A DNA stretch of 64,000 nt from Cyanobium sp. (lineage in GTDB: Bacteria; Cyanobacteriota; Cyanobacteriia; PCC-6307; Cyanobiaceae), in assembly GCA_044370835.1 (NCBI GenBank), contig JBILUS010000013.1, positions 10,231 to 74,230 of the forward strand, given 5' to 3'. Of the stretch, positions 1 through 64,000 are shown one piece after another; position 1 is the stretch's first letter, and the number at the start of each line of letters is the position of its first letter. The notes beneath the pieces were generated by a model. The model made no database searches. It worked only from the letters and a program-made list of their open reading frames with translations, and was not told where the DNA came from. The translations under genes were made by a program, and so were the position numbers.

Positions 1-119
1 CGCTGCTGGAAGCGGGCGTTCTCGGCGCAGGGGGTGAGGCCACCGATGTCGGCGCGGACCGCCGGAGCGAAGCCGAGGAACAGGAAGGCGGAGAGGAGTA
101 CGGCGAAAAGACGGCGCAT
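1..119 (-). CDS. psaF: Photosystem I subunit III (PsaF), N-terminal part; runs off the window edge
   Basis: Manual translation MRRLFAVLLSAFLFLGFAPAVRADIGGLTPCAENARFQQR: signal peptide followed by the PsaF GLTPC..N.RFQQR motif. Confidence 0.9.
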   Translation of the reverse strand, partial: MRRLFAVLLSAFLFLGFAPAVRADIGGLTPCAENARFQQ

Positions 120-192
120 GGGGAGGAGCCGGGAAGGGGCTGCCGCAGGGCAGGATGTCACGAGCGGACAGTAGGGGAGAGGCCAGGGACCG

Positions 193-1248
193 ATGCCCAC
201 CGTTCTGGCGCTCGAAACAAGTTGTGACGAGTCGGCGGCAGCGATCGTGCGCGACCGCGAGGTGCTGGCGAGCGCCGTGGCCTCCCAGGTGGAGGAGCAC
301 GCCCGCTGGGGCGGGGTGGTGCCGGAGATCGCCTCCCGCCGCCACCTTGAGGCCCTGCCGCCCTTGATCGCCGACGTGGTGGCCCGCAGCGGCGTGAGCC
401 TCCAGGAGGTGGACGCCATCGCCGCCACCGTGGCCCCCGGCCTGGTGGGGGCCCTGCTGGTGGGGTCCGTGACCGGTCGGACCCTGGCCCGCCTGCACGG
501 CAAGCCCTTCCTGGGGGTGCACCACCTGGAAGGCCACCTGGCCTCGGCCCAGCTGGGGGAGGAGCCCCTGGAGGGGGAAGCCCTGGTGCTGCTGGTGAGC
601 GGCGGCCACACCGAACTGGTGCGGGTCGACGCACCGGGCCGCTACCGGCGCCTGGGTCGCAGCCACGACGATGCCGCCGGCGAATGCTTCGACAAGGTGG
701 CTCGGCTGCTGGGGCTCGGCTACCCGGGCGGTCCCGCCATCGAGGCGGCCGCCGTGGGGGGCGATGCGGGGCGATTCCGGCTGCCGAAGGGGCGCGTGTC
801 GCTGCCCCAGGGGGGCTTCCACCCCTACGACTTCAGCTTCAGCGGCCTCAAGACGGCGGTGCTGCGGCAGGTGGAGGCCCTGCGCGCCGCCGGCGCGGCG
901 CTGCCGCTGGCGGACCTGGCGGCCAGCTTCGAGCAGGTGGTGGCCGAGGTGCTGGTGGAGCGGAGCTGCCGCTGCGCCCGCGACGAGGGCCTCGGCACCC
1001 TGGTGCTGGTGGGGGGGGTGGCCGCGAACCGCCGCCTGCGGGGCCTGCTGGCCGTGCGGGCGTCCGAGGCGGGGCTGGCCTGGCGGGTGGCCCCCCTGGC
1101 CTGGTGCACCGACAACGCGGCCATGGTGGGGGTGGCGGCCTGCCAGCGCCTGGCCAGCGGCTGCCGCAGTTCGATCGATCTGGGGGTGGCCCCCCGCCTG
1201 CCGCTCAGTGAGGCGGACCGCCTTTACGAAACCCAGCCCTGCTTTTAA
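193..1248 (+). CDS. tsaD: tRNA N6-adenosine threonylcarbamoyltransferase
   Basis: [62 protein letters not shown] motifs. Confidence 0.97.
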
Positions 1249-1301
1249 TCGCCCTAGGGTGGTCTGATTCCCGTAGGCACGGCCCCCGGCCGTCTGCGCC
1301 C

Positions 1302-1583
1302 ATGGCCCCGGCGAACCCCGTGCCGTTCGACTCCAGCACCGACCCTCCCCTGGGGGCCGCACCCCAGGCCCTGCGGGAGCCCGAGGCTTCTGCCAACACC
1401 CCGGCGGCCGCAGCGCTCGAGGGCGCCGGCGGGCCGGAACCGGTCTCCCAGGAGGAGCTCAACGCCTGGCGGCGGGGCTTCACCCCCCAGGCCGAGATCT
1501 GGAACGGCCGGCTGGCGATGGTGGGGCTCTCGATGGGACTGGCGGTGCTGCTGCTTGCCCGCCTGGCCGGCCACGCCGGCTGA
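1302..1583 (+). CDS. High-light-inducible protein (Hli/Scp family)
   Basis: GFTPQAEIWNGRLAMVG chlorophyll-binding (ExxNGRxAMxG) motif followed by one TM helix. Confidence 0.9.
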   Translation: MAPANPVPFDSSTDPPLGAAPQALREPEASANTPAAAALEGAGGPEPVSQEELNAWRRGFTPQAEIWNGRLAMVGLSMGLAVLLLARLAGHAG

Positions 1584-1610
1584 TCCCGCCCCTGCGGCCT
1601 GGGCTGCGCT

Positions 1611-2846
1611 TCAGGTGCGGCCGCGCAGGGTCTGGGCCAGCTCGCCCGGCCGCTGGCTGTGGTGCATGGCCTCCTCGGTGGTCACCCGGCCCTCCTCCAC
1701 AAGCTTGGCCAGGGCCTGGTTGGCGGTCTGCATGCCGTCGAAGGCGCTGCGGGCCATGATCTCCTCGATCTGATCGAGATCGCCCTTGAGGATGTAATCA
1801 CGGCAGGCATCGGTGTTGATGAAGATGTCGTGGAAGGCGGCCCGCTTGCCATCGCTGGTCTTGACCAGCCCCTGGGCGATCACTCCCAGCAGCGTTTCCG
1901 AAACGGCCCGCCGCACGCTCTCCTGTTCCTGGGGCGGATACATGCCCAGCACCCGTTCCACGGTGCGAACGGCCGAATTGGTGTGAAGGGTGCCGAACAC
2001 CAGGTGGCCGGTCTGGGAGGCCTTGATCGCGGTGCTGAGCGTTTCCTGATCGCGGATCTCACCGATCAGGATCACATCGGGGTCCTCCCTGAGGGCCGCC
2101 CGCAGGGCATTCTGGAAGAGCAGGGTATGGGCACCAACCTCGCGCTGGCGCACCAGGGATTCGCGGCTCTGATGCACAAATTCCACCGGATCTTCGATGG
2201 TGAGCACGTGGCGCTTCATGGTGCGATTGATGAAATCAATCATCGCCGCCAGCGTGGTGCTCTTGCCGGAACCGGTCGGGCCGGTGACCAGGATCATTCC
2301 CTTCGGCCGCTCCGACAGCTCCTTGAGCACCGGCGGCAGGGACAGCTCCTCCATGGTGGCGATCCGCTGGGGGATCAGGCGCAGCACCATGGCGGGGCCC
2401 TGCACGGTCTGGAGCAGGTTGATCCGCACCCGCACGAAATCGAAGGCATGGGCGCCGTCGAATTCCTTGTGGTGCGCAAAGGTGTCGAAGCCGGTGGGTT
2501 CGAGGATTTCGCGCAGCCAGTCGCGGAAGGTCAGCGCATCGGTGACAGGCCAGCCGGTGCGCACGATGTCGCCACGGTTGCGGTAGCGGGGTTCCTCGCC
2601 CACCCCAAGGTGCACATCGGAGTAGTTGCGATCGAAGGCGTAGCGGACCAGTCCCTCGAGCGTGGTGGGGCACTCCCCCTCGGGCTGAACCGGAGCTGCG
2701 GCGGCCGCCGTGGGGGGCGACGGGAGCGGGGCGGGGGCGCCAGCCGCCGGTGAGGCCGCGGGCGGCGGCACCGCAGGCATCCCCAGCGGCGGAGGCGGGA
2801 GCGGAGCGGCGGGGGTGGGGCTGAACGCAAAGGGCAGTTCGGCCAT
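1611..2846 (-). CDS. pilT: Type IV pilus retraction ATPase, PilT2-like
   Basis: Walker A GPTGSGKST, TIEDPVE, ALREDPDVILIGEIRD, TGHLVFGTLHT; Pro/Ala-rich N-terminal extension; no AIRNLIRE motif. Confidence 0.9.
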   Translation of the reverse strand: MAELPFAFSPTPAAPLPPPPLGMPAVPPPAASPAAGAPAPLPSPPTAAAAAPVQPEGECPTTLEGLVRYAFDRNYSDVHLGVGEEPRYRNRGDIVRTGWPVTDALTFRDWLREILEPTGFDTFAHHKEFDGAHAFDFVRVRINLLQTVQGPAMVLRLIPQRIATMEELSLPPVLKELSERPKGMILVTGPTGSGKSTTLAAMIDFINRTMKRHVLTIEDPVEFVHQSRESLVRQREVGAHTLLFQNALRAALREDPDVILIGEIRDQETLSTAIKASQTGHLVFGTLHTNSAVRTVERVLGMYPPQEQESVRRAVSETLLGVIAQGLVKTSDGKRAAFHDIFINTDACRDYILKGDLDQIEEIMARSAFDGMQTANQALAKLVEEGRVTTEEAMHHSQRPGELAQTLRGRT

Positions 2847-2948
2847 GGACTCCGGCGGGACGCTGCCGAATCATGCTGGCACCGATCCCCGGCGGCTGCC
2901 AGCCAGGCCGAAGGTGGTGCCTAGGATCACGGGGTCCGCGGCCCGGCC

Positions 2949-4136
2949 TTGTCTGCCTCCTTCCCTGCAGCGCCCTCCGCCGCAGCGCCCCAGGCGCCCC
3001 CAGCGTCCGCCACCCCTGTGCCCCTGGTCACGATCGTGCTCGGCACCCGGCCGGAGGCGATCAAGCTGGCGCCGGTGATCCAGGCCTTCCTGGCCAGCGG
3101 CGATTTCCGCACCCGGGTGGTGCTCACCGGCCAGCACAAGGAGATGGTGGAGCAGGTGATGGCGTTGTTCGGCCTGGAGGCCGACCACGACCTGGCCCTG
3201 ATGGCGCCCAACCAGACCCTCACCCATGTGACCTGCGCGGCCCTGCAGGGGCTGCGGCAGGAGTTCCTCGAACACCGGCCCGCCCTGGTGCTGGTCCAGG
3301 GCGACACCACCACCGCCTTCGCCAGCGCCCTGGCCGCCTTCTACGAGCAGATCCCGGTGGGGCACGTGGAGGCGGGGCTGCGCACCGACAACCTCTTCGA
3401 TCCCTTTCCGGAAGAGGCCAACCGCCGCCTGATCTCCCAGGTGGCCCAGCTCCACTTCGCCCCCACCGATCGGTCCGCCGCCAACCTGCGGGCCTCCGGG
3501 GTGATCGGCGAGATCCTCACCACCGGCAACACGGTGATCGATGCGCTGCTGCAAACGGCCCGCACGGCGCCGGATCTGCAGCTGGAGGGTCTGGACTGGG
3601 ACCGCCAACGGGTGCTGCTGGCCACGGTGCACCGGCGCGAAAACTGGGGCGAGCGGCTCGAAGACATCGGCCGCGGCTTCCTGGCGGTGCTCGAGCGCTT
3701 CCCCGACACCGCCCTGCTGCTGCCGCTGCACCGCAATCCCACCGTGCGGGAGCCCCTGCAGGCCCTGCTGGGCGGCCATCCCCGCGCCTTCCTCACCGAA
3801 CCGCTCGACTACGACCGGCTGGTGGCGGCGATGCGCGGCTGCACCCTGCTGCTCTCCGATTCGGGCGGCCTGCAGGAAGAGGCCCCGGCCCTGGGCAAAC
3901 CGGTGCTGGTGCTGCGGCGGACCACCGAACGTCCCGAGGCGGTCGAGGCCGGCACCGCCCGCCTGATCGGCACCGACAGCGCCGCGATCCTCAGTGAAAC
4001 GGCGCGGCTGCTGGAGGATCCCGCCGCCTACGAGGCGATGGCCCGGGCCCACAACCCCTTCGGCGATGGCCTCTCCAGCGGGCGGATCGTGGAGGCCGCC
4101 CGGCGCTTCCTGCACCCGGCCCTGGCTGGCGCCTGA
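2949..4136 (+). CDS. wecB: UDP-N-acetylglucosamine 2-epimerase (non-hydrolysing)
   Basis: GTRPEAIKLAP, QGDTTT, GHVEAGLRT, PFPEE.NR, DSGGLQEEAP, RPE. Confidence 0.96.
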   Translation: MSASFPAAPSAAAPQAPPASATPVPLVTIVLGTRPEAIKLAPVIQAFLASGDFRTRVVLTGQHKEMVEQVMALFGLEADHDLALMAPNQTLTHVTCAALQGLRQEFLEHRPALVLVQGDTTTAFASALAAFYEQIPVGHVEAGLRTDNLFDPFPEEANRRLISQVAQLHFAPTDRSAANLRASGVIGEILTTGNTVIDALLQTARTAPDLQLEGLDWDRQRVLLATVHRRENWGERLEDIGRGFLAVLERFPDTALLLPLHRNPTVREPLQALLGGHPRAFLTEPLDYDRLVAAMRGCTLLLSDSGGLQEEAPALGKPVLVLRRTTERPEAVEAGTARLIGTDSAAILSETARLLEDPAAYEAMARAHNPFGDGLSSGRIVEAARRFLHPALAGA

Positions 4137-4172
4137 GAGCTGGGGTCTGAGGACGCCCGCCCGCGGCGGCCC

Positions 4173-5441
4173 TCAGGAGCGCTTCTTCTTGGCCCAGGGC
4201 GGCAGGTCGATGAACACGCGGGTGCCGGGCTGGAGCCCGGCGATCACCTGACTGTCGCGGCCGCTGCTCACCCCCAGCTCCACCGGTTGAAAACGGGGCT
4301 GGCGATCCTTGCCCACCAGCAGCACGCCGGGGCGGCCCTCCTCGGTCACCACCGCCACGGTGGGCACGAGGGTGCGGGCCTCCAGCCGGCCGGTCTGGAA
4401 ATCGATGTCGGCGGTCATGCCGATGCGCAGCTCCGGGGCCGGGTCCACCAGAGCGAGCTTCACCTCGAAGGAGGTGACGTTGTTGGTCTTGACGGCCCGC
4501 GGGGCGATCTGACGAATGCGGGCGGCGAAACGGCGGTCGGGGAAGGCATCCACCCGCACCGTGGCGGCCATGCCGGGGCGCAGCCGGCCCAGGTCGCTCT
4601 CGGGCACTTTGGCCAGCACCTCGAGGCCCTGGGAGAGCTCCACGATCGAGGAGCTGGTGGCGCCGGCGGTGGCCGAGGCGGTGGTGGTGGGGGTCACGAA
4701 GGCACCGGGATCGGCGTAGCGCTGGCTGATCACCCCGCTGAAGGGCGCCCGCACCAGCAGCTCGCCCTGCTCCACCTGCCGCTGGTCGAGCCGCTGGCGG
4801 GCGGCGGCCAGGGCCATCTGCTTCACCTCCTCATCGGCGCGGAAGCGGTTGAGGTCGTTGAGGCTGATCGCACCCTGGCGGTACAGGGGTTCGTTGCGGG
4901 CGCGCTCGCTGGCACTGCGGCGCAGTTCCGCCTGGGCGGAGCGCACGTTGGCCTGGATTTCCTCCTCCCGGTCGCCCAGGTCGCCCGGGTCCATGCGGGC
5001 CAGCACCTGACCGGCCTGCACCGCATCCCCCTCATCGACGAACAGCTCCTCGATCACCCCCTGGCGCCGGGGGCTCACGTTGACCCGCTCCACCGCATCG
5101 AGCTCACCGGTGGCGTTCACCACCCCGGGCAGGGAGCCGGAGCGGGCCAGCACGGTGTAAGGGGTCACATCGCGGGCGGCGCTCTGCCGCTGGCGCTGCC
5201 ACAGCCCCAGGCCGGCCAGCAGGGCCACAGCCGCCGCCAGGGCCAGCCAGGTGCCGCCGCGGCGGCTCCAGGGCGGCTGGCGCCGGGGCAGGGGGGTGGG
5301 GGCAGGGGGAACCACCAGGGCGGGAGCGGACGGTGGGGCGGGGTCCACCGATCGGAGGGGGGTCGGGGAGGCGATGGGAGGAGTCCCAGATGGGATCCAG
5401 TTTCGCCGGTCAGGAGGTGGGTTGTGGGTACGGTGCGCCAC
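4173..5441 (-). CDS. Efflux RND transporter periplasmic adaptor (HlyD/membrane fusion family)
   Basis: N-terminal TM, lipoyl-like half motifs (VDEGDAVQAGQVLA; VRAPFSGVI), coiled coil, LRIGMTA; start codon uncertain. Confidence 0.85.
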   Translation of the reverse strand: MAHRTHNPPPDRRNWIPSGTPPIASPTPLRSVDPAPPSAPALVVPPAPTPLPRRQPPWSRRGGTWLALAAAVALLAGLGLWQRQRQSAARDVTPYTVLARSGSLPGVVNATGELDAVERVNVSPRRQGVIEELFVDEGDAVQAGQVLARMDPGDLGDREEEIQANVRSAQAELRRSASERARNEPLYRQGAISLNDLNRFRADEEVKQMALAAARQRLDQRQVEQGELLVRAPFSGVISQRYADPGAFVTPTTTASATAGATSSSIVELSQGLEVLAKVPESDLGRLRPGMAATVRVDAFPDRRFAARIRQIAPRAVKTNNVTSFEVKLALVDPAPELRIGMTADIDFQTGRLEARTLVPTVAVVTEEGRPGVLLVGKDRQPRFQPVELGVSSGRDSQVIAGLQPGTRVFIDLPPWAKKKRS

Positions 5442-5484
5442 CCCTGGGGGGTGACGTCGCAGCAGCGACCCCTAGATTCCGGCC

Positions 5485-6576
5485 ATGCTCAAAGCCGGAA
5501 TCGTGGGGCTGCCCAATGTGGGCAAATCCACCCTCTTCAATGCCCTGGTGGCCAACGCCCAGGCCACCGCCGCCAATTTCCCCTTCTGCACGATCGAGCC
5601 CAACTCGGGTGTCGTGGCCGTGCCGGACGAGCGCCTGCAGCAGCTTTCGGCTGTTTCGAGCTCGAAGGAGATCATCCCCACCCGGGTCGAGTTCGTGGAC
5701 ATCGCCGGCCTGGTGAAGGGCGCCAGCCAGGGCGAGGGGCTGGGCAACAAGTTCCTGGCCAACATCCGTGAAGTTGACGCGATCGTGCACGTGGTGCGCT
5801 GCTTCGAGGACGACGACGTGATCCACGTGGCGGGCTCGGTCGATCCGCGCCGCGATGCCGAGGTGATCAACCTGGAGCTGGGGCTGGCCGACCTGTCCCA
5901 GGTGGAGAAGCGCCGCGAACGGCTGAAGAAACAGCTGCGCACCAGCAAGGAGGCCCAGCTCGAGGACACAGCCCTGGAACGGATCCAGGCGGTGCTGGAG
6001 CAGGGTGGCGCCGCCCGCTCGGTGAGCCTGGCCGAGGAGGAGGAGGTCCTGATCCGGCCCCTGGGCCTGCTCACCGCCAAACCGATCATCTACGCCACCA
6101 ACGTGAGCGAGGACGACCTGGCCGGCGGCAATGCTTTCGTGGACACGGTGCAGGCTCTGGCGGAGCAGGAGGGTGCCCTCTGCGTGAAGATCTCGGCCCA
6201 GGTGGAAGCGGAGCTGATCGAACTGCCCCAGGAGGAACGGTCCGAATTCCTGGCGGGCCTGGGGGTGAGCGAGGGGGGGCTGCGCAGCCTGATCCGCGCC
6301 ACCTACCAGCTGCTGGGCCTGCGCACCTACTTCACCACCGGTGAGAAGGAGACCCGCGCCTGGACGATCCGCGCCGGCATGACCGCCCCCCAGGCCGCCG
6401 GGGTGATCCACACCGATTTCGAGCGGGGCTTCATCCGCGCCCAGACGATCGGCTGGCAGCAGCTGCTGGAGGCCGGCTCCCTGGCGGAGGCCCGCAACCG
6501 CGGCTGGCTGCGCAGTGAGGGCAAGGAATATGTGGTGGCCGAGGGAGACGTGATGGAGTTTCTGTTCAACGTCTGA
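5485..6576 (+). CDS. ychF: Redox-regulated ATPase YchF
   Basis: [58 protein letters not shown]. Confidence 0.97.
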
Positions 6577-6708
6577 GCCCTTGAGAGCAAGCCGACCTCG
6601 GCATGCGCCAACCTGGGTTGACGCTGTCCACGCCCCAGCCATCGCCGCTCAGCCCCCGATCGCCCCCCTGTCGATGGCACGAGGCCGGAAGCCCGAGCAG
6701 GCTGGTCC

Positions 6709-9255
6709 TTGATGGACAAGCCCACCCTCCGATCAGCCCGCGCCCAGGGCGGACCTTTGCGGGCCAGGCGGGGCGTGACACGCCTGGTTCCTGGCTGGCT
6801 GCGGGGCTGGTGGAAGGAGGAGCGGCGTTCGCGGCGGGGTCGGCCGCTCCCCGGGGCTTCCGTGGCGGCAGGCGGCCTGGCCCTGGCGGGCCTGCTGGCG
6901 CTCGATGGCTGGATCCGCCTGGGGGCCCTGCAGGCCGAGCATGCGGCGCGGCTGCGCGAATCGATGGCGATCCTGCGGGCCACCTCGATCGGCATCGAAC
7001 GCACCACCCTGGACTGGGCCCACTGGGACAACCTCTACACCTGGTTCGCGGGGCAGAACCCCAGCTTCAGCCGTACGGATCTGGAAACCACCCCCCTGTT
7101 CGATGGCGGCGGGACCTTCCTGTTCTTTGAGCCCGATGGCCGCCCCCGGCTGAGCTTCAGCCGCCGGGGCTATGACCATCCCCACGACCGAGCCTTGATG
7201 GGCTGTGTGCAGAGCAACCTGAAGCAGCACCGCATCGGCTTGGGAGCGCTCCATCTGTTGTGCAAGGGCAGCCGTGGCACCCCCTATGTGGGAACGGTCA
7301 CCGCCATCAGCAACAGCGCCATGACCGCCACCCCGATCGGGGCCCTGGCGATGTTGGAACCGCTGATCAAGCCGGTCTTCGGCGCCTCCTACAACGACCC
7401 GCTGCGCTGGCTGATGGGCCGCCTGCGGGATGTACCGCCTTCCCATGCCACGCAACAGGGGAGGTCTGACCATCCCATCACCGTGCCCCTGCTGGGCCCA
7501 GCCATCCACGGGGAGAACGCCACGGTGCTGGCGCTGGCCCGGGAGCCCTACCTGCCCAGGGTGGCGCGCGGTCTGCTGAGGGATCTTCTGCTCACCCTCG
7601 CCTTCCTGGCCTCCCTGCTGCTGGTGCGGGCGCTGATGCTGATGGAACGGCGCCGCCAGCTGCTGATCCGGCGCCGGATCGAGCGTGGCGGCGAGCGACG
7701 CATCCGTCAGGCCAGCCGCGATCTCGACAAGCTGCTCGAACGGATGGGCCAGTCCTCCGTGGCGCCGGAGGGCGAAGAAGGCGTGATGGCGCGGTTGATC
7801 GCCGCAGGCGCCGCGGCGGCGCCCCCACCCCTGCTGGCGGCGGCTCCGCTGGAGCAGAAGCTGGAGCGGCTGGCCTCCCGCTTCCAGCACTTCCTGGAGC
7901 GGGCCCGCAGCCTGGCCCTGCTCGATCCGCTCACCCAGCTGCCGAACCGGCGCTACTTCATCGAGGAGATGCAGCGGCGGCTGGAGCAGTGCCAGCGCGG
8001 CGACGAGCGGTTGGCGATCCTGTTCGTGGATGTCGACAAGTTCAAGAACATCAACGACTCCTACGGCCATGCCGTGGGTGATGCGGCCCTGGTGCTGGTG
8101 GCCCACCACCTGCGCCGGCAGACACCCGAGCACGACTTCCTCGGCCGCTACGGCGGCGACGAATTCGCCATCCTGGTCAACCTCAACCGGCTGGCCGGCC
8201 GCGGCGAGCGCGATCCCCAGGCCGAGCTGATGGCCTTTGCCCGCAGCCTCACCGCACCGTTCAACACCGCGGTGGAGCTCGAAGGCATGGCGGTGGAGCT
8301 GAGCATCAGCGTGGGAATCACTGTGATCGATCCCACCGATGCGGATGGCCAGGCGGCGATGCGGCGCTCCGACATCGCCATGTACCGCGCCAAGCAGACC
8401 AACAGCAGCCCGATCGCCTTCTTCGAGGGCGGCGTCAACGACAGCCACCTCGACAGCTACCGCCTGTTCGGCGATCTGCGCCAGGCCATCCGGGAGCAGG
8501 CCTTCGCGGTGGTGTTCCAGCCGATCGTGAACCGTGCGGGAGAGATCGAGGCCGTCGAGGCTCTCGCCCGCTGGCACCATCCCGAACGGGGAGCGGTGCC
8601 ACCGGATGTGTTCCTGGATCTGGCGGAGCGCTACCGCCAGATGGATCCCCTCAGCAACCAGCTGATCACGCTGTCGCTGCAGCGCTTCCGGCCCCTGGCG
8701 GAACGCTGCTCCGAACTGCGCCTCTCCCTCAACTTGCCCCCCTCGAAACTGGCCGATCCCCAGCTGGTGCAGCAGCTGGATCGGGATCTGGCCGCCCATG
8801 GCCTCCGGGCCGAACGGATCACGATCGAGGTCACCGAGCGCTCGGTGCTGCAGACCAATGCCCGGGTGACGGACAACCTGGCGGCCCTGCGGCAGCGGGG
8901 GGTGCGGATTTCGCTCGACGACTTCGGCACCGGCCACTCCTCGCTCAGCCTGCTCAACACCCTCCAGCCCGATGAGGTGAAGATCGACCGCAGCTTCGTG
9001 CTCGCGATGGAGCACGACTGCTATTCCCGCCAGATCGTGACCCTGGTGTCGGACATGGCCCAGCGCATGGGCCTGCGGGTGGTGGCGGAGGGGGTGGAGG
9101 ACCAGGAGGTGCTGGACCACCTGCTCGCCCTGGGGGTGAGCCATTTCCAGGGGTTCCATTTCGCCAGGCCCCAGCCCCCCGAGCAGCTTCTGCAGCAGTG
9201 GCGGGGCGGTGCCCTGGCCGCCGGGGCCGCGGTGATCGGCGAGGATGGGGGCTGA
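6709..9255 (+). CDS. Membrane CHASE4-like sensor / diguanylate cyclase (GGDEF) / phosphodiesterase (EAL)
   Basis: DWAHWDNLY (CHASE4-like), two TM segments, DPLTQLPNRR, RYGGDEF, EALARW, DDFGTGHSS, KIDRSFV, VAEGVE. Confidence 0.9.
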   Translation: MMDKPTLRSARAQGGPLRARRGVTRLVPGWLRGWWKEERRSRRGRPLPGASVAAGGLALAGLLALDGWIRLGALQAEHAARLRESMAILRATSIGIERTTLDWAHWDNLYTWFAGQNPSFSRTDLETTPLFDGGGTFLFFEPDGRPRLSFSRRGYDHPHDRALMGCVQSNLKQHRIGLGALHLLCKGSRGTPYVGTVTAISNSAMTATPIGALAMLEPLIKPVFGASYNDPLRWLMGRLRDVPPSHATQQGRSDHPITVPLLGPAIHGENATVLALAREPYLPRVARGLLRDLLLTLAFLASLLLVRALMLMERRRQLLIRRRIERGGERRIRQASRDLDKLLERMGQSSVAPEGEEGVMARLIAAGAAAAPPPLLAAAPLEQKLERLASRFQHFLERARSLALLDPLTQLPNRRYFIEEMQRRLEQCQRGDERLAILFVDVDKFKNINDSYGHAVGDAALVLVAHHLRRQTPEHDFLGRYGGDEFAILVNLNRLAGRGERDPQAELMAFARSLTAPFNTAVELEGMAVELSISVGITVIDPTDADGQAAMRRSDIAMYRAKQTNSSPIAFFEGGVNDSHLDSYRLFGDLRQAIREQAFAVVFQPIVNRAGEIEAVEALARWHHPERGAVPPDVFLDLAERYRQMDPLSNQLITLSLQRFRPLAERCSELRLSLNLPPSKLADPQLVQQLDRDLAAHGLRAERITIEVTERSVLQTNARVTDNLAALRQRGVRISLDDFGTGHSSLSLLNTLQPDEVKIDRSFVLAMEHDCYSRQIVTLVSDMAQRMGLRVVAEGVEDQEVLDHLLALGVSHFQGFHFARPQPPEQLLQQWRGGALAAGAAVIGEDGG

Positions 9256-9276
9256 ACCCACGGCATTCGGCCTTCC

Positions 9277-9549
9277 ATGAGCCAGTCCCCCGGCGCCTCC
9301 CCCCAGGCCGGCCCCGCCGGGCAGGCCCCAGAGCCGGCTGATCCCGGGCGCAGCGGGCCCCAGGGCGCGGATTCCGCGCCGACAACGGCAGAGGCAGAGA
9401 AGGCGGCGGAGGAACACCTCCACAACTTCGCCGTGCAGAAGGAGGTGCATCGCCAGATCCGCAACGATCCCGACTACGACGACTGGGAGTACGGCACCGA
9501 ACCGCTGCCCAGCGAAGCCTGGAGTGCCCGGGCTCAGGCCACCGACTGA
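9277..9549 (+). CDS. Small acidic hypothetical protein
   Basis: 90-aa ORF filling the gap between genes; low-complexity N-terminus and a composed C-terminus (NDPDYDDWEYGTEPLP). Confidence 0.55.
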   Translation: MSQSPGASPQAGPAGQAPEPADPGRSGPQGADSAPTTAEAEKAAEEHLHNFAVQKEVHRQIRNDPDYDDWEYGTEPLPSEAWSARAQATD

Positions 9550-10844
9550 GACCGCGAAGAGGCTGAAGGATCAGCGGCAGAGCCGGCGGGAGGCCGGACC
9601 GCGATCGTTTCGGCGAGCCGCAACCGGCGCACCGGATTGAGGCCCGCCAGCAGCAGCGTGGCCATCACCAGCCAGAGCCCGGCCCCGTGGCGCTGGGTTT
9701 CAAGCAGAGCCCCGGCCAACAGGGGCGCCAGCACGGCGCTCACCGCGAAGCACTGGGAGAAGAGGGCCAGGGCCATGCCCCGGTGTTCGGGTGGTGCGAG
9801 CTCCACCACCGCCTCGGTGGCCGTGGGCAGGAAGGCCGCCTCCCCCAGGGCGAGGGGCAGCTGGGCCAGCAGCACCAGCGCCAGACCCCAGGGCAGCAGG
9901 GCGGAGAGGGCCAGCAGCACCGCGCCGGCGGCAAAGCACACCAGGCTCAGGGCCAGCCCGGTGCTCACCGGCCGCCGGGCCAGGGCGCGGCCCACGGGCC
10001 ACTGCAGCAGCAGCAGCAGCCCGAGCTGCAGGCCGATCAGCAGGGCCCCGGGCGCCACCGCCAGGGCGGGACGGCGCAGGCCGCCCCGCACCAGATCGAG
10101 GGGCAGGGCGCTCTGCAGCAGGGCGGGCATGGCGGTGGCCAGGAGCGCCACCAGCAGCAGCGGGGCCAGCCGGGGCAACCAGGGTGCAGCGGAAGCCTCG
10201 GCCGAGCTGGGGCCGGGCAGCGGGCGGGGATCGGCCCGCGGGCGGGGATCGGGCAGCGGGCGAAGCAGCAGCACCACCACCAGCAGCACCAGCCCGGCGA
10301 TGTCCACAAGGTAGATGCCCCGCAGCTGGCCCGCCGCCGCCAGCACGGCACCGATCAGGGCACCGATCACCACGCCGGCCGCATCGGCGGTGCGTGCCAG
10401 GGCAAAGGCCCGGGCCGAGGGGAGCGGACTGCAGGCGAGGGGCACCGCCAGCTCGATGGCGGGCCAGTAGAGGCCGGCGGCGATGCCGAGCAGCACCTGC
10501 CCCAACGCGAAGGCGGCAAACGACTGGGCCAGCAGCAGCACCCCATCGCCGGCGATGGCGGTGAGGGCGCCCAGCAACACCGGCCCGGAGCAGCGCAGGC
10601 CCCGATCGAGCAGGGCGCCGGCGAGCAGACGCCCCCCCGTGCCCGCCAGGGCCGCCAGGGCGATGCCGCCGGTCACCTGGGAGGGGGAGAAGGCCGCCTG
10701 GTGGAACACCAGGGGCGTGAGATAGAGCACCCCGCCATAGCCGAGGGCGGCGATCAGGCGCAGAACTGCCAGTTCCCGCAATGGCGCGGGAAACTGGAGC
10801 CACCAGGATCCCGATCCGGATGGCCGCTGGGGCTGCTCCAACAC
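9534..10844 (-). CDS. MFS transporter
   Basis: About 12 hydrophobic segments; GRLLAGALLDRG motif-A-like loop. Confidence 0.85.
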   Translation of the reverse strand: MLEQPQRPSGSGSWWLQFPAPLRELAVLRLIAALGYGGVLYLTPLVFHQAAFSPSQVTGGIALAALAGTGGRLLAGALLDRGLRCSGPVLLGALTAIAGDGVLLLAQSFAAFALGQVLLGIAAGLYWPAIELAVPLACSPLPSARAFALARTADAAGVVIGALIGAVLAAAGQLRGIYLVDIAGLVLLVVVLLLRPLPDPRPRADPRPLPGPSSAEASAAPWLPRLAPLLLVALLATAMPALLQSALPLDLVRGGLRRPALAVAPGALLIGLQLGLLLLLQWPVGRALARRPVSTGLALSLVCFAAGAVLLALSALLPWGLALVLLAQLPLALGEAAFLPTATEAVVELAPPEHRGMALALFSQCFAVSAVLAPLLAGALLETQRHGAGLWLVMATLLLAGLNPVRRLRLAETIAVRPPAGSAADPSASSRSQSVA

Positions 10845-12436
10845 GCGTTCAACAGCTCCGGGCCCTGGCCATCAGTCTGCTGATCGGCGGCGCCCTTTCG
10901 CCGGCGGCACCGCTGCGGCCGGCCGGCGCCGCGGAGCTGCTGAAGATGCGGCTGGATGGTCTGGAAATCCCCATCCGCCTCGACCAGCTGGAGGCCTGGA
11001 GGAACCAGGGCATCCCGGCGGGCAGCGCCAATGACCTCACCCCCTGGCTGGGCCTGCTGGACCCGGCCGGCCGGGCCGACCTGCGCCGGATGCTGGGGGC
11101 CCCGTTGCTGCGGGACCGCAGTTTCGGCCGCCAGCTGCTCGACACCTGGGCGGGCGGCCAGCTGATGGCGGAACTGGGCACCCTGCTCACCACGCCGGAG
11201 GGCCGCAGCAGCACCCCCCTGCTCCAGCTCACGCTGCGCCGGCTGCTGGAGCAGCGCCGGGAGGTGTCGCTGCTGGATGTGCTCCAGGCGGTTCCCACTC
11301 CCCAGCTCAACCTCCAGCTCGACGGCCTGATCGGCCTGGCCGAGCGCTGGCGCGGCCAGCTGCGCCGCCAGCAGAGAGCCTTCAAGGCACTGCAGACGCT
11401 GCCACTGCCCGCCATCAGCGTGAAGCAAGGGCCCGAATCCCCGACCACCGCGCCGCTGCGCCCCCTGCCGCTGCAGCTGGCCGTGGCGGGGCGGCCCGAG
11501 GGGCTGCCGCTGCGGATCTGGCTGCCGCCGGCCGAGGAGGCGGCGGCCCCGACCCGCCCTTGGGTGCTGATGATGCCTGGGCTGGGGGGCAATGCCCACC
11601 AGCTGGGCTGGCTGGCCGGCGCCCTGGCTCAGCGGGGCTGGCCGGTGGTGGTGGTGCAGCACCCCGGCAGCGACAGCCAGGCGGTGCGGGCCGCCCTGGT
11701 GGGCCAGCGGCCGCCGCCCGGAGCGGAGAGCCTGGCCCGGCGGCTGGCCGATGCCGAGGCCGTGATCGCCGCCCAGCGGGAGGGGCGCCTGCCGGTGCGG
11801 GGGCGGGGGCTGATCCTGGCGGGCCATTCCCTCGGCGGCGTCACCGCCCTGCTGGCGGCGGGGCTGGCGCCGGCCCCGGGCCTGGAATCCCGCTGCCGCA
11901 GTGCCCTGGAGCGGCTGCCGATCAGCAACCCCTCGCGGCTGCTGCAGTGCGAGCTGGCCGAGCGGGGGCTGCCCCGCACGCCACGCCGCCCCAGCGACCT
12001 GCGGGGGGTGATGGTGTTCAACGGCTTCGGCAGCCTGCTCTGGCCGGAGCCGCGCCTGGCGGAGCTGCCGGTGCCATTGCTGCTGGTGGGAGGCAGCCTC
12101 GATCTGGTCACCCCCCCGCTCGATGAGCAGCTGGCCCTGTTCCTGCCGGCCCGCGATCCCCGCAGCCGCCTGGTGGTGGTGGATGGGGGCAGCCATTTCT
12201 CGCCGGTGCGGATGACGGAGCGCGACGACGTGCTGCTGCGCCTGGGCCGCGAGCTGGTGGGGGTGGATCCGCTGCGGGTGCAGGCGGTGCTGCTGGGCCT
12301 GAGCGAGGAGTTCCTGGCCTCGCTCGAGACGGAGGGCTCCGCACCGCCCCTGGGGCCCCAGCGGCGCCGGCAGGACGGCATCACCGCCTACGTGCTCGAT
12401 CCAGCCATGGCCCGCCGCTGGCGCGCCGCGCTCTGA
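10781..12436 (+). CDS. DUF1400 + alpha/beta hydrolase
   Basis: Signal peptide, MPGLGG, QHPGSD, GHSLGG nucleophile elbow, GGSHFS; true start probably slightly downstream of 10781. Confidence 0.8.
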   Translation: MARETGATRIPIRMAAGAAPTRVQQLRALAISLLIGGALSPAAPLRPAGAAELLKMRLDGLEIPIRLDQLEAWRNQGIPAGSANDLTPWLGLLDPAGRADLRRMLGAPLLRDRSFGRQLLDTWAGGQLMAELGTLLTTPEGRSSTPLLQLTLRRLLEQRREVSLLDVLQAVPTPQLNLQLDGLIGLAERWRGQLRRQQRAFKALQTLPLPAISVKQGPESPTTAPLRPLPLQLAVAGRPEGLPLRIWLPPAEEAAAPTRPWVLMMPGLGGNAHQLGWLAGALAQRGWPVVVVQHPGSDSQAVRAALVGQRPPPGAESLARRLADAEAVIAAQREGRLPVRGRGLILAGHSLGGVTALLAAGLAPAPGLESRCRSALERLPISNPSRLLQCELAERGLPRTPRRPSDLRGVMVFNGFGSLLWPEPRLAELPVPLLLVGGSLDLVTPPLDEQLALFLPARDPRSRLVVVDGGSHFSPVRMTERDDVLLRLGRELVGVDPLRVQAVLLGLSEEFLASLETEGSAPPLGPQRRRQDGITAYVLDPAMARRWRAAL

Positions 12437-12443
12437 ACGCCGT

Positions 12444-13463
12444 TCAGAAGCGCACGCGCGGATCGAGCAGGGCCACCAGCAGATCCACCGCCACGGTGAC
12501 CATCACCACCAGGGCCGCCACCACCACCACGATCCCCTGCACCACGGGATAATCGCGCTGGGCGATCGCCTCCTGCAGCCGGGCGGCAATGCCCGGCCAA
12601 GAGTAGGTGACCTCGATCAGCAGGGCGCCACCGATCAGGGAGGCCACGGTGATGCCGGTGATCGTGAGCACCGGCAGCAGGGCATTGGGCAGGGCGTGGC
12701 GCAGCACCACCCGGGTTTCGCTGAGGCCGCGGCTGCGGGCCGCCTCCACGTAGTCGGAGCCGAGGGCGCGGCGCAGGTTGAGGCGCAGGGCATTGGTGAA
12801 GATGCCGCTCAGCAGCAGGCCCAGGGTGGAGGCGGGCAGCACCAGGTGGCGCAGAGCCCCCTGCAGCTGCTGGAGGTTGCCGGCCCGCAGGCTGTCGAAC
12901 AGGTAGAAGCCGCTGCCCTCCGGCGGCAGCACGGTGGCGGGCAGGCGGCCGCCCACCGGCAGCCAGCCGAGCCACACGGCGAACACCAGCTGCACCACCA
13001 TCGCCGCCCAGAAGGGGGGCAGGGCGTAGGTGCCGATGCCGAACAGGCGGCCGGCCAGATCCACCTTGCCCTCGGGCCGGGCGATGCCGCTGAAGCCCAC
13101 CGCCAGGCCGAGCACCGCGGCGATCAGCAGGGCCACCAATCCCAGCTCCAGGCTGGCCGGCAGGCTGCCCTGGATGATCGTGGTGACCGGCTCCTGGCTG
13201 CTCTGGGAGACCCCGAGGTTGCCGTGCAGCAGATCGCCCAGGAAGCGGCCGTACTGCAGCGGCAGGGGCTGATCGAGGCCGAGCTGGTGGCGCAGGGCGG
13301 CGCGGGCGGCGGCAGGGGCCTTCGGACCCAGCAGGGCATCGATCGGATCGCCCGGCGCCACCCGCAGCAACAGAAACACCAGGCTGGCGATCAGCCAGAG
13401 CATCAAGGGCGCCAGGGCCAGGCGGGCGCCGAGGTAGCGGAGCAGGTCGGAGCGGCGGCTCAT
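12444..13463 (-). CDS. Peptide/nickel ABC transporter permease (DppB-like)
   Basis: Starts MSRRSDLLRY; APGDP, LGLDQPL..QY, EAARSRGLSE, HALPNALLP, RDYPVVQG. Confidence 0.92.
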   Translation of the reverse strand: MSRRSDLLRYLGARLALAPLMLWLIASLVFLLLRVAPGDPIDALLGPKAPAAARAALRHQLGLDQPLPLQYGRFLGDLLHGNLGVSQSSQEPVTTIIQGSLPASLELGLVALLIAAVLGLAVGFSGIARPEGKVDLAGRLFGIGTYALPPFWAAMVVQLVFAVWLGWLPVGGRLPATVLPPEGSGFYLFDSLRAGNLQQLQGALRHLVLPASTLGLLLSGIFTNALRLNLRRALGSDYVEAARSRGLSETRVVLRHALPNALLPVLTITGITVASLIGGALLIEVTYSWPGIAARLQEAIAQRDYPVVQGIVVVVAALVVMVTVAVDLLVALLDPRVRF

Positions 13464-15181
13464 CGGCGGGCCTCCGGGCTCCCGGGGGACACGGCCAGCG
13501 TGGCAGGGGCCCTGCCCGGAGCAGACAGCGCAGCGGCGGCCGGCGCAGCCCCCGGCAGCCGCCGCAGCTGATCGAGCCGCAGGCGGCCGGAGCCATCGAA
13601 CTGGGGCGCCGTGATCCGCCGCCCGCTCCAGGCCTGTTCGGCCATCAGCCACACCGGCAGGTAGGGCACCGCGCCGGCGGTGCGCTGCTGGATGGCCCGC
13701 AACAACCGCGCCCGCTCGGGCCCGTCGATGCGACTGCTGCGCAAGAGCTCGGCATCGAGGCCGGGGGCGCTCCAGAAGGAGCCGCTCAGGGCGCTGTTGC
13801 CCTTGGCGCAGCGGTTCCCTTCGGCCTTCTCGCAGCTGAGCAAGGGGGCCAGGAAGTTCTCGGGGTCGGGGTAGTCGCCGATCCAGTCGTAGAAGAAGAG
13901 GGTGAGGGCGCCCTTGCCGAGCTGGTCGTAGGCGGTGGTGGACTCCATGCCGCTCACCTGCAGATCGAGGCAATCGCCCAGATCGCGGCGCACCTGGGCC
14001 TGCCAGGTGAGGGCCAGGAGGCGATCCGAGGGGATGTCGGAGCGGAAGGTGAGCGGCAGGCTGAGCACCTTGCCGTTGCAGTAGCCGGCCTGGCGGTAGA
14101 GGGCGCGGGCGGCGGCGGGGTCGTAGGCGGGCCAGGCCTCGGGGTCGGAGCCGGCCAGGCTGGGGGGGATCAGCTGGCGCAGGGGCGGCCGCATCCCCAG
14201 GCTCACCCGCTCGGTGAGGGTGGCGCGATCGAGGCTGCGGGCCAGGGCCCGGCGCAGGGCAACGTTGTTGAGCGGCGGCTGGTCGGTGAGCAGGGAGAAG
14301 AAGCCGATCGAAAGGGGCGGCCCGCTGCCTTCCCGCAGGCGGCCGGCATCGGCATCGCGGTGCAGGGCCTGCTGGTGGTCGATCTCGAGGCCACTGGCCA
14401 GCAGCACGTCCACCTCACCGCTGCGCAGGGCCCCCAGCAAGGCGGTGGAGTTGCTGAGGGTCACCAGGTTGATGCCGCCGTTGGCGGGGCGGGCTCCCCA
14501 GTAGCCCTTGAAGGGGGTGAGCCGCTGCTGCTGGGCGTTGAAGAAGCTGAGGGTGTAGGGGCCGGTGCCCACGAAGCGGTCGTTGAGGGGCTTATCGGCG
14601 TTCTGGCGGTAGGCGGTGGGGGAGACGGGGGTGAGGAAGATGGCCGAGAGCAGACGGGGCAGGGGGCTGAAGGGGGCCTTGAGCTCCAGCTCAATCTCGT
14701 GGCTGCCGGTGGCGCGCACGGCCTTCACGCGGTCGCTGAACTGGTAGCCGAGGGTGCCGATCGCCATGAAGCGCTGCAGCGAGAACACCATCGCGGCCGC
14801 ATCAAACGGGGTGCCGTCGTGGAAGCGCACGCCCTGGCGAAGGGGGATGCGGGCCCGCAGCCCATCGGCGCTGAGCACGGGCGGCCCGCTGGCCAGCCGG
14901 GGCTCGATCGTGCCAGCGGCTGTGATCGCATACAGGGGATCGCCCAGGGCACTGAGCACCTGCATCTGGCCGGAGCGCGAGGCCTGGGCCGGATCGAGCG
15001 AATCGATCCGGCTCTTGCTGGCCACGATCAAGGTGCCGGCGGGATGGGGCGGGGCGCAGGCGGTGGTGAGGGAGGCGAGGGCCAGGAGGCCGGCCAGGAG
15101 GCGCGCCTGCTGGCGGAGCGCCGCCGCTGGCAGGGGCCGCGGCGGGGCTGCGGGCACGATCTGGCCGGTGGCGGGAGGCAA
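13460..15181 (-). CDS. Peptide/nickel ABC transporter substrate-binding lipoprotein (family 5)
   Basis: Lipobox LTTAC, LRQGVRFHDGTPFDAAA, GTGPY, W.GDYPDPENFL; 4-bp overlap with the permease. Confidence 0.9.
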   Translation of the reverse strand: MPPATGQIVPAAPPRPLPAAALRQQARLLAGLLALASLTTACAPPHPAGTLIVASKSRIDSLDPAQASRSGQMQVLSALGDPLYAITAAGTIEPRLASGPPVLSADGLRARIPLRQGVRFHDGTPFDAAAMVFSLQRFMAIGTLGYQFSDRVKAVRATGSHEIELELKAPFSPLPRLLSAIFLTPVSPTAYRQNADKPLNDRFVGTGPYTLSFFNAQQQRLTPFKGYWGARPANGGINLVTLSNSTALLGALRSGEVDVLLASGLEIDHQQALHRDADAGRLREGSGPPLSIGFFSLLTDQPPLNNVALRRALARSLDRATLTERVSLGMRPPLRQLIPPSLAGSDPEAWPAYDPAAARALYRQAGYCNGKVLSLPLTFRSDIPSDRLLALTWQAQVRRDLGDCLDLQVSGMESTTAYDQLGKGALTLFFYDWIGDYPDPENFLAPLLSCEKAEGNRCAKGNSALSGSFWSAPGLDAELLRSSRIDGPERARLLRAIQQRTAGAVPYLPVWLMAEQAWSGRRITAPQFDGSGRLRLDQLRRLPGAAPAAAALSAPGRAPATLAVSPGSPEARR

Positions 15182-15244
15182 GCCCTGTTGCTCGAGTCGG
15201 CCCCATTCAAGGGGGTCGGCGGGCCGAATCCGCAGCGCTGCCCC

Positions 15245-15493
15245 TCAGCCCTCGTGCCGCCCCGCCGGCAACGGCCTGTGGGGAAGGGCCCCTTGCACCT
15301 GGCCCAGGGGCAGTTCAAACACCGGCGAGCCGTGGCGGGCCAGGGGCCAGCGGCGTACCCAGCAGCGGTTGCCGTGCTGGTCGACGCTGATCACCTGGAA
15401 GAGCTGGGCGTCGGCGCCGGCCGGATCCAGGGGCTCGAGAACCCCGATGGCAGCAGGCGGGAGCTGGATGCAGTCGCCCTGGAGAAGGTCCAT
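15245..15493 (-). CDS. Hypothetical protein
   Basis: 82-aa ORF with a plausible globular segment (LFQVISVD...CWVRRWPL) in an otherwise empty gap. Confidence 0.55.
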   Translation of the reverse strand: MDLLQGDCIQLPPAAIGVLEPLDPAGADAQLFQVISVDQHGNRCWVRRWPLARHGSPVFELPLGQVQGALPHRPLPAGRHEG

Positions 15494-15803
15494 GGCTGGG
15501 CTGCCACGACGGGCAACGGAGATTTCTTAAGCATTTCTACTGCCCCATGGGGGCCCGAAGCGCTATTTGAGGGACTCGGGACGCCGAAAGACCATCTGGG
15601 ACGCCCGGGATGGTCTTTGCCTCGGCCAGGCGAACAGGAAGGGGCTGGGGGGCTGGGTCGGGCCTCGCCTTGGTTCGGTGATGTGGCGATAGACGGGCGT
15701 CGTTGATCGGAGGGTTTGAGCATTGTGCGGCAGATCGGCGGCGTAAAATAGGCGCAGGCGAGAGTGATTGCATCGGTCTGATTGTGATTAGAGCGATTAG
15801 CCT

Positions 15804-16586
15804 ATGGGGGTCAATTCTTTTCGAGACATGTTCTATTCAGTGCTGCAAAAGGCTGGGTGGTCGAGGGCTGCTGTTGCCTTCAGTCTCACCGGCGTTACGG
15901 CTTCCCTTCTCTCCGCCGGTGGCGCCCAGGCCACCATCGTGCCCGGCAATCTCTGCTGGTTTGGTGATCCCGGGGTTCTTAACCCGGCCGTTACCCCTGA
16001 GTGTGCTACATACGATCCATCAACTGGCCTCGGTACCCAGTTCTTTGAGGTAGACAAGCTGGTGAATCTGGGGTTCCTGGATTTCGGTACTGCCCCCTTA
16101 GGAGGTCCGATGACAGGCAGCCTCGGTTTTCAATACACAGCGATTGATCCTCCCCCTGGCATTGCTGATGATCAGTTCAGTCTGATCCTCAACTTCAATC
16201 CTGACCGCAACGGCCCATATACTGGCGAATTTGACTACCAGATCTTTGCCACCAATCCCCTCTTCCAGTTCAACACCGCCGAGCTCGACAGCGTTGTGTC
16301 CGGGGTTCCCACCGGTACCTTGATCACGAAGTCGATCCTCGGCTTTGCCGACATCATCTCCACCGATGGTTCGAATGAGCCGGGTGTGGCTGTGAGCGGG
16401 TCGGTGCTGACGGTGCGAAACACCTGGAACGTGCCTGCGGGTGCGGTGCTGGACAACTTCAAGGACACCTACACCCAGCGAACGATCGACGTTCCCGGCC
16501 CCCTGCCGCTGCTCGGCGCTGGCATGGGCTTCGCCTTCAGCCGGCGGTTGCGCAGCCGCATCCGCTCGGCACGCCGCTCCGCCTGA
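15804..16586 (+). CDS. PEP-CTERM-like (VPGPLP-CTERM) exosortase-sorted surface protein
   Basis: Signal peptide ending AQA; Thr/Gly/Asp-rich body; C-terminal VPGPLPLLG + TM + RRLRSRIRSARR basic tail; AT-richer than flanks; start may be 15828. Confidence 0.85.
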   Translation: MGVNSFRDMFYSVLQKAGWSRAAVAFSLTGVTASLLSAGGAQATIVPGNLCWFGDPGVLNPAVTPECATYDPSTGLGTQFFEVDKLVNLGFLDFGTAPLGGPMTGSLGFQYTAIDPPPGIADDQFSLILNFNPDRNGPYTGEFDYQIFATNPLFQFNTAELDSVVSGVPTGTLITKSILGFADIISTDGSNEPGVAVSGSVLTVRNTWNVPAGAVLDNFKDTYTQRTIDVPGPLPLLGAGMGFAFSRRLRSRIRSARRSA

Positions 16587-16624
16587 TCAAGGCCCTGGTG
16601 GTCCCACCTCGGGATGTCATGAGC

Positions 16625-16651
16625 AAGCCCTGCCCCAGCGCAGGGCTTTTT
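16625..16651. terminator. Rho-independent terminator between convergent genes
   Basis: AAGCCCTGC-cccagc-GCAGGGCTT 9-bp stem followed by a T run. Confidence 0.75.
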
Positions 16652-16664
16652 CATGGGCCCTTCC

Positions 16665-17972
16665 CTACAGCGTGCGCAGGCAGGCCGCCACCGTGAGCAC
16701 CTCCGGATGGGCCTCGATCGCCGCCAGGGCCTCGCGGAAGCGGGCCTCCTGCACCTCGTGGGTGATCACCACGATCTCGGCGGCGCCGCCGGCGCTCTCG
16801 AGCTGCACGATCGACTGGATCGACACGCCGGCGTTGCCGAAGGCGGTGCCGATCTGGCCGATCACACCGGGCTGGTCATGCGTGCGGAAACGCACATAGT
16901 TGCGGTGGCTGGTGAGGGTGCCTTCCACCAAAGCGCAGCGCCGCCAGCTGCTGGCGGCCAGCAGGGGATCGAGCCCGGCCTGCGGGCCCCCCACCTGGCG
17001 GATGCCGGCGATGTTGAGGATGTCGGCCACCACTGCTGAGGCCGTCGGGCCCGCGCCGGCTCCCGGGCCGTAGAACATCACCCGGCCCACCGGATCGCCT
17101 TCCACCAGGATCGCGTTGTTCACCCCGCTCACCCCGGCCAGCGGGTGATCCACCGGCAGCAGGGTGGGATGCACGCGCACATCGAGCGACTGCACCCCGG
17201 CGGCAGCGGGATCGCCGATGCGCTGGGCCACCGCCAGCAGCTTCACCACGAAGCCGAGCTGGGCCGCGTAGGCCACATCGCGGGCCTCCAGCCGGTCGAT
17301 GCCCTCCGTGGGGATGGCGGCGCGGGGCACCGGCCCGCCATAGGCCAGGCCTGCCAGGATCGCGATCTTGTCGGCCGCGTCGTGGCCCTCCACATCGGCG
17401 GCGGGATCGGCCTCGGCGTAACCCAGCCGCTGGGCATCGGCCAGCACGTCGCCATAGGCGGCGCCCTCCTCGGCCATGCGGCTGAGGATGTAGTTGGTGG
17501 TGCCGTTGATGATGCCGCTCACCCGCTGGATGCGGTTGCCGCCGAGCGACTGCTTCAGCGGTTCGATGATCGGAATGCCCCCGCCCACCGCCGCCTCGAT
17601 CAGCACATAGACCCCCCGCTCGGCGGCGGCGGCGGCGATCTCCTCCCCGTGGCGGGCGATCACCGCCTTGTTGGCGGTCACCACCGGCTTGCCGGCGGCG
17701 ATGGCGCGCAGGATCAGGCTGCGGGCCGGCTCCAGGCCGCCCATCACCTCCACCACGATCTCCACCGCGGGGTCATCGATCACCGCTTCAGGGCTTGTGG
17801 TGAGCAGCGCCGGATCGAGCGCCAGGGGCCTGGGGCGGGCGAGATCGCGCACCGCCACCTTCCGCAGCGCCAGTTCGCCCACCAGCGGGTGGCGGCCCTC
17901 CGGCCCCATCAGGATCGCGGCCACGCCCGCTCCCACCGTTCCCAGCCCGAGCAGGCCAACACCGATCGCCAT
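16665..17972 (-). CDS. hom: Homoserine dehydrogenase with C-terminal ACT domain
   Basis: GLLGLGTVG, VVTANKA, EAAVGGGIP, GIINGTTNYIL, GYAEADP..DVEG.D, GPGAG. Confidence 0.96.
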   Translation of the reverse strand: MAIGVGLLGLGTVGAGVAAILMGPEGRHPLVGELALRKVAVRDLARPRPLALDPALLTTSPEAVIDDPAVEIVVEVMGGLEPARSLILRAIAAGKPVVTANKAVIARHGEEIAAAAAERGVYVLIEAAVGGGIPIIEPLKQSLGGNRIQRVSGIINGTTNYILSRMAEEGAAYGDVLADAQRLGYAEADPAADVEGHDAADKIAILAGLAYGGPVPRAAIPTEGIDRLEARDVAYAAQLGFVVKLLAVAQRIGDPAAAGVQSLDVRVHPTLLPVDHPLAGVSGVNNAILVEGDPVGRVMFYGPGAGAGPTASAVVADILNIAGIRQVGGPQAGLDPLLAASSWRRCALVEGTLTSHRNYVRFRTHDQPGVIGQIGTAFGNAGVSIQSIVQLESAGGAAEIVVITHEVQEARFREALAAIEAHPEVLTVAACLRTL

Positions 17973-18058
17973 GGGGCGCCATCCCGCAAACCGCTGATCC
18001 TAGAAATCGGCCGGCAGCTCGGGTGGGGCCTTTCCCCCGGCAGCGGCGGCGCCGGGCC

Positions 18059-18517
18059 CTAGGTGGCGCCTGCGGCGGGGGAGGCCGCGAAGGCCGCCGC
18101 CTGGGCCTGCATGGTGCGCAGGATGTTGAGGAAACCGTTGGCGCGGGAGGGGGTGAGGCTGGCCTGCAGGCCCGTGGCGGCGATGAAGGCCGGATCGAGG
18201 GCCACCACTTCGGCCGGGGTGAGGCCGTCGAGCCCCTCGATCAGCAGGGCCAGCAGCCCCTTGGTGATCTGGGCATCGGAATCCCCCTGCCAGTGCAGGC
18301 GCCCCTCCTGCAGATCGCCCACCACATACACCTGGGACACGCAGCCGCGCACCTTGCGCTCCTCGCTGCGCAGCTCCTCCGGGAGGGCGGGCAGCCGCTT
18401 GGCCAGCCAGAGCACGTATTCATAACGGCGCTTCGGATCGGCGGTGCTGCCGAGGCGCTCCACGATCCGATCAAGGGCCGGACTGCCGGTGCTGGCCATG
18501 CCGGAGGCTTCGCTCAA
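18059..18517 (-). CDS. sufE: SufE-family Fe-S assembly sulfur acceptor
   Basis: KVRGCVSQV, GDSDAQITKGL, LTPSRANGF. Confidence 0.93.
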   Translation of the reverse strand: MSEASGMASTGSPALDRIVERLGSTADPKRRYEYVLWLAKRLPALPEELRSEERKVRGCVSQVYVVGDLQEGRLHWQGDSDAQITKGLLALLIEGLDGLTPAEVVALDPAFIAATGLQASLTPSRANGFLNILRTMQAQAAAFAASPAAGAT

Positions 18518-18999
18518 CCGCGGGGGCGGTAAAGGAGGGCCAGGCCGCCGAGCAGGCCGAGGGCGGCCACCGGGGCCAGGGCCAGCAAGCCGGTCCGCCA
18601 GGCCAGCGGTTGGCCGGTGGCCTGCAGGCGGCCGCCGGTCAGTTCAGAGAGTTCGATCCAGTCGCGGTGGCCGGGGCCCGCATCCACCTGGATCTCGGCA
18701 CCCTTGCCGGTGCGGGCCGGCAGGGCGAAGGCCAGACGACCCTGGGCATCGGTGCGGCCCAGCTCAATCGGGGTGCCCCCACCGGCCGGCATCAGCCGCA
18801 CGGCGGCATCGCGGGCCGGCTCGCCATTTGAGAAAACGCTCTGGAGATCCAGCGTGCCGGCGAGCGAGGCCTGAAGCTGGGCCGTGCCAGCGCTGCCGTG
18901 CACGTGCACTTCGGTCTCGATGCCGTGGGCACGGCCAGCCAGGGGGGTGAGCGCCAGGCCGGCGGCTCCAAGCAGGACCAGCAGTGGGAAACGGCGCAT
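18514..18999 (-). CDS. Exported membrane-anchored protein resembling CbiL/NikL-type Co/Ni transporter accessory subunits
   Basis: Signal peptide ending RA|HG, FSNGEP, GRTDAQG, DAGPGH, C-terminal TM + basic tail. Confidence 0.6.
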   Translation of the reverse strand: MRRFPLLVLLGAAGLALTPLAGRAHGIETEVHVHGSAGTAQLQASLAGTLDLQSVFSNGEPARDAAVRLMPAGGGTPIELGRTDAQGRLAFALPARTGKGAEIQVDAGPGHRDWIELSELTGGRLQATGQPLAWRTGLLALAPVAALGLLGGLALLYRPRG

Positions 19000-19022
19000 G
19001 GCGGTGGGTTGCGGATCCGGGT

Positions 19023-19283
19023 TCAGCCGGCTTTCCAGCGATTCTCGCTGCTGCGGCCGGCCTGCACCATTCTCGCCACCGAACTCACCATCATCGAGAG
19101 GGCATCACAGGCTTCGCCGCGGGCCTGGTGTTCGGCGGCGATCACCCGCTCGGCGGCCGTGGGGGCGTGCGGCAAGGAAGCTTCGGAACTGGTGACGGCC
19201 AGGGAACGGGCCACCTGCCAGGGGGCCGTTTGAAACGAATCCAAGGCGCCTTTCGATCGCATGTCCTGATCCTGGCAAATCAT
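19023..19283 (-). CDS. Possible small hypothetical protein
   Basis: 86-aa ORF filling the gap co-directionally; third codon positions mostly G/C in the 3' two-thirds. Confidence 0.35.
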   Translation of the reverse strand: MICQDQDMRSKGALDSFQTAPWQVARSLAVTSSEASLPHAPTAAERVIAAEHQARGEACDALSMMVSSVARMVQAGRSSENRWKAG

Positions 19284-19313
19284 CCGGCGAAGTGAGGACG
19301 CTGCTGCGATGCG

Positions 19314-19889
19314 TTACACGGCGAGCGGCCCCTGCAGGCCGTGCAGCCCGTGCTCATCGAGCCAGCCGCTGAAGGGCACATCCCAGCCGTCCCGCGGCAG
19401 AGCGGCCGCGAGGCAGGCCGCGGGCAGCACCACCAGGGCCGGCACCGCAGCCCAGGCCGGATCGGCGCGGAGGCGGTCGTACCAGCCGCCGCCGTAGCCC
19501 AGGCGGATGCCGCTGGCGGGATCAAAGGCGAGGGCCGGCACCAGCAGCAGCCCCAGGGCGCCGGGCTCCAGCGCTGCAGTGGTGGGAGCGGAAATGCCGC
19601 ACTGGTCCGGGGCGAGTGGATCGCCAAGCCGCCAGGGGCGGTACACCAGCCGGGCCGGATCGCCGCCGATCGCCGGCAGGGCCACAAGGGGGTGCTCCCC
19701 GGCCAGGGGGCGTAGGTCCGGCTCCCCCGCCAGGGGCCAGTAGAGCCCCAGGTGCTGCCCCGCAGCCAGCAGGGCTGACAGCTCAAGCTGCGCCATCGCC
19801 CTGATCCGGGGCTCCGCCGCCGCCAGGGCCGCTGCACGCCGGGCCCGGAAGCGGTTGCGCAGGGCGGCCTTGGGGCCCGCGTCGCTCAT
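19314..19889 (-). CDS. ygfA: 5-formyltetrahydrofolate cyclo-ligase
   Basis: [29 protein letters not shown]. Confidence 0.92.
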
Positions 19890-20389
19890 CGCTGGAACCA
19901 GCCCGTCAGGGCCACCGCCAGGGCATCGGCGGCGTCGTCCGGGCGGGGGGGCTGCTCAAGATCCAGCTCCCGCATCACCGCCGCCAGCACCTCATCCTTC
20001 TCGGCGTGGCCGTGGCCGGCCAGGGCCAGTTTGATCTGCATCGGCGGAAACTCCACCACCGGGATGGCGAAGCGCGCCAGGGTCATGATCACCACGCCAC
20101 GGGCCTGGACCACGGCGATCGTGGTGCTGGAGCGGTAGAAGAAAAACTTCTCCACCGCGGCCAGATCGGGCCGCCAGCGGCGGATCAGCAGGCGCAGATC
20201 GGCGGCGATCTCCACCATCCGCTCCCCTTCGCCGCGGCCGGGGTCGGTGCGGATCATGCCGCAATCGAGCAGGCGCTGGCGGCCCGGAGCCGCCAGGGGC
20301 TCGCCGGGCCGCCAGGGTGGGCGCTCCTCCACCTCAATCACGCCGTAGCCCACCCGCGCCAGGCCGGGGTCGATGCCGAGGATGATCAC
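19886..20389 (-). CDS. ruvC: Holliday junction resolvase RuvC
   Basis: GTG start [30 protein letters not shown]. Confidence 0.95.
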
Positions 20390-20402
20390 GGCCGGGGAAC
20401 GT

Positions 20403-20800
20403 TCATCGCACCAGCATCGGCAACATCCGCTGCGGAACGTTACGGAGCCGACCGAGCTCCTGCTGCAGGCGAGGGTCGCTGCGGAAGGCCCGCCTCTGGG
20501 GACAAGCGATGATCTGGCGCGCCGCCTCCGCCCCAAGGCGCTGGCCGGCCTCAACATCGGAGGGGTCATGCACGCCGCAGAACACCCGGTTGGCGCCGCC
20601 CTGACGGCCCACCTGCTGCAACCGGTCGCGGCGTTCCGGCAGCAGATCGGCCAGCAGCTCCGCGTTGGTTCGGAACCAGACGGCGTGGCCGGAGGGGAAG
20701 GAGCCGGTGTCCTCCGGCGGCAGGCAGGGCTGCAGATCGGGGTGGGCGAGGTAGGGGCGGATGCGGCCTTCGTTCTGGAGGCGGTCAGCAGAGGATGACG
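20403..20800 (-). pseudogene. N-terminally truncated class A acid phosphatase / PAP2 remnant
   Basis: RPY, SFPSGH and [11 protein letters not shown] (PAP2 C2 and C3 motifs) are present, but there is no in-frame start or signal peptide after the upstream gene and the C1 Lys is missing. Confidence 0.6.
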
Positions 20801-20832
20801 CGGCTGGGGAGGGCCTGGCATCGTGTCGCTGC

Positions 20833-21558
20833 TCAGGGCGCTGTCTGGCGGTGGTCCCGAAGGGGTTCCCCGCTCTGCGGATGGCGCGGCTCCTGCAGCG
20901 GTTCACAGTGCTGGCGGCCATCGAGCAGCTGGGACTGGCTGTAGATCCGCACCTCCGGCCGCTGCAGGGGAGGCCGGTAGCGGAGCACGATCAGTTGGTC
21001 AAAGTCGTCGTCGGCGATCGGCGCCATCTCCGGCCAGCCCAGACCGGCGGCGAGCTGCGGCAGGCGGCGGTGCTCCCAGAACAGCACCACCCGGCGGCCC
21101 TCGAAGGCAGGGTCGGTGAGGATGTGGCGGCCGGAGCGGAAGGAATCCTCCCGAGAGGCCAGGTCGATGCTGATGTTCACGCCCTTGGCCACCGCCAGGG
21201 GCACGGCCGTCTGGTAGCTGCGGGCATTCTGGTTCGACTCCGGATCGAGATCGAAGGTGCGGATCAGGCTCGGGCGGCCGAAGCAGCGGGGCAGCAGGGA
21301 GGCCAGGGAGACGGCCCGCTCGAAGCCCTGGGGGGAGAGGTTGTAGTCGCCCGCCTGGCCGCTCTTGTGGCCATGGCGCATCATCAGAACCAGCTCAGGC
21401 GTGGCCCGGGCCGCCGGGGCGAGCAGCAACAGGCCGAGCCACGCGACCAGGACCAGCCCTCCGCCGATACGGGGGCCTCGACACCGTTGTTCCCGAGAGG
21501 GGATGGGGGTGGGGATGGGAGTGGGGATGGGGGTGGTGGTGGACGCGAAGGCTTGCAT
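20833..21558 (-). CDS. Secreted histidine phosphatase (phosphoglycerate mutase superfamily)
   Basis: Signal peptide, LMMRHG, LSPQG.ERA, R..QT, FWEH. Confidence 0.8.
21499..21534 (+). repeat. Three 12-bp G-rich tandem units (GGGGATGGG[G/A]GT), encoding TPIP repeats
   Basis: Direct reading of the sequence. Confidence 0.8.
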
Positions 21559-21603
21559 CGCAGCTGGAGCGCATGATGGCAGAGGTTGCGCGCCGGCAAC
21601 GCC

Positions 21604-21789
21604 TCAGCGTTCGCCCAGCAGCTCGCGCCAGGACAGGGGGGAGCTCGCCTCGCGAGGGAGGAGGGGGCAGGCGAGCGGAAGCAGGGGCTGTTCCATGGCC
21701 GCAACAGCTGGCCGTTCGAGACCCAGGCTCACCGGCGGGGACTGCTGCTGCCGGGCCACGGGGTTGGAAGCATCGCTGAACGCTGGCAT
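21604..21789 (-). CDS. Possible small hypothetical protein
   Basis: 61-aa ORF ending LACPLL...SWRELLGER, co-directional with neighbours. Confidence 0.4.
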   Translation of the reverse strand: MPAFSDASNPVARQQQSPPVSLGLERPAVAAMEQPLLPLACPLLPREASSPLSWRELLGER

Positions 21790-21901
21790 CGGTCGGAGGC
21801 GGACCGAGGTTCAAGCTGATCGGCGCTCTGGTCAGCCAAGGTGCGCTGGGCAGCCTGGAGGGAGTGCGCGGCGACACGCCGGCGGCATCGCGCCGCCCGC
21901 C

Positions 21902-22996
21902 TCACCCGGCCAGCGCCAGTTCGAAGGCCCGCCGGTCGCCCTCGGCCGGCAGCGGCCGCTCGAACACCTTGCAGAACATCTTCACCACCCGATCGCCACT
22001 GTCGATCTGCTCGAGAGGGTCCTTGCGCAGGCGGTGGCGCAGGCAGCAGGCCACCACCCGGGCCACGTCGTTGTCGTTCACCTCGCTGCGGCCCTCGAAG
22101 GCAGCCAGGGCGCGGGCGGCGCGGTTGGTCACGATGTCGCCGCGCAGGCCATCCACATCGAGCTCGCCGCACACCGCTGAGATGCGAATGCGGAGGTCGT
22201 CGTCGATCGCCACCTGGGGCAGCCGCTGCTGGGCCTCCACCACCAGCGCCTGCAGCGCATCCTGGCCGGCCTGCACGGCGTCGTTGAAGCTGTCGGGGTC
22301 GGCATCGAAGCTGGTGCGCTGGTCCACCACCTGCACACGCAGCTCCGGATCGCGCACGGTGCGCACCTCCACGCTCATGCCGAAGCGATCGAGCAGCTGG
22401 GGCCGCAGCTCGCCCTCCTCCGGGTTGCCCGAGCCGATCAGCACAAACCGCGCCGGGTGGCGCACGCTGACGCCTTCGCGCTCCACCGTGTTCCAGCCCG
22501 AGGCGGCCGAATCGAGAAGCACGTCCACCAGGTGGTCGTCGAGCAGGTTCACCTCATCGACGTAGAGCAGGCCGCGGTTGGCCTTGGCCAGCAGGCCCGG
22601 CTCAAAGGCCCGAACCCCCTCGCTGAGCGCCTTCTCGATGTCGATCGTGCCGCAGAGGCGGTCTTCGGTGGCGCCCAGGGGAAGGTCGACCATCGGCACC
22701 TGGCGCTTCTCGGTGCCCAGGGCCTCGCCCTGCTCGGCCCGCTGGCGCACCTCGGCGCTCTGCAGATCCGGATCGGCCGGCGAGCTGTTGTAGGGGTCGC
22801 CCGCCACCACGTCGATCTCGGGCAGCAGGTCGGCCAGGGCGCGGATCGTGGTGCTCTTGCCCGTGCCCCGGTCGCCCATGATCATCACGCCGCCGATGCG
22901 CGGGTCGATCACGTTGAGCAGCAGGGCCAGCTTCATCTCCTCCTGGCCCACGATGGCGGTGAAGGGGAAGACCCTGCGCTTCCTGGGCTGACTCAC
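21902..22996 (-). CDS. chlI: Magnesium chelatase ATPase subunit I
   Basis: GTG start; VFPFTAIVGQEEMK, GDRGTGKST, LPLGATEDR, LYVDEVNLL, GSGNPEEGELRPQLLDRF. Confidence 0.96.
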   Translation of the reverse strand: MSQPRKRRVFPFTAIVGQEEMKLALLLNVIDPRIGGVMIMGDRGTGKSTTIRALADLLPEIDVVAGDPYNSSPADPDLQSAEVRQRAEQGEALGTEKRQVPMVDLPLGATEDRLCGTIDIEKALSEGVRAFEPGLLAKANRGLLYVDEVNLLDDHLVDVLLDSAASGWNTVEREGVSVRHPARFVLIGSGNPEEGELRPQLLDRFGMSVEVRTVRDPELRVQVVDQRTSFDADPDSFNDAVQAGQDALQALVVEAQQRLPQVAIDDDLRIRISAVCGELDVDGLRGDIVTNRAARALAAFEGRSEVNDNDVARVVACCLRHRLRKDPLEQIDSGDRVVKMFCKVFERPLPAEGDRRAFELALAG

Positions 22997-24612
22997 GGAG
23001 CAGTTGACGGCGGTGATGGGGATTGTTTCACAGCCGCCCCGGGGGCCGGGGCCGCGAATCCGGGGCCCTGGGAACCGTTGGGCACGCCCATTCCCGGGGA
23101 AGCCCCTGCCCCCGCCGCGGGCTCCGCTGGCAACAAGCTGAGCACCTGGGGCGCGGTGGCATCGGCCGGATAGATCAGCCGCACCTGCAGGGTGCGCTCC
23201 TGGCCCGGGGCCAGGCTCACCGTGCCCAGGGCCGGACCCTGCTGGCCGGCCCGCTGCACCAGGTGGAAGGCCTGGCGGCCCACCGGCCGGCCCTCGCTGC
23301 CATCGAGCCCCGCCACCTCCACCGTGCCCCGGAACATCACCGCCGACGCCGGCGTGAGCCGGAAGCGCAGGCCGCCCAGGGGCTGGTCGTGCTTGAGGGG
23401 CGATTCCAGCGCCAGCTGGAGCTTGATGGGGGCAGCGGTGTCGTTGCGCAGCGGCAGGCTGAGCTCGTAGGTCACGCCGTAGTTGCCGTGGGCCGCCCAG
23501 GCGGTGCCGGGATAAAAAGCCTTGAGTTCGGCGGTCTGCACCTGGCCGGTGCCCAGGCTCCCCTTCGCCAGCGAGGCGATCGGCCAGGAGATCGGCGCCC
23601 GGCTGGCCGCCAGCACAGGACTGCCGGGATCGGTGATCCGGCCCCGCCAGGTGCTGCCCACCTGGACACCGCTCACCCGTGAGTAGATCATCGGGCCGCT
23701 GGCGCCACGGGGGCTGGGCTCGTGTTCCTTCGGGCTCAAGGGCCCCTGGAGGATGCGGGTCCACACGGTGGGATCCGGCGGCCGGTCGTTCGGCCCGAAG
23801 GCCGCCAGCACAGCCAGGTCCACCGGGGCCTCGCTGGCCAGCCGCAGCTGCAGGTTGCGGCCATTGAGCAGGGGATCGAGACCCCGCACCGGCAGGGGCA
23901 GCACCACCAGGGGGGTGAGCACCCCCGCCGGCAGGGTCCACTCGCTCGGAAGCTCCGGGCTGCGGCTGCGTTGCAGGAGCTCGGTGGCCACCCGGCTGCC
24001 CGGTCCGGACCAAACCGGCTGGGTGCTCTCCTGGAGCATCAGGGGAGGCAGGGGTAGGAATGGGGCGGCGCTCTGGCCCGCCGCGGTGGCCTGGGAGAGG
24101 GCGGTGGATCCGCTCCGCAGCCGCAGCTTCACCGGCGTCGGGCCGCGGGGCGCTCCCACCACCGCAAGCCAGAGGGTGGAATCGAGCCTTTCGGGTTTGC
24201 CGGCAAACACGTGATGGCTGAACAGGTCGAAGCCGCCAACCAGCGGCACATTGAGGTGGGCGCCGCTCACCGCCAGGGGACGGCCATCCCAGCCGCGGCC
24301 CGGATCGAAGCCGGAGAGAAGAATCCCCTCGCTGCGGATCAGCTCGGGGTTGTTGTCGTTGACCAGCAGCACCGCATCCAGGCCGCCCGGCAGGGGCTCC
24401 ACCCGCTGGCGGCGCAGCACGGTGGGGGCGGGCTGGGGCCTGGCGGGCACGGCGGGGGCCGCCGGCGCGGGCGGAGCTGCAGGGGCAGGAGCGGGAGCCG
24501 CCTCACCGTCCTGGGCGGCCGCCGGCCGGGCCATCAGGGCGATCAGGGCCAACGCAAGGAGCGGACCACGACCGGGGGCGAACCGGAGCACGGCGGCACA
24601 GGAGGGACTCAC
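22993..24612 (-). CDS. DUF3370-like exported cyanobacterial protein
   Basis: Signal peptide; LPGGLD...NDNNPE...EGILLS, HGNYGV.Y, FRG. Confidence 0.75.
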   Translation of the reverse strand: MSPSCAAVLRFAPGRGPLLALALIALMARPAAAQDGEAAPAPAPAAPPAPAAPAVPARPQPAPTVLRRQRVEPLPGGLDAVLLVNDNNPELIRSEGILLSGFDPGRGWDGRPLAVSGAHLNVPLVGGFDLFSHHVFAGKPERLDSTLWLAVVGAPRGPTPVKLRLRSGSTALSQATAAGQSAAPFLPLPPLMLQESTQPVWSGPGSRVATELLQRSRSPELPSEWTLPAGVLTPLVVLPLPVRGLDPLLNGRNLQLRLASEAPVDLAVLAAFGPNDRPPDPTVWTRILQGPLSPKEHEPSPRGASGPMIYSRVSGVQVGSTWRGRITDPGSPVLAASRAPISWPIASLAKGSLGTGQVQTAELKAFYPGTAWAAHGNYGVTYELSLPLRNDTAAPIKLQLALESPLKHDQPLGGLRFRLTPASAVMFRGTVEVAGLDGSEGRPVGRQAFHLVQRAGQQGPALGTVSLAPGQERTLQVRLIYPADATAPQVLSLLPAEPAAGAGASPGMGVPNGSQGPGFAAPAPGAAVKQSPSPPSTAP

Positions 24613-25667
24613 GGACGGCCCACCAGGGTTCGCGTCACCGTAGCGGCCATGGCGCGGATCAGCTCCGCCGAGCGGGGATCGTTGAAGGGGCCCTTCACCA
24701 GGAAGGCCGCCACCGCCCGCTGGCCGCTGGGCAGTTCGATCAGGGCCGCGTCGGCATAGGCGATGCCGATGTCGCCGGTCTTGTTGTACGCGGTGATGCC
24801 GTCGGCCAGGAGCTCATCATCGGGATCGGCGCCGGCCTCCGGCTTGCCCAGGCCCTTGAGCAGCCCCGCCGGGATCAGGGTGTTGGTGTTGGAGGTGGCG
24901 AGGATCCCGCGGTAGAGGTCGCGAGCGCGGGGGCTGAGCTTCTCGCCGGTGTCCACCAGGGCGATGGTGCGGGCCAGGTCGCGGGCACTGGTGGTGTTGG
25001 TGCCCTTGAGGTCGGGCAGCCAGTTGTTGAGCACCGTGGCGCTGAGGCCCAGGGCCTGGAAGCGGCTGTTCACCGCCGCCTTACCGCCGAGGCGCTTGAT
25101 CAGCAGGTTGGTGGCGCTGTTGTCGCTCACCCGGATCATCTCGGTGGCGGCCTCGAAGAAGGGGAAGCGGGTGCCGAGGGGCTTGTTGGCCATCCAGCCG
25201 GCCCCTTCGCCCATCACCTCCTTGGTGAGGGGCAGCGGTTCGTTCCAGCGCACCTTGCCGTTGTCGAGGTCCTCCAGACCCACCAGCAGGATCGGGCTCT
25301 TGATCGAACTGGCCGCCGGCATCGGGATATCGGGCCGAAGCTGGGCGAAGCGGCCGTCGTCGAGCACCAGCAGGAAACCGGAGGCCTCCAGGCCCTTCTG
25401 AGCCGCCGCCAAGCGGGCCCATTCGGTGCTCAGGCCGGCGATCTCCTGGCGGGGATCGAAGCGGCCGAGGGCCAGTCCCCGGCCCCCCACCACCCGCGGC
25501 GCCGCATCGAACTGGGGTTTGCCGATGCTGCCCTGGGCCAGCCGGGGGGCGAGGGTCTTGAGGGCGGTGGCCACGATCACCCCCAGGCCCACCCCCATCA
25601 CCCCCAGGCGCAACAGCAGCAGCAACGGCTGCAACCAGGGACGGCGTGGGGGGCGGCCGGCACTCAC
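24609..25667 (-). CDS. Serine hydrolase, class A beta-lactamase-like (cyanobacterial PBP-A type)
   Basis: SxxK (ASSIK), SDN, KTG motifs; N-terminal TM anchor. Confidence 0.85.
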   Translation of the reverse strand: MSAGRPPRRPWLQPLLLLLRLGVMGVGLGVIVATALKTLAPRLAQGSIGKPQFDAAPRVVGGRGLALGRFDPRQEIAGLSTEWARLAAAQKGLEASGFLLVLDDGRFAQLRPDIPMPAASSIKSPILLVGLEDLDNGKVRWNEPLPLTKEVMGEGAGWMANKPLGTRFPFFEAATEMIRVSDNSATNLLIKRLGGKAAVNSRFQALGLSATVLNNWLPDLKGTNTTSARDLARTIALVDTGEKLSPRARDLYRGILATSNTNTLIPAGLLKGLGKPEAGADPDDELLADGITAYNKTGDIGIAYADAALIELPSGQRAVAAFLVKGPFNDPRSAELIRAMAATVTRTLVGRP

Positions 25668-25697
25668 GAGATCGCGGGTTGCGAAGGATGTCCGACG

Positions 25698-26498
25698 CTA
25701 AAGGCCCTCCGGGGTTGGGGCTCCCCGTCGGCTCGCCCAGCGCAACTGGCACACCATCCCCCGCAGCAGGGCCACCTCCGCCGCCGTGACCTGGCCGCGC
25801 TGCAGCAGGGCCCGCAGCTTCGCCATCCGCGCCCGGCGGGTGTGGGGCAGCAGGAACCCCACCTCCAGCAGCAGGGCCTCGGCATCGGCCAGGGCCGCCT
25901 CCAAGGGCTCCCTGGTGCTCGGATCGGCGGCCGCCGCGGCCGGCCGCGGCCCGGCGGCGGGATGGCACAGGCCATGGAGCTCATGGAGCACCACCGCCAC
26001 GGCATGGGAGAGGTTGAGGGAGGGGTAAGCCTCGCCGGTGCCGATATGGAGAAGCCGGCCAGCTTGCAGCAGTTCGTGGTTGGCCAGGCCCCGGTCCTCC
26101 CGGCCGAACACCAGGGCGGCGGCCGGAGCCGGCGGTGCGGGGCTCTCCGGCCCGGATGGCGGCGCCGGGGCGGGGGCCTCCAGCAGCCAGGTGAGGGCCT
26201 CGGCCGGGGGCAGCAGGGGCAGGGGCGGACCCTCCAGCCGGCCCGTGCAGGCCACCACGCGGCTGCAGTCAGCCAGGGCGGCCTTCAGGCTGGTGAAGCG
26301 GCCAGCGCCCTCCAGCACCGCCAGCCCATGCACCGCCATGCGGCGCGCCTCCGGATCGAGGGGGTCGCAGCGCGGCGCCACCAGCCGCAGGCCGGCGAAG
26401 CCGAAGTTGGCGCAGAGCCGGGCCACGCTGCCCACATTCAACGGGCCGGCCGGTTCCACCAGCACCACCTTCAGATTGATCGGGATGGCCTGGGCCAA
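25698..26498 (-). CDS. RNA methyltransferase TrmJ/TrmH (SPOUT)
   Basis: VLVEP.G..NVG..AR...NFG, VFGREDRGL.N.EL, SLNLSHAV. Confidence 0.9.
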   Translation of the reverse strand: MAQAIPINLKVVLVEPAGPLNVGSVARLCANFGFAGLRLVAPRCDPLDPEARRMAVHGLAVLEGAGRFTSLKAALADCSRVVACTGRLEGPPLPLLPPAEALTWLLEAPAPAPPSGPESPAPPAPAAALVFGREDRGLANHELLQAGRLLHIGTGEAYPSLNLSHAVAVVLHELHGLCHPAAGPRPAAAAADPSTREPLEAALADAEALLLEVGFLLPHTRRARMAKLRALLQRGQVTAAEVALLRGMVCQLRWASRRGAPTPEGL

Positions 26499-26507
26499 GG
26501 GGGGGGC

Positions 26508-26921
26508 TCAGGTGGGAAGGCTGTGGAGGAAGGCCAGCAGATCGGCCATCGCCTGGGGATCGGGCTGGAAGCGGGGCATCGGCGGGGTGCGGCCGCTCAC
26601 CACCTGCTGGATCAGCTGGCGGTCGTTCTTGCGGCGGTCCACCCCGTGCAGGTTGGGGCCCACCAGCCCCTGGGCGGCCAGGCCGTGGCAGCCGGCGCAG
26701 TTGAGCCGAAACAGCCGGCCGCCATCCTCCACGGAGCCCACCAGCTCCAGGGTGGCCTGGGTGTAGGGATCCCGCTGGGCCGCCGAGAGCAGCACCAACG
26801 CCAGCACGGCGCAGGCCAGGGCTGCCAGCAGCACCAGGGCCGTCACCAGGCCGCGGCGGCCCGGGGCGCCCTCAACCGCCAGGTCCGGAGCGCTGGGAAG
26901 GGTGGGGGGGGAACCGGTCAC
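26508..26921 (-). CDS. cytM: Cytochrome cM
   Basis: N-terminal TM, DPY, G.RLF..NCAGCHG, VGPNL, G.TPPMP.F. Confidence 0.88.
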   Translation of the reverse strand: MTGSPPTLPSAPDLAVEGAPGRRGLVTALVLLAALACAVLALVLLSAAQRDPYTQATLELVGSVEDGGRLFRLNCAGCHGLAAQGLVGPNLHGVDRRKNDRQLIQQVVSGRTPPMPRFQPDPQAMADLLAFLHSLPT

Positions 26922-26998
26922 GGATCGTGGCAAGGACTCGCCAGGACAACCCTGGCCGTGGAATGATTGTGCAACGTCCGGACCCTTGAGCGCGCGCC

Positions 26999-27112
26999 AT
27001 GATCGAACCTCTTCTGTGCGGCATCGTGCTGGGTCTGATCCCCGTGACCCTGGTGGGCCTGTTCGTCGCCGCCTGGAACCAGTATCGCCGTGGCGGCGCC
27101 CTCGGCGGCTGA
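26999..27112 (+). CDS. petG: Cytochrome b6f subunit V
   Basis: Manual translation [37 protein letters not shown] (below the ORF-track cutoff). Confidence 0.97.
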
Positions 27113-27134
27113 GGCCCCCCAGCATTCCATTCGC

Positions 27135-27731
27135 TCAGCCGGGCTCGAGAAGCAGCAGCGTGCTGCCGCCGTAGCGGCGGGGAGGCCGTGCCGTCCAGCC
27201 CTCCGGCAGCGCCGGAACCGCCTCGCTGGGGCATTCCCACAGCAGCAGTCCTCCAGGCGCCAGCCAGCCGCCGGCCGCCACCGCCTCGCTGAGCGGACCG
27301 TGGAGTGCCGCCGCCCAGGGCGGATCCAGATAGATCAGCTCGAACGGCCTTTGGCCGCGGGCCGCCGGACCGCCGCCGAGCCAGGCCAGCGCCTCAGCCC
27401 CGTGCACCTCCCAGCGGGGGGTCGCATCGATGCCGTGCCGATCGCCCGCCCCGGCCGCCGGGGCGAGCCCCCGAGCCACCGCCTCCAGGTTGGCGCGCGC
27501 CACGGCCGCCACCCGCCGGTCCCGCTCCACCGCCACCACCACAGCGGCACCGCGCTGCAGAACCTCGCAAGCCATCACCCCGCTGCCGCTGCAGAGGTCG
27601 AGCCAGTGGCAGCCGGCCAGACGCCCGGCCAACAGGTTCATCACCGCCAGCCGCACCCGTGCCGCTGTGGGCCGGGCCACCATCCCCGGTGGACTCTGCA
27701 GCCGCCGGCCGCCGCTGATCCGCAGCGTCAC
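27135..27731 (-). CDS. rsmD: 16S rRNA (guanine966-N2)-methyltransferase
   Basis: LRISGGR.L, RPT, LDLCSGSG, IYLDPPW. Confidence 0.9.
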   Translation of the reverse strand: MTLRISGGRRLQSPPGMVARPTAARVRLAVMNLLAGRLAGCHWLDLCSGSGVMACEVLQRGAAVVVAVERDRRVAAVARANLEAVARGLAPAAGAGDRHGIDATPRWEVHGAEALAWLGGGPAARGQRPFELIYLDPPWAAALHGPLSEAVAAGGWLAPGGLLLWECPSEAVPALPEGWTARPPRRYGGSTLLLLEPG

Positions 27732-28351
27732 GGCGCCGCCACCCAGCCAAGCCAGCGCCGCAGCATCGCTTCGCCAGCCAGGCCCGATTTCTCCGGGTGA
27801 AACTGGCAGGCGGCGATGCCCCCCTGCCACAGCGCCGCGGTGACCGGGGTGCCGGCCCAGTCGACCCGGGCGGTGGTGCAGCGCGGATCCAGCGGATCGG
27901 CTGCATAGGAATGCACGAAATACACCCACACCGGCGGCAGCCCCGCCGGCAGCAGCGGACTGGGCTCGGCCGGCAGCAGGGGGGCCCAGCCCATGTGGGG
28001 GATCGGATGGCCGCTCACCCGCGGCAGGGCCCGCACCCGCCCCTTCAGCAGCCCCAGCCCGGCGGCCTGGCCCTCATCGCTGACCTCGAACAGCAGCTGC
28101 AACCCCAGACAGATGCCCAGCAGCGGCACCCCGGCGGCCGTGGCACGGTGCAGCGCCTGATCCAGGCCGGCGGCCCGCAGCCGCTCCATGGCCGGATCGA
28201 AAGCCCCCACCCCGGGCAGCACCAGGGCATCGCAGCCCTCCATGGCGGCGCCCCCCGCCACCGGCACCACGTCGGCGCCGAGGCGCTCGAAGGCGCGCTG
28301 CACCGAATGCAGGTTGCCCATGCCGTAGTCGATCAGGCCGAGACGGGTCAT
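27728..28351 (-). CDS. hisH: Imidazole glycerol phosphate synthase glutaminase subunit
   Basis: IDYGMGNLHS, LPGVG.F, GICLGLQ, PHMGW, YFVHSY, QFHPEKS. Confidence 0.96.
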   Translation of the reverse strand: MTRLGLIDYGMGNLHSVQRAFERLGADVVPVAGGAAMEGCDALVLPGVGAFDPAMERLRAAGLDQALHRATAAGVPLLGICLGLQLLFEVSDEGQAAGLGLLKGRVRALPRVSGHPIPHMGWAPLLPAEPSPLLPAGLPPVWVYFVHSYAADPLDPRCTTARVDWAGTPVTAALWQGGIAACQFHPEKSGLAGEAMLRRWLGWVAAP

Positions 28352-28372
28352 GGCGAACAGGCCCTGGGGACC

Positions 28373-29437
28373 TCAGGAAGGGGAGGGCTCAAGGCAACGC
28401 TGGCCCGGATGGTCCAGGGCGGGGGCACCGGGCAGATCGAGGCCGTTGAGGTGGGCGATCAGCTGATAAAGCCGGCCCACCTTCCGCTTGTCGAAGCGCA
28501 GGCGCAGGGAGGGCCGCAGGATGCCGTTGCTGTCGCAACCCTCGCCGGCCTGAATGGCGCCGTTGTCCAGCAGGTCGGCGAACTGTGCATTGAGGCCGGG
28601 CAGCAGCTCGCGGGGAATGGCGGCATTGAGCAGCAGCTCGATCCGCTCCTCCCCGAGCAGGGCGCTGTGGAACACCCGGTAGAAGCGGCTGATCAGGGCC
28701 ACCGCATCGGCGGCGCAGGAGGCCTCCTGCACCAGCGAGCCATCCTCCGGCGAGATCAGCCCGCGGCTGGCCAGGGCCTGCTCGATGCGGCGGCGCCACA
28801 CGGACCAGAAGCCATCACCGGCTGGGGCCAGCAGCACCAGCGGAATCGGCGGGGTGCGGCCGGTCTGGATGAGGGTGAGCGATTCGAACAGCTCATCGAG
28901 GGTGCCGAAACCGCCGGGCAGCACCACCAACGCATCACTTTCGCGCAGAAAAAAGAGCTTGCGCGTGAAGAAGTAGCGGAAATACAGCAGCCTGCCGCCA
29001 CAGCCGCTCACATAGGGATTGGGGTGCTGCTCATAGGGAAGATCCACATTCAGGCCGATGCTGTGGTCGCAGCCGGCCCCGCTGTTGGCCGCCTCCATCA
29101 CGCCACCGCCGGCGCCGGTCATCACATCGAAACCGCCCTCCACAGCGAGCCTGGCCACCTCCTCCGCCAACCCGTAGGAGGGGTCCTCGCGCTGGATGCG
29201 GGCCGAGCCGAACACACTGATCTTGCGGACCCGCCGATGCGGCCGGAACACCTCCAGCGCCTCGCTGATGTCGGCCAGGCAGCCGCTGATCAGGTGCCAC
29301 TCCGGCAGTTCACGTTCCTGGCGGGCGACCTCCAACAACGCCACCACCGCCTTCTCGATCAGGCGCCGCTGCGGATGGCCCTGGATCTGCGCCTCGAGCA
29401 CGGCCAGCGGACTGAGGCCCTGGGTGGATTCGGGCAC
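28373..29437 (-). CDS. LOG-family (lysine-decarboxylase-like Rossmann) nucleotide-binding protein
   Basis: VFGSAR, TGAGGGVMEAAN, YFFTRK..F, PGGFGTLDE. Confidence 0.88.
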   Translation of the reverse strand: MPESTQGLSPLAVLEAQIQGHPQRRLIEKAVVALLEVARQERELPEWHLISGCLADISEALEVFRPHRRVRKISVFGSARIQREDPSYGLAEEVARLAVEGGFDVMTGAGGGVMEAANSGAGCDHSIGLNVDLPYEQHPNPYVSGCGGRLLYFRYFFTRKLFFLRESDALVVLPGGFGTLDELFESLTLIQTGRTPPIPLVLLAPAGDGFWSVWRRRIEQALASRGLISPEDGSLVQEASCAADAVALISRFYRVFHSALLGEERIELLLNAAIPRELLPGLNAQFADLLDNGAIQAGEGCDSNGILRPSLRLRFDKRKVGRLYQLIAHLNGLDLPGAPALDHPGQRCLEPSPS

Positions 29438-29483
29438 GGTGGAAGGAGGCCCGGACGGGGAGGCGGTGGCCAGGGGCGGGAAC

Positions 29484-29807
29484 TCAGAGGTACTTGGTGA
29501 TCGTGCCGGAAAGGGTGGTCTTGGGCACCGCGCCGACCACCGTGTCGACCTTCTGGCCGCCCTTGAAGATCATCAGGGTGGGAATGCTGCGGATGCCGTA
29601 CTGGCTGGCCACGTTGGGGTTCTCATCGGTGTTGAGCTTGAACACCTTGATCTGACCCTCAAATTCCTTGGCGATTTCATCCACGATCGGCGCCACCATG
29701 CGGCAGGGGCCGCACCAGGGAGCCCAGAAATCCACCAGCACGGGTACATCGCTCCTGAGCACATCCTGCTCAAAGGAGGCATCGGTGACGGCGGCAGAGC
29801 TGGACAT
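29484..29807 (-). CDS. trxA: Thioredoxin (m-type)
   Basis: [22 protein letters not shown]. Confidence 0.97.
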
Positions 29808-30001
29808 TCCTGGACTGGATCGGGTTGGGCGGAATCTAGCAACCTTCAACCCATTGCTTCATCGGCCGAAACCGAGCGTTGCAGGAAGGGGTTGGGGCTT
29901 GCCGCAGCGGAACTTCCGCAGCGTCCGATCGGCTCCGGGCGCGGCCGATGGACGCAGGCAACCGGATGGGGAGGGGGGGTCGCGCCACCACGGCAGAAGA
30001 C

Positions 30002-30023
30002 AAAAAGCCCGGGCGCGCCGGGC
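30002..30023 (-). terminator. Rho-independent terminator ending Yfr1
   Basis: GCCCGG-cgcgc-CCGGGC-TTTTT on the minus strand. Confidence 0.8.
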
Positions 30024-30062
30024 CGGGGGGTGTGAGGAGTGTGCGAGCCGTAGCCCCCACAC
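30002..30062 (-). ncRNA. yfr1: Yfr1 small RNA
   Basis: Invariant ACUCCUCACAC undecamer (30030-30040, minus strand) between a 5' hairpin and a terminator hairpin, in the guaB-trxA intergenic region where Yfr1 typically lies. Confidence 0.9.
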
Positions 30063-30139
30063 CCTGAGGGTAGCGCCATCCAGACCACCCACAGAACCGG
30101 ACCACCCGGCGGAATGCGGTGGGGGCGAGGCGGGCTTCC

Positions 30140-31303
30140 CTATTTGCCCATGCCGAGCTGCTGGGCCTTCTGGTACACCTTGCCCTCGGTGAGCAGGGAG
30201 GGAGCCACCACCACTTCCACCTGCTGCATCTCCTTGATGGTGCGGGCCCCGAGGGTGCCCATCGAGGTGCGGATGCAGCCCAGCAGGTTCTGGGTGCCAT
30301 CGTCGAGGCCGGCCGGACCGCGCAGGATGCGCTCGAGGCTGCCGGTGGTGCCGACCTTGATGCGGGTGCCGCGGGGCAGCACGGGACTGGGGGTGGCCAT
30401 GCCCCAGTGGAAGCCGCGGCCCGGGGCTTCGACGGCCCGGGCAATCGGGGATCCGATCATCACGGCATCGGCACCGCAGGCCAGACACTTGCAGATGTCG
30501 CCGCCGGTCACGATGCCGCCATCGGCCACGATCGGCACGTAGCGGCCACTCTCGTTGAAGTAGTCGTCGCGGGCGGCGGCGCAATCGGCCACCGAGGTGG
30601 CCTGGGGGATGCCGATGCCCAGCACGCCGCGGCTGGTGCAGGCCGCTCCGGGACCGATGCCCACCATCACGCCGGCGGCACCGGCCCGCATCAGCTTGAG
30701 GGCCACCTCATAGGTGACGCAGTTGCCGATGATCACCGGCACACCGAAATCGCGGCAGAGGGCCTCGAGATCGAGGCTCGCCTGGCCCTCGGGGCCGATG
30801 TGCTCGGTGCTCACCACCGTGGCCTGGACAAAGAAGAGGTCGGCACCGGCCTCGGCGATCGCCTTGCCGAACTTGAGGGCCGCCACGGGGGTGGCACTCA
30901 CCGCCGCGATGCCGCCGCCGGCCTTGATCTCGGCGATCCGCTGGCGGATCAGGTCTTCGCGCACCGGCTGGCTGTAGAGCTCCTGCATCAGCGGCACGAA
31001 CGCTTCCTTGCCCACCGCGGCGATCCGGTCCAGCACGGGGTTGGGGTCGTCGTAGCGGCACTGCACGCCCTCCAGGTTCAGCACCCCCAGGGCGCCCTGG
31101 CGGGTGAGCTCCACGCACATGCTCACATCGACCACGCCATCCATGGCGCTGGCGATGATCGGGATCTCCCGCTGGATGCCCCCCAGGGTCCAACTGCTGT
31201 CGGTGACGGCCGGATCCACGGTGCGGCCCCCCGGCACCAGGGCGATCTCATCGATGCCGTAAGCACGGCGCACGGTTCGGGATCGGCCGAGCTGGATGTT
31301 CAC
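30140..31303 (-). CDS. guaB: GuaB3-type IMP dehydrogenase
   Basis: RRAYGIDEIALVPG, ASAMDGV, GIGPGAACTSR, ADGG, VMIGSP. Confidence 0.92.
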   Translation of the reverse strand: MNIQLGRSRTVRRAYGIDEIALVPGGRTVDPAVTDSSWTLGGIQREIPIIASAMDGVVDVSMCVELTRQGALGVLNLEGVQCRYDDPNPVLDRIAAVGKEAFVPLMQELYSQPVREDLIRQRIAEIKAGGGIAAVSATPVAALKFGKAIAEAGADLFFVQATVVSTEHIGPEGQASLDLEALCRDFGVPVIIGNCVTYEVALKLMRAGAAGVMVGIGPGAACTSRGVLGIGIPQATSVADCAAARDDYFNESGRYVPIVADGGIVTGGDICKCLACGADAVMIGSPIARAVEAPGRGFHWGMATPSPVLPRGTRIKVGTTGSLERILRGPAGLDDGTQNLLGCIRTSMGTLGARTIKEMQQVEVVVAPSLLTEGKVYQKAQQLGMGK

Positions 31304-31369
31304 CGGTGGCGGGGGACGCAGTGGCCACAAACTATCAACCGGCCCACCGAGTGTCCCCACCGCCGGCGC

Positions 31370-32125
31370 TCAGTCGCGGCCGCGGAAGTCGGCCCAGCGC
31401 TCGCGCCAGGCCCCCAGGATCCGCTCCCGTTCCTGGCTGCGCACCAGACGGGTCAGAGCGAAGCGCAGCACCGCCACCAGGCCCACCAGCTGGAGCAGCC
31501 GGGGAAGCAGGGGCAGTTCGCCGAGGGTGCCGAGCAGGGCGCTGTACAGGCGCAGCAGCACCAACGCGGCGAGGAGCAGGCCCACGGCCCGAAGCGGGCC
31601 GCCGAGGGCCTCCCAGCGGGCCTGGAGTTCGGCGCCATCGAACCAGGCGCGCAGCTTGCCCACCAGCAGGTCCCACTCGCCCCCTTCACCGGCCTCGCCG
31701 GGTTCCAGGGGCGGCACCGACACCGTGCTGGCGATGCCGTCGCGGGGGGGGGCGGGCGCCGGGGCGGCAACAGCAGGGGGGGGCGCGGCTGGGGCCGTGA
31801 CCGGTTCGGCAGCGGCGGCGGCCCCAGCGGGGAGTTCGGTCTCCGGAGCCGTCTGTGGCGGCACGTCAGCGGCAAGCTCCGCCGCGACCTCAGCCTGCAC
31901 AAGCTCAGCCGCCGCCACCGGGGCCGCCAGCGGTGGAACGTCGACCTCTTCAGCCGCGTTGACGGCGTCGTTCTTGACGGCGTAGCTCTTGACGGCAGGC
32001 AGCACAGGCGCGGCAGTCTCAGGGACCACAGCGGCGGGCTCGACCGACGTGGGATCAAGAGCCTCGGGGGCCTCCTGCGGCGAAGCGGTGAGCTCGGTTT
32101 CGGGGGGCTGCGGAGTCTCGGCCAT
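31370..32125 (-). CDS. CAAD-domain (CURT1-like) thylakoid membrane protein with long disordered N-terminus
   Basis: GGEWDLL, two TM helices, LPLLPRLLQLVG, L.RSQER. Confidence 0.75.
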   Translation of the reverse strand: MAETPQPPETELTASPQEAPEALDPTSVEPAAVVPETAAPVLPAVKSYAVKNDAVNAAEEVDVPPLAAPVAAAELVQAEVAAELAADVPPQTAPETELPAGAAAAAEPVTAPAAPPPAVAAPAPAPPRDGIASTVSVPPLEPGEAGEGGEWDLLVGKLRAWFDGAELQARWEALGGPLRAVGLLLAALVLLRLYSALLGTLGELPLLPRLLQLVGLVAVLRFALTRLVRSQERERILGAWRERWADFRGRD

Positions 32126-32213
32126 GGAGCGACGGCGGGCTGGGCGGAGCTTACGGCCGTTTGCCGGGTTCGCCCTCCCGCCGGCCACGTCCCGGCAGCA
32201 CCCTTCGGCAGCC

Positions 32214-33413
32214 CTAGGCCTCCAGCGGCACCAGGGCCGGCCGGGAGGCCAGGGGCAGCAGGGGAAGGCGCAGGGGGAAGCGGTTGGCCACCAGCCGCTC
32301 CGCCAGGTCGGCGGCCCCCTCCTGGGCCAGGCGGGGACTGTGGCTCGGGGCGGCCGGGATGCTGCGGCCGGCCACCACGATCGCGCCGGCCTTGAGCGCC
32401 CCGTAGGACACGCCGCCGAAGCTGGGTTTGATCCGCCGCGGGATCGAAACATCCAGCACCGGCGCCTCCAGCTCCGCATCCGGGCAGGCGGCCTGGGCGG
32501 CGATGCCGCCATCGAGCAGGGGAATCGGCGCCGCGATCACCACCAGCAGGGCGGCGCCGTGCCCCTCGAAATGGCAGGCCCGCACCCAGCGGGGATCGAG
32601 GTCGTGCAGGTCCACGCTGAGGGCCGCCACCGCGCCGGGGGTGCGGGCATGGCCGCTGGGGAGCCGCTTCGGACGCGGCTGGTGGGCGCTGCCGCTGCCC
32701 ACCACCCAGCCGATGGCGCCCCCCACCAGCACGGGGGAACCGGGCCCCAGCAGCGCAAGGCCCGGCATGGCCAGGCCGATGCTGTCGGCCCCGGCGGCGG
32801 TGTAGAGGGCATGGGCAAAGGGCCCCAGCAAGGGACCCCAGGCGGTGCGCAGCACCCCCTCGGCGCTGCTCACCGCCACCAGCCCGTTTTCCACGATGCC
32901 CCGGTGGAGCAGCAGGCGGCCATGGCCGATGCGGTCCAGGTCCAGGCGGGTGTGGAGTTCCCGGCGGGGCTGCAGGGGCGTGACCTCACCGGCGGCGCTG
33001 AGGTCCACGCTGCGGCCGGCCAGGAGAGTCGCCAGCACCTGGGCCCCTCCGGAGCGGCCCCCATCGGGGACGCCCCCAATCGGCAGGAGCAGGTCGGAGC
33101 CGGCACCGCCGGCCAGGGCTTCCACCCCGCCCAGCTGGGGCTCCCGCAGCCGGATCGGCGGATCGGTGGGCCCCAGGTGCAGCAGCAGGCTCGCCTGGTC
33201 GGTGAAGCCCGCATCGGCTGCCACCACCACATCGGTGGCGGCATAGGCCTCCGCCAGGCCCACCTCGGCCACCAGGCGCCGAAACGCAGCCGCCACCCGC
33301 ACCCGCAGCTGGCCCCGCCGCTGGCGGTCGCGCAGCTCCTCCTCGCTGCGGGGGGGCAGGTCGGGCAGGCCGCGCCGCGGCGCCCCATCGGCGGTGGTGC
33401 TGCGGGGGGCCAT
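32214..33413 (-). CDS. DUF39 'homocysteine biosynthesis' protein (aspartate-semialdehyde sulfurtransferase-like), diverged
   Basis: DVVV, GPTDPPIR, GPGSPVLVGGAIGWVVGSG..H.P, APIPLLD..IA, PVLDVSIPRR, P.FG.VSY..LK.G. Confidence 0.7.
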   Translation of the reverse strand: MAPRSTTADGAPRRGLPDLPPRSEEELRDRQRRGQLRVRVAAAFRRLVAEVGLAEAYAATDVVVAADAGFTDQASLLLHLGPTDPPIRLREPQLGGVEALAGGAGSDLLLPIGGVPDGGRSGGAQVLATLLAGRSVDLSAAGEVTPLQPRRELHTRLDLDRIGHGRLLLHRGIVENGLVAVSSAEGVLRTAWGPLLGPFAHALYTAAGADSIGLAMPGLALLGPGSPVLVGGAIGWVVGSGSAHQPRPKRLPSGHARTPGAVAALSVDLHDLDPRWVRACHFEGHGAALLVVIAAPIPLLDGGIAAQAACPDAELEAPVLDVSIPRRIKPSFGGVSYGALKAGAIVVAGRSIPAAPSHSPRLAQEGAADLAERLVANRFPLRLPLLPLASRPALVPLEA

Positions 33414-33572
33414 GGCCGCGGGGGCTGCCTTGGGGCGGATCGACTCCCAGCCTGGCGGGCCCTGCACCCCCTGGCCAGACCTGGGCCGGAGGCGGAGTCC
33501 TACGGATGGCATCGGCGGCGGGCCAGAGGGGAGGGGCTTCGATAAAGTGGAGCCAGTCCCTGGCGGTCGTGC

Positions 33573-36227
33573 ATGGCGGATCCCACCGGACCCGGCGAAA
33601 ACAGTCCCGGCGAATCCGACGGACGGATCATCCAGACCGATCTCCGCAACGAGATGTCGCGCTCCTATCTGGAGTACGCGATGAGCGTGATCGTGGGCCG
33701 GGCCCTGCCCGATGCCCGCGACGGCCTCAAGCCCGTGCACCGGCGCATCCTCTACGCGATGTACGAGCTGGGGCTCACCAACGACCGCCCCTACCGCAAA
33801 TGCGCCCGTGTGGTGGGCGAAGTGCTGGGCAAATACCACCCCCATGGCGACACCGCGGTGTACGACGCCCTGGTGCGCATGGCGCAGGACTTCTCGATGC
33901 GCATGCCCCTGATTGATGGGCACGGCAACTTCGGCTCGGTCGACAACGACCCTCCGGCTGCGATGCGGTACACCGAATCGCGGCTGCAGGCGCTCACCAC
34001 CGATGCCCTGCTGGAGGACATCGAGAGCGAGACCGTCGACTTCGTCGACAACTTCGATGGCTCCCAGCAGGAGCCCACCGTGATGCCGGCGCGGATTCCG
34101 CAGCTGCTGCTCAACGGCTCCACCGGCATCGCCGTGGGGATGGCCACCAACATCCCCCCCCACAACCTCACCGAACTGATCGACGGCCTGCTGGCCCTGA
34201 TCGCCAACCCCGAGCTCGACGACCGGGCCCTGATGGCGATCATCCCCGGGCCCGACTTCCCCACCGGCGGCCAGATTCTCGGCCGCCGCGGCATCCGCGA
34301 GACCTACACCACCGGCCGGGGCTCGGTGACGATGCGCGGCGTGGCCAACATCGAAACGATCGAGGCCAAGGGCCGGCCCGATCGCGATGCGGTGATCATC
34401 ACCGAGCTCCCTTACCAGACCAACAAGGCGGCCCTGATCGAGCGGATCGCCGAGCTGGTCAACGACAAGAAGCTCGAGGGCATCGCCGACATCCGCGACG
34501 AAAGCGACCGCGACGGCATGCGGATCGTGATCGAGCTGCGGCGCGATGCCTATCCGCAGGTGGTGCTCAACAACCTGTTCAAGCTGACGCCGCTGCAGAG
34601 CAACTTCAACGCCTACCTGCTGGCGCTGGTGAAGGGTGAGCCGATCCTGCTCACCCTGCGCAAGATGCTCGAGGTGTTCCTCGACTTCCGGGTCGAGACG
34701 ATCGAGCGCCGCACCCGCTACCTGCTGCGCAAGGCCGAGGAGCGCGACCACATCCTGCTCGGCCTGCTGATCGCCCTCGACAACCTCGACGCGATCATCG
34801 CCCTGATCCGCTCGGCCGCCGACACCGCCTCGGCCCGCCAGGGCCTGATGGACCAGTTCGGCCTCAGCGAGGTCCAGGCTGACGCGATCCTGCAGATGCA
34901 GCTGCGGCGCCTCACCGCCCTCGAGGCGGACAAGATCCGGCTGGAGCACGAGGATCTGCTCGCCAAGATCACTGACTACCAGGACATCCTGGCGCGGCGG
35001 GAGCGGGTGTTCGGCCTGATCAACGATGAGCTCCAGGCGATCCGCAGCCGCTACGACTCCCCCCGCCGCACCGAGATTCTCGATCTCGAGGGCGGCCTCG
35101 ACGACATCGATCTGATCGCCAACGAGCGCTCGGTGGTGCTGCTCACCGAGAACGGCTACCTCAAGCGGATGCCGGTGAGCGAGTTCGAGGCCACCAGCCG
35201 CGGCACCCGCGGCAAGGCCGGCACCCGCAGCCAGGGTGAGGAGGCGGTGAAGCTGTTCATCAGCTGCAACGACCACGATTCGCTCCTGCTGTTCAGCGAC
35301 CGTGGCGTGGTGTATTCGGTGCCGGCCTACCGGGTGCCGATCTGCAGCCGCGCCGCCAAGGGCACGCCGATCGTGCAGCTGCTGCCGATCCCCCGCGAGG
35401 AGGCGATCACTTCCCTGGTGTCGGTGAGTGCCTTCGACGACGACGTGCAGCTGGTGATGCTGACCAGCGGCGGCTACGTGAAGCGCACCCGTCTCTCGGC
35501 CTTCAGCAACATCCGCTCCAACGGCCTGATCGCCATCTCCCTTGAGGAGGGCGACGACCTGCGCTGGGTGCGGCTTGCCCTCCCCGGCGACAGCGTGCTG
35601 ATCGGCTCTCTCAAGGGCATGACGATCCACTTCCGGCTCAGCGATGAGGAGCTGCGGCCCCTGGGGCGCACGGCGCGCGGGGTGCGGGCCATGAACCTGC
35701 GCGAGGGCGACCGGCTGGTGAGCATGGATGTGCTGCCCGCCGAACTCGCCGACCGGGTGGCCAGCAGTGAGGCCGCCGGTGAGGACGACGAGGCTGAGGA
35801 GGTGGCGGCCAGCGAGGGCCCCTGGGTGCTGGTGGCCAGCGCCAGCGGTCTGGGCAAGCGGGTGCCGGTGGATCAGTTCCGGCTCCAGAAGCGGGCCGGC
35901 ATGGGCTTGCGCTGCATGAAGTTCCGCCGCGACGGCGATGTGCTGGTGGGCCTCAAGGTGCTCGGCGCTGGCGAGGAATTGCTGCTGGTGAGCGAACGGG
36001 GCGTGATCGTGCGGATGCCCGCCGATGCCATTCCCCAGCAGTCGCGGGCGGCCACCGGCGTACGCCTGCAGCGCATCGATGCCGGCGATCGTCTGGCCGA
36101 GGTGGTGCTGGTGCCGCCGGCGCCCGAGGGCGAGGAGAGCGAGGTCGACGACGATCCGGGCAGCACCAACGCGGCGGCCACCGATGCCCCCAGCGACAGC
36201 GCGGACGCCGCGGCCACCGATGCCTGA
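33573..36227 (+). CDS. gyrA: DNA gyrase subunit A
   Basis: [41 protein letters not shown], GyrA-box-like RGTRG, beta-pinwheel repeats. Confidence 0.97.
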
Positions 36228-37353
36228 TCACCACGGCGATCTCTGGATCGCCAACACGGTGAGCGATCTGATCCAGGGGGACATCAACGAACATCTGCCC
36301 CTGGAAGCCATCCCCCTGAAAGGCGACGTGCTGGGCCTGGGCACCACCACCAGCATCGACAACGGCGAGCTCAGCTTCCTTCCCAACAGCGACGGCAACA
36401 CCACCATCTGGAAGTGTGATGCGGCCCGGGGCGGCATCCGGGCCCTGCAAAGCGGGGATGGCAGCGCCCATTTCCCTTATGTGTGCTTCAGCGCCGATGC
36501 CACGGGCGTGCGGCTGCCGGTGGATCCGGCCGAGCTCGGCGATGTGGAGGGCCAACCCCTGCAGACGCTGCTAGGGCCGTTGATCACCCGCTTGCGCCGT
36601 GAAGGGCGCCTGGTGGAGGCCCCGATCTATGGGATTCGCCTCCGCTGCCGGTGGCACGCGCTGGTGATCACCGTGTCCTCGAAGCTGTGCATGGCGCAGC
36701 AACGCCGCAACCAACGCTTCCGTGCCGTCTGCGAGCCCGCACAACCGGCGGGGGGCAGCATCTATGACCAACTCCAGCACTTCCGTCTCAGCGAGAGCGA
36801 TCCGGCAGACCGCAGCGATCCGATCCGTTTCCTCGGGCGTTCGCTCGATTGGGAGTGCTGCGGCTTCTGGGACACCGATCCCAGCGCCGGTCGGGTCACG
36901 ATCCCGCAGCCGGACGACCACCTGCATCTGCACGGCTGCAGCACGGATCTGCTCCACGGAGGGCACCTCCGTCATGAACACCCGGGTAGCCGGCTGCGGG
37001 GGATCGAGCAGCTGTCGATCTACCCCCTGCAGCGCCTGCACCAGCTGGCGAGCGATCTGGCGGTGGAGCGGCCGTTGTTTGAAGCCGGGATAGTCCAGTT
37101 CAGCGTTGTCAATCGCGGTGCGATGGACATCAGCGATGTGGGGGTTGCCATCGTGATCGACGATCGCTATTCCGATCACCGCTATCTGCGGCTGCCCTGG
37201 CTGGCGGCCGGGCAGGAGGAGCGTTACAGCCTTGGCCTCGATCTCTCCCCCGGGCCGCACCGCCTGGAGGTGATCGCCGATCCGGAGCAACAGATTCTGG
37301 AGGCTGCCGAGCTGCAGGCCAACAATCGCGCCGTTCTCGAGGTGCAGCTGTGA
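36220..37353 (+). CDS. Alpha-acetolactate-decarboxylase-fold protein fused to a C-terminal CARDB (Ig-like) domain
   Basis: GD.LGLGT...NGEL, YGIR, GF, HLHLH...GGH; then DLAV...V.NRG...LAAG...H.LEV.ADP...I.E...NN. Confidence 0.7.
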
Positions 37354-38606
37354 ACGGGGTGAGCGCCGGGCCGATCGCCGAGGTGCTGGTGATCGGCTCC
37401 GGGCCCGCCGCCCTGGCGATCGCCGCCGCCCTGGTGGAGCGGGGGCTACGGGTGGAGGCCCTGGCCCTGGAGGATCCTGCGGCCCCCTGGCCCAACACCT
37501 ACGGCATCTGGGGTCCGGAGGCGGATCGGGCCGGCCTGGGCCACCTGCTGGAGCACCGCTGGAGCAACACCGTGAGCTGGTTCGGGCCCGAGCCCACCCG
37601 CCACGGCATCGACTACGGCCTGTTCAACCAACGCGGCCTGCAGCAGCACTGGCTGGATCAGCTCGCGGCCGCCGGCGTGGTGTGGCACCGGGGCCGAGCC
37701 GAGGCCATCCGCCACACCGCGACGGATTCGGAGGTCTGCACCGCCGGCGGCGATCGCCTGAAGGCCCGGCTGGTGGTGGATGCCAGCGGCCATGAGCCGG
37801 TGTTCGTGCAACGCCCCACGGGGGAGCCGATCGCGGAGCAGGCCGCCTACGGCATCGTGGGTCGCTTCTCAAGGCCACCGGTGGATCCCGATCAGTTTGT
37901 GCTGATGGATTTCCGTGCCGACCACCTCAGCGAGGTTGAGCGCCGCAACGAATCCCCCACCTTCCTCTACGCCATGGATCTGGGCGAGGGCCGTTTCTTC
38001 GTGGAGGAGACCTCCCTGGCCCTGGCCCCGCCCGTGCCCTATCCGGTGTTGCAGGAGCGGCTGCAGCGTCGTTTGGCCCACGCCGGCATCACCGTGGCGG
38101 CGATCGAGCACCAGGAGTTTTGCCTCTTCCCCATGAATCTGCCCCTGCCCGATCTCGAGCAGCGGGTGGTGGGCTTCGGTGGCGCCGCCTCGATGGTGCA
38201 TCCCGCCTCCGGCTATCTGGTGGGCTCCCTGCTGCGACGGGCGCCGGATCTGGCGGACGCCATCGCTGGAGCCCTGGCTGATCCCGCCCTCGATGGCGCC
38301 GCCGTGGCCCGCCAGGCCTGGGAGGGCCTCTGGCCCCTGGAACTGCGGCGCCGCCACGCCCTGTTCCGCTTCGGCCTCGAGAAGCTGATGCGCTACCCCG
38401 AAGAACAGCTGCGGACGTTTTTCATCACCTTCTTCGCCCTGCCCCGCCAGGAATGGAGCGGCTTTCTCACCAACACCCTGCCCCTGCCCGAACTGGTGGG
38501 GGCCATGGTGCGGCTGTTTGCCACAGCCCCCTGGAGCGTGCGCTGGGGCCTGATGCAGCAACAGGGCCGGGAGCTGGGCCTGCTGGGCAGGGTTTTGGCG
38601 CCCTGA
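37350..38606 (+). CDS. crtL: Lycopene cyclase (CrtL type)
   Basis: VIGSGPAA, WPNTYGIW, DASGH, LMDFR, PTFLYAM, FVEETSL, GGAASMVHPASGY. Confidence 0.92.
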   Translation: MNGVSAGPIAEVLVIGSGPAALAIAAALVERGLRVEALALEDPAAPWPNTYGIWGPEADRAGLGHLLEHRWSNTVSWFGPEPTRHGIDYGLFNQRGLQQHWLDQLAAAGVVWHRGRAEAIRHTATDSEVCTAGGDRLKARLVVDASGHEPVFVQRPTGEPIAEQAAYGIVGRFSRPPVDPDQFVLMDFRADHLSEVERRNESPTFLYAMDLGEGRFFVEETSLALAPPVPYPVLQERLQRRLAHAGITVAAIEHQEFCLFPMNLPLPDLEQRVVGFGGAASMVHPASGYLVGSLLRRAPDLADAIAGALADPALDGAAVARQAWEGLWPLELRRRHALFRFGLEKLMRYPEEQLRTFFITFFALPRQEWSGFLTNTLPLPELVGAMVRLFATAPWSVRWGLMQQQGRELGLLGRVLAP

Positions 38607-38746
38607 TGGGGTTCCTGGCTGATCACGATGCGATTCCGCTGTCGATGGGCTGCGGTGCCTCAACGAAGCAGCCTGGAGCAGCCCGCTGCCCCCCATCAGC
38701 CAACGCGGTCCTCCATGATGCGGATCTCAGGAAGGGGTTCGACACC

Positions 38747-39358
38747 ATGGCCTCGGGCGTCGCCAGCACGGGTGTTCCGGCGGAATCGGCCGCCGATTGC
38801 CGCACCGAAGTGCTTCACCTCCTACGGGATCGGGGCCACGCCAGTTCGGCCGCCGAGGCGCCCCGGGTGCGGGAGCTGCTGCAGCGGCTGGAGCATCTGC
38901 AGCCCGCCAACCTCGCGGCCGAGAGCGACCGGCTCACGGGGGTGTGGGAACTGCGCTGGAGCAGCAGCCGCCAGCCCTATCTGGCGGTGGCGCCCTGGCT
39001 GGAAAATCTGCAGCTGCTCGATCCGCGGCGGGGCCGGGCCATGAACCTGCTGCGCCTGGCCGGCCTGGTCGCTCCCCTGGCCGGCATCGCGGTGCAGGCC
39101 CGCATCACGGTGGAGGGCACCCAGCGGGTGGGTGTGCGCTTCGTGCGGGGCGGCTGGCTTGGCCCCCGGATCGGCCAGCGGCGCCTCCAACTGCTGCGCG
39201 AGGTGAACCAGAGCTTTCCGGCCTGGCTGGACATCACCGTGCTGGATGACGACCTGCGGGTCTGCCGCGGTAACGCCGGCACCCTGTTCGCCCTGGTGCG
39301 CCGCCCGGAGTTGCAGCTGGAGGACTTCTTCGGCGACCAGCCCGGGAGTACGGGGTGA
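38747..39358 (+). CDS. PAP/fibrillin family protein
   Basis: L.G.WEL.WSSS, NLQLLD, AWLDIT.LD..LR..RGN.GT.F.L; start uncertain (38606 also possible). Confidence 0.8.
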   Translation: MASGVASTGVPAESAADCRTEVLHLLRDRGHASSAAEAPRVRELLQRLEHLQPANLAAESDRLTGVWELRWSSSRQPYLAVAPWLENLQLLDPRRGRAMNLLRLAGLVAPLAGIAVQARITVEGTQRVGVRFVRGGWLGPRIGQRRLQLLREVNQSFPAWLDITVLDDDLRVCRGNAGTLFALVRRPELQLEDFFGDQPGSTG

Positions 39359-39463
39359 ACAGGGGCTGTGGGCGGCCCACCATCAGCCGGCGGATGCGAA
39401 GGTTTTCCTCATGCCAGCCCTGGGGTTCAGACCTAGCGTTGGCCCGATCGGCAGTCTTGCTCC

Positions 39464-40264
39464 TTGGACGCAGCCCCGGCCACCACCGTCGCTCAAGCGG
39501 CACCGAAGTGGACCCTGTTTCTCAAGGTGCTGCCCCTCACCGCCCTGTTTGCCCTTGCCAAGCTTGGCGTGCACCGGCTTGGGCTGGAACCCTGGGAGTT
39601 CGATTCCCTGACGGGATCGCTGTTTGGTGCTTCCACCTTCGTGCTGGCGTTCGTGTTGAGCGGCACCCTGGCCGCCTACAACGCCAGCGAAGACATGGTG
39701 GTGCAGTTCATCAACGCGGTGGAATCGATTGAGGATATCAATCACTACCTCGCCCGCCTCCAGCCCCAGCTCGAAACCGCCAACCTCACCACCTGCCTGG
39801 CCGATCTGCTGAGGCAGCTGGCGCAATGGCTGGCCAATCAAGTTGGGTTTGAGGTGATCGATGCCCGCCTTGCCGAGCTCACCCAGATCCTGGCGGACCT
39901 GCGCCAGAACAGTGGCGACTCCGTTGTCGATCGAGGTTTGCCTGAGCTCGCAAGGCTCCGGATCCTGGTCAACCGGATGGCCAGCAATCGAGACAGTGAG
40001 TTTCTGGGACCCGCCTATGCGATGCTCGAGATTTTTCTGGTTGGCGCCGTTTTGGCGCTTGTGCTGATCGGGGCTGATCGATTCAGTGAAAATATGGTGG
40101 TTTCCTGCTTTTTGTTCACCTCTTTCACCTATTTGTTGCTGCTGATTCGTGATCTTGATAATCCCTTCCAGTACGACGGCAGCTCCTGCGTTGATGTTGA
40201 CCTATCCGTTTTGCATTCCTGCCGGCAGCGATTGCTGGGCCGGGGAGGCGCCACGCCTAATTGA
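39464..40264 (+). CDS. Bestrophin-like (DUF4239-type) membrane protein
   Basis: 2+2 TM layout with a cytoplasmic helical insert and LIRDLDNPF motif. Confidence 0.6.
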   Translation: MDAAPATTVAQAAPKWTLFLKVLPLTALFALAKLGVHRLGLEPWEFDSLTGSLFGASTFVLAFVLSGTLAAYNASEDMVVQFINAVESIEDINHYLARLQPQLETANLTTCLADLLRQLAQWLANQVGFEVIDARLAELTQILADLRQNSGDSVVDRGLPELARLRILVNRMASNRDSEFLGPAYAMLEIFLVGAVLALVLIGADRFSENMVVSCFLFTSFTYLLLLIRDLDNPFQYDGSSCVDVDLSVLHSCRQRLLGRGGATPN

Positions 40265-40314
40265 GCATGAGTGAGCCTGATTGAGTTTGCTTCCACGTTC
40301 ATCTCTGTAAAGCC

Positions 40315-42468
40315 ATGGTACTGAAGCTTTTTCGACAACTCGGGGTGCAATCCAAGGTTCTGGCCATGGTGCTGCTGGCCAGTCTGCTGAGCCTGCTGCT
40401 CACAGGCCTGGTGAGCTACAGCATCGGCAGCCATGTGCTCACCACTGCGGTCACGAATCAATTGGTTGCCCTGCGCAACAGCCGCGTGGAAGCGATTAGG
40501 GATTACTTCGGTTTCCTTAGTAACCACGTGCTCACGATGGGCGAGGGTTTTCTGGTGATTGATGGCCTTAAGGATTTTCGTGCCGCCTATCCCAAGCTTC
40601 AGAACACCACCCTTAGCGCGGAGCAGCAGAAAAAACTCGTTGCCTATTACACCGATGTCTTCATTCCCAGGCTCAAAAAGAATGTCGACGGCGAGCCTGC
40701 ACTGGCCACCTACCTGCCCAATACTCCTGCCGATCGCTACATCACCTATCACTACACGGCCAACAATCCCCGCGCCCCGCATCTGTATGAGTTGCAGGAT
40801 GCTGGTGATGGCAGTGAATACAGTGCTGTCCATCGCAAATACAGTCAACGCTTCCGCCGTCTTGCCGAGGTCTTTGGCTATCGCGACATCTTTCTCGTTG
40901 ATGTCGATAGCGCCGACGTTTTGTTTTCCGTGGCCAAAGAAGCGGATATGGGCTCCAACCTCAGGACAGGCGTTTATGCGGACACGGCTCTTGCTAAGAC
41001 GTTTGATGAGATCCGCAAATCGCGTGATCCCAATTTTGTTTATATCTCGGATATTGAACACTACAAGGCCAGTTTCGGTGAGCCGGCCCTTTTTATCGGC
41101 ACCACCGTGTTTGATGGCGATCAGTTCATCGGTGCCCTGATCTATCAGGTGAATCCTGGGGCGATTGACCGGGTGATGACCGATAACAAGAAGTGGGAGC
41201 AGCAGGGCCTTGGTAAAACAGGAGAGTCATTCCTTGTGGCCCAGGATTTCAAGCTCCGCTCCTCCCCAAGGGCGTTTCTGGAAAACCCAGATCAATACTT
41301 CCAAACCCTTCGTGCTCAAGGCGTTACGAAAGAGAAGATTGATTGGATCAAGAGGGCCAATAGTCCGGTTCTGATCCAGGAGGTGAGAACCGAGGGGGCA
41401 AAACGGGCTCTCGCCGGCCAGACCGGTGAGGCTGAGGAAGTCGATTACCGCGGCAAGCGTGTGTTCAAGTCCTTTCAGCCGATCCGGATTGGCAATTTTG
41501 AGTGGGGCTTGGTGACCAAGATCGATAAGGCCGAAGCGCTGCAGGGGGTGTATCGCCTGCGCGATGCCCTGCTGCTGCTGGGTGCCATCCTCATCCCCCT
41601 GCTCACCCTGATGTCCCTGGCATTGGCGCGCAGTTTCATCCAGCCGATTCAGCGCTTGATGCGGGCCACCAAGCAGATCATTGCCGGCGATAGCTCCGTG
41701 CAGGTGAAGGTGGATTCTGCCGATGAATTCGGCGAGCTTTCCCGCTCCTTCAACAGCATGGCCACCACCCTGCAGCAGCGGGAGGAGTCGATCCGCTCCC
41801 AGCTGCAGGAGAACGACCGGCTGCTGCTCAATATCCTGCCGGCCCGCACGGCCGAGCGGCTCAAGCAGGGGGAACAGTCGATCACCGAGCAATATCCGAG
41901 CGTTTCGGTGCTCTATGCCGATCTCGAGGGCTTCCAGGACCTTTCCGCCGAACTGGCGCCCGACCAGGCGATCGTGGTGCTCAATGAATTGATCGGCGCC
42001 TTCGATGATGCTGCTGAACGGTGCGGCGTCGAGAAGCTGCGCAGCACAGGCTCCAACTACCTGGCGGTCTGCGGCCTTTCGGTGCCGCGGATCGACGACG
42101 AGAAGCGCACCGTGGAGCTGGCCCTGGCCATGCTGCAGGTGGTGGAGCGGCTCAGCGCCAAGCATGGCGTGCGCCTCAGCCTCGATATCGGCATCCACAC
42201 GGGCGCCCTGGCCGCCGGTGTGGTGGGCCGGGGCAAGTTTTATTACGACGTCTGGGGCGAGACGATGACCATCGCCCGGGCCATCCACGCCTCCCCCAAG
42301 CAGAACGTGATCCAGGTCACCGAGCCGGTGGTGCGGGCCCTCGATGGGCTTTACAGCTTCGACCCCCTGACGCCCGTTGAGGTGAAGGGCGAGGGGGTGA
42401 TTCCTATCTGGGAGTTGACCCGGTTGGATGCCGCCCTGGTTTCCGCTGCTGCGGGAGGCGCAGGATGA
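40315..42468 (+). CDS. Cache-sensor / HAMP / class III nucleotide cyclase protein with degenerate active site
   Basis: TM - extracytoplasmic domain - TM - HAMP (DEFGEL..SFN.M) - LLLNILP - YADLEGF - GIHTG - YDVWGE. Confidence 0.88.
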   Translation: MVLKLFRQLGVQSKVLAMVLLASLLSLLLTGLVSYSIGSHVLTTAVTNQLVALRNSRVEAIRDYFGFLSNHVLTMGEGFLVIDGLKDFRAAYPKLQNTTLSAEQQKKLVAYYTDVFIPRLKKNVDGEPALATYLPNTPADRYITYHYTANNPRAPHLYELQDAGDGSEYSAVHRKYSQRFRRLAEVFGYRDIFLVDVDSADVLFSVAKEADMGSNLRTGVYADTALAKTFDEIRKSRDPNFVYISDIEHYKASFGEPALFIGTTVFDGDQFIGALIYQVNPGAIDRVMTDNKKWEQQGLGKTGESFLVAQDFKLRSSPRAFLENPDQYFQTLRAQGVTKEKIDWIKRANSPVLIQEVRTEGAKRALAGQTGEAEEVDYRGKRVFKSFQPIRIGNFEWGLVTKIDKAEALQGVYRLRDALLLLGAILIPLLTLMSLALARSFIQPIQRLMRATKQIIAGDSSVQVKVDSADEFGELSRSFNSMATTLQQREESIRSQLQENDRLLLNILPARTAERLKQGEQSITEQYPSVSVLYADLEGFQDLSAELAPDQAIVVLNELIGAFDDAAERCGVEKLRSTGSNYLAVCGLSVPRIDDEKRTVELALAMLQVVERLSAKHGVRLSLDIGIHTGALAAGVVGRGKFYYDVWGETMTIARAIHASPKQNVIQVTEPVVRALDGLYSFDPLTPVEVKGEGVIPIWELTRLDAALVSAAAGGAG

Positions 42469-44093
42469 GCAATCCGCTCCTGTTCGCTGCCGCCAGCGCC
42501 GCCAGTCCCAGCGGCAGCACAACCCTGATCGCGCCGGGCGCCGCGGCTGCGGCAGCCCTCGGACACCTCAATCCGTTCTGGGTTTTCGTGCTGGTGCTGG
42601 GCTTCCCGCTGCTGATGCTCCTGCTCGGCGAGGGACTCCGTTGGCTGCAGCGCCACCAACCGGCCTTCGTGGCGCCGCTGGCCATCCTGCGCAACTGGAC
42701 CCTGCCGGCGCTGGCCCTCTATTTGCTGCTGGTGGATCTGCTGGCGCGGCCCCGATCGGCGGTGGGGGTGCGGATCAGCGAGACCCTGGTGTGGATCACC
42801 CTGATTCTGGCGGCCCTCTCGCTGCTGAATGTGATCCTGTTTGAGGGGGCACCGCAGGGCAGCTGGCAGGCCAAGGTGCCCAAGCTGTTCCGCGATCTGG
42901 GCCGCTTCCTGCTGGTGCTGATCGGCTCGGCGATCGTGCTCTCCAGCGTCTGGGGGGCCGATCTGGGCGGCTTCCTCACCGCCCTGGGGGTGGGATCGCT
43001 GGTGCTGGGTCTAGCCCTGCAGGACAGCCTCGGCAACATCTTCTCCGGCGTGGCCCTGCTGTTCGAGCAGCCGATCGGCATGGGCGACTGGGTGCAGATC
43101 GGCGACAGCCTCGGCGAGGTGGTGGAGGTGAACTGGCGTTCGGTGCACCTCAAGACCTTCAATGACGATCTGAGGGTGATCCCGAACTCGGAACTCGCCA
43201 AGGGCCAGTTCATCAACTTCAGCCGTCCAACACCCCTGCACCGCGTCGAGGTGCCGATCTCCTTTTCTTACGACGATCCCCCCAATCGGGTGCGCCAGCT
43301 GCTGATTGGCGCGGCGCTGGAAATTCCCGCTGTTCTGGATACACCGCCGCCGGATGTGGTGGTGGTGAGTTATGGGGATTTCGCGATCAACTACAAGGTT
43401 CAGGTCTTTGCGCCCGATTACCGCACCGGTGACGGAATCCAGGATGAGATCAACCGGCGCATTTGGTATCTGGCCAAGCGGCATGGCCTCACGATGCCCT
43501 ACCCGATGCAGCAGGAGGTTCCCTACGAGTCCACCGCCCCCACGCCCGTTCAGCAGGGTGTGGCCTCGCTGCAGTTGCTGAAGAGCACACCCGGCTTCGC
43601 CTCCCTCTCCAGCGAACGGCTGGAGCAGCTTCTGGCCGATTGTCAGGTTCTCTCCTATGCCACCCATGAGGTGGTGGTGCATCGCCTGATGCCTCTCGAT
43701 GGCCTCTACCTGATCCTGAGTGGCGAGGCCGAGTTGGTGGTGCCTGATGTCAACGGCCGCTCCTGCAGCCTGGGGGTGCTGTTGCAGGGGGAATGCTTCG
43801 GTGAGAAGAGCTCACTGCTGCATGGCCGTATTGCCGAAACCACCGTGCGCGCCTGCGACGACCTCGAGGTGCTCGTGATCCCTGCCGAGCGCCTGCAGGA
43901 GGTGTTGGTGGAGTCTCCCCGCCTGGCCTCCGATCTGGCCGAGGTGATCGAGATTCGTCAGAGGGCCGCGGCGAAGGTGCTGGAGGGAGGGCTGCAGAGG
44001 CGACGATCTGCGGCAACCCCGTTGCCACAACCTGTCGAAGGCCCGGCGGTGGATGGGAGTACCGCTGGGGGTGTGCAACGGTTGCTGGGTTGA
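42465..44093 (+). CDS. MscS-family mechanosensitive channel with C-terminal cNMP-binding domain (bCNG-like)
   Basis: LGLALQDSLGNIFSG, GDWVQIG, IPNS.L, FSY..P; C-terminal GE.FGE...TVRA; ATGA overlap with the cyclase gene. Confidence 0.9.
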   Translation: MSNPLLFAAASAASPSGSTTLIAPGAAAAAALGHLNPFWVFVLVLGFPLLMLLLGEGLRWLQRHQPAFVAPLAILRNWTLPALALYLLLVDLLARPRSAVGVRISETLVWITLILAALSLLNVILFEGAPQGSWQAKVPKLFRDLGRFLLVLIGSAIVLSSVWGADLGGFLTALGVGSLVLGLALQDSLGNIFSGVALLFEQPIGMGDWVQIGDSLGEVVEVNWRSVHLKTFNDDLRVIPNSELAKGQFINFSRPTPLHRVEVPISFSYDDPPNRVRQLLIGAALEIPAVLDTPPPDVVVVSYGDFAINYKVQVFAPDYRTGDGIQDEINRRIWYLAKRHGLTMPYPMQQEVPYESTAPTPVQQGVASLQLLKSTPGFASLSSERLEQLLADCQVLSYATHEVVVHRLMPLDGLYLILSGEAELVVPDVNGRSCSLGVLLQGECFGEKSSLLHGRIAETTVRACDDLEVLVIPAERLQEVLVESPRLASDLAEVIEIRQRAAAKVLEGGLQRRRSAATPLPQPVEGPAVDGSTAGGVQRLLG

Positions 44094-44125
44094 GAGGAGG
44101 TGGCGCGGCTCGGGGTCGCTTCTCC

Positions 44126-44956
44126 TCAGAACTCCTCGTCTTCGCTGTCCTCCTCCTCCGGGGGCCAGGCCAGGTTGATGGTCACCGGCGCGTGGTCGCT
44201 CGGTTGCAGGTTGCCGCGCACCCCGGCATGAATCGTGCAGCCCAGGGCGTGGTCGCGGAGTTCGGCATCGAGATAGACGTGGTCGATCCGCCAGCCGCGG
44301 CCCATCTCCCAGCCGGCGGTGCGGTAGTCCCACCAGCTCCAGTGGCCGGCCCCGGGCTCAAACAGCCGGAAGCCATCCTCCAGCCGCTCCCCCAGGGCGG
44401 CGAGCAGGGCCACGCGTTCCGGTTCGCTGGCCATGATCCCGCCGGTGAGGCGGGCCGGGTCGTGGATGTCGCGGGCCTCCAGGGCGATGTTGAAGTCGCC
44501 CACCATCACCAGGGGCTCACCTGAAGCCTCCTGGGCCTCCAGGTAGCGCTTCAGGCAGGCCAGCCATTCGAGCTTGTAGGCGTACTTCTCCGAGCTCAGC
44601 GAAGAGCCGTTGGGCACGTAGAGGTTGAGCACGCGCAGGCCCTCGACACGGGCGCTGATCACCCGCTTCTGCTCCCCTAGGCCCGGGGCCTGCGGATCCT
44701 GCGGCAGCAGCGGCGCGAAGCCCACCTGGACATCCTCGAGCGGCAGGCGGCTGAGAATCGCCACGCCGTTGTAGGCCTTCTGGCCGCTGATCGCCGCCGT
44801 GTAGCCCAGGGCCTGGAAGGCCTCGAAGGGGAAGAGCTCATCGGCCACCTTCGTTTCCTGAAGGCACACCACCTCGGGTGCCTCGGCCTCGAGCCAGGCC
44901 CGCACCTGGTCGAGGCGCGTGCGCACCGAGTTCACGTTCCAGGTGGCGATCCGCAT
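44126..44956 (-). CDS. xth: Exodeoxyribonuclease III
   Basis: MRIATWNVNSVR, CLQETK, YNGVAI, YVPNG, GDFN, WWDYR, GWRIDH, SDHAPV. Confidence 0.95.
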   Translation of the reverse strand: MRIATWNVNSVRTRLDQVRAWLEAEAPEVVCLQETKVADELFPFEAFQALGYTAAISGQKAYNGVAILSRLPLEDVQVGFAPLLPQDPQAPGLGEQKRVISARVEGLRVLNLYVPNGSSLSSEKYAYKLEWLACLKRYLEAQEASGEPLVMVGDFNIALEARDIHDPARLTGGIMASEPERVALLAALGERLEDGFRLFEPGAGHWSWWDYRTAGWEMGRGWRIDHVYLDAELRDHALGCTIHAGVRGNLQPSDHAPVTINLAWPPEEEDSEDEEF

Positions 44957-45020
44957 GGTCGGCTGCGTTGGCAAAACACTCGTAAAGTCGACTCACGTCG
45001 TGAGCCCCGGGCCGCAGGTT

Positions 45021-45404
45021 ATGGCCAACACCCCCCTTCCCTTCGTCAGCCCGTCGACCACGGGCCCTGCCGTGATCCGCCGCCAGGGCCAGACCTTCAC
45101 CCTGGCCATCGGCCTGGCGAGCGGCCTGGCCCTGGGAGCCCTCCCGGCCGGAGCCCAGCAGGCCGGCTACGGCCAGACGATCGGCATCTCGCCCCAGGAA
45201 CGCCAGATCTATGGCGGCAGCGGCAGCGGCAGCAGTTCGCCGCTCGATGCCAAGAATCCGATCGACCTGATCAACCAGATGCGCCGCAGCACCTCCCTCG
45301 ACGACGCCACCCCCCCGTCCAAAGCGGTGGATCAGGCCCTCAAGGCCCTGGAGGCGCCGCAGCCGGCGCCGGCGAAGCCGGGGCCGGTGCTGAAGGGGCC
45401 CTGA
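45021..45404 (+). CDS. Exported hypothetical protein
   Basis: Signal-peptide-like segment ending AGAQQ; NP.DLIN..RR, DDATPP..AVD.AL. Confidence 0.6.
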   Translation: MANTPLPFVSPSTTGPAVIRRQGQTFTLAIGLASGLALGALPAGAQQAGYGQTIGISPQERQIYGGSGSGSSSPLDAKNPIDLINQMRRSTSLDDATPPSKAVDQALKALEAPQPAPAKPGPVLKGP

Positions 45405-46185
45405 GTTTTTCCAGGCCCCAGCTGGCGGCCAGAGCATCGAGACGGGGGTCCGGCTTTTCCGGATCAGCGCTCCTGCGGCGGGCCTGTTGCAAGGCCTCCA
45501 TGGCCCCCGGCCCGTTGCCGCGGCCGTGGCGCAGCAGGGCCAGGCCGATCATGGGGCGCTGGTCGGTGGGGAAGGCGGCGGCCAGCTCCTGGTAGGTGAC
45601 CTCGGCGGCGGGCGCCTCGCCGCGCTTCTGCTGGAGTTCGGCCAGCAGCAGCCCCACCCCGAGGGCCTGGGGCTTCGCTTCGGGGCGGATCAGGCCGGCG
45701 TAGACCGCCTTTACCTGGGCTTCGGCGGCCTTGCCCTCGCCCTGTTCGAGCTTGAGCAGGGCGAGCAGCTGCAAGGCTTCCACCTGGTCGCTGCGGCGGC
45801 TAAGGATCTGGCGCAGCTCCCGCTCGGCGCCGGCCCGATCGCCCTGGTCACGGCGCAGTTCGGCCAGCATCAACCGCAGCGACCAACGCTCCGGTGCCTG
45901 GTCGGCCATGGGTTCCAGCACGCCGATCGCCTCTCCCTTGCGGTTGAGAGCCACCAGCAGTTCCAAGTAACGCTGACGTTCGCTGTCCTGGGCCTCGCCG
46001 CGGGCGAGCTTGCCCCGCAGCCGATCCGCCTCCTGCAGCAGCGAGGCACGGTTCGCATCCTCGGGAGCCCCGCCCACCTGCATCCGGCCGAGCCACCAGC
46101 CGGCGGCGAGCGCCACGACGCAGAGGGCGGTGGCACCGGCCACGGTCCAGCCAATGGCGGAGCTGCTGCGGTTGGGGGTGGACAT
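45340..46185 (-). CDS. Membrane-anchored TPR-repeat protein
   Basis: N-terminal TM followed by helical TPR-like repeats. Confidence 0.75.
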   Translation of the reverse strand: MSTPNRSSSAIGWTVAGATALCVVALAAGWWLGRMQVGGAPEDANRASLLQEADRLRGKLARGEAQDSERQRYLELLVALNRKGEAIGVLEPMADQAPERWSLRLMLAELRRDQGDRAGAERELRQILSRRSDQVEALQLLALLKLEQGEGKAAEAQVKAVYAGLIRPEAKPQALGVGLLLAELQQKRGEAPAAEVTYQELAAAFPTDQRPMIGLALLRHGRGNGPGAMEALQQARRRSADPEKPDPRLDALAASWGLEKLRAPSAPAPASPAPAAAPPGP

Positions 46186-46291
46186 CCGGGCTGGGGTGAG
46201 CGGGTTCAAGCCCCGAGCGGAGGCTACCTGCAGCACTGGCTACATTGGCCCGGGCCCAATCCCGTCCCCTGCGGGGTTCCGCTCCCTCACC

Positions 46292-47047
46292 ATGCGCCAG
46301 CACCCCATCTCCCCGGTCACCGAACCGATGCAGTACCGGGCCATCGGCGTGGTGCGCGGCCTCTACGAACCCACCGACCCGGACCAGCCCACCCGCGGCG
46401 TGATCCGCACCGAGGACGGCACCGAACTTGAGGCCGTGGTCCTCGGCCGGCTGCTCACCCTGATGCGCCGCCACCTCGATTTGGCCATCCCTCACCTCTG
46501 GGTGGTGTACCCCCGCAGCCGCGACGAGAACCAGCTCCACCTCCAGATGGTGGGGGTCTGGGAACCCAGCACCCTGGCGGCCGCAGCCGAGGAGGAGGCC
46601 GACGCCGCCCCCACCGACGATCTGGTCGAGGGTGACGGCTACTTCTCGGTGCGCGGCGAGCTGATCTACACCCGCCCTGAAACCGGTGATCTGGTGGTGA
46701 AGGTGCGCCAGCAGCCCCGCCCGGACGGCAGCCGGCCGATCCCCTTCAAGCTGCAGCTGCGGGGGGAGGTGCCTCTGGAGCACCTGCGCCATTTCGTGGC
46801 CCTCGACCTGCGCCGCCAGGGCCAGCACCTCGCCCTGGAGGGCTTTGAGGTGATGGGCCCCCTGGCCCAGCGCGGCACCCGGGGCGGTAAGGGCCGTCGC
46901 GGCCCCGGCCCTGGCGGCGGAGGTGGTGGCGGTGGCAGCGAGCGGCGGGGCAAGGAGCGCCCCGCCGGTGAGGGCAATCCGGAACGGCCCGGGGGTGGGG
47001 GTCCCACCCGCAACCACGGCAGGGCGGTGAGCCGCCCCTCCCGGTGA
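46292..47047 (+). CDS. Conserved cyanobacterial hypothetical protein
   Basis: QYRAIG.VRG.Y.P, HLWVVYPR, FSVRGELIY; Gly/Arg-rich tail. Confidence 0.75.
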   Translation: MRQHPISPVTEPMQYRAIGVVRGLYEPTDPDQPTRGVIRTEDGTELEAVVLGRLLTLMRRHLDLAIPHLWVVYPRSRDENQLHLQMVGVWEPSTLAAAAEEEADAAPTDDLVEGDGYFSVRGELIYTRPETGDLVVKVRQQPRPDGSRPIPFKLQLRGEVPLEHLRHFVALDLRRQGQHLALEGFEVMGPLAQRGTRGGKGRRGPGPGGGGGGGGSERRGKERPAGEGNPERPGGGGPTRNHGRAVSRPSR

Positions 47048-47063
47048 GCCGGAGGCTGGCGCG

Positions 47064-47723
47064 ATGAGGGGAGCCTTCACCGCCGGCGTGGCGGTGCTCG
47101 TGGTGAGCCTGATGGCAGTGGTGGGTCCCCTGCTGGGTCTCTCCCCCTGGATCACGAGCGTGCTGGTGCTGCTGAGCCTCGGCTTCCTCACCGTGGATGC
47201 GGCCCGCTTCAACGGCCGGGGCGGGCACCTGCTGGCCGAAGCCCTGCCCGGTGGTCTGAGCCGGCTGCGGCGGATCGCCCTCCATGAGGCCGCCCATGCC
47301 CTGGTGGCCGACGACGAAGGCCTGGCCGTGGGCGCCGTTCACGTGGGCAGCCTGGCCTGCCTGCGGGCCGGCCTGGCGGCGGGCGGCACCACGGTGCTGG
47401 AGCCCCCCGCCAGCGCCCGGCTGCCCCTCGAGGAGCTGCGCCGCTGGAGTCGGGTGCTGCTGGCCGGCATGGCGGCCGAAACCCTGATCTACGGCGACAG
47501 CGAAGGTGGCGCCGACGACCGCTCCCTGCTGGGGCGGTTGTGGGGCCTCTCCGGCCAGGACGTGGACACCGCCCAGCGCGAACAGCGCCGGGCCCGGCGG
47601 GAGGTGGAGCAATGGTTGCGCCAGCGGCGGCCCGCCCTGGAACAGGAGGCCGAGCGGCTGGCCAGCGCCGCCCCCCGCCTCGGGCGACCCGGGGCAGCGC
47701 CAACAGCGACGCCAGCGGCATGA
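47064..47723 (+). CDS. Membrane M41-like zinc metalloprotease domain protein lacking the AAA module
   Basis: Two TMs, HEAAH (HExxH), LLAG.AAE..YG..GG.DD. Confidence 0.75.
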   Translation: MRGAFTAGVAVLVVSLMAVVGPLLGLSPWITSVLVLLSLGFLTVDAARFNGRGGHLLAEALPGGLSRLRRIALHEAAHALVADDEGLAVGAVHVGSLACLRAGLAAGGTTVLEPPASARLPLEELRRWSRVLLAGMAAETLIYGDSEGGADDRSLLGRLWGLSGQDVDTAQREQRRARREVEQWLRQRRPALEQEAERLASAAPRLGRPGAAPTATPAA

Positions 47724-48970
47724 GCCTGCTCCTGCTGGATTGCCCCACCGGCGTGGCCGGCAACATGCTGCTGGCGGCCCTGCTCGATCTGGGCGTTCCC
47801 GAGGTGGTGGTGCACCGGGCCCTGGCGGACCTCGGACTCGAGGGCCGCTACCGCCTCCAGCTCGACCAACGCCGCAGCGCGGGGCTGCGGGGGCTCCACC
47901 TGGCGGTGGAAAGCCTGGAGGCCGATCCCCCCCACCGCACCTGGGCCTCCCTGCAGCGCCAGCTGGCCGAATCGGGCCTGGCGCCGGAGCTCCGGGGACG
48001 GGTGATCGCGGTGTTCAGCCTGCTGGCGGAGGCCGAGGCCGCGGTGCACGGCGAACCGGTGGAGGCGGTGCACTTCCATGAGGTGGGGGCCCTCGATGCC
48101 CTGGTGGATGTGGTGGGGGTCTGCGCCGCGCTGCTGCACCTGGAGGTGGACCAGCTGGTCTGCGGCGTTCCCCCCGCCGGCCACGGCCGCGTGACCACCG
48201 CCCATGGATCCCTGCCCCTGCCGGCGCCGGCGGTGCTGGAGATCGCCCGACGGCGCGCCATCCCCCTGGGCACGAGCGAAGGCTTCCCGCCCGGGGAGCT
48301 CACCACCCCCACGGGGCTGGCGCTGGTGGCCTGCTGGGCCGACCGCTTCGGCCCGGCGCCGGCGGCGGTGCCCCTGCGCCTCGGGGTGGGCCTGGGCAGC
48401 CGCAGCCTCGACCGTCCCAACCTGGTGCGCCTCTGCCTGGCCCGCGCGATCGAACCGGCCGGCGTGGCAGCCGAGGAACCCATCCCGGCCGCGGGCGAAG
48501 GGGAGACCCACGAACCGCTGCTGGAACAGCAGGCCCAGATCGACGATGCCAGCGCCGAGGACCTGGCCTTCCTGGCCGAGGCCCTGCGCCAGGCAGGGGC
48601 GGTGGAGGTGTTCAGCCAGCCAGTGGCCATGAAGAAGGGCAGGATCGGCACCCTGATCACAGCCCTGATGCCCCCCCACCTGGCCCCCGCCCTGCGCCAG
48701 GTGTGGTGGCGCCACGGCAGCAGCCTGGGGGTGCGCGAAACGCTGCAGCGGCGCTGGCTGCTGCCCCGCCGGGAGGACACCGTGGCCACGGCCCTCGGCC
48801 CGGTGGCCATCAAGTGGGTGGACCTGCCGGGAGGCCGGCGCCGCGGCCGGCCCGAATACGAGGATCTGGCCGCCCTGGCCCGCCGCCACGGCCTGGGCTT
48901 CGACCAGGTGCGGGCCGTGGTGGCCGAAGCCCTGGCCCGCCAGGCTGAAGACGCCGACGGGGAGCCATGA
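47720..48970 (+). CDS. larC: Nickel-pincer cofactor nickel insertase LarC
   Basis: DC..GVAGNM...ALLDLG, HFHEVGALD, GELTTPTG, MKKGR.G, PEYED. Confidence 0.9.
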   Translation: MSLLLLDCPTGVAGNMLLAALLDLGVPEVVVHRALADLGLEGRYRLQLDQRRSAGLRGLHLAVESLEADPPHRTWASLQRQLAESGLAPELRGRVIAVFSLLAEAEAAVHGEPVEAVHFHEVGALDALVDVVGVCAALLHLEVDQLVCGVPPAGHGRVTTAHGSLPLPAPAVLEIARRRAIPLGTSEGFPPGELTTPTGLALVACWADRFGPAPAAVPLRLGVGLGSRSLDRPNLVRLCLARAIEPAGVAAEEPIPAAGEGETHEPLLEQQAQIDDASAEDLAFLAEALRQAGAVEVFSQPVAMKKGRIGTLITALMPPHLAPALRQVWWRHGSSLGVRETLQRRWLLPRREDTVATALGPVAIKWVDLPGGRRRGRPEYEDLAALARRHGLGFDQVRAVVAEALARQAEDADGEP

Positions 48971-48977
48971 TCGCGCC

Positions 48978-50111
48978 ATGAAGGAGCGGATCCGTCCCCT
49001 GCTGCAACGCCTGCAGGCCCTGCGCCCGCGCCGCCCGGTCGCCGTGGGGAGCAGGCCGGGCGCCGCCCTGAGCACCACGCTGGCCCGGGCGCTGGCCTGG
49101 CGGCCGGCCCTGCCGGGCGGCCTGCGCCCCTGGATCACCCTGGCCAGCCTGGGCTTCGTGCTCGCCGCCCTGCTCAGCCATGGCCGCCAGCTGCTGCGGC
49201 TCGGCCTCGATCCCCAGGGCTGGCTGTGGTTGCTGCTGGGGCTGGGCCTGAGTCTGCTCAGCGTGGTGGCCAACGGCCTGGCCTGGCGGGTGCTGCTGGG
49301 CTGGCTGGGCCAGCGGCCCGAGGGGGCAGCGCCGGTGGCCCATTACATGGTGACCAACCTGCGCAAGTTCCTGCCCGGCGGCATCTGGCACCTGGCGGCG
49401 CGGGTGCAGGCCCTGCGGCAGGGCAACGCCGGCCTGGCGACACCGCTGGGCACCTCCACCGCCCTGGTGGCCGTGCTGCTCGATCCCCTGCTGGCCGCCA
49501 CCGCCGCCCTGGCCCTGGCGAGCCTGGGGGGCTGGCAGGGGGGGCTGGGGTTGCTCTGCCTGCTGCCCCTGGGCCTGCTCAATCCCCGCTGGCTCGAGCC
49601 CCTGCTGCAGCGGCTGGAGCGGCGCAAGGCCCGCGACCTGCAGCTTGAGAGTGCCCCGGCCGGGGGCGATGGCCCGCCTGCGGCCAGCCCCGCTGCCCCA
49701 GCACCCCCGCTCACGCCGCCGCGGCTGCCCGGCTACCCCTGGCTGCCGCTGCTGGCGGAGGGGGCCTTCGTGCTGCTGCGCTTCGCCGGCTTCGCCTGTT
49801 GTGTGTGGGCCTTCGACCTGCAGCTCTCGCTCGGCTGGCCCACCTGGCTGGCGGGCTTCAGCCTCGCCTGGACCGTGGGACTCGTGGTGCCCGGGGCCCC
49901 CGGCGGCCTGGGGGTGTTCGAGGCGGTGCTGCTGCTGCGGCTCGGAGGCCTGCTGGGGGCGGCACCCCTGCTGGCCGTGGCCCTGAGCTACCGCCTTGTG
50001 GCCACCCTGGCCGATGTGCTGGGTGCCCTGCTGGCCGACCTCGACAGCCGCCCCGCCCGACCAACCGACAACCGCCCCGCTCCGGGAGACGCTGGCGCCG
50101 CTTCTCAATAG
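48978..50111 (+). CDS. UPF0104 / lysylphosphatidylglycerol-synthase-TM-like membrane protein
   Basis: N..K.LPGGIW, PGAPGGLGVFE, YRL; multiple TMs. Confidence 0.75.
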   Translation: MKERIRPLLQRLQALRPRRPVAVGSRPGAALSTTLARALAWRPALPGGLRPWITLASLGFVLAALLSHGRQLLRLGLDPQGWLWLLLGLGLSLLSVVANGLAWRVLLGWLGQRPEGAAPVAHYMVTNLRKFLPGGIWHLAARVQALRQGNAGLATPLGTSTALVAVLLDPLLAATAALALASLGGWQGGLGLLCLLPLGLLNPRWLEPLLQRLERRKARDLQLESAPAGGDGPPAASPAAPAPPLTPPRLPGYPWLPLLAEGAFVLLRFAGFACCVWAFDLQLSLGWPTWLAGFSLAWTVGLVVPGAPGGLGVFEAVLLLRLGGLLGAAPLLAVALSYRLVATLADVLGALLADLDSRPARPTDNRPAPGDAGAASQ

Positions 50112-50145
50112 CGCCTACTCTTGCGAACAGCCGTGATGAGGGTGG

Positions 50146-50586
50146 TTGGAGGGCCTGCGCAGCAGCCTGCATGAACGGGGCCAGCGCCTCACCCCCCAGC
50201 GGGAGCGGGTGCTGGCCCTGTTCAAGCAGATCGGTGCCGGCCGTCACCTCAGCGCCGAGGACGTGCATCAACGGCTGTGCGGCGGCGATGGGCGGGTCTC
50301 CCTGGCCACGGTGTATCGCAGCCTGCGGCTGCTGAGCTCCCTGGACCTGCTGCAAGAACTGGAGCTCCCCGATGGGGGTCGCCGCTTCGAGCTGGCCGGG
50401 GACGCCCAGCACCGCCACCACCACCACCTGCTCTGCGTCCGCTGCGGCCGCACCGAGGAATTCGAAGACACCGCCGTGCTCACGGCCGGCGCCGCGGCGG
50501 CCGGTGCCCATGGCTTCCGCCTGCTGGAGTGCGTGCTCAACGTGCGGGCCCTGTGCCCCGGCTGCGCTGCCGCCGAAGCGGACTGA
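50146..50586 (+). CDS. fur: Fur-family transcriptional repressor
   Basis: RLTPQR, HLSAEDV, SLATVYR.L, HHHHLLCVRC, CPGC. Confidence 0.9.
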   Translation: MEGLRSSLHERGQRLTPQRERVLALFKQIGAGRHLSAEDVHQRLCGGDGRVSLATVYRSLRLLSSLDLLQELELPDGGRRFELAGDAQHRHHHHLLCVRCGRTEEFEDTAVLTAGAAAAGAHGFRLLECVLNVRALCPGCAAAEAD

Positions 50587-50714
50587 GCCCACCGGCAGGG
50601 ACCGGATTCACGGCACCAACGAGCGGCCAGATTCGGAACAGACTGACAACCAAGAAGCCCCAAGTAGCACCGCTACAGCATCACGCTTCTTGCTGTTCTG
50701 TTGCTGCAGATCCG

Positions 50715-51818
50715 ATGCGAATAGCCCAGATTGCGCCACTTTGGGAAAGTGTTCCACCCCGCCTTTATGGAGGCACAGAAAGGGTTGTCCACTATCTCAC
50801 CGAAGAACTGGTCAAGCGTGGCCACGAGGTGGTGCTGTTCGCCAGCGGCGATTCCCAGAGCAGCGCCGAATTGCGCAGTTGCATCCCCCAGGCCCTGCGC
50901 CTGGCCGCCGACCCCGGCGATCCCCTCAGCCCCAGCCTGATCCAGCTCGCCCAGGTGATCGACCAGGCGGATCAGTTCGACGTCCTCCATTTCCACACCG
51001 GCCCCCTCCATCTGCCCTGCACGGCGCGCCTGGCGGTTCCCTCCCTCACCACCCTGCACGGCCCCCTCACCGGCGCCGACCAGCCGGCCCTCTACGGCCA
51101 CTTCCACCGGGCGCCGCTGGTGTCGATCTCCGAAGCCCAGCGCCGGCCGCTGCCGTCGGCCCCCTGGCTGGGCACCGTCTACCACGGCCTTCCCACCGAC
51201 CTCTACCGCCCCGTGGAGACGGCCGAGCCCTACCTGGCCTTCGTGGGGCGGGTGTCGCCGGAGAAGCGGCTCGACCGGGCCATCGCGATCGCCTCGGCCG
51301 TGGGCCTGCCGCTACGGGTGGCCGCCAAGGTGGACCGCGCCGACCGGGCCTACTGGGAGGGGGTGATCGAACCGCTGGTGCGGGGCAACCCGCTGGTGTC
51401 CTTCATCGGCGAGGTGGATGATGCGGGCAAGCAGGCGTTGCTGGGCGGTGCCCTGGCCCTGCTCTTCCCGATCGACTGGCCGGAACCCTTCGGGCTGGTG
51501 ATGATCGAGGCCAACGCCTGCGGCACCCCCGTGATCGCCTGGCGCCAGGGCTCCACCCCCGAGATCATTCAGAACGGCATCAACGGCTGGCTGGTCAGCT
51601 CGATCGCCGAGGCGGTGGCGGCCGTGGGGGCCTGCGAGGCCCTGGACCGCGCCCGGGTGCGGGCCCATTTCGAGGTGCGCTTCACCGCGGCGCGCCAGGC
51701 CGAGGACTACGAACAGCTCTACCGCCTGCTGATCGAGCGCCGCCCGGCCGGCGAGGGCGGCAGCGACCCCGACAACGGCGAATCCCAGGCCGTCGCGCCC
51801 CTGCTCCATGCGGCATGA
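50715..51818 (+). CDS. Glycosyltransferase family 4
   Basis: MRIAQIAP..E.VPP..YGGTERVV, GR..PEK, W.EPFGLVMIEA.ACGTPV. Confidence 0.92.
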   Translation: MRIAQIAPLWESVPPRLYGGTERVVHYLTEELVKRGHEVVLFASGDSQSSAELRSCIPQALRLAADPGDPLSPSLIQLAQVIDQADQFDVLHFHTGPLHLPCTARLAVPSLTTLHGPLTGADQPALYGHFHRAPLVSISEAQRRPLPSAPWLGTVYHGLPTDLYRPVETAEPYLAFVGRVSPEKRLDRAIAIASAVGLPLRVAAKVDRADRAYWEGVIEPLVRGNPLVSFIGEVDDAGKQALLGGALALLFPIDWPEPFGLVMIEANACGTPVIAWRQGSTPEIIQNGINGWLVSSIAEAVAAVGACEALDRARVRAHFEVRFTAARQAEDYEQLYRLLIERRPAGEGGSDPDNGESQAVAPLLHAA

Positions 51819-53943
51819 CCAGCTGCCTCCGTTCGTGCTCAAGGACGGAGAGACCTTCGCGATGCTCGACAGCCGCGGCGAAATCGACCCCGGCACCCAC
51901 CCCGATTCGGGTGTCTTCCACCGCGGCACCCGCCATGTGAGCCGGCTGCAGCTGCTGCTCTGGGACCGGCCGCCCACGGTGCTGAGCTCCACCGAACGGG
52001 GGGAGATCGGCCTGCATGTGAGCCACCTCAGCAACGAGAACGCCGGCGGCACAGCCCCCTCCAGCGGCTCGGTGCACCTGGAGCGGAGCACCCTGGTGAC
52101 GGCCACCAGCTGCCTGCAGCAGCTCAGCTTCACCAGCTTCGAGCCCCTGCCGCTGCGGATGCCGCTCAGCCTCCGCTTCGACGGCGACTTCCGCGACATC
52201 TTCGAGGTGCGGGGCATGGTGCGGCCGGCCCGGGGCGAACGGCACCGCCGCGGCCAGGCCGATGGGCTGGTGCTGGAGTACACGGGCCTCGATGGCGAGG
52301 GGCGCCGTACCGGACTGCGGCTCGGCCTGCCCCTCAGCGAGCGGGGGGAGGGGCACGTGGGCCTCTGCCTCGATCTCGAACCGCGGGTGACCCGGCGCCT
52401 CTGCCTGGCGATGGACTTCGGCGGCGCCGCTCCCGGAGAGGCCATCGAACGGCAGACGCCGGAGGCCGGCTTCGATGCGGCCCTCGCCCTCACGATCGAG
52501 CGCTTCCGGGAAGCCCGCCGGCTGGCGGCCGGGGTGACCACCGACAACCCCGCCCTCAACCAGTGGCTGGGGCGCTCCTACTCCGATGTGCACCTGCTCT
52601 CCAGCCGCCTGGAGCACGGCCCCTATCCCTATGCCGGGGTGCCCTGGTTCAGCTGTCCCTTCGGCCGGGACGGGCTGATCACCGCTCGCCAGCTGCTGCT
52701 GGTGGAGCCCCGGCTGGCCAAGGGGGTGCTGGGGTTCCTGGCGGAGCACCAGGCCCACCACAGCGATGCCGCCAGTGATGCGGAACCGGGCAAGGTGCTG
52801 CACGAGGCCCGGCTGGGGGAGATGGCCTCGCTGGGGGAGGTGCCCTTCCGCCAGTACTACGGCACGGTGGATGCCACGCCCCTGTTCGTGATGCTGGCGG
52901 GGGATTACCTCAGCCGCAGCGCCGACCATCCCTTCATCGTGGGGCTGCTGCCGGCCCTGGAGGCGGCGATGGCCTGGATCAGCGCGGCCGAAGCCCGCAG
53001 CGCCGATGGCTTTCTGCGCTACCTCTGCGCCGCCCAGGGGGGCCTGCGCAACCAGGGCTGGAAGGATTCCGACGACGCCGTGCACCACGCCGACGGTCGC
53101 CTGGCGGAGGGGTCGATCGCCCTGTGCGAGGTGCAGGCCTACGTGTACGGCGCGCGGCGAGCCATGGCCGCGATCCTGGAGCGGGTGGGCCGGTCCGGCG
53201 AGGCCGCCCAGCAGCTGGAGCAGGCGGACGCGCTGCGCCAACGCTTCCACCAGGCCTTCTGGTGCGAAGCGATCGGCACCTATGCCCTCGCCCTCGACGG
53301 CGAGGGGCGGGCCTGCGCGGTGCGCACCTCCAACGCCGGCCACTGCCTGCTCACCGGCATCGCCCCGGCCGGCGCGGCGGCGTCGGTGGCGCGGCAGCTG
53401 CTGGCCCCCAGCAGCTTCAACGGCTGGGGGGTGCGCACCCTCGATGAACGGGAGACGCGCTACAACCCGATGAGCTACCACAACGGCTCGGTCTGGCCCC
53501 ATGACAACGCCCTGATCGGCCTGGGCCTGGCCCGCTACGGCCTCACGGCGGAGGCGATGCGGATCTTCACGGGCCTGTTCGATACCGCCCGGGCCATGCC
53601 GATGGTGCGGCTGCCGGAACTGTTCTGCGGATTCCAGCGCCGCGACGACGAGGGCCCCACCCACTACCCGGTGGCCTGCAGCCCCCAGGCCTGGGCCAGC
53701 GGCAGTGTGTTTGGTCTGCTGGAGGCGATGACCGGCATGGCGATCGGCACCGACCCGGCCACCAACCGGGTGCAGGTGCGCTTCCACAAACCGGTGCTGC
53801 CCCGTCCGATCAACCTGCTCGAGATCAACGGACTGCGGCTGGGGGAGGAGGAGATCGACCTCCAACTGCACCGCAGCGACCACGACGTGGGGGTCCTGGT
53901 GCGGCGCCGCAGCCCGGGGGTGGATGTGGTGATCCTCAAGTGA
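51808..53943 (+). CDS. Amylo-alpha-1,6-glucosidase-like (GDE N-terminal + (alpha/alpha)6 barrel) glycoside hydrolase
   Basis: AGVPWF..FGRD, EPGK.LHE.R, YYG.VDATPL, NQGWKDS, EVQ.Y, YHNGSVWPHDN, RLPELFCG, PQAW. Confidence 0.9.
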   Translation: MRHDQLPPFVLKDGETFAMLDSRGEIDPGTHPDSGVFHRGTRHVSRLQLLLWDRPPTVLSSTERGEIGLHVSHLSNENAGGTAPSSGSVHLERSTLVTATSCLQQLSFTSFEPLPLRMPLSLRFDGDFRDIFEVRGMVRPARGERHRRGQADGLVLEYTGLDGEGRRTGLRLGLPLSERGEGHVGLCLDLEPRVTRRLCLAMDFGGAAPGEAIERQTPEAGFDAALALTIERFREARRLAAGVTTDNPALNQWLGRSYSDVHLLSSRLEHGPYPYAGVPWFSCPFGRDGLITARQLLLVEPRLAKGVLGFLAEHQAHHSDAASDAEPGKVLHEARLGEMASLGEVPFRQYYGTVDATPLFVMLAGDYLSRSADHPFIVGLLPALEAAMAWISAAEARSADGFLRYLCAAQGGLRNQGWKDSDDAVHHADGRLAEGSIALCEVQAYVYGARRAMAAILERVGRSGEAAQQLEQADALRQRFHQAFWCEAIGTYALALDGEGRACAVRTSNAGHCLLTGIAPAGAAASVARQLLAPSSFNGWGVRTLDERETRYNPMSYHNGSVWPHDNALIGLGLARYGLTAEAMRIFTGLFDTARAMPMVRLPELFCGFQRRDDEGPTHYPVACSPQAWASGSVFGLLEAMTGMAIGTDPATNRVQVRFHKPVLPRPINLLEINGLRLGEEEIDLQLHRSDHDVGVLVRRRSPGVDVVILK

Positions 53944-54067
53944 GCGGGCACGGGCTAACAGCGTTTAATCAGAGGGCCATCGCAGCGGTGAGATGGCATT
54001 TGGGTAGCCGGAACGACATCTGAACCTGGACCAGGGCTGGAACAATCCCAGCAACCGATGATGCACA

Positions 54068-54103
54068 TCTGCATCAAAAAGATGCAGAACATTTGCGAAT
54101 GTT
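54068..54103. promoter_or_regulatory. Two abutting inverted repeats (TCTGCATC-N5-GATGCAGA; AACATT-N4-AATGTT)
   Basis: Perfect 8-bp and 6-bp arms in an AT-rich intergenic patch; function unknown. Confidence 0.4.
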
Positions 54104-54104
54104 G

Positions 54105-54150
54105 GGCACTTGGCTGTCTTCAGCCTCCGGCACTTGGCTGTCTTCAGCCT
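54105..54150 (+). repeat. Tandem direct repeat: 22-bp GGCACTTGGCTGTCTTCAGCCT twice, 24-bp period
   Basis: Exact copies at 54105-54126 and 54129-54150. Confidence 0.9.
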
Positions 54151-54374
54151 GCCAGCCCTCCGCCTGGCATCAGCCATGGGTGTGTCCTGCTCTCCAGGCC
54201 AGCGACCCACGCCGCTCCCGTTCCGCCAAGGCCAGCCACCGCGGCAATCCTTGCAACCGGAACCGGACTTTGCCCCAGCCCGCTGCCCCCTTGGCCAGCC
54301 CACTTGACCTGGATCATTCGCGTGATGCCACCCCCCTCGGGATCAGCCGACACCACCGCCAGCTAGCCCTCACC

Positions 54375-55250
54375 ATGCGTTCTTCGCGTAGGCCTTCCTA
54401 CCAGGACCCTCCCCTCGGCCACACCCTGGCCCTGATGGGCTGGGGCCTGGTCGGGGTGTTCGTCGCGTCCCTGCTGCCGGCCCTGCTGGGGGCTTCCCCG
54501 CTCAGCCCGGACTGGATGCTGGGGCTCAGCCAGGGGCTGGTGGATCACGGTCTGGTGGCGCTGCTGGGCCTGGCCTTGATTCACCTGAGCGCCTACCTGA
54601 ATCCAGCCGATCGGACAGTCGAGCGCCGCTACCGGCTGGCCGCGCAACTGGCCCTCCCTGCCGCCCTGGGATTCCTGCTGCTGATCCCCCTGCGGGCCGT
54701 GCTGCTGTGGCCTTCCATCCAGGGGCCTGCCAGCCAGCAGGCAAGCTCCGACCAGCAGTTCCGCCGAGAGGTTGCTGTGATCCGCACCCTGCTGGCCCAG
54801 AACCTTCCGTCGCCGCAGCTCAGAACGAAGCTTCTGGAGCGGGTGTCAGGCTTGCGCCAATCGGTCGGCCTGCCCGCTGCCGAGGGAATCGAAACCCTGT
54901 TCGCCGGGCCGAGCGATGCCCTGCGCAGCAACCTGTCCGGGCAGCTGGATGAGATCGAGAAGCGCAAGGACGCCCAGCTCCGTGGTGGGGCCCCAGCGAC
55001 GGCAGGGCAGACCTCTCGGCTGAGCGCCGTCAGCGCCCTGCTGCGCACCCTGCTCACCAGCCTCGCCCTGGCGATCGGGTTCCTGGCCGGCAGCCGGAGG
55101 CGCCACGAAGACCTCTCCCCCCTGCTGATCTGGCAGTTGAACAGGGAGAGGCGGCAGTCCGGTGGCAGAAAGGCCCAACAACCCGGCAGCCGTCAGGCTG
55201 CGAAGCAATTCATCTCCCAACTCACCGAGGAGGACTTGCCAAGCCGCTGA
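54375..55250 (+). CDS. HpsJ-like membrane protein
   Basis: Three N-terminal TMs with P.W....LVD.G..L.GL, helical linker, final TM. Confidence 0.65.
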   Translation: MRSSRRPSYQDPPLGHTLALMGWGLVGVFVASLLPALLGASPLSPDWMLGLSQGLVDHGLVALLGLALIHLSAYLNPADRTVERRYRLAAQLALPAALGFLLLIPLRAVLLWPSIQGPASQQASSDQQFRREVAVIRTLLAQNLPSPQLRTKLLERVSGLRQSVGLPAAEGIETLFAGPSDALRSNLSGQLDEIEKRKDAQLRGGAPATAGQTSRLSAVSALLRTLLTSLALAIGFLAGSRRRHEDLSPLLIWQLNRERRQSGGRKAQQPGSRQAAKQFISQLTEEDLPSR

Positions 55251-55281
55251 GCCAGCCCACCGGATGCTTGTTGCGAACCGC

Positions 55282-55327
55282 TTGCAAAAAGGCAGCGCCA
55301 CTGCTTAGATTGCGAGTCATTCGCAAT
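55282..55327 (+). promoter_or_regulatory. Promoter-like TTGCAA-N18-TAGATT overlapped by a Fur-box-like 9-1-9 palindrome ATTGCGAGT-C-ATTCGCAAT
   Basis: 19-bp inverted repeat with one mismatch (55309-55327), 23 bp before the Crp-family ATG. Confidence 0.6.
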
Positions 55328-55350
55328 AACCGCCCCGTCGCGGCGATCTG

Positions 55351-55950
55351 ATGCAGTTCCGCTTCCTGCCCGACAAGCCCCTGGCCGCCCTGCGCATGCC
55401 CGCCGGCCAGACCGTGCTGCTCGACCCCGCCGCCCGGGCCGAGGGGGCCAGCTGCCTTGAGGTGCTCGAAGGCATCGCTCGGGTGTACTGCCCCTGCGAG
55501 GAGACCGAAGGCATGACCCTGGCCTTCCTGCAGCCGGGCGATCAGCTCCGCACCGACCGCCTCTGCAGCGAGGGCGTCTGCGTGGAGGCGCTCACACCGC
55601 TGGTGTTCCGCAGCGACGCTGAGCCGGTGGCGGGTCACGGCTTCGATCCGGTGAACGAGTGGACCCTGCAGCTGCTGCGCATCCGCCATCTCGGCAGCGC
55701 CGAACAGCGCCTCCATGCCCTGCTGGGCCTGCTGGTGCGGCGCCTGGGCCGCCGCTGCGGCGACTGGTGTGACCTGCCCTTCCGCCTCACCCACGAGCGG
55801 ATCGCCGAGCTGATCGGCACCACGCGGGTCACCACCACCCGGCTGATCTCCCGCATCCGCCGCGAGGAACTGTTGCAGGTGCCCAGCGGCGAGAGCGGCC
55901 TCCGGCTCGCCCCGGCCCTGGTGGAATCGGCGCCCCTGGCGGTGGCCTGA
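55351..55950 (+). CDS. Crp/Fnr-family transcriptional regulator
   Basis: LAFLQPGD beta-barrel, RL..LL, LTHERIAELIGTTRVTTTR HTH; 7 Cys. Confidence 0.88.
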   Translation: MQFRFLPDKPLAALRMPAGQTVLLDPAARAEGASCLEVLEGIARVYCPCEETEGMTLAFLQPGDQLRTDRLCSEGVCVEALTPLVFRSDAEPVAGHGFDPVNEWTLQLLRIRHLGSAEQRLHALLGLLVRRLGRRCGDWCDLPFRLTHERIAELIGTTRVTTTRLISRIRREELLQVPSGESGLRLAPALVESAPLAVA

Positions 55951-55961
55951 GCCTCGGCCGA

Positions 55962-57545
55962 TCAACGCCCCGGGGAGGCTGATCCGCGCCTCTCCAGCTG
56001 GGGCACCAGGGCCAGGGAAGCGACCAGCCCCAGAGCCAGGATCAAGGCGGCGGGAATCAGGGCCGCCCCGAGGCGTTCATCGCTGGCGTACTGGTAGACC
56101 CGCACCGAGAGGGTGTCGAAATCGAAGGGGCGCAGGGCGAAGCTGAGCGGCAGTTCCTTCACCACATCCACGAACACCAGCAGGGCCCCCACCACCAGCG
56201 GCCCCCGCAGCAGCGGCAGATGAACGCGGCGCAGCACGGCCCACCAGCTGCAGCCCAGGGCGGTGGCGGCCTCATCGAGGCTGGGGGGGAGCCGTTCAAG
56301 GGCCGCATCCAAGCCCTGGCGGGAAACAGCCAGGAAGCGATCGGTGTAGCCCCACAGCAGCAGCGCCAGGGGCGCAACCCCCAGAGGAGCACCGAGCAGC
56401 AGCAGGGCCAGGGCCAGCACCGCTCCGGGCACCGCATAGCCCATGCCCGCCAGAAAGGCGAGCCGCCCGAGCCAGGGGCCTGCAAACCAGCGGCGGCCGA
56501 GCGCCAGCACCAGGGCCGTCACCGCGGTGAGTCCCACGGCCGCCAGGGCCAGGCCGAAACTGCGCAGCCCCAGGGCGGCCAGGTCGGCGCCCTCGCTGAG
56601 CTGGAGCTGATCGCGGCTCTGAACCATCCAGAGCAGGGGCAGCCCGAGGCTGAACAGCGGCGGCAGCAGGGTGAGCAGCTGGGCCAGGCGGGCGCGCCAA
56701 CCATCCAGGAGCCAGGGGCTGGCCGCTTCGGCATCACCGCCGGCCAGCCAGCGGCGGCTGCGGCGGCGCAGCTGGCGTTCGCAGGCCACCAGCAGGCTCA
56801 CCAGGGCCAGGCTGATCAGGGCCAGGCCCACGGCACCGCGCGGATCACCCTCGCTCTGCCAGCGCTGCAGGATCGTGCCCGAGAGCGTGGGAACACCCAG
56901 CAGCTCCACCGCCCCCAGTTCATTCACCACCTCCATGCCGGCCAGGGCCACGCCGGCGCCGATGGCGGGGGCGGCCATCGGCAAGGCCACGCGGCGGAAG
57001 CCGCCCCAGGGGCCCACCCCGAGGCTGCGGCAGGCCTCCAGCTGGCGCTGGCCGCCGGCGCTGAAGCTCTCGGTGGCCAGCAGAAACACGTAGCTGTAGG
57101 TGCCCAGCACCAGCACCGCTGCAGCCCAGAGATCCCCGTGCAGGCGCAGGCCGAGGCGGCTGCCGCTGTCGATCAGGGTGGCGGCCAGCAGATACGGGGG
57201 GGCCGCCAGGGGCAGCAGCTGGGCGATGCGAAGCAGACGGCGACCCGGGAAGCTGCAGGCGGCCGTGAGCCAGCCGGTGGCGGTGCCGAGCACGGCGCCG
57301 CCCAGCCCCACCAGCAGCACCAGGCCCAGGGTGTGGAGCAGGGCTTCGGCGCCTTCCGTGCCCAGCAACGAGCCTGCTTCGCCCGATTCCCTGACGGCGC
57401 CGGCTTGGCCACCCAGCAGGGCATAGGGGGCCAAGCCCAGGATGGGCAGGAGGGCCAGGGCAGCCACCAGCAGCAACAGGAGCAGCAGGGGCCATCGGGC
57501 CGAGGCCAGGGCCGAGCCTCTCCCCGGCCACGCGGTCACGGCCAT
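55962..57545 (-). CDS. futB: Fe(III) ABC transporter permease (FutB/FbpB)
   Basis: F.G.R.L....LLPLA.PPY, EACRSLG, LDEAA..LG, KELP..L.PF.F.TL. Confidence 0.9.
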   Translation of the reverse strand: MAVTAWPGRGSALASARWPLLLLLLLVAALALLPILGLAPYALLGGQAGAVRESGEAGSLLGTEGAEALLHTLGLVLLVGLGGAVLGTATGWLTAACSFPGRRLLRIAQLLPLAAPPYLLAATLIDSGSRLGLRLHGDLWAAAVLVLGTYSYVFLLATESFSAGGQRQLEACRSLGVGPWGGFRRVALPMAAPAIGAGVALAGMEVVNELGAVELLGVPTLSGTILQRWQSEGDPRGAVGLALISLALVSLLVACERQLRRRSRRWLAGGDAEAASPWLLDGWRARLAQLLTLLPPLFSLGLPLLWMVQSRDQLQLSEGADLAALGLRSFGLALAAVGLTAVTALVLALGRRWFAGPWLGRLAFLAGMGYAVPGAVLALALLLLGAPLGVAPLALLLWGYTDRFLAVSRQGLDAALERLPPSLDEAATALGCSWWAVLRRVHLPLLRGPLVVGALLVFVDVVKELPLSFALRPFDFDTLSVRVYQYASDERLGAALIPAALILALGLVASLALVPQLERRGSASPGR

Positions 57546-58627
57546 CCGGCCGCCCGCATCAGCTGCACGGCCTCGCCGTTACGAGCACCGAGCTGCTCGA
57601 TCGGCACGCCATCGCCGCGCACGGGCCCGAAGCCCTGCAGCAGCGGATCGGTGCCGCTGCCCACCAGGGGGTATTCGTGGTTGGCCTGGGCGTAACCCAC
57701 CCCGCCGCCCTGCGGCGAGGCCAGGAACTCCAGCAGCTGGCGCGCCGCCTGCGGATGGCGCGAATGGCGGGTCACACCGGCCCCGCTCACGTTGATGTGG
57801 GCCGGATCGGGCACCACCACCTTCACGCCCTGCAGCAGGGCCTTGTCCTCAGCGCCGCCGTCGCCGGAGAGCAGGCGGGCCACGTAGTAGCTGTTCACCA
57901 CGCCCACGCCGCAGTCCCCGCGGGCCACGGCCCGAGCCAGGGGGATGTCGGATGTGAAGAAGGGGGGCTTGAGGTTGGCGATCAGGCCGCCCAGCCAGCG
58001 GCGGGTTTCAGCCTCACCCCGCAGGATCAGCTGGTCGGCCACCAGCGACTGGTTGTAGACACTGCGGCCATTGCGCAGGCAGAGGCGGCCCTTCAGCTCG
58101 GGGCGGGCCAGGTCGGCATAGGTGCGGATCAGGGCGGGATCGACCTGCTTCGGATTCACCACCACCGCCCGCACCCGCCGGGTGAGGGCGCTCCAGCGGC
58201 CGGCCGAATCGCGCAGTTCGGGGGGCACCTCCCGGCGGATGGCCTCGGAGTTCACCGGCTGGAACAGGCCCTGGTCGGCGGCCCGCACCAACCGGGCCGC
58301 ATCCACCAGCACCAGCAGGTCGGCGGGCGTTCGGGCCCCTTCGGTGCGCACCCGCTCGATCAGGGCGTCATCCTTGCCCTCCAGCAGCTTCACCTGGATG
58401 CCGGTCTGCTCGGTGAAGCGCCGGTAGAGGGCCTGATCGGAGTTGTAGTGCCGGCCGGAATACACCCCCAGGGTGACCGGTCCGGTGGAGGGGGCAGGCG
58501 CCTGGCGGCAGCCGCCAAGCAGGGCGATCAGGCCCAGCCCCAAGGCCCAGCGGCGGCGGGGGACGGGGCGACGCGGGGCCCCGGGAGCGGGATCAGCGGG
58601 AGGTCGGCGGCGAGACAGGGCAGGCAT
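57536..58627 (-). CDS. futA: Fe(III) ABC transporter substrate-binding protein (FutA/IdiA)
   Basis: YSGRHY, ADL..VDAARL, YNQSL, NSYY, HINVSG, N.EYP. Confidence 0.92.
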   Translation of the reverse strand: MPALSRRRPPADPAPGAPRRPVPRRRWALGLGLIALLGGCRQAPAPSTGPVTLGVYSGRHYNSDQALYRRFTEQTGIQVKLLEGKDDALIERVRTEGARTPADLLVLVDAARLVRAADQGLFQPVNSEAIRREVPPELRDSAGRWSALTRRVRAVVVNPKQVDPALIRTYADLARPELKGRLCLRNGRSVYNQSLVADQLILRGEAETRRWLGGLIANLKPPFFTSDIPLARAVARGDCGVGVVNSYYVARLLSGDGGAEDKALLQGVKVVVPDPAHINVSGAGVTRHSRHPQAARQLLEFLASPQGGGVGYAQANHEYPLVGSGTDPLLQGFGPVRGDGVPIEQLGARNGEAVQLMRAAGWP

Positions 58628-58980
58628 CCGCGGGACCGGAAGCGGCGTGGTTCCTGGAAGCTAGGGAGAGCAGCGGGCGAGCTTCGTACGAATGAATCGT
58701 GGCGCTGTGCCATTGGTCACATGCGCAGCCGCTTCGCTCTGGGGGAACTGTCAGGGACGTCGGCCAAGGGACAGACGCTTGGTTAGGGCAGGGAAACGTG
58801 CAGGGCCTCGGAGAAGCGGTGTCAATCGAATACGAGGGGCGAAGCGAAGCGGAAGCGACCCTGAAGGTTGATGAGCCCGGAAAGCCGTTGCGCCTTCAGC
58901 AAGCAGGTGCTCCACCCAGAGGACGGCGGACAGAAACCCGACTCCGGATTTCGGCTCTGGACAGGGCCGGCGGCTTGGTG

Positions 58981-58998
58981 GCTGATCGCGGGATCAGC
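58981..58998. terminator. Hairpin at the 3' end of the small membrane-protein gene
   Basis: GCTGATC-gcgg-GATCAGC overlapping the stop codon; no clear U-tract. Confidence 0.4.
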
Positions 58999-59137
58999 GG
59001 TGGTTCCGCACCCGCACGGGGACCAGCACCGGTGCCATCAGACCGCCGCCGCCGTTGTCATCGTCGGATCCGAAGGCGAGCCACACCACGTAGCCGAGCA
59101 ACCCGAGCGTGAAAACGGTGAGGAGAAGTTCGGTCAT
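58994..59137 (-). CDS. 47-aa single-pass membrane protein with DDDNGGGGLM motif
   Basis: Manual translation MTELLLTVFTLGLLGYVVWLAFGSDDDNGGGGLMAPVLVPVRVRNHR; GC-rich third positions; missing from the ORF track. Confidence 0.75.
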   Translation of the reverse strand: MTELLLTVFTLGLLGYVVWLAFGSDDDNGGGGLMAPVLVPVRVRNHR

Positions 59138-59519
59138 GCCGGGCCTTCGGTGACCCGCAGCCTAGCGGCGTTGACCAGGGCTGGCGTAGCAATTGCTTCA
59201 ACCGGAGAGGGGGGACAACCGGCCCTGGGGAGAGGCCCGCTCAGGGCAGGCAGCGGCCGCGGAGGCCGAGAACATCGCTGATGGCTGTGATCGAGGGGCG
59301 CCAACGCGGGACGGAGCCGCAGCAGACCGGAACGGAACACCGCGCCAGGCCTTGATGGCTACAAGCTTCCCCGGCCGGGTGTTGCGTCGTTCAGAACGAA
59401 ATCGCTTCTGGACACGCTGTTCTGTACAGCCTGCACAGATGTGCCCCAAGGCCCAACAACCCTTCGGCCGCGCCCAACGGGAACCTGCCCAGCCGCAGCA
59501 CACCCCCCGGAGAGCCTGC

Positions 59520-60710
59520 TCAGCCGAAACCCTTGCCCGCATCCTTGGCCACGCAGGCCTGCAGCTGGCGGCGCAGGGCCGCGTGGTCGAGGCCCTTGCC
59601 GATCAGCACCAGCTGGTTCTTGCGGGGACCGTTCCAGTCGGTGTCGTCGATCGAGAAGCGTTTGCCGGCCAGGTGGAAGATGTGGCGCCGCTCGCTCTCG
59701 TTGAACCAGAGGATCCCCTTGGCGCGGAACACGCCCTGAGGCATCTGGTTGTCGAGGAAGTTCTGGAACTTGCGCAGGGCGAAGGGGCCCTCGCTGGCGA
59801 AGGAGAGGGAGGTGAAGCCCTCGATCGCCTGGTGGTCGGGATGGGCGCCGTGATCGTGAGCGTGGTCGTGCTCGTGTGCGTGGTGTTGATGACCATGCCC
59901 GTGGTGATGGCCCTCGTGACCCTGATCGCCATGACCATGATCGTGGCTGTGGGCATGGTCGTCCTCGGTTCCGTGCTCGTGCACGCAGACGCCGTGGTCG
60001 TGATCGCAGGCCTCATGGTTCTGCTGGGCCACCACCTTGTCGCTCTCGAACAGTCCCACGCTGAGCAGCAGGGGCAGGGGCACATCCCCCTTCACCGACC
60101 GCAGGATGCGGGCCTCGGGCTTGATCGCCAGCAGCTCCGCTTCCACCGCCGCCAGCCGTGCTTCGTCGACCAGATCGCACTTGTTGAGCAGAATCATGTC
60201 GCCGTAGACGACCTGGGAGCGCGCCACCTCGCCCTCCAGGATCTCGGGGCCGAAGTTCTCGGCATCCACCAGGGTGATGATCGAATCGAGGCGGGTCAGG
60301 TCCCGCAGGTCGCTGCCCAGGAAGGTCATCGCCACCGGCAGCGGATCGGCCAGGCCGGTGGTTTCCACCACCAGGTAATCCACCTTCTCGGGCCGCTCCA
60401 GGATGCGGTACACCGCCTCGAGCAGCTCGCCGTTGATCGTGCAGCAGATGCAGCCGTTGCTGAGCTCCACCATGTCGTCCCCGGTGGCGACGACCAGGTC
60501 GTTGTCGATGCCGATCTCGCCGAACTCATTGACCAGCACCGCCGTTTTCAGGCCCTGCTGGTTGGTGAGGATGTGGTTGAGCAGGGTGGTCTTGCCCGCC
60601 CCGAGGAAGCCCGTGAGGATCGTGACCGGCAGGCTGGTGGGCACCGGACCCATCGGCACCCCGGCCTGGGGTGCGGCGGAAACCACGGCGGCGGAAGGGG
60701 TGCGGGTCAT
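59520..60710 (-). CDS. COG0523 (CobW/ZigA family) metal-chaperone GTPase with long His-rich insert
   Basis: GFLGAGKTT, NEFGEIGID, NGCICC, ETTGLADP, NKCDL, His-rich tract, CobW_C (RAKG, LVLIG). Confidence 0.93.
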   Translation of the reverse strand: MTRTPSAAVVSAAPQAGVPMGPVPTSLPVTILTGFLGAGKTTLLNHILTNQQGLKTAVLVNEFGEIGIDNDLVVATGDDMVELSNGCICCTINGELLEAVYRILERPEKVDYLVVETTGLADPLPVAMTFLGSDLRDLTRLDSIITLVDAENFGPEILEGEVARSQVVYGDMILLNKCDLVDEARLAAVEAELLAIKPEARILRSVKGDVPLPLLLSVGLFESDKVVAQQNHEACDHDHGVCVHEHGTEDDHAHSHDHGHGDQGHEGHHHGHGHQHHAHEHDHAHDHGAHPDHQAIEGFTSLSFASEGPFALRKFQNFLDNQMPQGVFRAKGILWFNESERRHIFHLAGKRFSIDDTDWNGPRKNQLVLIGKGLDHAALRRQLQACVAKDAGKGFG

Positions 60711-60873
60711 CGTTGGGGTGGGTGGCGCAGGGGGGCGGCTCAGGAGCGAATCGGTACCCCTCTAGGGGGGGCATGATCGGCCGGAGATCGGCCAGCCGCG
60801 GGGATCAGCCCATCGGCCGCCCGACCGTCCTCGACCTTAGGCAGCGCCGGCAGTCGGCACCAGGCCGCACCGC

Positions 60874-62502
60874 TCAGAAGGCCACATCGGTGCGCACCAG
60901 GGCCCCGAACTGGCCGAAGCTCCCCCCGGCCGGCGTGTCCATGCCAAGGGGCCGGCTCAGCCAGAAGACCGCCGGGGCGAAGCTGATCGCATCGGTGAGC
61001 TGCACCTTGTACCAGGCCTCGAAGATCACGCCGCCGTCGTCGGGCACCTCGCCGCCGCTGAGGGCCGTGGCAAACACCGGCTGACCCACCGCCATGCCGA
61101 GCGCATTGCCCTCGCGCAAGGCGTTGTCCCACTGCAGGCCCACCATCCACGACTGGCTGGCGGTGAGCTGGCCGGCCGCCACCGGCGGCTCGTTGAGGGT
61201 GCGGTTGTAGCCCCAGCCCGCACTCACCGACGGCAGCCAGCCCGCCTGGAGCGGCTGCCAGCTGCCGGCCAGGCCGAAGGCATCGGTATCGGCGTTGTTG
61301 AGCACCTCCTGGGACAGGATGAAGGCGGTGCCGCCAGCCGACTGAACACCGGCCTGCAGCCGAGACCAGATGGCGGCCAGGTTGAAACTCTTGCTGCTGT
61401 AGCCGATCTGAACGCTGGTGCTGGCCGCGCTGCCGGTGGTGCCGAGGCCGCCGCTGGCGGGCGCGCTGCCATCGCCCAGGGCGCCGAGGTAGCCCGCCGC
61501 CACACTGAAGCCGCCCCCCTCCCACCAGAGGCCGCCCCCAGCGCCCTGGCTCATGTTCCAGGCGGCGGGGGCACCGTTGGCCGTGAACACGTTCAGCACG
61601 CTGCTGCTCGGGTAGAGCGAGGGCCAGAGCGGCAGAAAGTCCTCCTGACCCGCCATCGGACCGACCATCGCCGAGAAACCAGCGCCGAGGGGCCAGCGGT
61701 AGTAGAGGCGGTCGACCGCCAGCACGTTGGCGCAGTCGCTGGGGGTGCAGAACTGCTGGAAGGCGGCCTCGAGGGTGGAGAGGTAACCGGTCACGCCGAA
61801 GCCGCCGAAGGGCGTGTCGGCGAAGTTGCCGCCGCGGAGGTTGAGGAAGAGCAGGTCCTTGCCGTTGAAGCTGGTGTTCAGCCCCAGCTGAAGGTCGTAG
61901 GTGTAGGTGATGGCGCCGGCGTCCGCATTGGCCTGGGGGGCGCCCCCGCCGCGGCCACCGGTGAAGCGATTGCCCCCCACCACGGCGGTGGCCAGGCCCG
62001 AGAGCTTGGTGGTGGGGGAGAACTGAAGCGCCGCCAACCGTCCCACCCGGGCGTCGAGCCCCTCCACCCGCCCCCGCAGCAGGGCCAGCTCCGGGTCGAA
62101 GCCGGCCAGCAAGCGCCGGAGTTCATCGGTGAGCGCGCCGATCCGAGGCAAGCACTCCTGCAACAGAGCGGCCCCCTCGAAGCGGGTGAGGGACTGGCCG
62201 CCTTCGAAGCGGCCCGCTCCCTTGCCCGTGCCGCAGCCGTAGCGCTCCGCCAGGTTGCGCAGGGCCTGCCAGGCCCAGTCGGTGGGCCGCAGGTCGTTGA
62301 AGGAAGCCGCCGCGGCCAGCCTCTCCTGGCCGGGCAGAGGCAGGCTGTAGCGACGCACCGCCGCCAGATCCAGCTCCGCCGCACGCACGCCGGTCGGCAC
62401 GGCTGCCGGCAGCAGGGCCAGGGCCAGCAGCGAGGCCGGTCCCACGGCCAGGACGCGGCGCAGGCGGGAGAGGGGCACCTGGCGGGCAGCAACACCGGGC
62501 AA
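60874..62502 (-). CDS. SLH-domain OprB-like outer-membrane porin (cyanobacterial iron-uptake-porin family)
   Basis: F.D..PTDWAWQAL..L.ERYGC, FSPTTKL.G, L.LNTSF.GKD.L, terminal aromatic residue. Confidence 0.9.
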   Translation of the reverse strand: MPGVAARQVPLSRLRRVLAVGPASLLALALLPAAVPTGVRAAELDLAAVRRYSLPLPGQERLAAAASFNDLRPTDWAWQALRNLAERYGCGTGKGAGRFEGGQSLTRFEGAALLQECLPRIGALTDELRRLLAGFDPELALLRGRVEGLDARVGRLAALQFSPTTKLSGLATAVVGGNRFTGGRGGGAPQANADAGAITYTYDLQLGLNTSFNGKDLLFLNLRGGNFADTPFGGFGVTGYLSTLEAAFQQFCTPSDCANVLAVDRLYYRWPLGAGFSAMVGPMAGQEDFLPLWPSLYPSSSVLNVFTANGAPAAWNMSQGAGGGLWWEGGGFSVAAGYLGALGDGSAPASGGLGTTGSAASTSVQIGYSSKSFNLAAIWSRLQAGVQSAGGTAFILSQEVLNNADTDAFGLAGSWQPLQAGWLPSVSAGWGYNRTLNEPPVAAGQLTASQSWMVGLQWDNALREGNALGMAVGQPVFATALSGGEVPDDGGVIFEAWYKVQLTDAISFAPAVFWLSRPLGMDTPAGGSFGQFGALVRTDVAF

Positions 62503-62535
62503 GAATGCAGCATCCGGCCCTTTGCCGCTGAGCCC

Positions 62536-63567
62536 GTGTCACCGGAACGGCAAACATTGGTCACCATGGTTCCCGCCCCTGCCGCTTCCCGGACCCGGAT
62601 CCCCCCCCCCGGCGGTTGGCGTTCAACGCGGCGGGCGGGCCTCGTTTCCGTCGTGGCGGCCCTGCTGCTGCTCGCCGCCTGCACCCCCGCCAACCGCCGC
62701 GACACCGCTCCGGCTGCGGCTCCCGGCCCGGCCGCGCCACGTCCCAACGGGGGCATCCTGGTGCTCAGCAGCGTGCCGCCCCTGGCCCTGTTCAGCCAGG
62801 CGATTGCGGCGGGCTGCGGCCGGGTGGAGCCGCTGGTGGCGGGGGCGGGAGATGGCCACGACCTGCACGCCACCCCGGCGGACCTGGCCAGGCTGCGGCA
62901 GGCCCGGGTGCTGGTGGTCAACGGCCTCGGTCTGGAGCATGAACTGGATGCGATGCTGCGGTCTGCCGCCAACCCATCGCTGCGGGTGATCACCAGCAGC
63001 GATGGGGTGATCCCGGCCCGCCACAACGGCCTGGCCGATCCCCACATCTGGCTGGATCCCCGCCGGGCCCGCGACCAGGCGCGCACGATCGCCGCCGGGC
63101 TGGTCGCCGCCGATCCGGACTGCGGCGGCCGCTATCGCAGCAATGCCCGGGCCCTGGAGCGGCGCCTCGAGGCCCTCGACCGCGACCTGGCCGGCCAGCT
63201 CGCCCCCTGGCGTGGCGCCATCCTCGGCACGCCCCATGCCTTCGCCACCACCTTCGCCGACCGCTACGGCCTGAGCACCGAGTCGGCGGTCCGCAGCCCC
63301 GAGGAACGGCCCACCCCGGAGGACCTGCGCCGGGTGATGGCCCGGCTGCGGGGCCCGGGCCCGCGGGCCCTGCTGGTGGAACCGGGCCAGGAGGGCGGCG
63401 CCCTGGCGGGGGTGGCCCGGGACCTGGGGCTGCGCCCCACCCCCTTCGACCCGATGGAAACGGGCCTGGTGCCGGCCCCGGGGCCGGCACCGGAGGAACC
63501 CTGGGCTACCACCCTGCGCCGCAATACCGCCAGCCTGATCGAGGCCTTCAGGGCCTCCAGCCGCTGA
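62536..63567 (+). CDS. Zn/Mn ABC substrate-binding lipoprotein (ZnuA/TroA cluster A-I)
   Basis: Lipobox LAAC, GHDLH, DPHIWLDP, HAF; start may be 62566. Confidence 0.88.
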   Translation: MSPERQTLVTMVPAPAASRTRIPPPGGWRSTRRAGLVSVVAALLLLAACTPANRRDTAPAAAPGPAAPRPNGGILVLSSVPPLALFSQAIAAGCGRVEPLVAGAGDGHDLHATPADLARLRQARVLVVNGLGLEHELDAMLRSAANPSLRVITSSDGVIPARHNGLADPHIWLDPRRARDQARTIAAGLVAADPDCGGRYRSNARALERRLEALDRDLAGQLAPWRGAILGTPHAFATTFADRYGLSTESAVRSPEERPTPEDLRRVMARLRGPGPRALLVEPGQEGGALAGVARDLGLRPTPFDPMETGLVPAPGPAPEEPWATTLRRNTASLIEAFRASSR

Positions 63568-63584
63568 GGACGAGCCGCAGCGGC

Positions 63585-64000
63585 TCAGGCCACCTCAAAC
63601 CAGGTCGGCAGGGCGGTGTAGCAGGCGGCGTTCTTCTCGTTCTCACGGGCCTCGGCCCGCCAGCAGCAGCTGCGGCCACCGTCGCGGCTGTGGAGCAGCG
63701 CATTCGCCCAGCTCCACACCAACTCCGCACTGGCCTCCATCCCCACGTTGGCCATCACCCGCAGGTCCAGGGCGCCCTGCTCGTGCAGGTCGCGCCACTG
63801 GGGCAGCAGGGGGTCATCGGCATTGACCAGAAAGGTGTGGTCGAACTGCCGGGCCAGTTGCTGCTCCAGCTCCCGCAGGCTGGAGAAATCGACCACGAAG
63901 CCGTGGGGATCGAGGCCGGTGGCGGTGAACCAGAAGCTGAAGCTGCGGCTGTAGCCGTGCACGAAGCGGCAATGGCCGTCGTGGCGCCACTGGCGGTGGC
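63585..64000 (-). CDS. 6-carboxytetrahydropterin / 6-pyruvoyl-tetrahydropterin synthase family (QueD-like); 5' end beyond the window
   Basis: HRQWRHDGHC.FVHGYSR, VVDF, FDHTFL, ENEKN. Confidence 0.85.
   Translation of the reverse strand, partial: HRQWRHDGHCRFVHGYSRSFSFWFTATGLDPHGFVVDFSSLRELEQQLARQFDHTFLVNADDPLLPQWRDLHEQGALDLRVMANVGMEASAELVWSWANALLHSRDGGRSCCWRAEARENEKNAACYTALPTWFEVA

Follow-up and report, generated by a model that had tools for sequence, protein, structure and literature searches.

In a contig of Cyanobium sp., a gene coding for a 377-aa protein (36220..37353, + strand) lies between gyrA and a crtL-type lycopene cyclase gene, which raises the questions of what kind of protein it is and whether its place between these two genes has a functional meaning. 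The window analyzed is a stretch of 64,000 nucleotides. Upstream of the target, gyrA (33573..36227, +) codes for DNA gyrase subunit A of 884 aa (Pfam DNA_topoisoIV, E 1.5e-161; six DNA_gyraseA_C matches), and downstream the lycopene cyclase gene (37350..38606, +) codes for a protein of 418 aa (Pfam Lycopene_cycl, E 5.5e-83). Located 3' of crtL is an ORF with a PAP/fibrillin domain (38453..39358, +; Pfam PAP_fibrillin, E 2e-15, aa 126-281), the real start of which is probably inside the ORF. Divergent from gyrA is an HcyBio-family gene (32214..33500, - strand; Pfam HcyBio, E 2.7e-53); it is found 5' of gyrA in nearly all loci of synteny class A and is part of the conserved neighborhood of that class. 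As described in the initial annotation, the target overlaps both of its neighbors. Its ATG at 36220 is located within the final codons of gyrA; the gyrA stop codon extends to 36227, giving an 8-bp overlap (ATGCCTGA), and its TGA (37351-37353) shares the 4-bp GTGA with the crtL start codon GTG at 37350. An alternative in-frame start upstream (ATG 36025) is not supported, because more than 100 homologs begin within a few residues of MPD/MAD; homologs of about 377 aa numbered 448. The GC content of the target equals that of the neighboring genes, no PADLOC or PHROGs match indicating a defense or phage origin was obtained, and a consensus scan for promoters and terminators around the gene gave no signal above shuffled sequences.

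The N-terminal part of the protein was assigned to the α-acetolactate decarboxylase (ALDC) fold. In the AlphaFold (AF2) model (pLDDT 87, pTM 0.84), residues 7-276 (36238..37047, +) are predicted to adopt this fold. The top 11 matches of a Foldseek search against the PDB were all ALDC structures (probability 1.00, E ~1e-9, TM on target 0.67-0.77), followed by the CARDB domain of PF1109, which bears out the fold proposed for the N-terminal ~270 aa in the initial annotation. The landmarks on which that proposal was based are all found in order in the translation, namely the motif at aa 35-51, YGIR (137-140), GF (215-216), and the His motif (234-249). Similarly, the profile of the target family matched the ALDC structure 4bt2 (E 4e-5), and hhalign against canonical cyanobacterial ALDCs gave a probability of 97% (E 7.9e-11, 207 columns). 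The target sequence itself is below the family thresholds, with 14.7 bits against AAL_decarboxy (PF03306; cut-off 25; only aa 10-54 matched) and 12.7 bits against TIGR01252 (cut-off 180.65). Distant full-length ALDC+CARDB homologs pass PF03306 across the whole domain (E 1e-13 to 3e-14). No PF03306 match was found in the genome of the window at E <= 0.01. To our knowledge, no paper links ALDC with CARDB or deals with an "acetolactate decarboxylase-like" protein.

ALDC (BudA/AlsD) is a single-domain, single-reaction family of acetoin fermentation that uses three His for Zn; Arg145 binds the carboxylate and enolate, and Glu253 donates the proton. Judging from the alignments, the target retains the metal center, Glu50 in the position of Glu65, and the framework of GLGT and D-x4-GGH. 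In the motif at aa 39-50 (36334..36369, +), E50 aligned with Glu65 in the alignments to 4bt2 and to canonical ALDCs, and G39, G41, T42, T43, N48, G49, and E50 are unchanged even in the most distant homologs. In the His-rich motif at aa 234-254 (36919..36981, +), H236, H238, and H249 correspond to the ALDC Zn triad H194/H196/H207 with identical 2/11 spacing, so that the HxH..GGH triad noted earlier is present as a predicted Zn site. H236, H238, D243, and H249 are unchanged in every homolog examined, and the triad, E50, and D243 are constant in homologs as far apart as those of picocyanobacteria and an archaeon. The motif also has a clade-specific extension, H252-E253-H254, of which H252 and H254 are found in 80/80 picocyanobacterial sequences and are variable in other cyanobacteria.

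Two catalytic residues of ALDC are missing from the target. In two independent profile alignments, I150-T151-V152 falls on the TRT / A-R145-T motif (TRT -> ITV), which places Thr151 (36670..36672, +) at the position of the catalytic Arg145, and the replacement of the substrate Arg suspected in the initial annotation is thus borne out. All 80 picocyanobacterial homologs have Thr at this position; in 4 other cyanobacteria, it is Thr or Ser. The alignment to ALDC stops at ...SDLA (aa ~281), where CARDB follows, and the tail bearing Glu253 is gone. Canonical ALDCs of the same genus keep both the Arg and the C-terminal acidic tail. In addition, the Cys-containing insertion reported before was found as a family-specific loop at aa 156-179 (36685..36756, +), which is a gap in the ALDC alignments and has a pLDDT <50. 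Its first half, (K155)LCMxQQRRN, is conserved, with K155, C157, R163, and N164 in 80/80 picocyanobacterial sequences, and its second half is variable, Ala/Ser-rich, and predicted to be disordered. Around the motif strands, the picocyanobacterial proteins have also gained His and Cys residues (C89, C157, C213/214, C240, H252, H254).

The C-terminal residues 278-377 (37051..37350, +) form a canonical CARDB Ig-like domain, which stands where the C-terminal tail of ALDC would be. The target passes the gathering cut-off of Pfam CARDB (PF07705; 24.1 bits vs. 22.7, E 4e-5, aa 292-364), and its homologs score up to 40.7 bits. The family profile matched the CARDB structures 2l0d (E 6e-6) and 2kl6/3idu (E ~1e-4), and Foldseek retrieved 2kl6, 3idu, and 2l0d (probability 1.00, TM on target 0.66-0.72), in agreement with the Ig domain named in the initial annotation. 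CARDB proteins are mostly large extracellular or surface proteins. The target does not share this location and is predicted to be a soluble, cytoplasmic protein. It lacks a signal peptide, its ALDC domain beginning as early as residue 7 and its N-terminus being not hydrophobic. The ortholog of Synechococcus elongatus PCC 7942, Synpcc7942_1445, is likewise negative in the published SignalP, Phobius, JGI, TATFIND, SecretomeP, and PilFind calls (PMC9260433).

Taken together, the ALDC fold, the Zn triad, the Glu65 equivalent, the change from Arg to Thr, the Cys loop, the CARDB domain, and the lack of a signal peptide lead us to infer that a Zn enzyme with a different substrate, as first suggested for this gene, would be the most economical reading of the sequence. 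The target would most likely bind a divalent metal, Zn2+ by analogy, and act as an enzyme. As in ALDC, the metal may polarize an α-hydroxy-carbonyl or 2-oxo-type ligand, with an enol(ate) as the intermediate. Its substrate, and possibly also its chemistry, would differ from the conversion of acetolactate to acetoin, because Arg145 is replaced by a conserved Thr/Ser, the Glu253 tail is absent, and a basic loop (K155, R163) and His/Cys residues have been added. The explanation that we favor, with modest confidence, is an accessory ALDC-fold + CARDB protein that acts as a metal enzyme on a substrate other than acetolactate and came to its place between gyrA and crtL by insertion. A bolder form of it is put forward tentatively: the cyanobacterial ALDC+CARDB proteins might be a new enzyme class in the ALDC superfamily, with a three-His metal center, Thr/Ser in place of Arg, and enol(ate) chemistry on a non-acetolactate substrate (e.g., ketol isomerization, or tautomerization or decarboxylation of a 2-oxo acid). 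Such proteins might have a conditional metabolite repair or metal-linked role, with CARDB in place of the ALDC tail at the active site.

The His and Cys residues could also be read as those of a protein without catalytic activity that binds Cu, Zn, or Ni as a buffer, chaperone, or sensor through the triad and the added residues (HLHLHGCS...GGHLHHEHPG, C89, C157, CC213/214), which we regard as unlikely. In most homologs, a stretch of 23 residues contains eight His and one Cys, the clade-specific Cys/His are invariant, and this conserved cluster would fit metal binding equally well. However, conservation of the extra His/Cys is confined to picocyanobacteria, and it is the residues of the ALDC pocket (E50, D243, GLGTT, triad) that all homologs share. 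The gene neighborhoods were also considered; Cyanobiaceae alone show at least three unrelated contexts for the family, and about nine more were observed outside this group. A gene for a DUF305 protein (E 4e-47; DUF305 is the CopM-type copper-binding family) follows the homolog in the S. elongatus-like genome G154, and on one metagenome contig the homolog is divergent from a multicopper oxidase gene. However, these are just 2 of the ~12 contexts, and no metal transporter or regulator adjoins the target in the 64-kb window. Besides the copper theme, there are themes of 2-oxo acids (an indolepyruvate decarboxylase (IPDC)-like ThDP enzyme, an aminotransferase) and of sugar/redox metabolism (fbaII, GFO_IDH_MocA). 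None is decisive, and the ~12 neighborhoods gave no consistent clue to the substrate.

A genuine acetolactate decarboxylase, in which the loop residues K155/R162/R163 took the place of Arg145 and another acid (e.g., E24 or E253) that of the Glu253 tail, appears improbable. The Zn triad, the Glu65 equivalent, and the overall fold are kept, and the invariant basic loop lies beside the Arg145 strand, where it might stand in for the lost residue. In Cyanobacterium sp. DS4, the homolog is located 108 bp downstream of a gene for a pyruvate/indolepyruvate decarboxylase-type (PDC/IPDC-like) ThDP enzyme, and enzymes of this type can make acetoin or acetolactate as side products. The archaeal homolog is even named "acetolactate decarboxylase" by NCBI. 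However, the scores are below both family cut-offs, the Arg145 position is strictly Thr/Ser, and the C-terminal tail is replaced. Furthermore, neither alsS/budB nor butanediol dehydrogenase genes were found near family members in the ~12 contexts, and the same genus has canonical ALDCs with all catalytic residues.

Export by a non-classical route, with CARDB serving as it does in cell-surface proteins, is very improbable for the target. A CARDB domain is a typical component of surface proteins; among the distant ALDC+CARDB homologs, four have a signal or lipoprotein-like peptide at the N-terminus, and the gene of one such homolog is followed by that of a cell-wall-binding thioredoxin. Against this, the N-terminal features of the target and the six negative predictions for the S. 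elongatus ortholog described above speak for a protein that is not exported, and the many invariant free Cys/His would suit a reducing cytoplasm.

The position of the target was interpreted in the initial annotation as a coupling between gyrA and crtL, and as a statement about function this did not hold. The order gyrA-target-crtL was observed in ~50 loci, and gyrA-crtL-target in one. In seven relatives, gyrA and crtL are contiguous with no target between them; three of these belong to the same genus, and one, WH7803, has the target elsewhere. In marine Synechococcus and S. elongatus, the homolog is beside fbaII. Each synteny class is confined to its own clade of the gene tree, and all gyrA/crtL-linked copies form one clade, which indicates a single insertion event. 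These results show that gyrA-crtL is an ancestral gene pair into which the target was inserted in one freshwater clade. The placement implies co-transcription there and no role in gyrase or carotenoid function; the position beside crtL is incidental, and no carotenoid link is supported. That the protein works with its neighbors, for example by modifying carotenoids, by assisting lycopene cyclase, or in association with gyrase, is therefore largely refuted by synteny and the gene tree and hardly credible: the two overlaps, with possible translational coupling in this genome, and the recurrence of the order are outweighed by the relatives with an uninterrupted pair, the one-clade origin of the linked copies, the unrelated contexts elsewhere, and the ~1.1 kb of extra sequence between target and crtL in seven class A loci.

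According to the phyletic profile, the family is present in 24 of 98 good Cyanobiaceae genomes, including 4 of 37 of the same genus, and pseudogenes occur in two genomes. The dN/dS values among orthologs (0.07-0.28) indicate purifying selection. These results show an accessory gene with vertical inheritance inside clades, a few relocations, and frequent losses, and the family is conserved yet dispensable. Canonical ALDC is carried by 6 of the 37 genomes of the genus, with no overlap with the 4 that carry the target, and these numbers are too small to have a meaning; the idea of complementarity between the two was dropped. The ALDC+CARDB architecture is not peculiar to this organism. It is shared by S. 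elongatus, Cyanothece PCC 7425, Cyanobacterium sp. DS4, a Xenococcaceae MAG, and a Hydrothermarchaeales archaeon, and versions with signal peptides are found in metagenome bacteria; a single-sequence search with one secreted homolog matched itself alone.

Our results indicate that the family represents a new and so far unannotated form within the ALDC superfamily, a conserved branch with a new architecture in which the metal center is kept and two catalytic residues are lost, and that the target probably acts as a metal enzyme on a substrate other than acetolactate. Apart from the archaeal member, databases name these proteins "CARDB domain-containing protein" or "hypothetical protein". Since only CARDB is seen by the databases, the enzyme-like part goes unannotated in hundreds of genomes, and a few members are probably mislabeled as acetolactate decarboxylase. 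Members of the family are found in picocyanobacteria, which are ecologically dominant, and in S. elongatus PCC 7942, a genetic model for which mutants exist in an RB-TnSeq library. Once assigned, the reaction would widen the chemistry known for the fold, and cyanobacterial genomes would have one frequent "hypothetical" fewer. The impact is likely to be moderate, since the gene is accessory, non-essential, and tied to no major pathway.

Among the known systems compared, Synpcc7942_1445 is the only family member with experimental data. It was identified by gene lengths and spacing, is annotated as "hypothetical protein" or "CARDB domain-containing protein", and the locus tags Synpcc7942_1444-1446 were found in the literature in supplementary tables only. 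The gene is transcribed (~250-560 counts per sample; PMC9260433, Tables S3 ff.) and was non-essential in RB-TnSeq (PMC9260433). The likeness is at the level of orthologs (41-43% identity over ~370 aa, E 1e-85 to 1e-88), and the two proteins share both domains, the triad, E50, and the Thr in place of Arg145. However, it has no C213/C214, and its gene is convergent with fbaII and near icfA, whereas the target lies between gyrA and crtL. The PPC/DUF296 family (PF03479) gave weak profile matches to the C-terminal lobe of distant ALDC+CARDB homologs (E 6e-5 to 0.04), two of which are labeled "DNA-binding protein with PD1-like motif" by JGI. However, PPC proteins are single small domains, and the target itself has no PF03479 match. 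The CARDB domains of PF1109 from Pyrococcus furiosus (PDB 2kl6/3idu) and MA_4588 (PDB 2l0d) are matched by the C-terminal 100 aa of the target, which keep the N-x-G and DP...E...NN signature; here, the domain occurs only once, joined to an enzyme-like part, and the protein lacks a signal peptide. From α-acetolactate decarboxylase (AlsD/BudA, EC 4.1.1.5, PF03306; PDB 4bt2-4bt7, 5xne, 6j3d, 6inc), the target differs by a sequence identity of ~15%, sub-threshold Pfam and TIGRFAM scores, a conserved Thr for Arg145, CARDB for the Glu253 tail, two insertions (aa ~156-179 and ~186-207), extra conserved His/Cys, and a gene that never adjoins alsS/budB/budC. In contrast, the same two-lobed fold (TM on target ~0.7), the H-x-H-x10-H triad, GLGT...(D/N)GE with the Glu65 equivalent, and D-x4-GGH are common to both.

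The target gene is a CDS of 377 codons (36220..37353, + strand) in a high-GC setting (~69% around the locus). Upstream on the same strand lies gyrA (33573..36227; Pfam DNA_topoisoIV, E 1.5e-161), with an HcyBio gene divergent upstream of it, and downstream lies the lycopene cyclase ORF crtL (37350..38606; Pfam Lycopene_cycl, E 5.5e-83), followed by a PAP/fibrillin ORF. The overlaps reported in the initial annotation were confirmed from the sequence: the target ATG falls inside the final gyrA codons (8 bp; ATGCCTGA), and its TGA overlaps the GTG of the lycopene cyclase by 4 bp. A longer in-frame start at 36025 was unsupported because all homologues begin near MPD/MAD. The orthologues are 373-389 aa long and 60-88% identical, and pairwise dN/dS was 0.07-0.28 for pairs with unsaturated dS. 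Therefore, the target is a real gene under selection. Elsewhere in the window, an ORF at 31370..32512 (- strand) carries a C-terminal CAAD domain (PF14159, E 5e-15) after a long Pro/Ala-rich region and overlaps several spurious high-GC ORFs. In addition, GC falls from ~0.70 to ~0.53 over 39464..44093, a region holding a bestrophin-like ORF (sub-threshold Pfam match, E 1e-5) and then a cyclase/MscS cassette.

In a single-sequence search, CARDB was the sole Pfam domain above cut-off (aa 292-364, 24.1 vs 22.7 bits). The α-acetolactate decarboxylase (ALDC) model AAL_decarboxy (PF03306) covered only aa 10-54 and stayed below threshold (14.7 bits vs 25), and TIGR01252 scored 12.7 against a cut-off of 180.65. 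An exhaustive search of 1.8 billion cluster representatives gave few full-length members. The five most distant (P0167, P0181, P0190, P0197, and P0207) each carried both domains, and three of the five passed PF03306 over essentially the entire domain (E 2.5e-7 to 2.8e-14). A family profile of 22 sequences matched the B. brevis ALDC 4bt2 (E 4e-5, positions 5-257) and the CARDB structures 2l0d, 2kl6, and 3idu (E 6e-6 to 1e-4), and hhalign aligned it with four canonical ALDCs from related cyanobacterial genomes (97% probability, E 7.9e-11, 207 columns). The AlphaFold2 model, with the family alignment as input, had a mean pLDDT of 87.2 and a pTM of 0.84, and fell below pLDDT 50 only at residues 156-179. 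When this model was searched against the PDB, the top 11 matches were all ALDCs (prob 1.00, E 8e-10 to 1e-8, TM on target 0.67-0.77), followed by the CARDB protein PF1109 (TM 0.66-0.72); interleaved transglutaminase and glycosidase matches had TM <0.2. From these profile and structure matches, the predicted assignment of an ALDC fold followed by CARDB, as first proposed, is secure. Our literature search found no paper discussing an ALDC+CARDB family. Precomputed Pfam strings show the architecture for a few proteins, but it is undescribed.

The ALDC-like landmarks recognized at first reading were each found in the translation, and were mapped through the printed 4bt2 alignment, in which the HLH...GGH motif coincides with the published H194, H196, and H207. 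By this mapping, His194/196/207 correspond to H236/H238/H249 with identical 2/11 spacing, Glu65 to E50, and Asp201 to D243. Among 80 picocyanobacterial sequences and four from other cyanobacteria, E24, E50, C89, R140, W211, H236, H238, D243, and H249 were 100% conserved, so the proposed Zn triad stands as an invariant predicted metal site. C157, C213, C214, C240, H252, and H254 were invariant within picocyanobacteria only, and R163 was found in 80/80 picocyanobacteria (R or K in the others). The substrate Arg is indeed replaced: HMMER and hhalign alignments both place T151 at Arg145 (80/80 picocyanobacteria; T or S in the remaining four sequences), the ALDC motif A-R-T (T-R-T or I/Y-R-V in cyanobacterial ALDCs) reads I150-T151-V152, and the Arg is absent from the entire ALDC+CARDB family, including members that pass PF03306. 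The Cys-containing insertion lies in the region of residues 156-179; its loop has an invariant K155-L-C-M-x-Q-Q-R-R-N, with C157, and then a variable Ala/Ser-rich stretch. The ALDC tail with Glu253 has no counterpart, and the alignment stops at SDLA (~aa 281), the start of the first CARDB strand. It is the ALDC metal pocket whose residues are conserved throughout, and this argues for a metal-dependent, probably catalytic function. We favour, by somewhat more than even chances, a metal enzyme acting on a substrate other than acetolactate. Of the new Zn enzyme proposed in the initial annotation, the retained Zn triad and the replaced substrate Arg hold, and its activity is a prediction.

The neighbourhoods of homologues gave scattered clues to the function. 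A non-catalytic metal-binding role is unlikely, and copper-related neighbours in two independent contexts speak for it: a DUF305 protein 316 bp downstream in the S. elongatus-like genome G154 (L019:460-1128), and a divergently adjacent multicopper oxidase on one metagenome contig (L125:2974-4785). Others suggest 2-oxo acids. In Cyanobacterium sp. DS4 (L128:1633-6107, CP084098.1), the homologue lies 108 bp after a PDC/IPDC-like ThDP enzyme (sub-threshold TIGR03393 match, E 1e-123), and both share their orientation, and possibly an operon, with a DHA2-type MFS efflux pump; in a Xenococcaceae MAG, an aminotransferase lies upstream. Further neighbours were class II fructose-bisphosphate aldolase (fbaII), GFO/IDH/MocA oxidoreductases, and AdoHcy hydrolase beside an archaeal homologue; one secreted homologue is followed by a cell-wall-binding thioredoxin. 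No theme among the compared contexts recurs enough to assign a substrate.

True ALDC activity is improbable. Acetolactate decarboxylation is disfavoured because Arg145 and the Glu253 tail are strictly lost, because the equivalog cut-offs failed, and because als/bud genes are absent from the neighbourhoods of homologues, and because canonical ALDCs co-exist in the genus. By sequence, the target falls outside the ALDC equivalog family: it lacks two defining residues and scores below the cut-offs. PF03306 was above cut-off in six genomes of the genus, one match being interrupted by a stop codon, and had no match at E <= 0.01 in the window's own genome. The canonical cyanobacterial ALDCs at L104, L105, L107, and L109 (PF03306 E 1e-71 to 7e-82) have an N-terminal extension of ~42-52 aa not covered by Pfam, which by eye resembles a ribbon-helix-helix motif (e.g. 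...LQAALGKRSQETGQTPAEIVAIALRQYLE...).

In an S. elongatus genome (2,696,255 bp), nadA and icfA are followed by a gene for a small secreted protein, then by the target, and last by fbaII in convergent orientation. By gene lengths and spacing, this locus matches Synpcc7942_1443-1447, with 1443 as fba (1497217-1498290), 1447 as carbonate dehydratase, and 1444 and 1446 in the set (supplements of PMC9260433). The orthologue Synpcc7942_1445 (1498702-1499817, minus strand, 1116 bp, 371 codons plus stop) is annotated as 'hypothetical protein', 'Not in COGs', 'Non-essential', and not 'Cyano Conserved'; it is well represented in the transposon library, has RNA-seq counts of ~250-560 in every sample, like icfA, and carries no flag for differential expression (PMC9260433). 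An exported or surface protein is very improbable, since JGI, SignalP, Phobius, TATFIND, SecretomeP, and PilFind call its signal peptide negative; SSPRED alone calls it 'Type-III' (PMC9260433).

Gene context over 80 related loci showed three main arrangements. HcyBio(-) gyrA target crtL occurred in ~50 of the 80, one having the order gyrA-crtL-target; ~1.1 kb extra separated target and crtL in seven of these loci (L040, L048, L051, L057, L059, L060, and L075). Twelve marine Synechococcus loci had purS-purQ-LD-carboxypeptidase-target, convergent with fbaII as in S. elongatus, and this placement opposite fbaII is probably the older one. The window's own genome has fbaII on a different contig, beside GFO and accD, without the target. 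Among the remaining loci, a Cyanobium BSA11S-like group had a recurrent upstream YCII-like gene (~6-7 loci) and a convergent downstream HemN-like radical-SAM gene (4 loci). The arrangements were clade-specific on the maximum-likelihood tree (6 changes vs a minimum of 4; 0/200 shuffles matched), with every gyrA/crtL-linked copy in one clade that also includes L058, on a short contig. Seven relatives have crtL directly after gyrA, among them WH7803, whose target is elsewhere, a Prochlorococcus-sized genome, and three members of the window's genus. Therefore, the gene was inserted once into a pre-existing gyrA-crtL pair. Of the proposed coupling, the overlaps stand and imply probable co-transcription in this clade; the functional link does not, and a carotenoid or gyrase partner is hardly credible given the bare pairs and the copies elsewhere.

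The gene was present in 24/98 good-quality genomes of the family (15/64 genera), in 4/37 of the window's genus, and in 9/361 across the class, with no match in the family's small genomes that were listed (1.3-1.8 Mb). In 5.8 billion proteins, matches came from Cyanobium, Vulcanococcus, and Synechococcus (RS9909, UW140, WH7803, WH8017, MIT S1220, NOUM97013), and any name they carried was 'hypothetical protein' or 'CARDB domain-containing protein'. The cyanobacteria outside the family that carry it are S. elongatus, Cyanothece PCC 7425 (UniRef B8HPH5), DS4, and the Xenococcaceae MAG; beyond cyanobacteria, homologues were a protein of a Hydrothermarchaeales archaeon ('acetolactate decarboxylase') and four metagenome proteins with signal peptides. 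Broken copies in G047 (C1:1618327-1619438, two ORFs) and G090 (C22:24737-25334, three short fragments) indicate ongoing loss in Cyanobiaceae. Though sparse in the window's genus, the gene is common in neighbouring genera that share its insertion site, and the terminal branch leading to the window's copy is long (0.32); repeated loss or recombination transfer via the conserved flanks would each account for this.

Taken together, profiles and model place the target within the ALDC structural superfamily, with a bona fide CARDB domain fused to it. The enzyme-like domain is unannotated in most cyanobacterial members, this one included. The target has in common with canonical ALDC the fold, the Zn triad, and the equivalents of Glu65 and Asp201, but differs in having Thr at Arg145 and CARDB in place of the Glu253 tail.

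Follow-up and report, generated by a model that had tools for sequence, protein, structure and literature searches.

The active site of class III cyclases is shared between subunits, with two Asp residues coming from one subunit and Lys, Asp, Asn and Arg from the other, as the work of Tesmer and of Linder is reported to have established, and the substrate-specifying pair is Lys/Asp in adenylyl cyclases (AC) and Glu/Cys in guanylyl cyclases (GC). On the receiving side, the Arg and the Ser/Thr/Ala of the canonical phosphate-binding cassette hold the cyclic phosphate, and in PKA, CAP, HCN and MloK1 the affinity for cNMP falls by orders of magnitude once this Arg is lost. The channel-attached CNB-homology domains of KCNH channels (EAG/hERG) work without cyclic nucleotide via protein-protein contacts. 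For MscS channels carrying a CNB domain, effects of cAMP on some members were reportedly described by Caldwell in 2010, and Rv2435c/Rv2434c of M. tuberculosis presumably represent a receptor-type cyclase adjoining an MscS/cNMP-domain membrane protein.

Three publications add to this background. According to a 2026 review, the bCNG channels are mostly cyanobacterial and are reported not to give downshock protection; no structure is known, and the part of the nucleotide in gating as well as the physiological role are described as unknown (PMC13591265). Rv2435c has been classed with the mammalian-type cyclases (PMC3961136), and in the regulatory subunits of trypanosomatid PKA the cassette Arg is gone and a newly acquired Glu is incompatible with the phosphate; their ligands are inosine, guanosine and adenosine, with affinities in the nanomolar range (PMC10959531).

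A receptor-channel locus and its two degenerate domains

The window, which is the whole stretch of 64,000 nucleotides of DNA from the freshwater picocyanobacterium Cyanobium sp. that was analyzed, contains a cyclase-like receptor gene followed by a gene for an MscS-CNB channel, with these features:

39464..40264, + strand: bestrophin-like membrane protein, 266 aa, first gene of an AT-richer cassette (Pfam PF14023)
40315..42468, + strand: cyclase-homology receptor, 717 aa (Pfam; alignment to AC9/AC5)
41920..42282, + strand: stretch holding the six catalytic positions (codons 536-656) of the cyclase-homology domain (AC9/AC5 alignment)
42453-42458, + strand: GGGAGG upstream of the channel start (sequence reading)
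42465..42468, + strand: ATGA stop/start overlap, translational coupling (sequence reading)
42465..44093, + strand: MscS-family channel with C-terminal CNB-homology domain, 542 aa (Pfam MS_channel_1st/2nd/3rd, cNMP_binding)
43797..43853, + strand: non-canonical phosphate-binding cassette FGEKSSLLHGRIAETTVRA, residues 445-463 of the channel (alignment to CAP)

Both open reading frames and their overlap are present as a sequence-only reading of this DNA had described them, with the channel ATG (42465-42467) overlapping the TGA of the receptor gene (42466-42468).

The receptor consists of a TM, a periplasmic dCache_1-like domain, a second TM, a HAMP domain (PF00672, E 8.7e-14, residues 437-488), the transducer segment LLLNILPARTAERLK and a cyclase-homology domain (residues 525-699). 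The dCache_1 match between both TMs reaches 35.9 bits and thus stays below the gathering cut-off of 45; receptor homologues have precomputed PF02743 matches and a YS..H..YH stretch is conserved in this sensor region. HAMP and the transducer segment are retained and R515 is invariant. The cyclase fold is recognized by Pfam (Guanylate_cyc PF00211, E 9.7e-38) and the PDB matches of the domain are AC9/AC5/Cya. Alignment to C1 and C2 of mammalian AC9/AC5 revealed that the first metal Asp is retained (D536 in YADLEGF), whereas the second one is replaced by S580 (EKLRSTGSNY). The substrate-specifying Lys and Asp have become R576 and E649, which is neither the AC nor the GC pair, and the transition-state Asn and Arg have become T652 and A656 (WGETMTIARA), with an Arg located one residue earlier at position 655. 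With the signature D536/R576/S580/E649/T652/A656, the domain keeps just one of the six catalytic residues. Lacking the second Asp, the domain cannot serve as the metal-binding half, and lacking Asn and Arg it cannot serve as the other half-site, so that no complete site is formed as homodimer or heterodimer. Rescue through a heterodimer with another cyclase is therefore excluded, and we infer that the cyclase-homology domain is catalytically inactive.

In the channel, the three MscS domains (PF21088, PF00924, PF21082) and a C-terminal cNMP_binding domain (PF00027, E 3e-15) are all matched by Pfam. The AF2 model of residues 355-510 has a pLDDT of 94.6 and a TM of 0.65-0.74 against the CNB domains of CRP/GlxR/PKG. 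A gapless phmmer alignment with E. coli CAP pairs G71/E72 with G446/E447, Q80 with R455, R82 with A457, S83 with E458 and A84 with T459, which reproduces the register proposed from the sequence before. The Gly-Glu of the canonical cassette is retained, whereas its Arg is an Ala (A457) and its Ser/Thr/Ala a Glu (E458). On these substitutions, the domain would not be expected to bind cAMP at physiological levels. Further pocket residues are still present, as G446, E447 (CAP E72) and the invariant R498 (CAP R123) are found in the channel, and their retention would fit a preserved small-molecule site. R455, the Arg of the GRI motif, was considered as a shifted phosphate-binding Arg. It is Gln or Glu in most family members, so that it is no conserved substitute for the canonical Arg and this role is ruled out family-wide; at most, R455 may act in this way within the Cyanobium subclade.

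Conservation and distribution of the pair

The degenerate cyclase residues are identical in 117 of 120 receptor homologues (83-100% identity), and all close channel homologues show HGRIAE/HGR[IV][AS][DE] in the cassette. Therefore, neither chance nor sequencing noise accounts for these residues. Omega is 0.11-0.15 for receptor residues 501-705 and 0.14-0.27 for the CNB domain of the channel, similar to the MscS core (0.10-0.17). Both degenerate domains are under purifying selection and not decaying. The view that both genes are intact and coupled is borne out, as the frames are whole and no pseudogenising decay is seen in the orthologues. The six catalytic columns lie between the 40th and 88th percentile of column entropy across the family, indicating that they are not specially conserved and behave like an average column.

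The receptor-channel module is not limited to this genome, but spread across cyanobacteria and also found in a few other phyla. In 88 of 97 related channel genes a receptor gene is located directly upstream on the same strand; 50 of these 88 pairs overlap or abut, 25 of them by 4 nt, and the adjacency is kept across ~90 genomes. The pair is thus an old and widespread module. A third gene conserved with the pair across the family was not found, and a PBP_like_2 neighbour is confined to another subclade. Likewise, a search for a natural cyclase-channel fusion among the relatives found none; the extra length of the long relatives comes from a fused solute-binding protein or second CNB domain.

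Among 79 non-redundant cyclase-coupled channels the cassette Arg is missing in 78, and a small residue is conserved in its place (Ser in 61, Ala in 12). An Arg-less cassette is the ancestral state of the entire cyclase-coupled channel family. The partner cyclases of Microcoleus have all six catalytic residues, yet the channel lacks the cassette Arg, and those of the Acaryochloris group have five of six; our initial guess that the canonical partners are CyaA of Nostocales was wrong. As channels paired with fully canonical cyclases are also Arg-less, the defect of the receiver is older than that of the producer. Producer and receiver had been proposed to have lost nucleotide chemistry, and both sites indeed deviate at their defining residues, but the ancestral cassette means that they were not lost together. 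When 80 pairs are placed on a tree, a single change is seen both for the acidic cassette and for the missing second Asp, so that a test for co-variation has no power. The genome G280 has two tandem partner receptors, both of which are degenerate. No Cache-HAMP receptor is paired with the relatives whose cassette is a canonical GEPR[ST] (P0273, P0277, P0298 and the C12 channel of this genome), and a further one (P0327) adjoins a small, fully canonical cyclase.

In this genome, receptor, channel and bestrophin-like gene form a three-gene AT-richer insertion, which at least 10 congeners lack. This cassette is mobile; no repeats were found flanking its ends. The bestrophin-like gene has a GC content of 0.589 compared to ~0.70 in the flanks, its PF14023 match (E 1.1e-5, 25.6 bits) lies below the cut-off of 32, and no sequence relative of the protein was found in the PDB. 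It accompanies the pair only in the Cyanobium clade, where it is located upstream with 68-87% identity (L066, L071-73, L076-78, L094), and in G280/L044, where it is located downstream with 53% identity. The same genome also encodes three canonical cyclases, 14 CNB-domain matches and a separate MscS-CNB channel with the canonical cassette FGEMGLCTGEPRSATVRS (GEPRSATV).

A sensor-channel pair and competing explanations

The most likely explanation, to which we give an even chance, is that receptor and channel form a hard-wired sensor-channel pair for which cAMP is not the messenger. In its favour are the active site that neither kind of dimer completes, the fixation of the degenerate state under purifying selection, the retained HAMP and transducer segment, the adjacency of the two genes, the general absence of the cassette Arg, the canonical-cassette relatives without such a receptor and the canonical cyclases elsewhere in the genome. 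A periplasmic ligand would bind to the Cache-like domain, and the signal would run via the second TM helix, HAMP and the conserved transducer segment to the cyclase-homology dimer, which would no longer be catalytic and instead serve as output module. The dimer would then shift channel opening by acting on the CNB-homology domains below the MscS cage, most probably through direct contact. The recurrence of the pairing across cyanobacteria suggests that signalling probably proceeds without ordinary cAMP. Both proteins would touch each other, and gating of the channel by direct contact with the receptor seems plausible. A receptor dimer facing a heptameric channel makes an awkward geometry, which speaks against this explanation, as do the family partners that retain five or six catalytic residues, the pocket residues still present in the CNB domain and the reported cAMP effects on some MscS-CNB channels. 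In a more far-reaching version, which we advance only tentatively, Arg-less MscS-CNB channels in general would be output subunits of chemoreceptor-channel complexes, with the cyclase-homology dimer docking mechanically on the CNB-homology ring, no cyclic-nucleotide gating and a stepwise loss of the messenger from clade I via II to III.

A different ligand is possible, but on balance unlikely. The CNB domain would then bind a small molecule without the charge of a cyclic phosphate, for example a nucleoside or some other metabolite that bears a ribose or is cationic. An acidic side chain at position 458 would keep out cAMP, and the receptor would bind nucleotide without turnover or act independently. 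This is in line with the ribose-contacting G446/E447 and R498, which are kept and in the case of R498 and G446 nearly invariant, with the conserved small residue at 457, with the very high confidence of the predicted CNB fold (AF2) and with the precedent of the trypanosomatid PKA regulatory subunits (PMC10959531), one structure of which (6hyq) is among the fold matches. However, the trypanosomatid acidic residue sits at the position of PKA A202, which is Ser/Ala here, and the acidic residue of this family lies elsewhere; many family members have V, A, Y or T instead of E447, so that the ribose contact is not universal, and it is left unexplained why the gene is so closely coupled to that of a cyclase-like receptor. 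A low-affinity or otherwise non-canonical reading of cAMP, with the channel answering cAMP from the canonical cyclases or, in other species, from its partner and the dead cyclase acting as scaffold or regulator, is distinctly unlikely. It draws on the three canonical cyclases and 14 CNB-domain matches of the genome and on family partners with five or six of six catalytic residues, whose occurrence in the Acaryochloris group and Microcoleus means that part of the family may go on producing cAMP and sense it non-canonically; furthermore, the review cites bCNG channels as cAMP-responsive (Caldwell 2010, as cited in PMC13591265). The drop in cNMP affinity expected from the missing Arg, the acidic E458 where Ser/Thr/Ala would contact the phosphate and the presence of a separate channel with a perfect cassette in the same genome all argue against it.

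That the pair is a Pycsar-like anti-phage module, in which a cyclase and a CNB-bearing membrane effector reside on a mobile island, we regard as very improbable. The location on an AT-richer insertion missing in congeners would suit such a module, as would weak PADLOC matches (PycC 22 bits, PycTIR 21 bits), but such scores reflect no more than general domain homology and are not above the family thresholds. Moreover, the cyclase is a membrane receptor with Cache and HAMP domains whose nearest matches are adenylyl cyclases of the mammalian type, and without its catalytic residues it provides no signal for Pycsar. The effector is a full MscS channel, and many cyanobacterial lineages have passed on the pair stably by vertical descent. 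Finally, non-functional, decaying remnants of a former cAMP pathway have next to no probability: several defining residues are gone from both proteins, but the frames are whole in >100 genomes and evolve with omega at 0.11-0.27, the replaced residues have become fixed, and the overlap of 4 nt is a conserved feature. This reading is already contradicted by the selection data.

MscS-CNB channels are catalogued as nucleotide-gated. Among the relatives in the representative search, however, most of these channels lack the phosphate-binding Arg and only a minority have a canonical cassette, and nearly all Arg-less channels sampled are tied to a cyclase-like receptor of the Cache/HAMP type. Direct gating of the channel by the receptor, if real, would be a new path by which a chemical cue outside the cell leads to the release of solutes or ions, and a clear case of a producer-receiver pair outliving its messenger; if Arg-less channels are chemoreceptor outputs, a repurposed second-messenger pair would have become a ligand-gated solute valve. 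Such genes are not safely annotated as ‘adenylate cyclase’ or ‘cNMP-gated channel’. As the dead pair and canonical cAMP parts occur together in one small genome, the clade of the window offers clean test material.

Comparison with known systems

With the bCNG channels (Caldwell et al., 2010; Malcolm et al., 2012) the window channel shares an MscS pore and cage to which a CNB domain is joined at the C-terminus. It and the whole cyclase-coupled family lack the phosphate-binding Arg, by which they may differ from the published bCNG channels, and the canonical bCNG-type channel of this genome is encoded separately. The best matches of the receptor are membrane class III adenylyl cyclases with HAMP (class IIIa/b, mammalian-type; mycobacterial Rv1625c/Cya 4p2m, 5o5k; mammalian AC5/8/9), which share the catalytic fold and the transducer segment (E 1e-36 to 1e-47), whereas five of six catalytic residues are replaced in the receptor and the catalytic columns of its family are as variable as the average. 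With the trypanosomatid PKA subunit the channel has in common the CNB fold, the lost cassette Arg and an acidic residue in the cassette, and for the trypanosomatid protein another ligand and a function are known; that protein is, however, a kinase regulator without a partner pseudo-cyclase, and the acidic residue is at a different cassette position here. The KCNH channels can be likened to the window channel at the level of the fold, but they are eukaryotic voltage-gated channels with an intrinsic-ligand motif.

Insertion of receptor and channel genes

The receptor and the channel belong to a set of three co-oriented genes (window 39400-44100), whose neighbours encode lycopene cyclase, a PAP-fibrillin protein and exodeoxyribonuclease III (xth):

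38453-39358, PAP-fibrillin gene, one flank of the insertion
39464-40264, plus strand, bestrophin-like membrane protein, first of the three genes
40315-42468, plus strand, receptor, 717 aa, Pfam dCache_1 (below cut-off), HAMP and Guanylate_cyc
42465-44093, plus strand, channel, 542 aa, Pfam MS_channel_1st/2nd/3rd and cNMP_binding
44126-44974, minus strand, xth, the other flank

The channel ATG overlaps the receptor TGA in an ATGA at 42465-42468, as the sequence-only reading had it, and GGGAGG is located 6 nt upstream of this overlap. The set occupies the same site in the close clade, and in at least 10 congeneric genomes the site is empty, with the PAP-fibrillin gene and xth directly adjacent. 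With a GC content of 0.59, 0.59 and 0.65 compared with about 0.70 in the surroundings, the three genes are an AT-richer insertion in this picocyanobacterial genome (2.78 Mb, ~70% GC), whose nearest named relatives in the species-level genome collection are freshwater Cyanobium and 'Synechococcus sp. UW140' MAGs. Very uneven dS along the pair relative to the related locus L066, about 0.55 in the Cache part (40315-41600) and about 0.09 in the MscS core (42870-43515), suggests recombination or a mosaic history inside the cassette. The bestrophin-like gene accompanies the pair in the window's clade and is outside the family-wide core; in an unrelated cyanobacterium it adjoins an array in which both genes are duplicated (cyc-cyc-chan-chan). 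Elsewhere in the window, the lycopene cyclase gene is overlapped at its start by an ORF of 442 aa (36025-37353) whose C-terminal part is a CARDB domain (E 5.6e-5).

Catalytic and phosphate-binding positions

In class III cyclases both metal-binding Asp residues of an active site come from one subunit and the Lys, Asp, Asn and Arg from the other. Alignment of the receptor domain with C1 and C2 of mammalian AC9/AC5 and with 20 family members revealed that the first metal Asp is retained (D536) and that Asp2 is replaced by S580; the specificity positions read R576 (Lys) and E649 (Asp), and the transition-state positions T652 (Asn) and A656 (Arg), with an Arg present at 655. As residues of both half-sites are missing, neither a homodimer nor a heterodimer would form a complete site, and the domain is predicted to be unable to catalyse. 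The same residues occupy these positions in 117 of 120 receptor homologues (83-100% identity). On the periplasmic side, a YS..H..YH stretch (residues 169-177, about 40819-40845) is strongly conserved, with H173 in 68/69 sequences, and presumably differs from the dCache motif for amino-acid sensing.

The CNB domain of the channel aligns with E. coli CAP without gaps across the cassette, CAP residue n corresponding to channel residue n+375. CAP G71/E72 are thus G446/E447, R123 is R498, R82 is A457, which bears out the Arg to Ala change noticed earlier, and S83 is E458. By this alignment the channel lacks the Arg by which the charge of a cyclic phosphate is neutralised, and an acidic side chain replaces the phosphate-contacting Ser/Thr/Ala. 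HGR[IV][AS][DE] is found in all close channel homologues. The CNB fold itself is predicted to be intact, since the AF2 model of residues 355-510 is highly confident (pLDDT 94.6) and its best PDB matches are the CNB domains of CRP, GlxR and PKG (TM 0.65-0.74).

The genome also encodes canonical parts: all six catalytic residues are present in three further cyclases, on contigs C47, C41 and C5, and a second MscS-CNB channel, located downstream of a DAHP-synthase-like gene with no cyclase beside it, carries a textbook cassette and is a ready internal control.

G000:C12:123411-124742 (L005 1351-2814), minus strand, second MscS-CNB channel, 487 aa, cassette FGEMGLCTGEPRSATVRS

Nei-Gojobori omega values were computed against six Cyanobium-clade orthologues:

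Cyclase-homology domain, 0.11-0.15
CNB domain, 0.14-0.27
MscS core, 0.10-0.17

Simple decay of the pair, which had been named as an alternative, is excluded by these values together with the substitutions fixed in the 117/120 receptor homologues and the close channels.

Distribution of the pair and order of loss

A search of 401 cyanobacterial genomes and the species-level genome collection yielded 101 related channel genes. For 97 of them the upstream sequence was long enough to judge, and in 88 of these a homologous Cache/HAMP/cyclase gene lies directly upstream on the same strand. Both genes overlap or abut in 50 of these 88 pairs, 25 of them by exactly 4 nt. The family covers Cyanobium/Synechococcus, Snowella, Microcystaceae, Xenococcus, Crocosphaera, Acaryochloris marina, Phormidesmis, Microcoleus, Synechocystis sp. 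LKSZ1 and Scytolyngbya, and a few members come from MAGs labelled planctomycete or proteobacterial. Of 79 non-redundant channels, only one has Arg at the canonical cassette position, compared with 61 that have Ser and 12 that have Ala, and the Gly-Glu glutamate is likewise substituted in a number of family channels. In column entropy, the six catalytic columns of the partner cyclases rank between the 40th and the 88th percentile; R515 in the transducer segment is invariant, and so are structural residues.

Gene order varies at some loci. L044 (G280:C5, 2096-10079) is a one-strand tandem array of two receptors, both degenerate (EKSEN), and two channels with a bestrophin-like gene, and L083, L086 and L091 show the order receptor-channel-receptor. 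In another Arg-less subclade (L179, L181, L183) a gene for a PstS-like periplasmic binding protein (PBP_like_2) adjoins the channel, and the receptor of L183 has a weak globin match. P0249 joins a channel and an SBP_bac_1 solute-binding domain in one polypeptide.

A tree of 80 receptor-channel pairs contains three nested groups:

Clade I, 23 pairs, partner Asp2 kept, cassette GEPSPVS, 3-6/6 catalytic residues kept (6/6 in only four pairs, Microcoleus)
Clade II, 17 pairs, partner Asp2 Ser/Thr, neutral cassette, mostly 4-5/6 kept
Clade III, window included, 40 pairs, Asp2 lost, acidic [SA][DE] cassette, 0-3/6 kept

This nesting indicates that the missing Arg of the receiver is ancestral to the family and older than the decay of the producer. 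The earlier view that both partners had lost their nucleotide chemistry while staying intact stands for the deviating sites and the intact genes, and its interpretation holds only in part, as a joint loss is not what the tree indicates. Co-variation of cyclase and cassette substitutions, checked on the 80 pairs, was uninformative, because each trait changes once and the comparison has no statistical power.

Searching 1.84 billion cluster representatives gave about 135 alignable relatives; some 22 of them carry the canonical GEPR[ST] cassette, and the remainder lack the Arg. None of the canonical channels with a readable neighbourhood lies beside a Cache/HAMP receptor, and one follows a small, fully canonical cyclase; a Cache/HAMP/cyclase gene adjoins three of four further Arg-less representatives. 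This small sample fits a rule by which channels able to read free cAMP would be solitary or beside a working cyclase and Arg-less ones would be wired to a receptor.

Signalling without cAMP and its alternatives

The reading with the best support is a pair of sensor and channel that would work independently of cAMP. A signal would run from Cache through TM2, HAMP and the transducer segment, conserved into the cyclase-homology dimer, which is under selection and predicted to be non-catalytic. The sole constant partner of this dimer is a channel whose CNB-like domain is predicted to be unable to hold a cyclic phosphate normally. The simplest output would be direct contact between the two cytoplasmic domains. 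The chief alternative is that the ligand has changed: G446/E447, the small residue conserved at 457 and R498, which is invariant, suggest that the pocket is still used, and the CNB domain of trypanosomatid PKA, which also lacks the Arg and carries an acidic residue, can bind nucleosides (PMC10959531), but its acidic residue is at another cassette position than that of the window's channel. Weaker alternatives are low-affinity reading of cAMP by the channel and a defence role of the Pycsar type, for which the matches reach only 22 bits.

The proposed mechanism is testable and potentially important. Channels of the bCNG type were reportedly described by Caldwell in 2010 and Malcolm in 2012. Our literature search, whose coverage did not extend to the original bCNG papers, found no paper that describes the pairing of receptor and channel or the predominance of Arg-less channels, and according to a 2026 review the role of bCNG channels and of the nucleotide is unknown and no structure exists (PMC13591265). 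The pair combines two known kinds of protein, a bCNG channel and a class III cyclase receptor.
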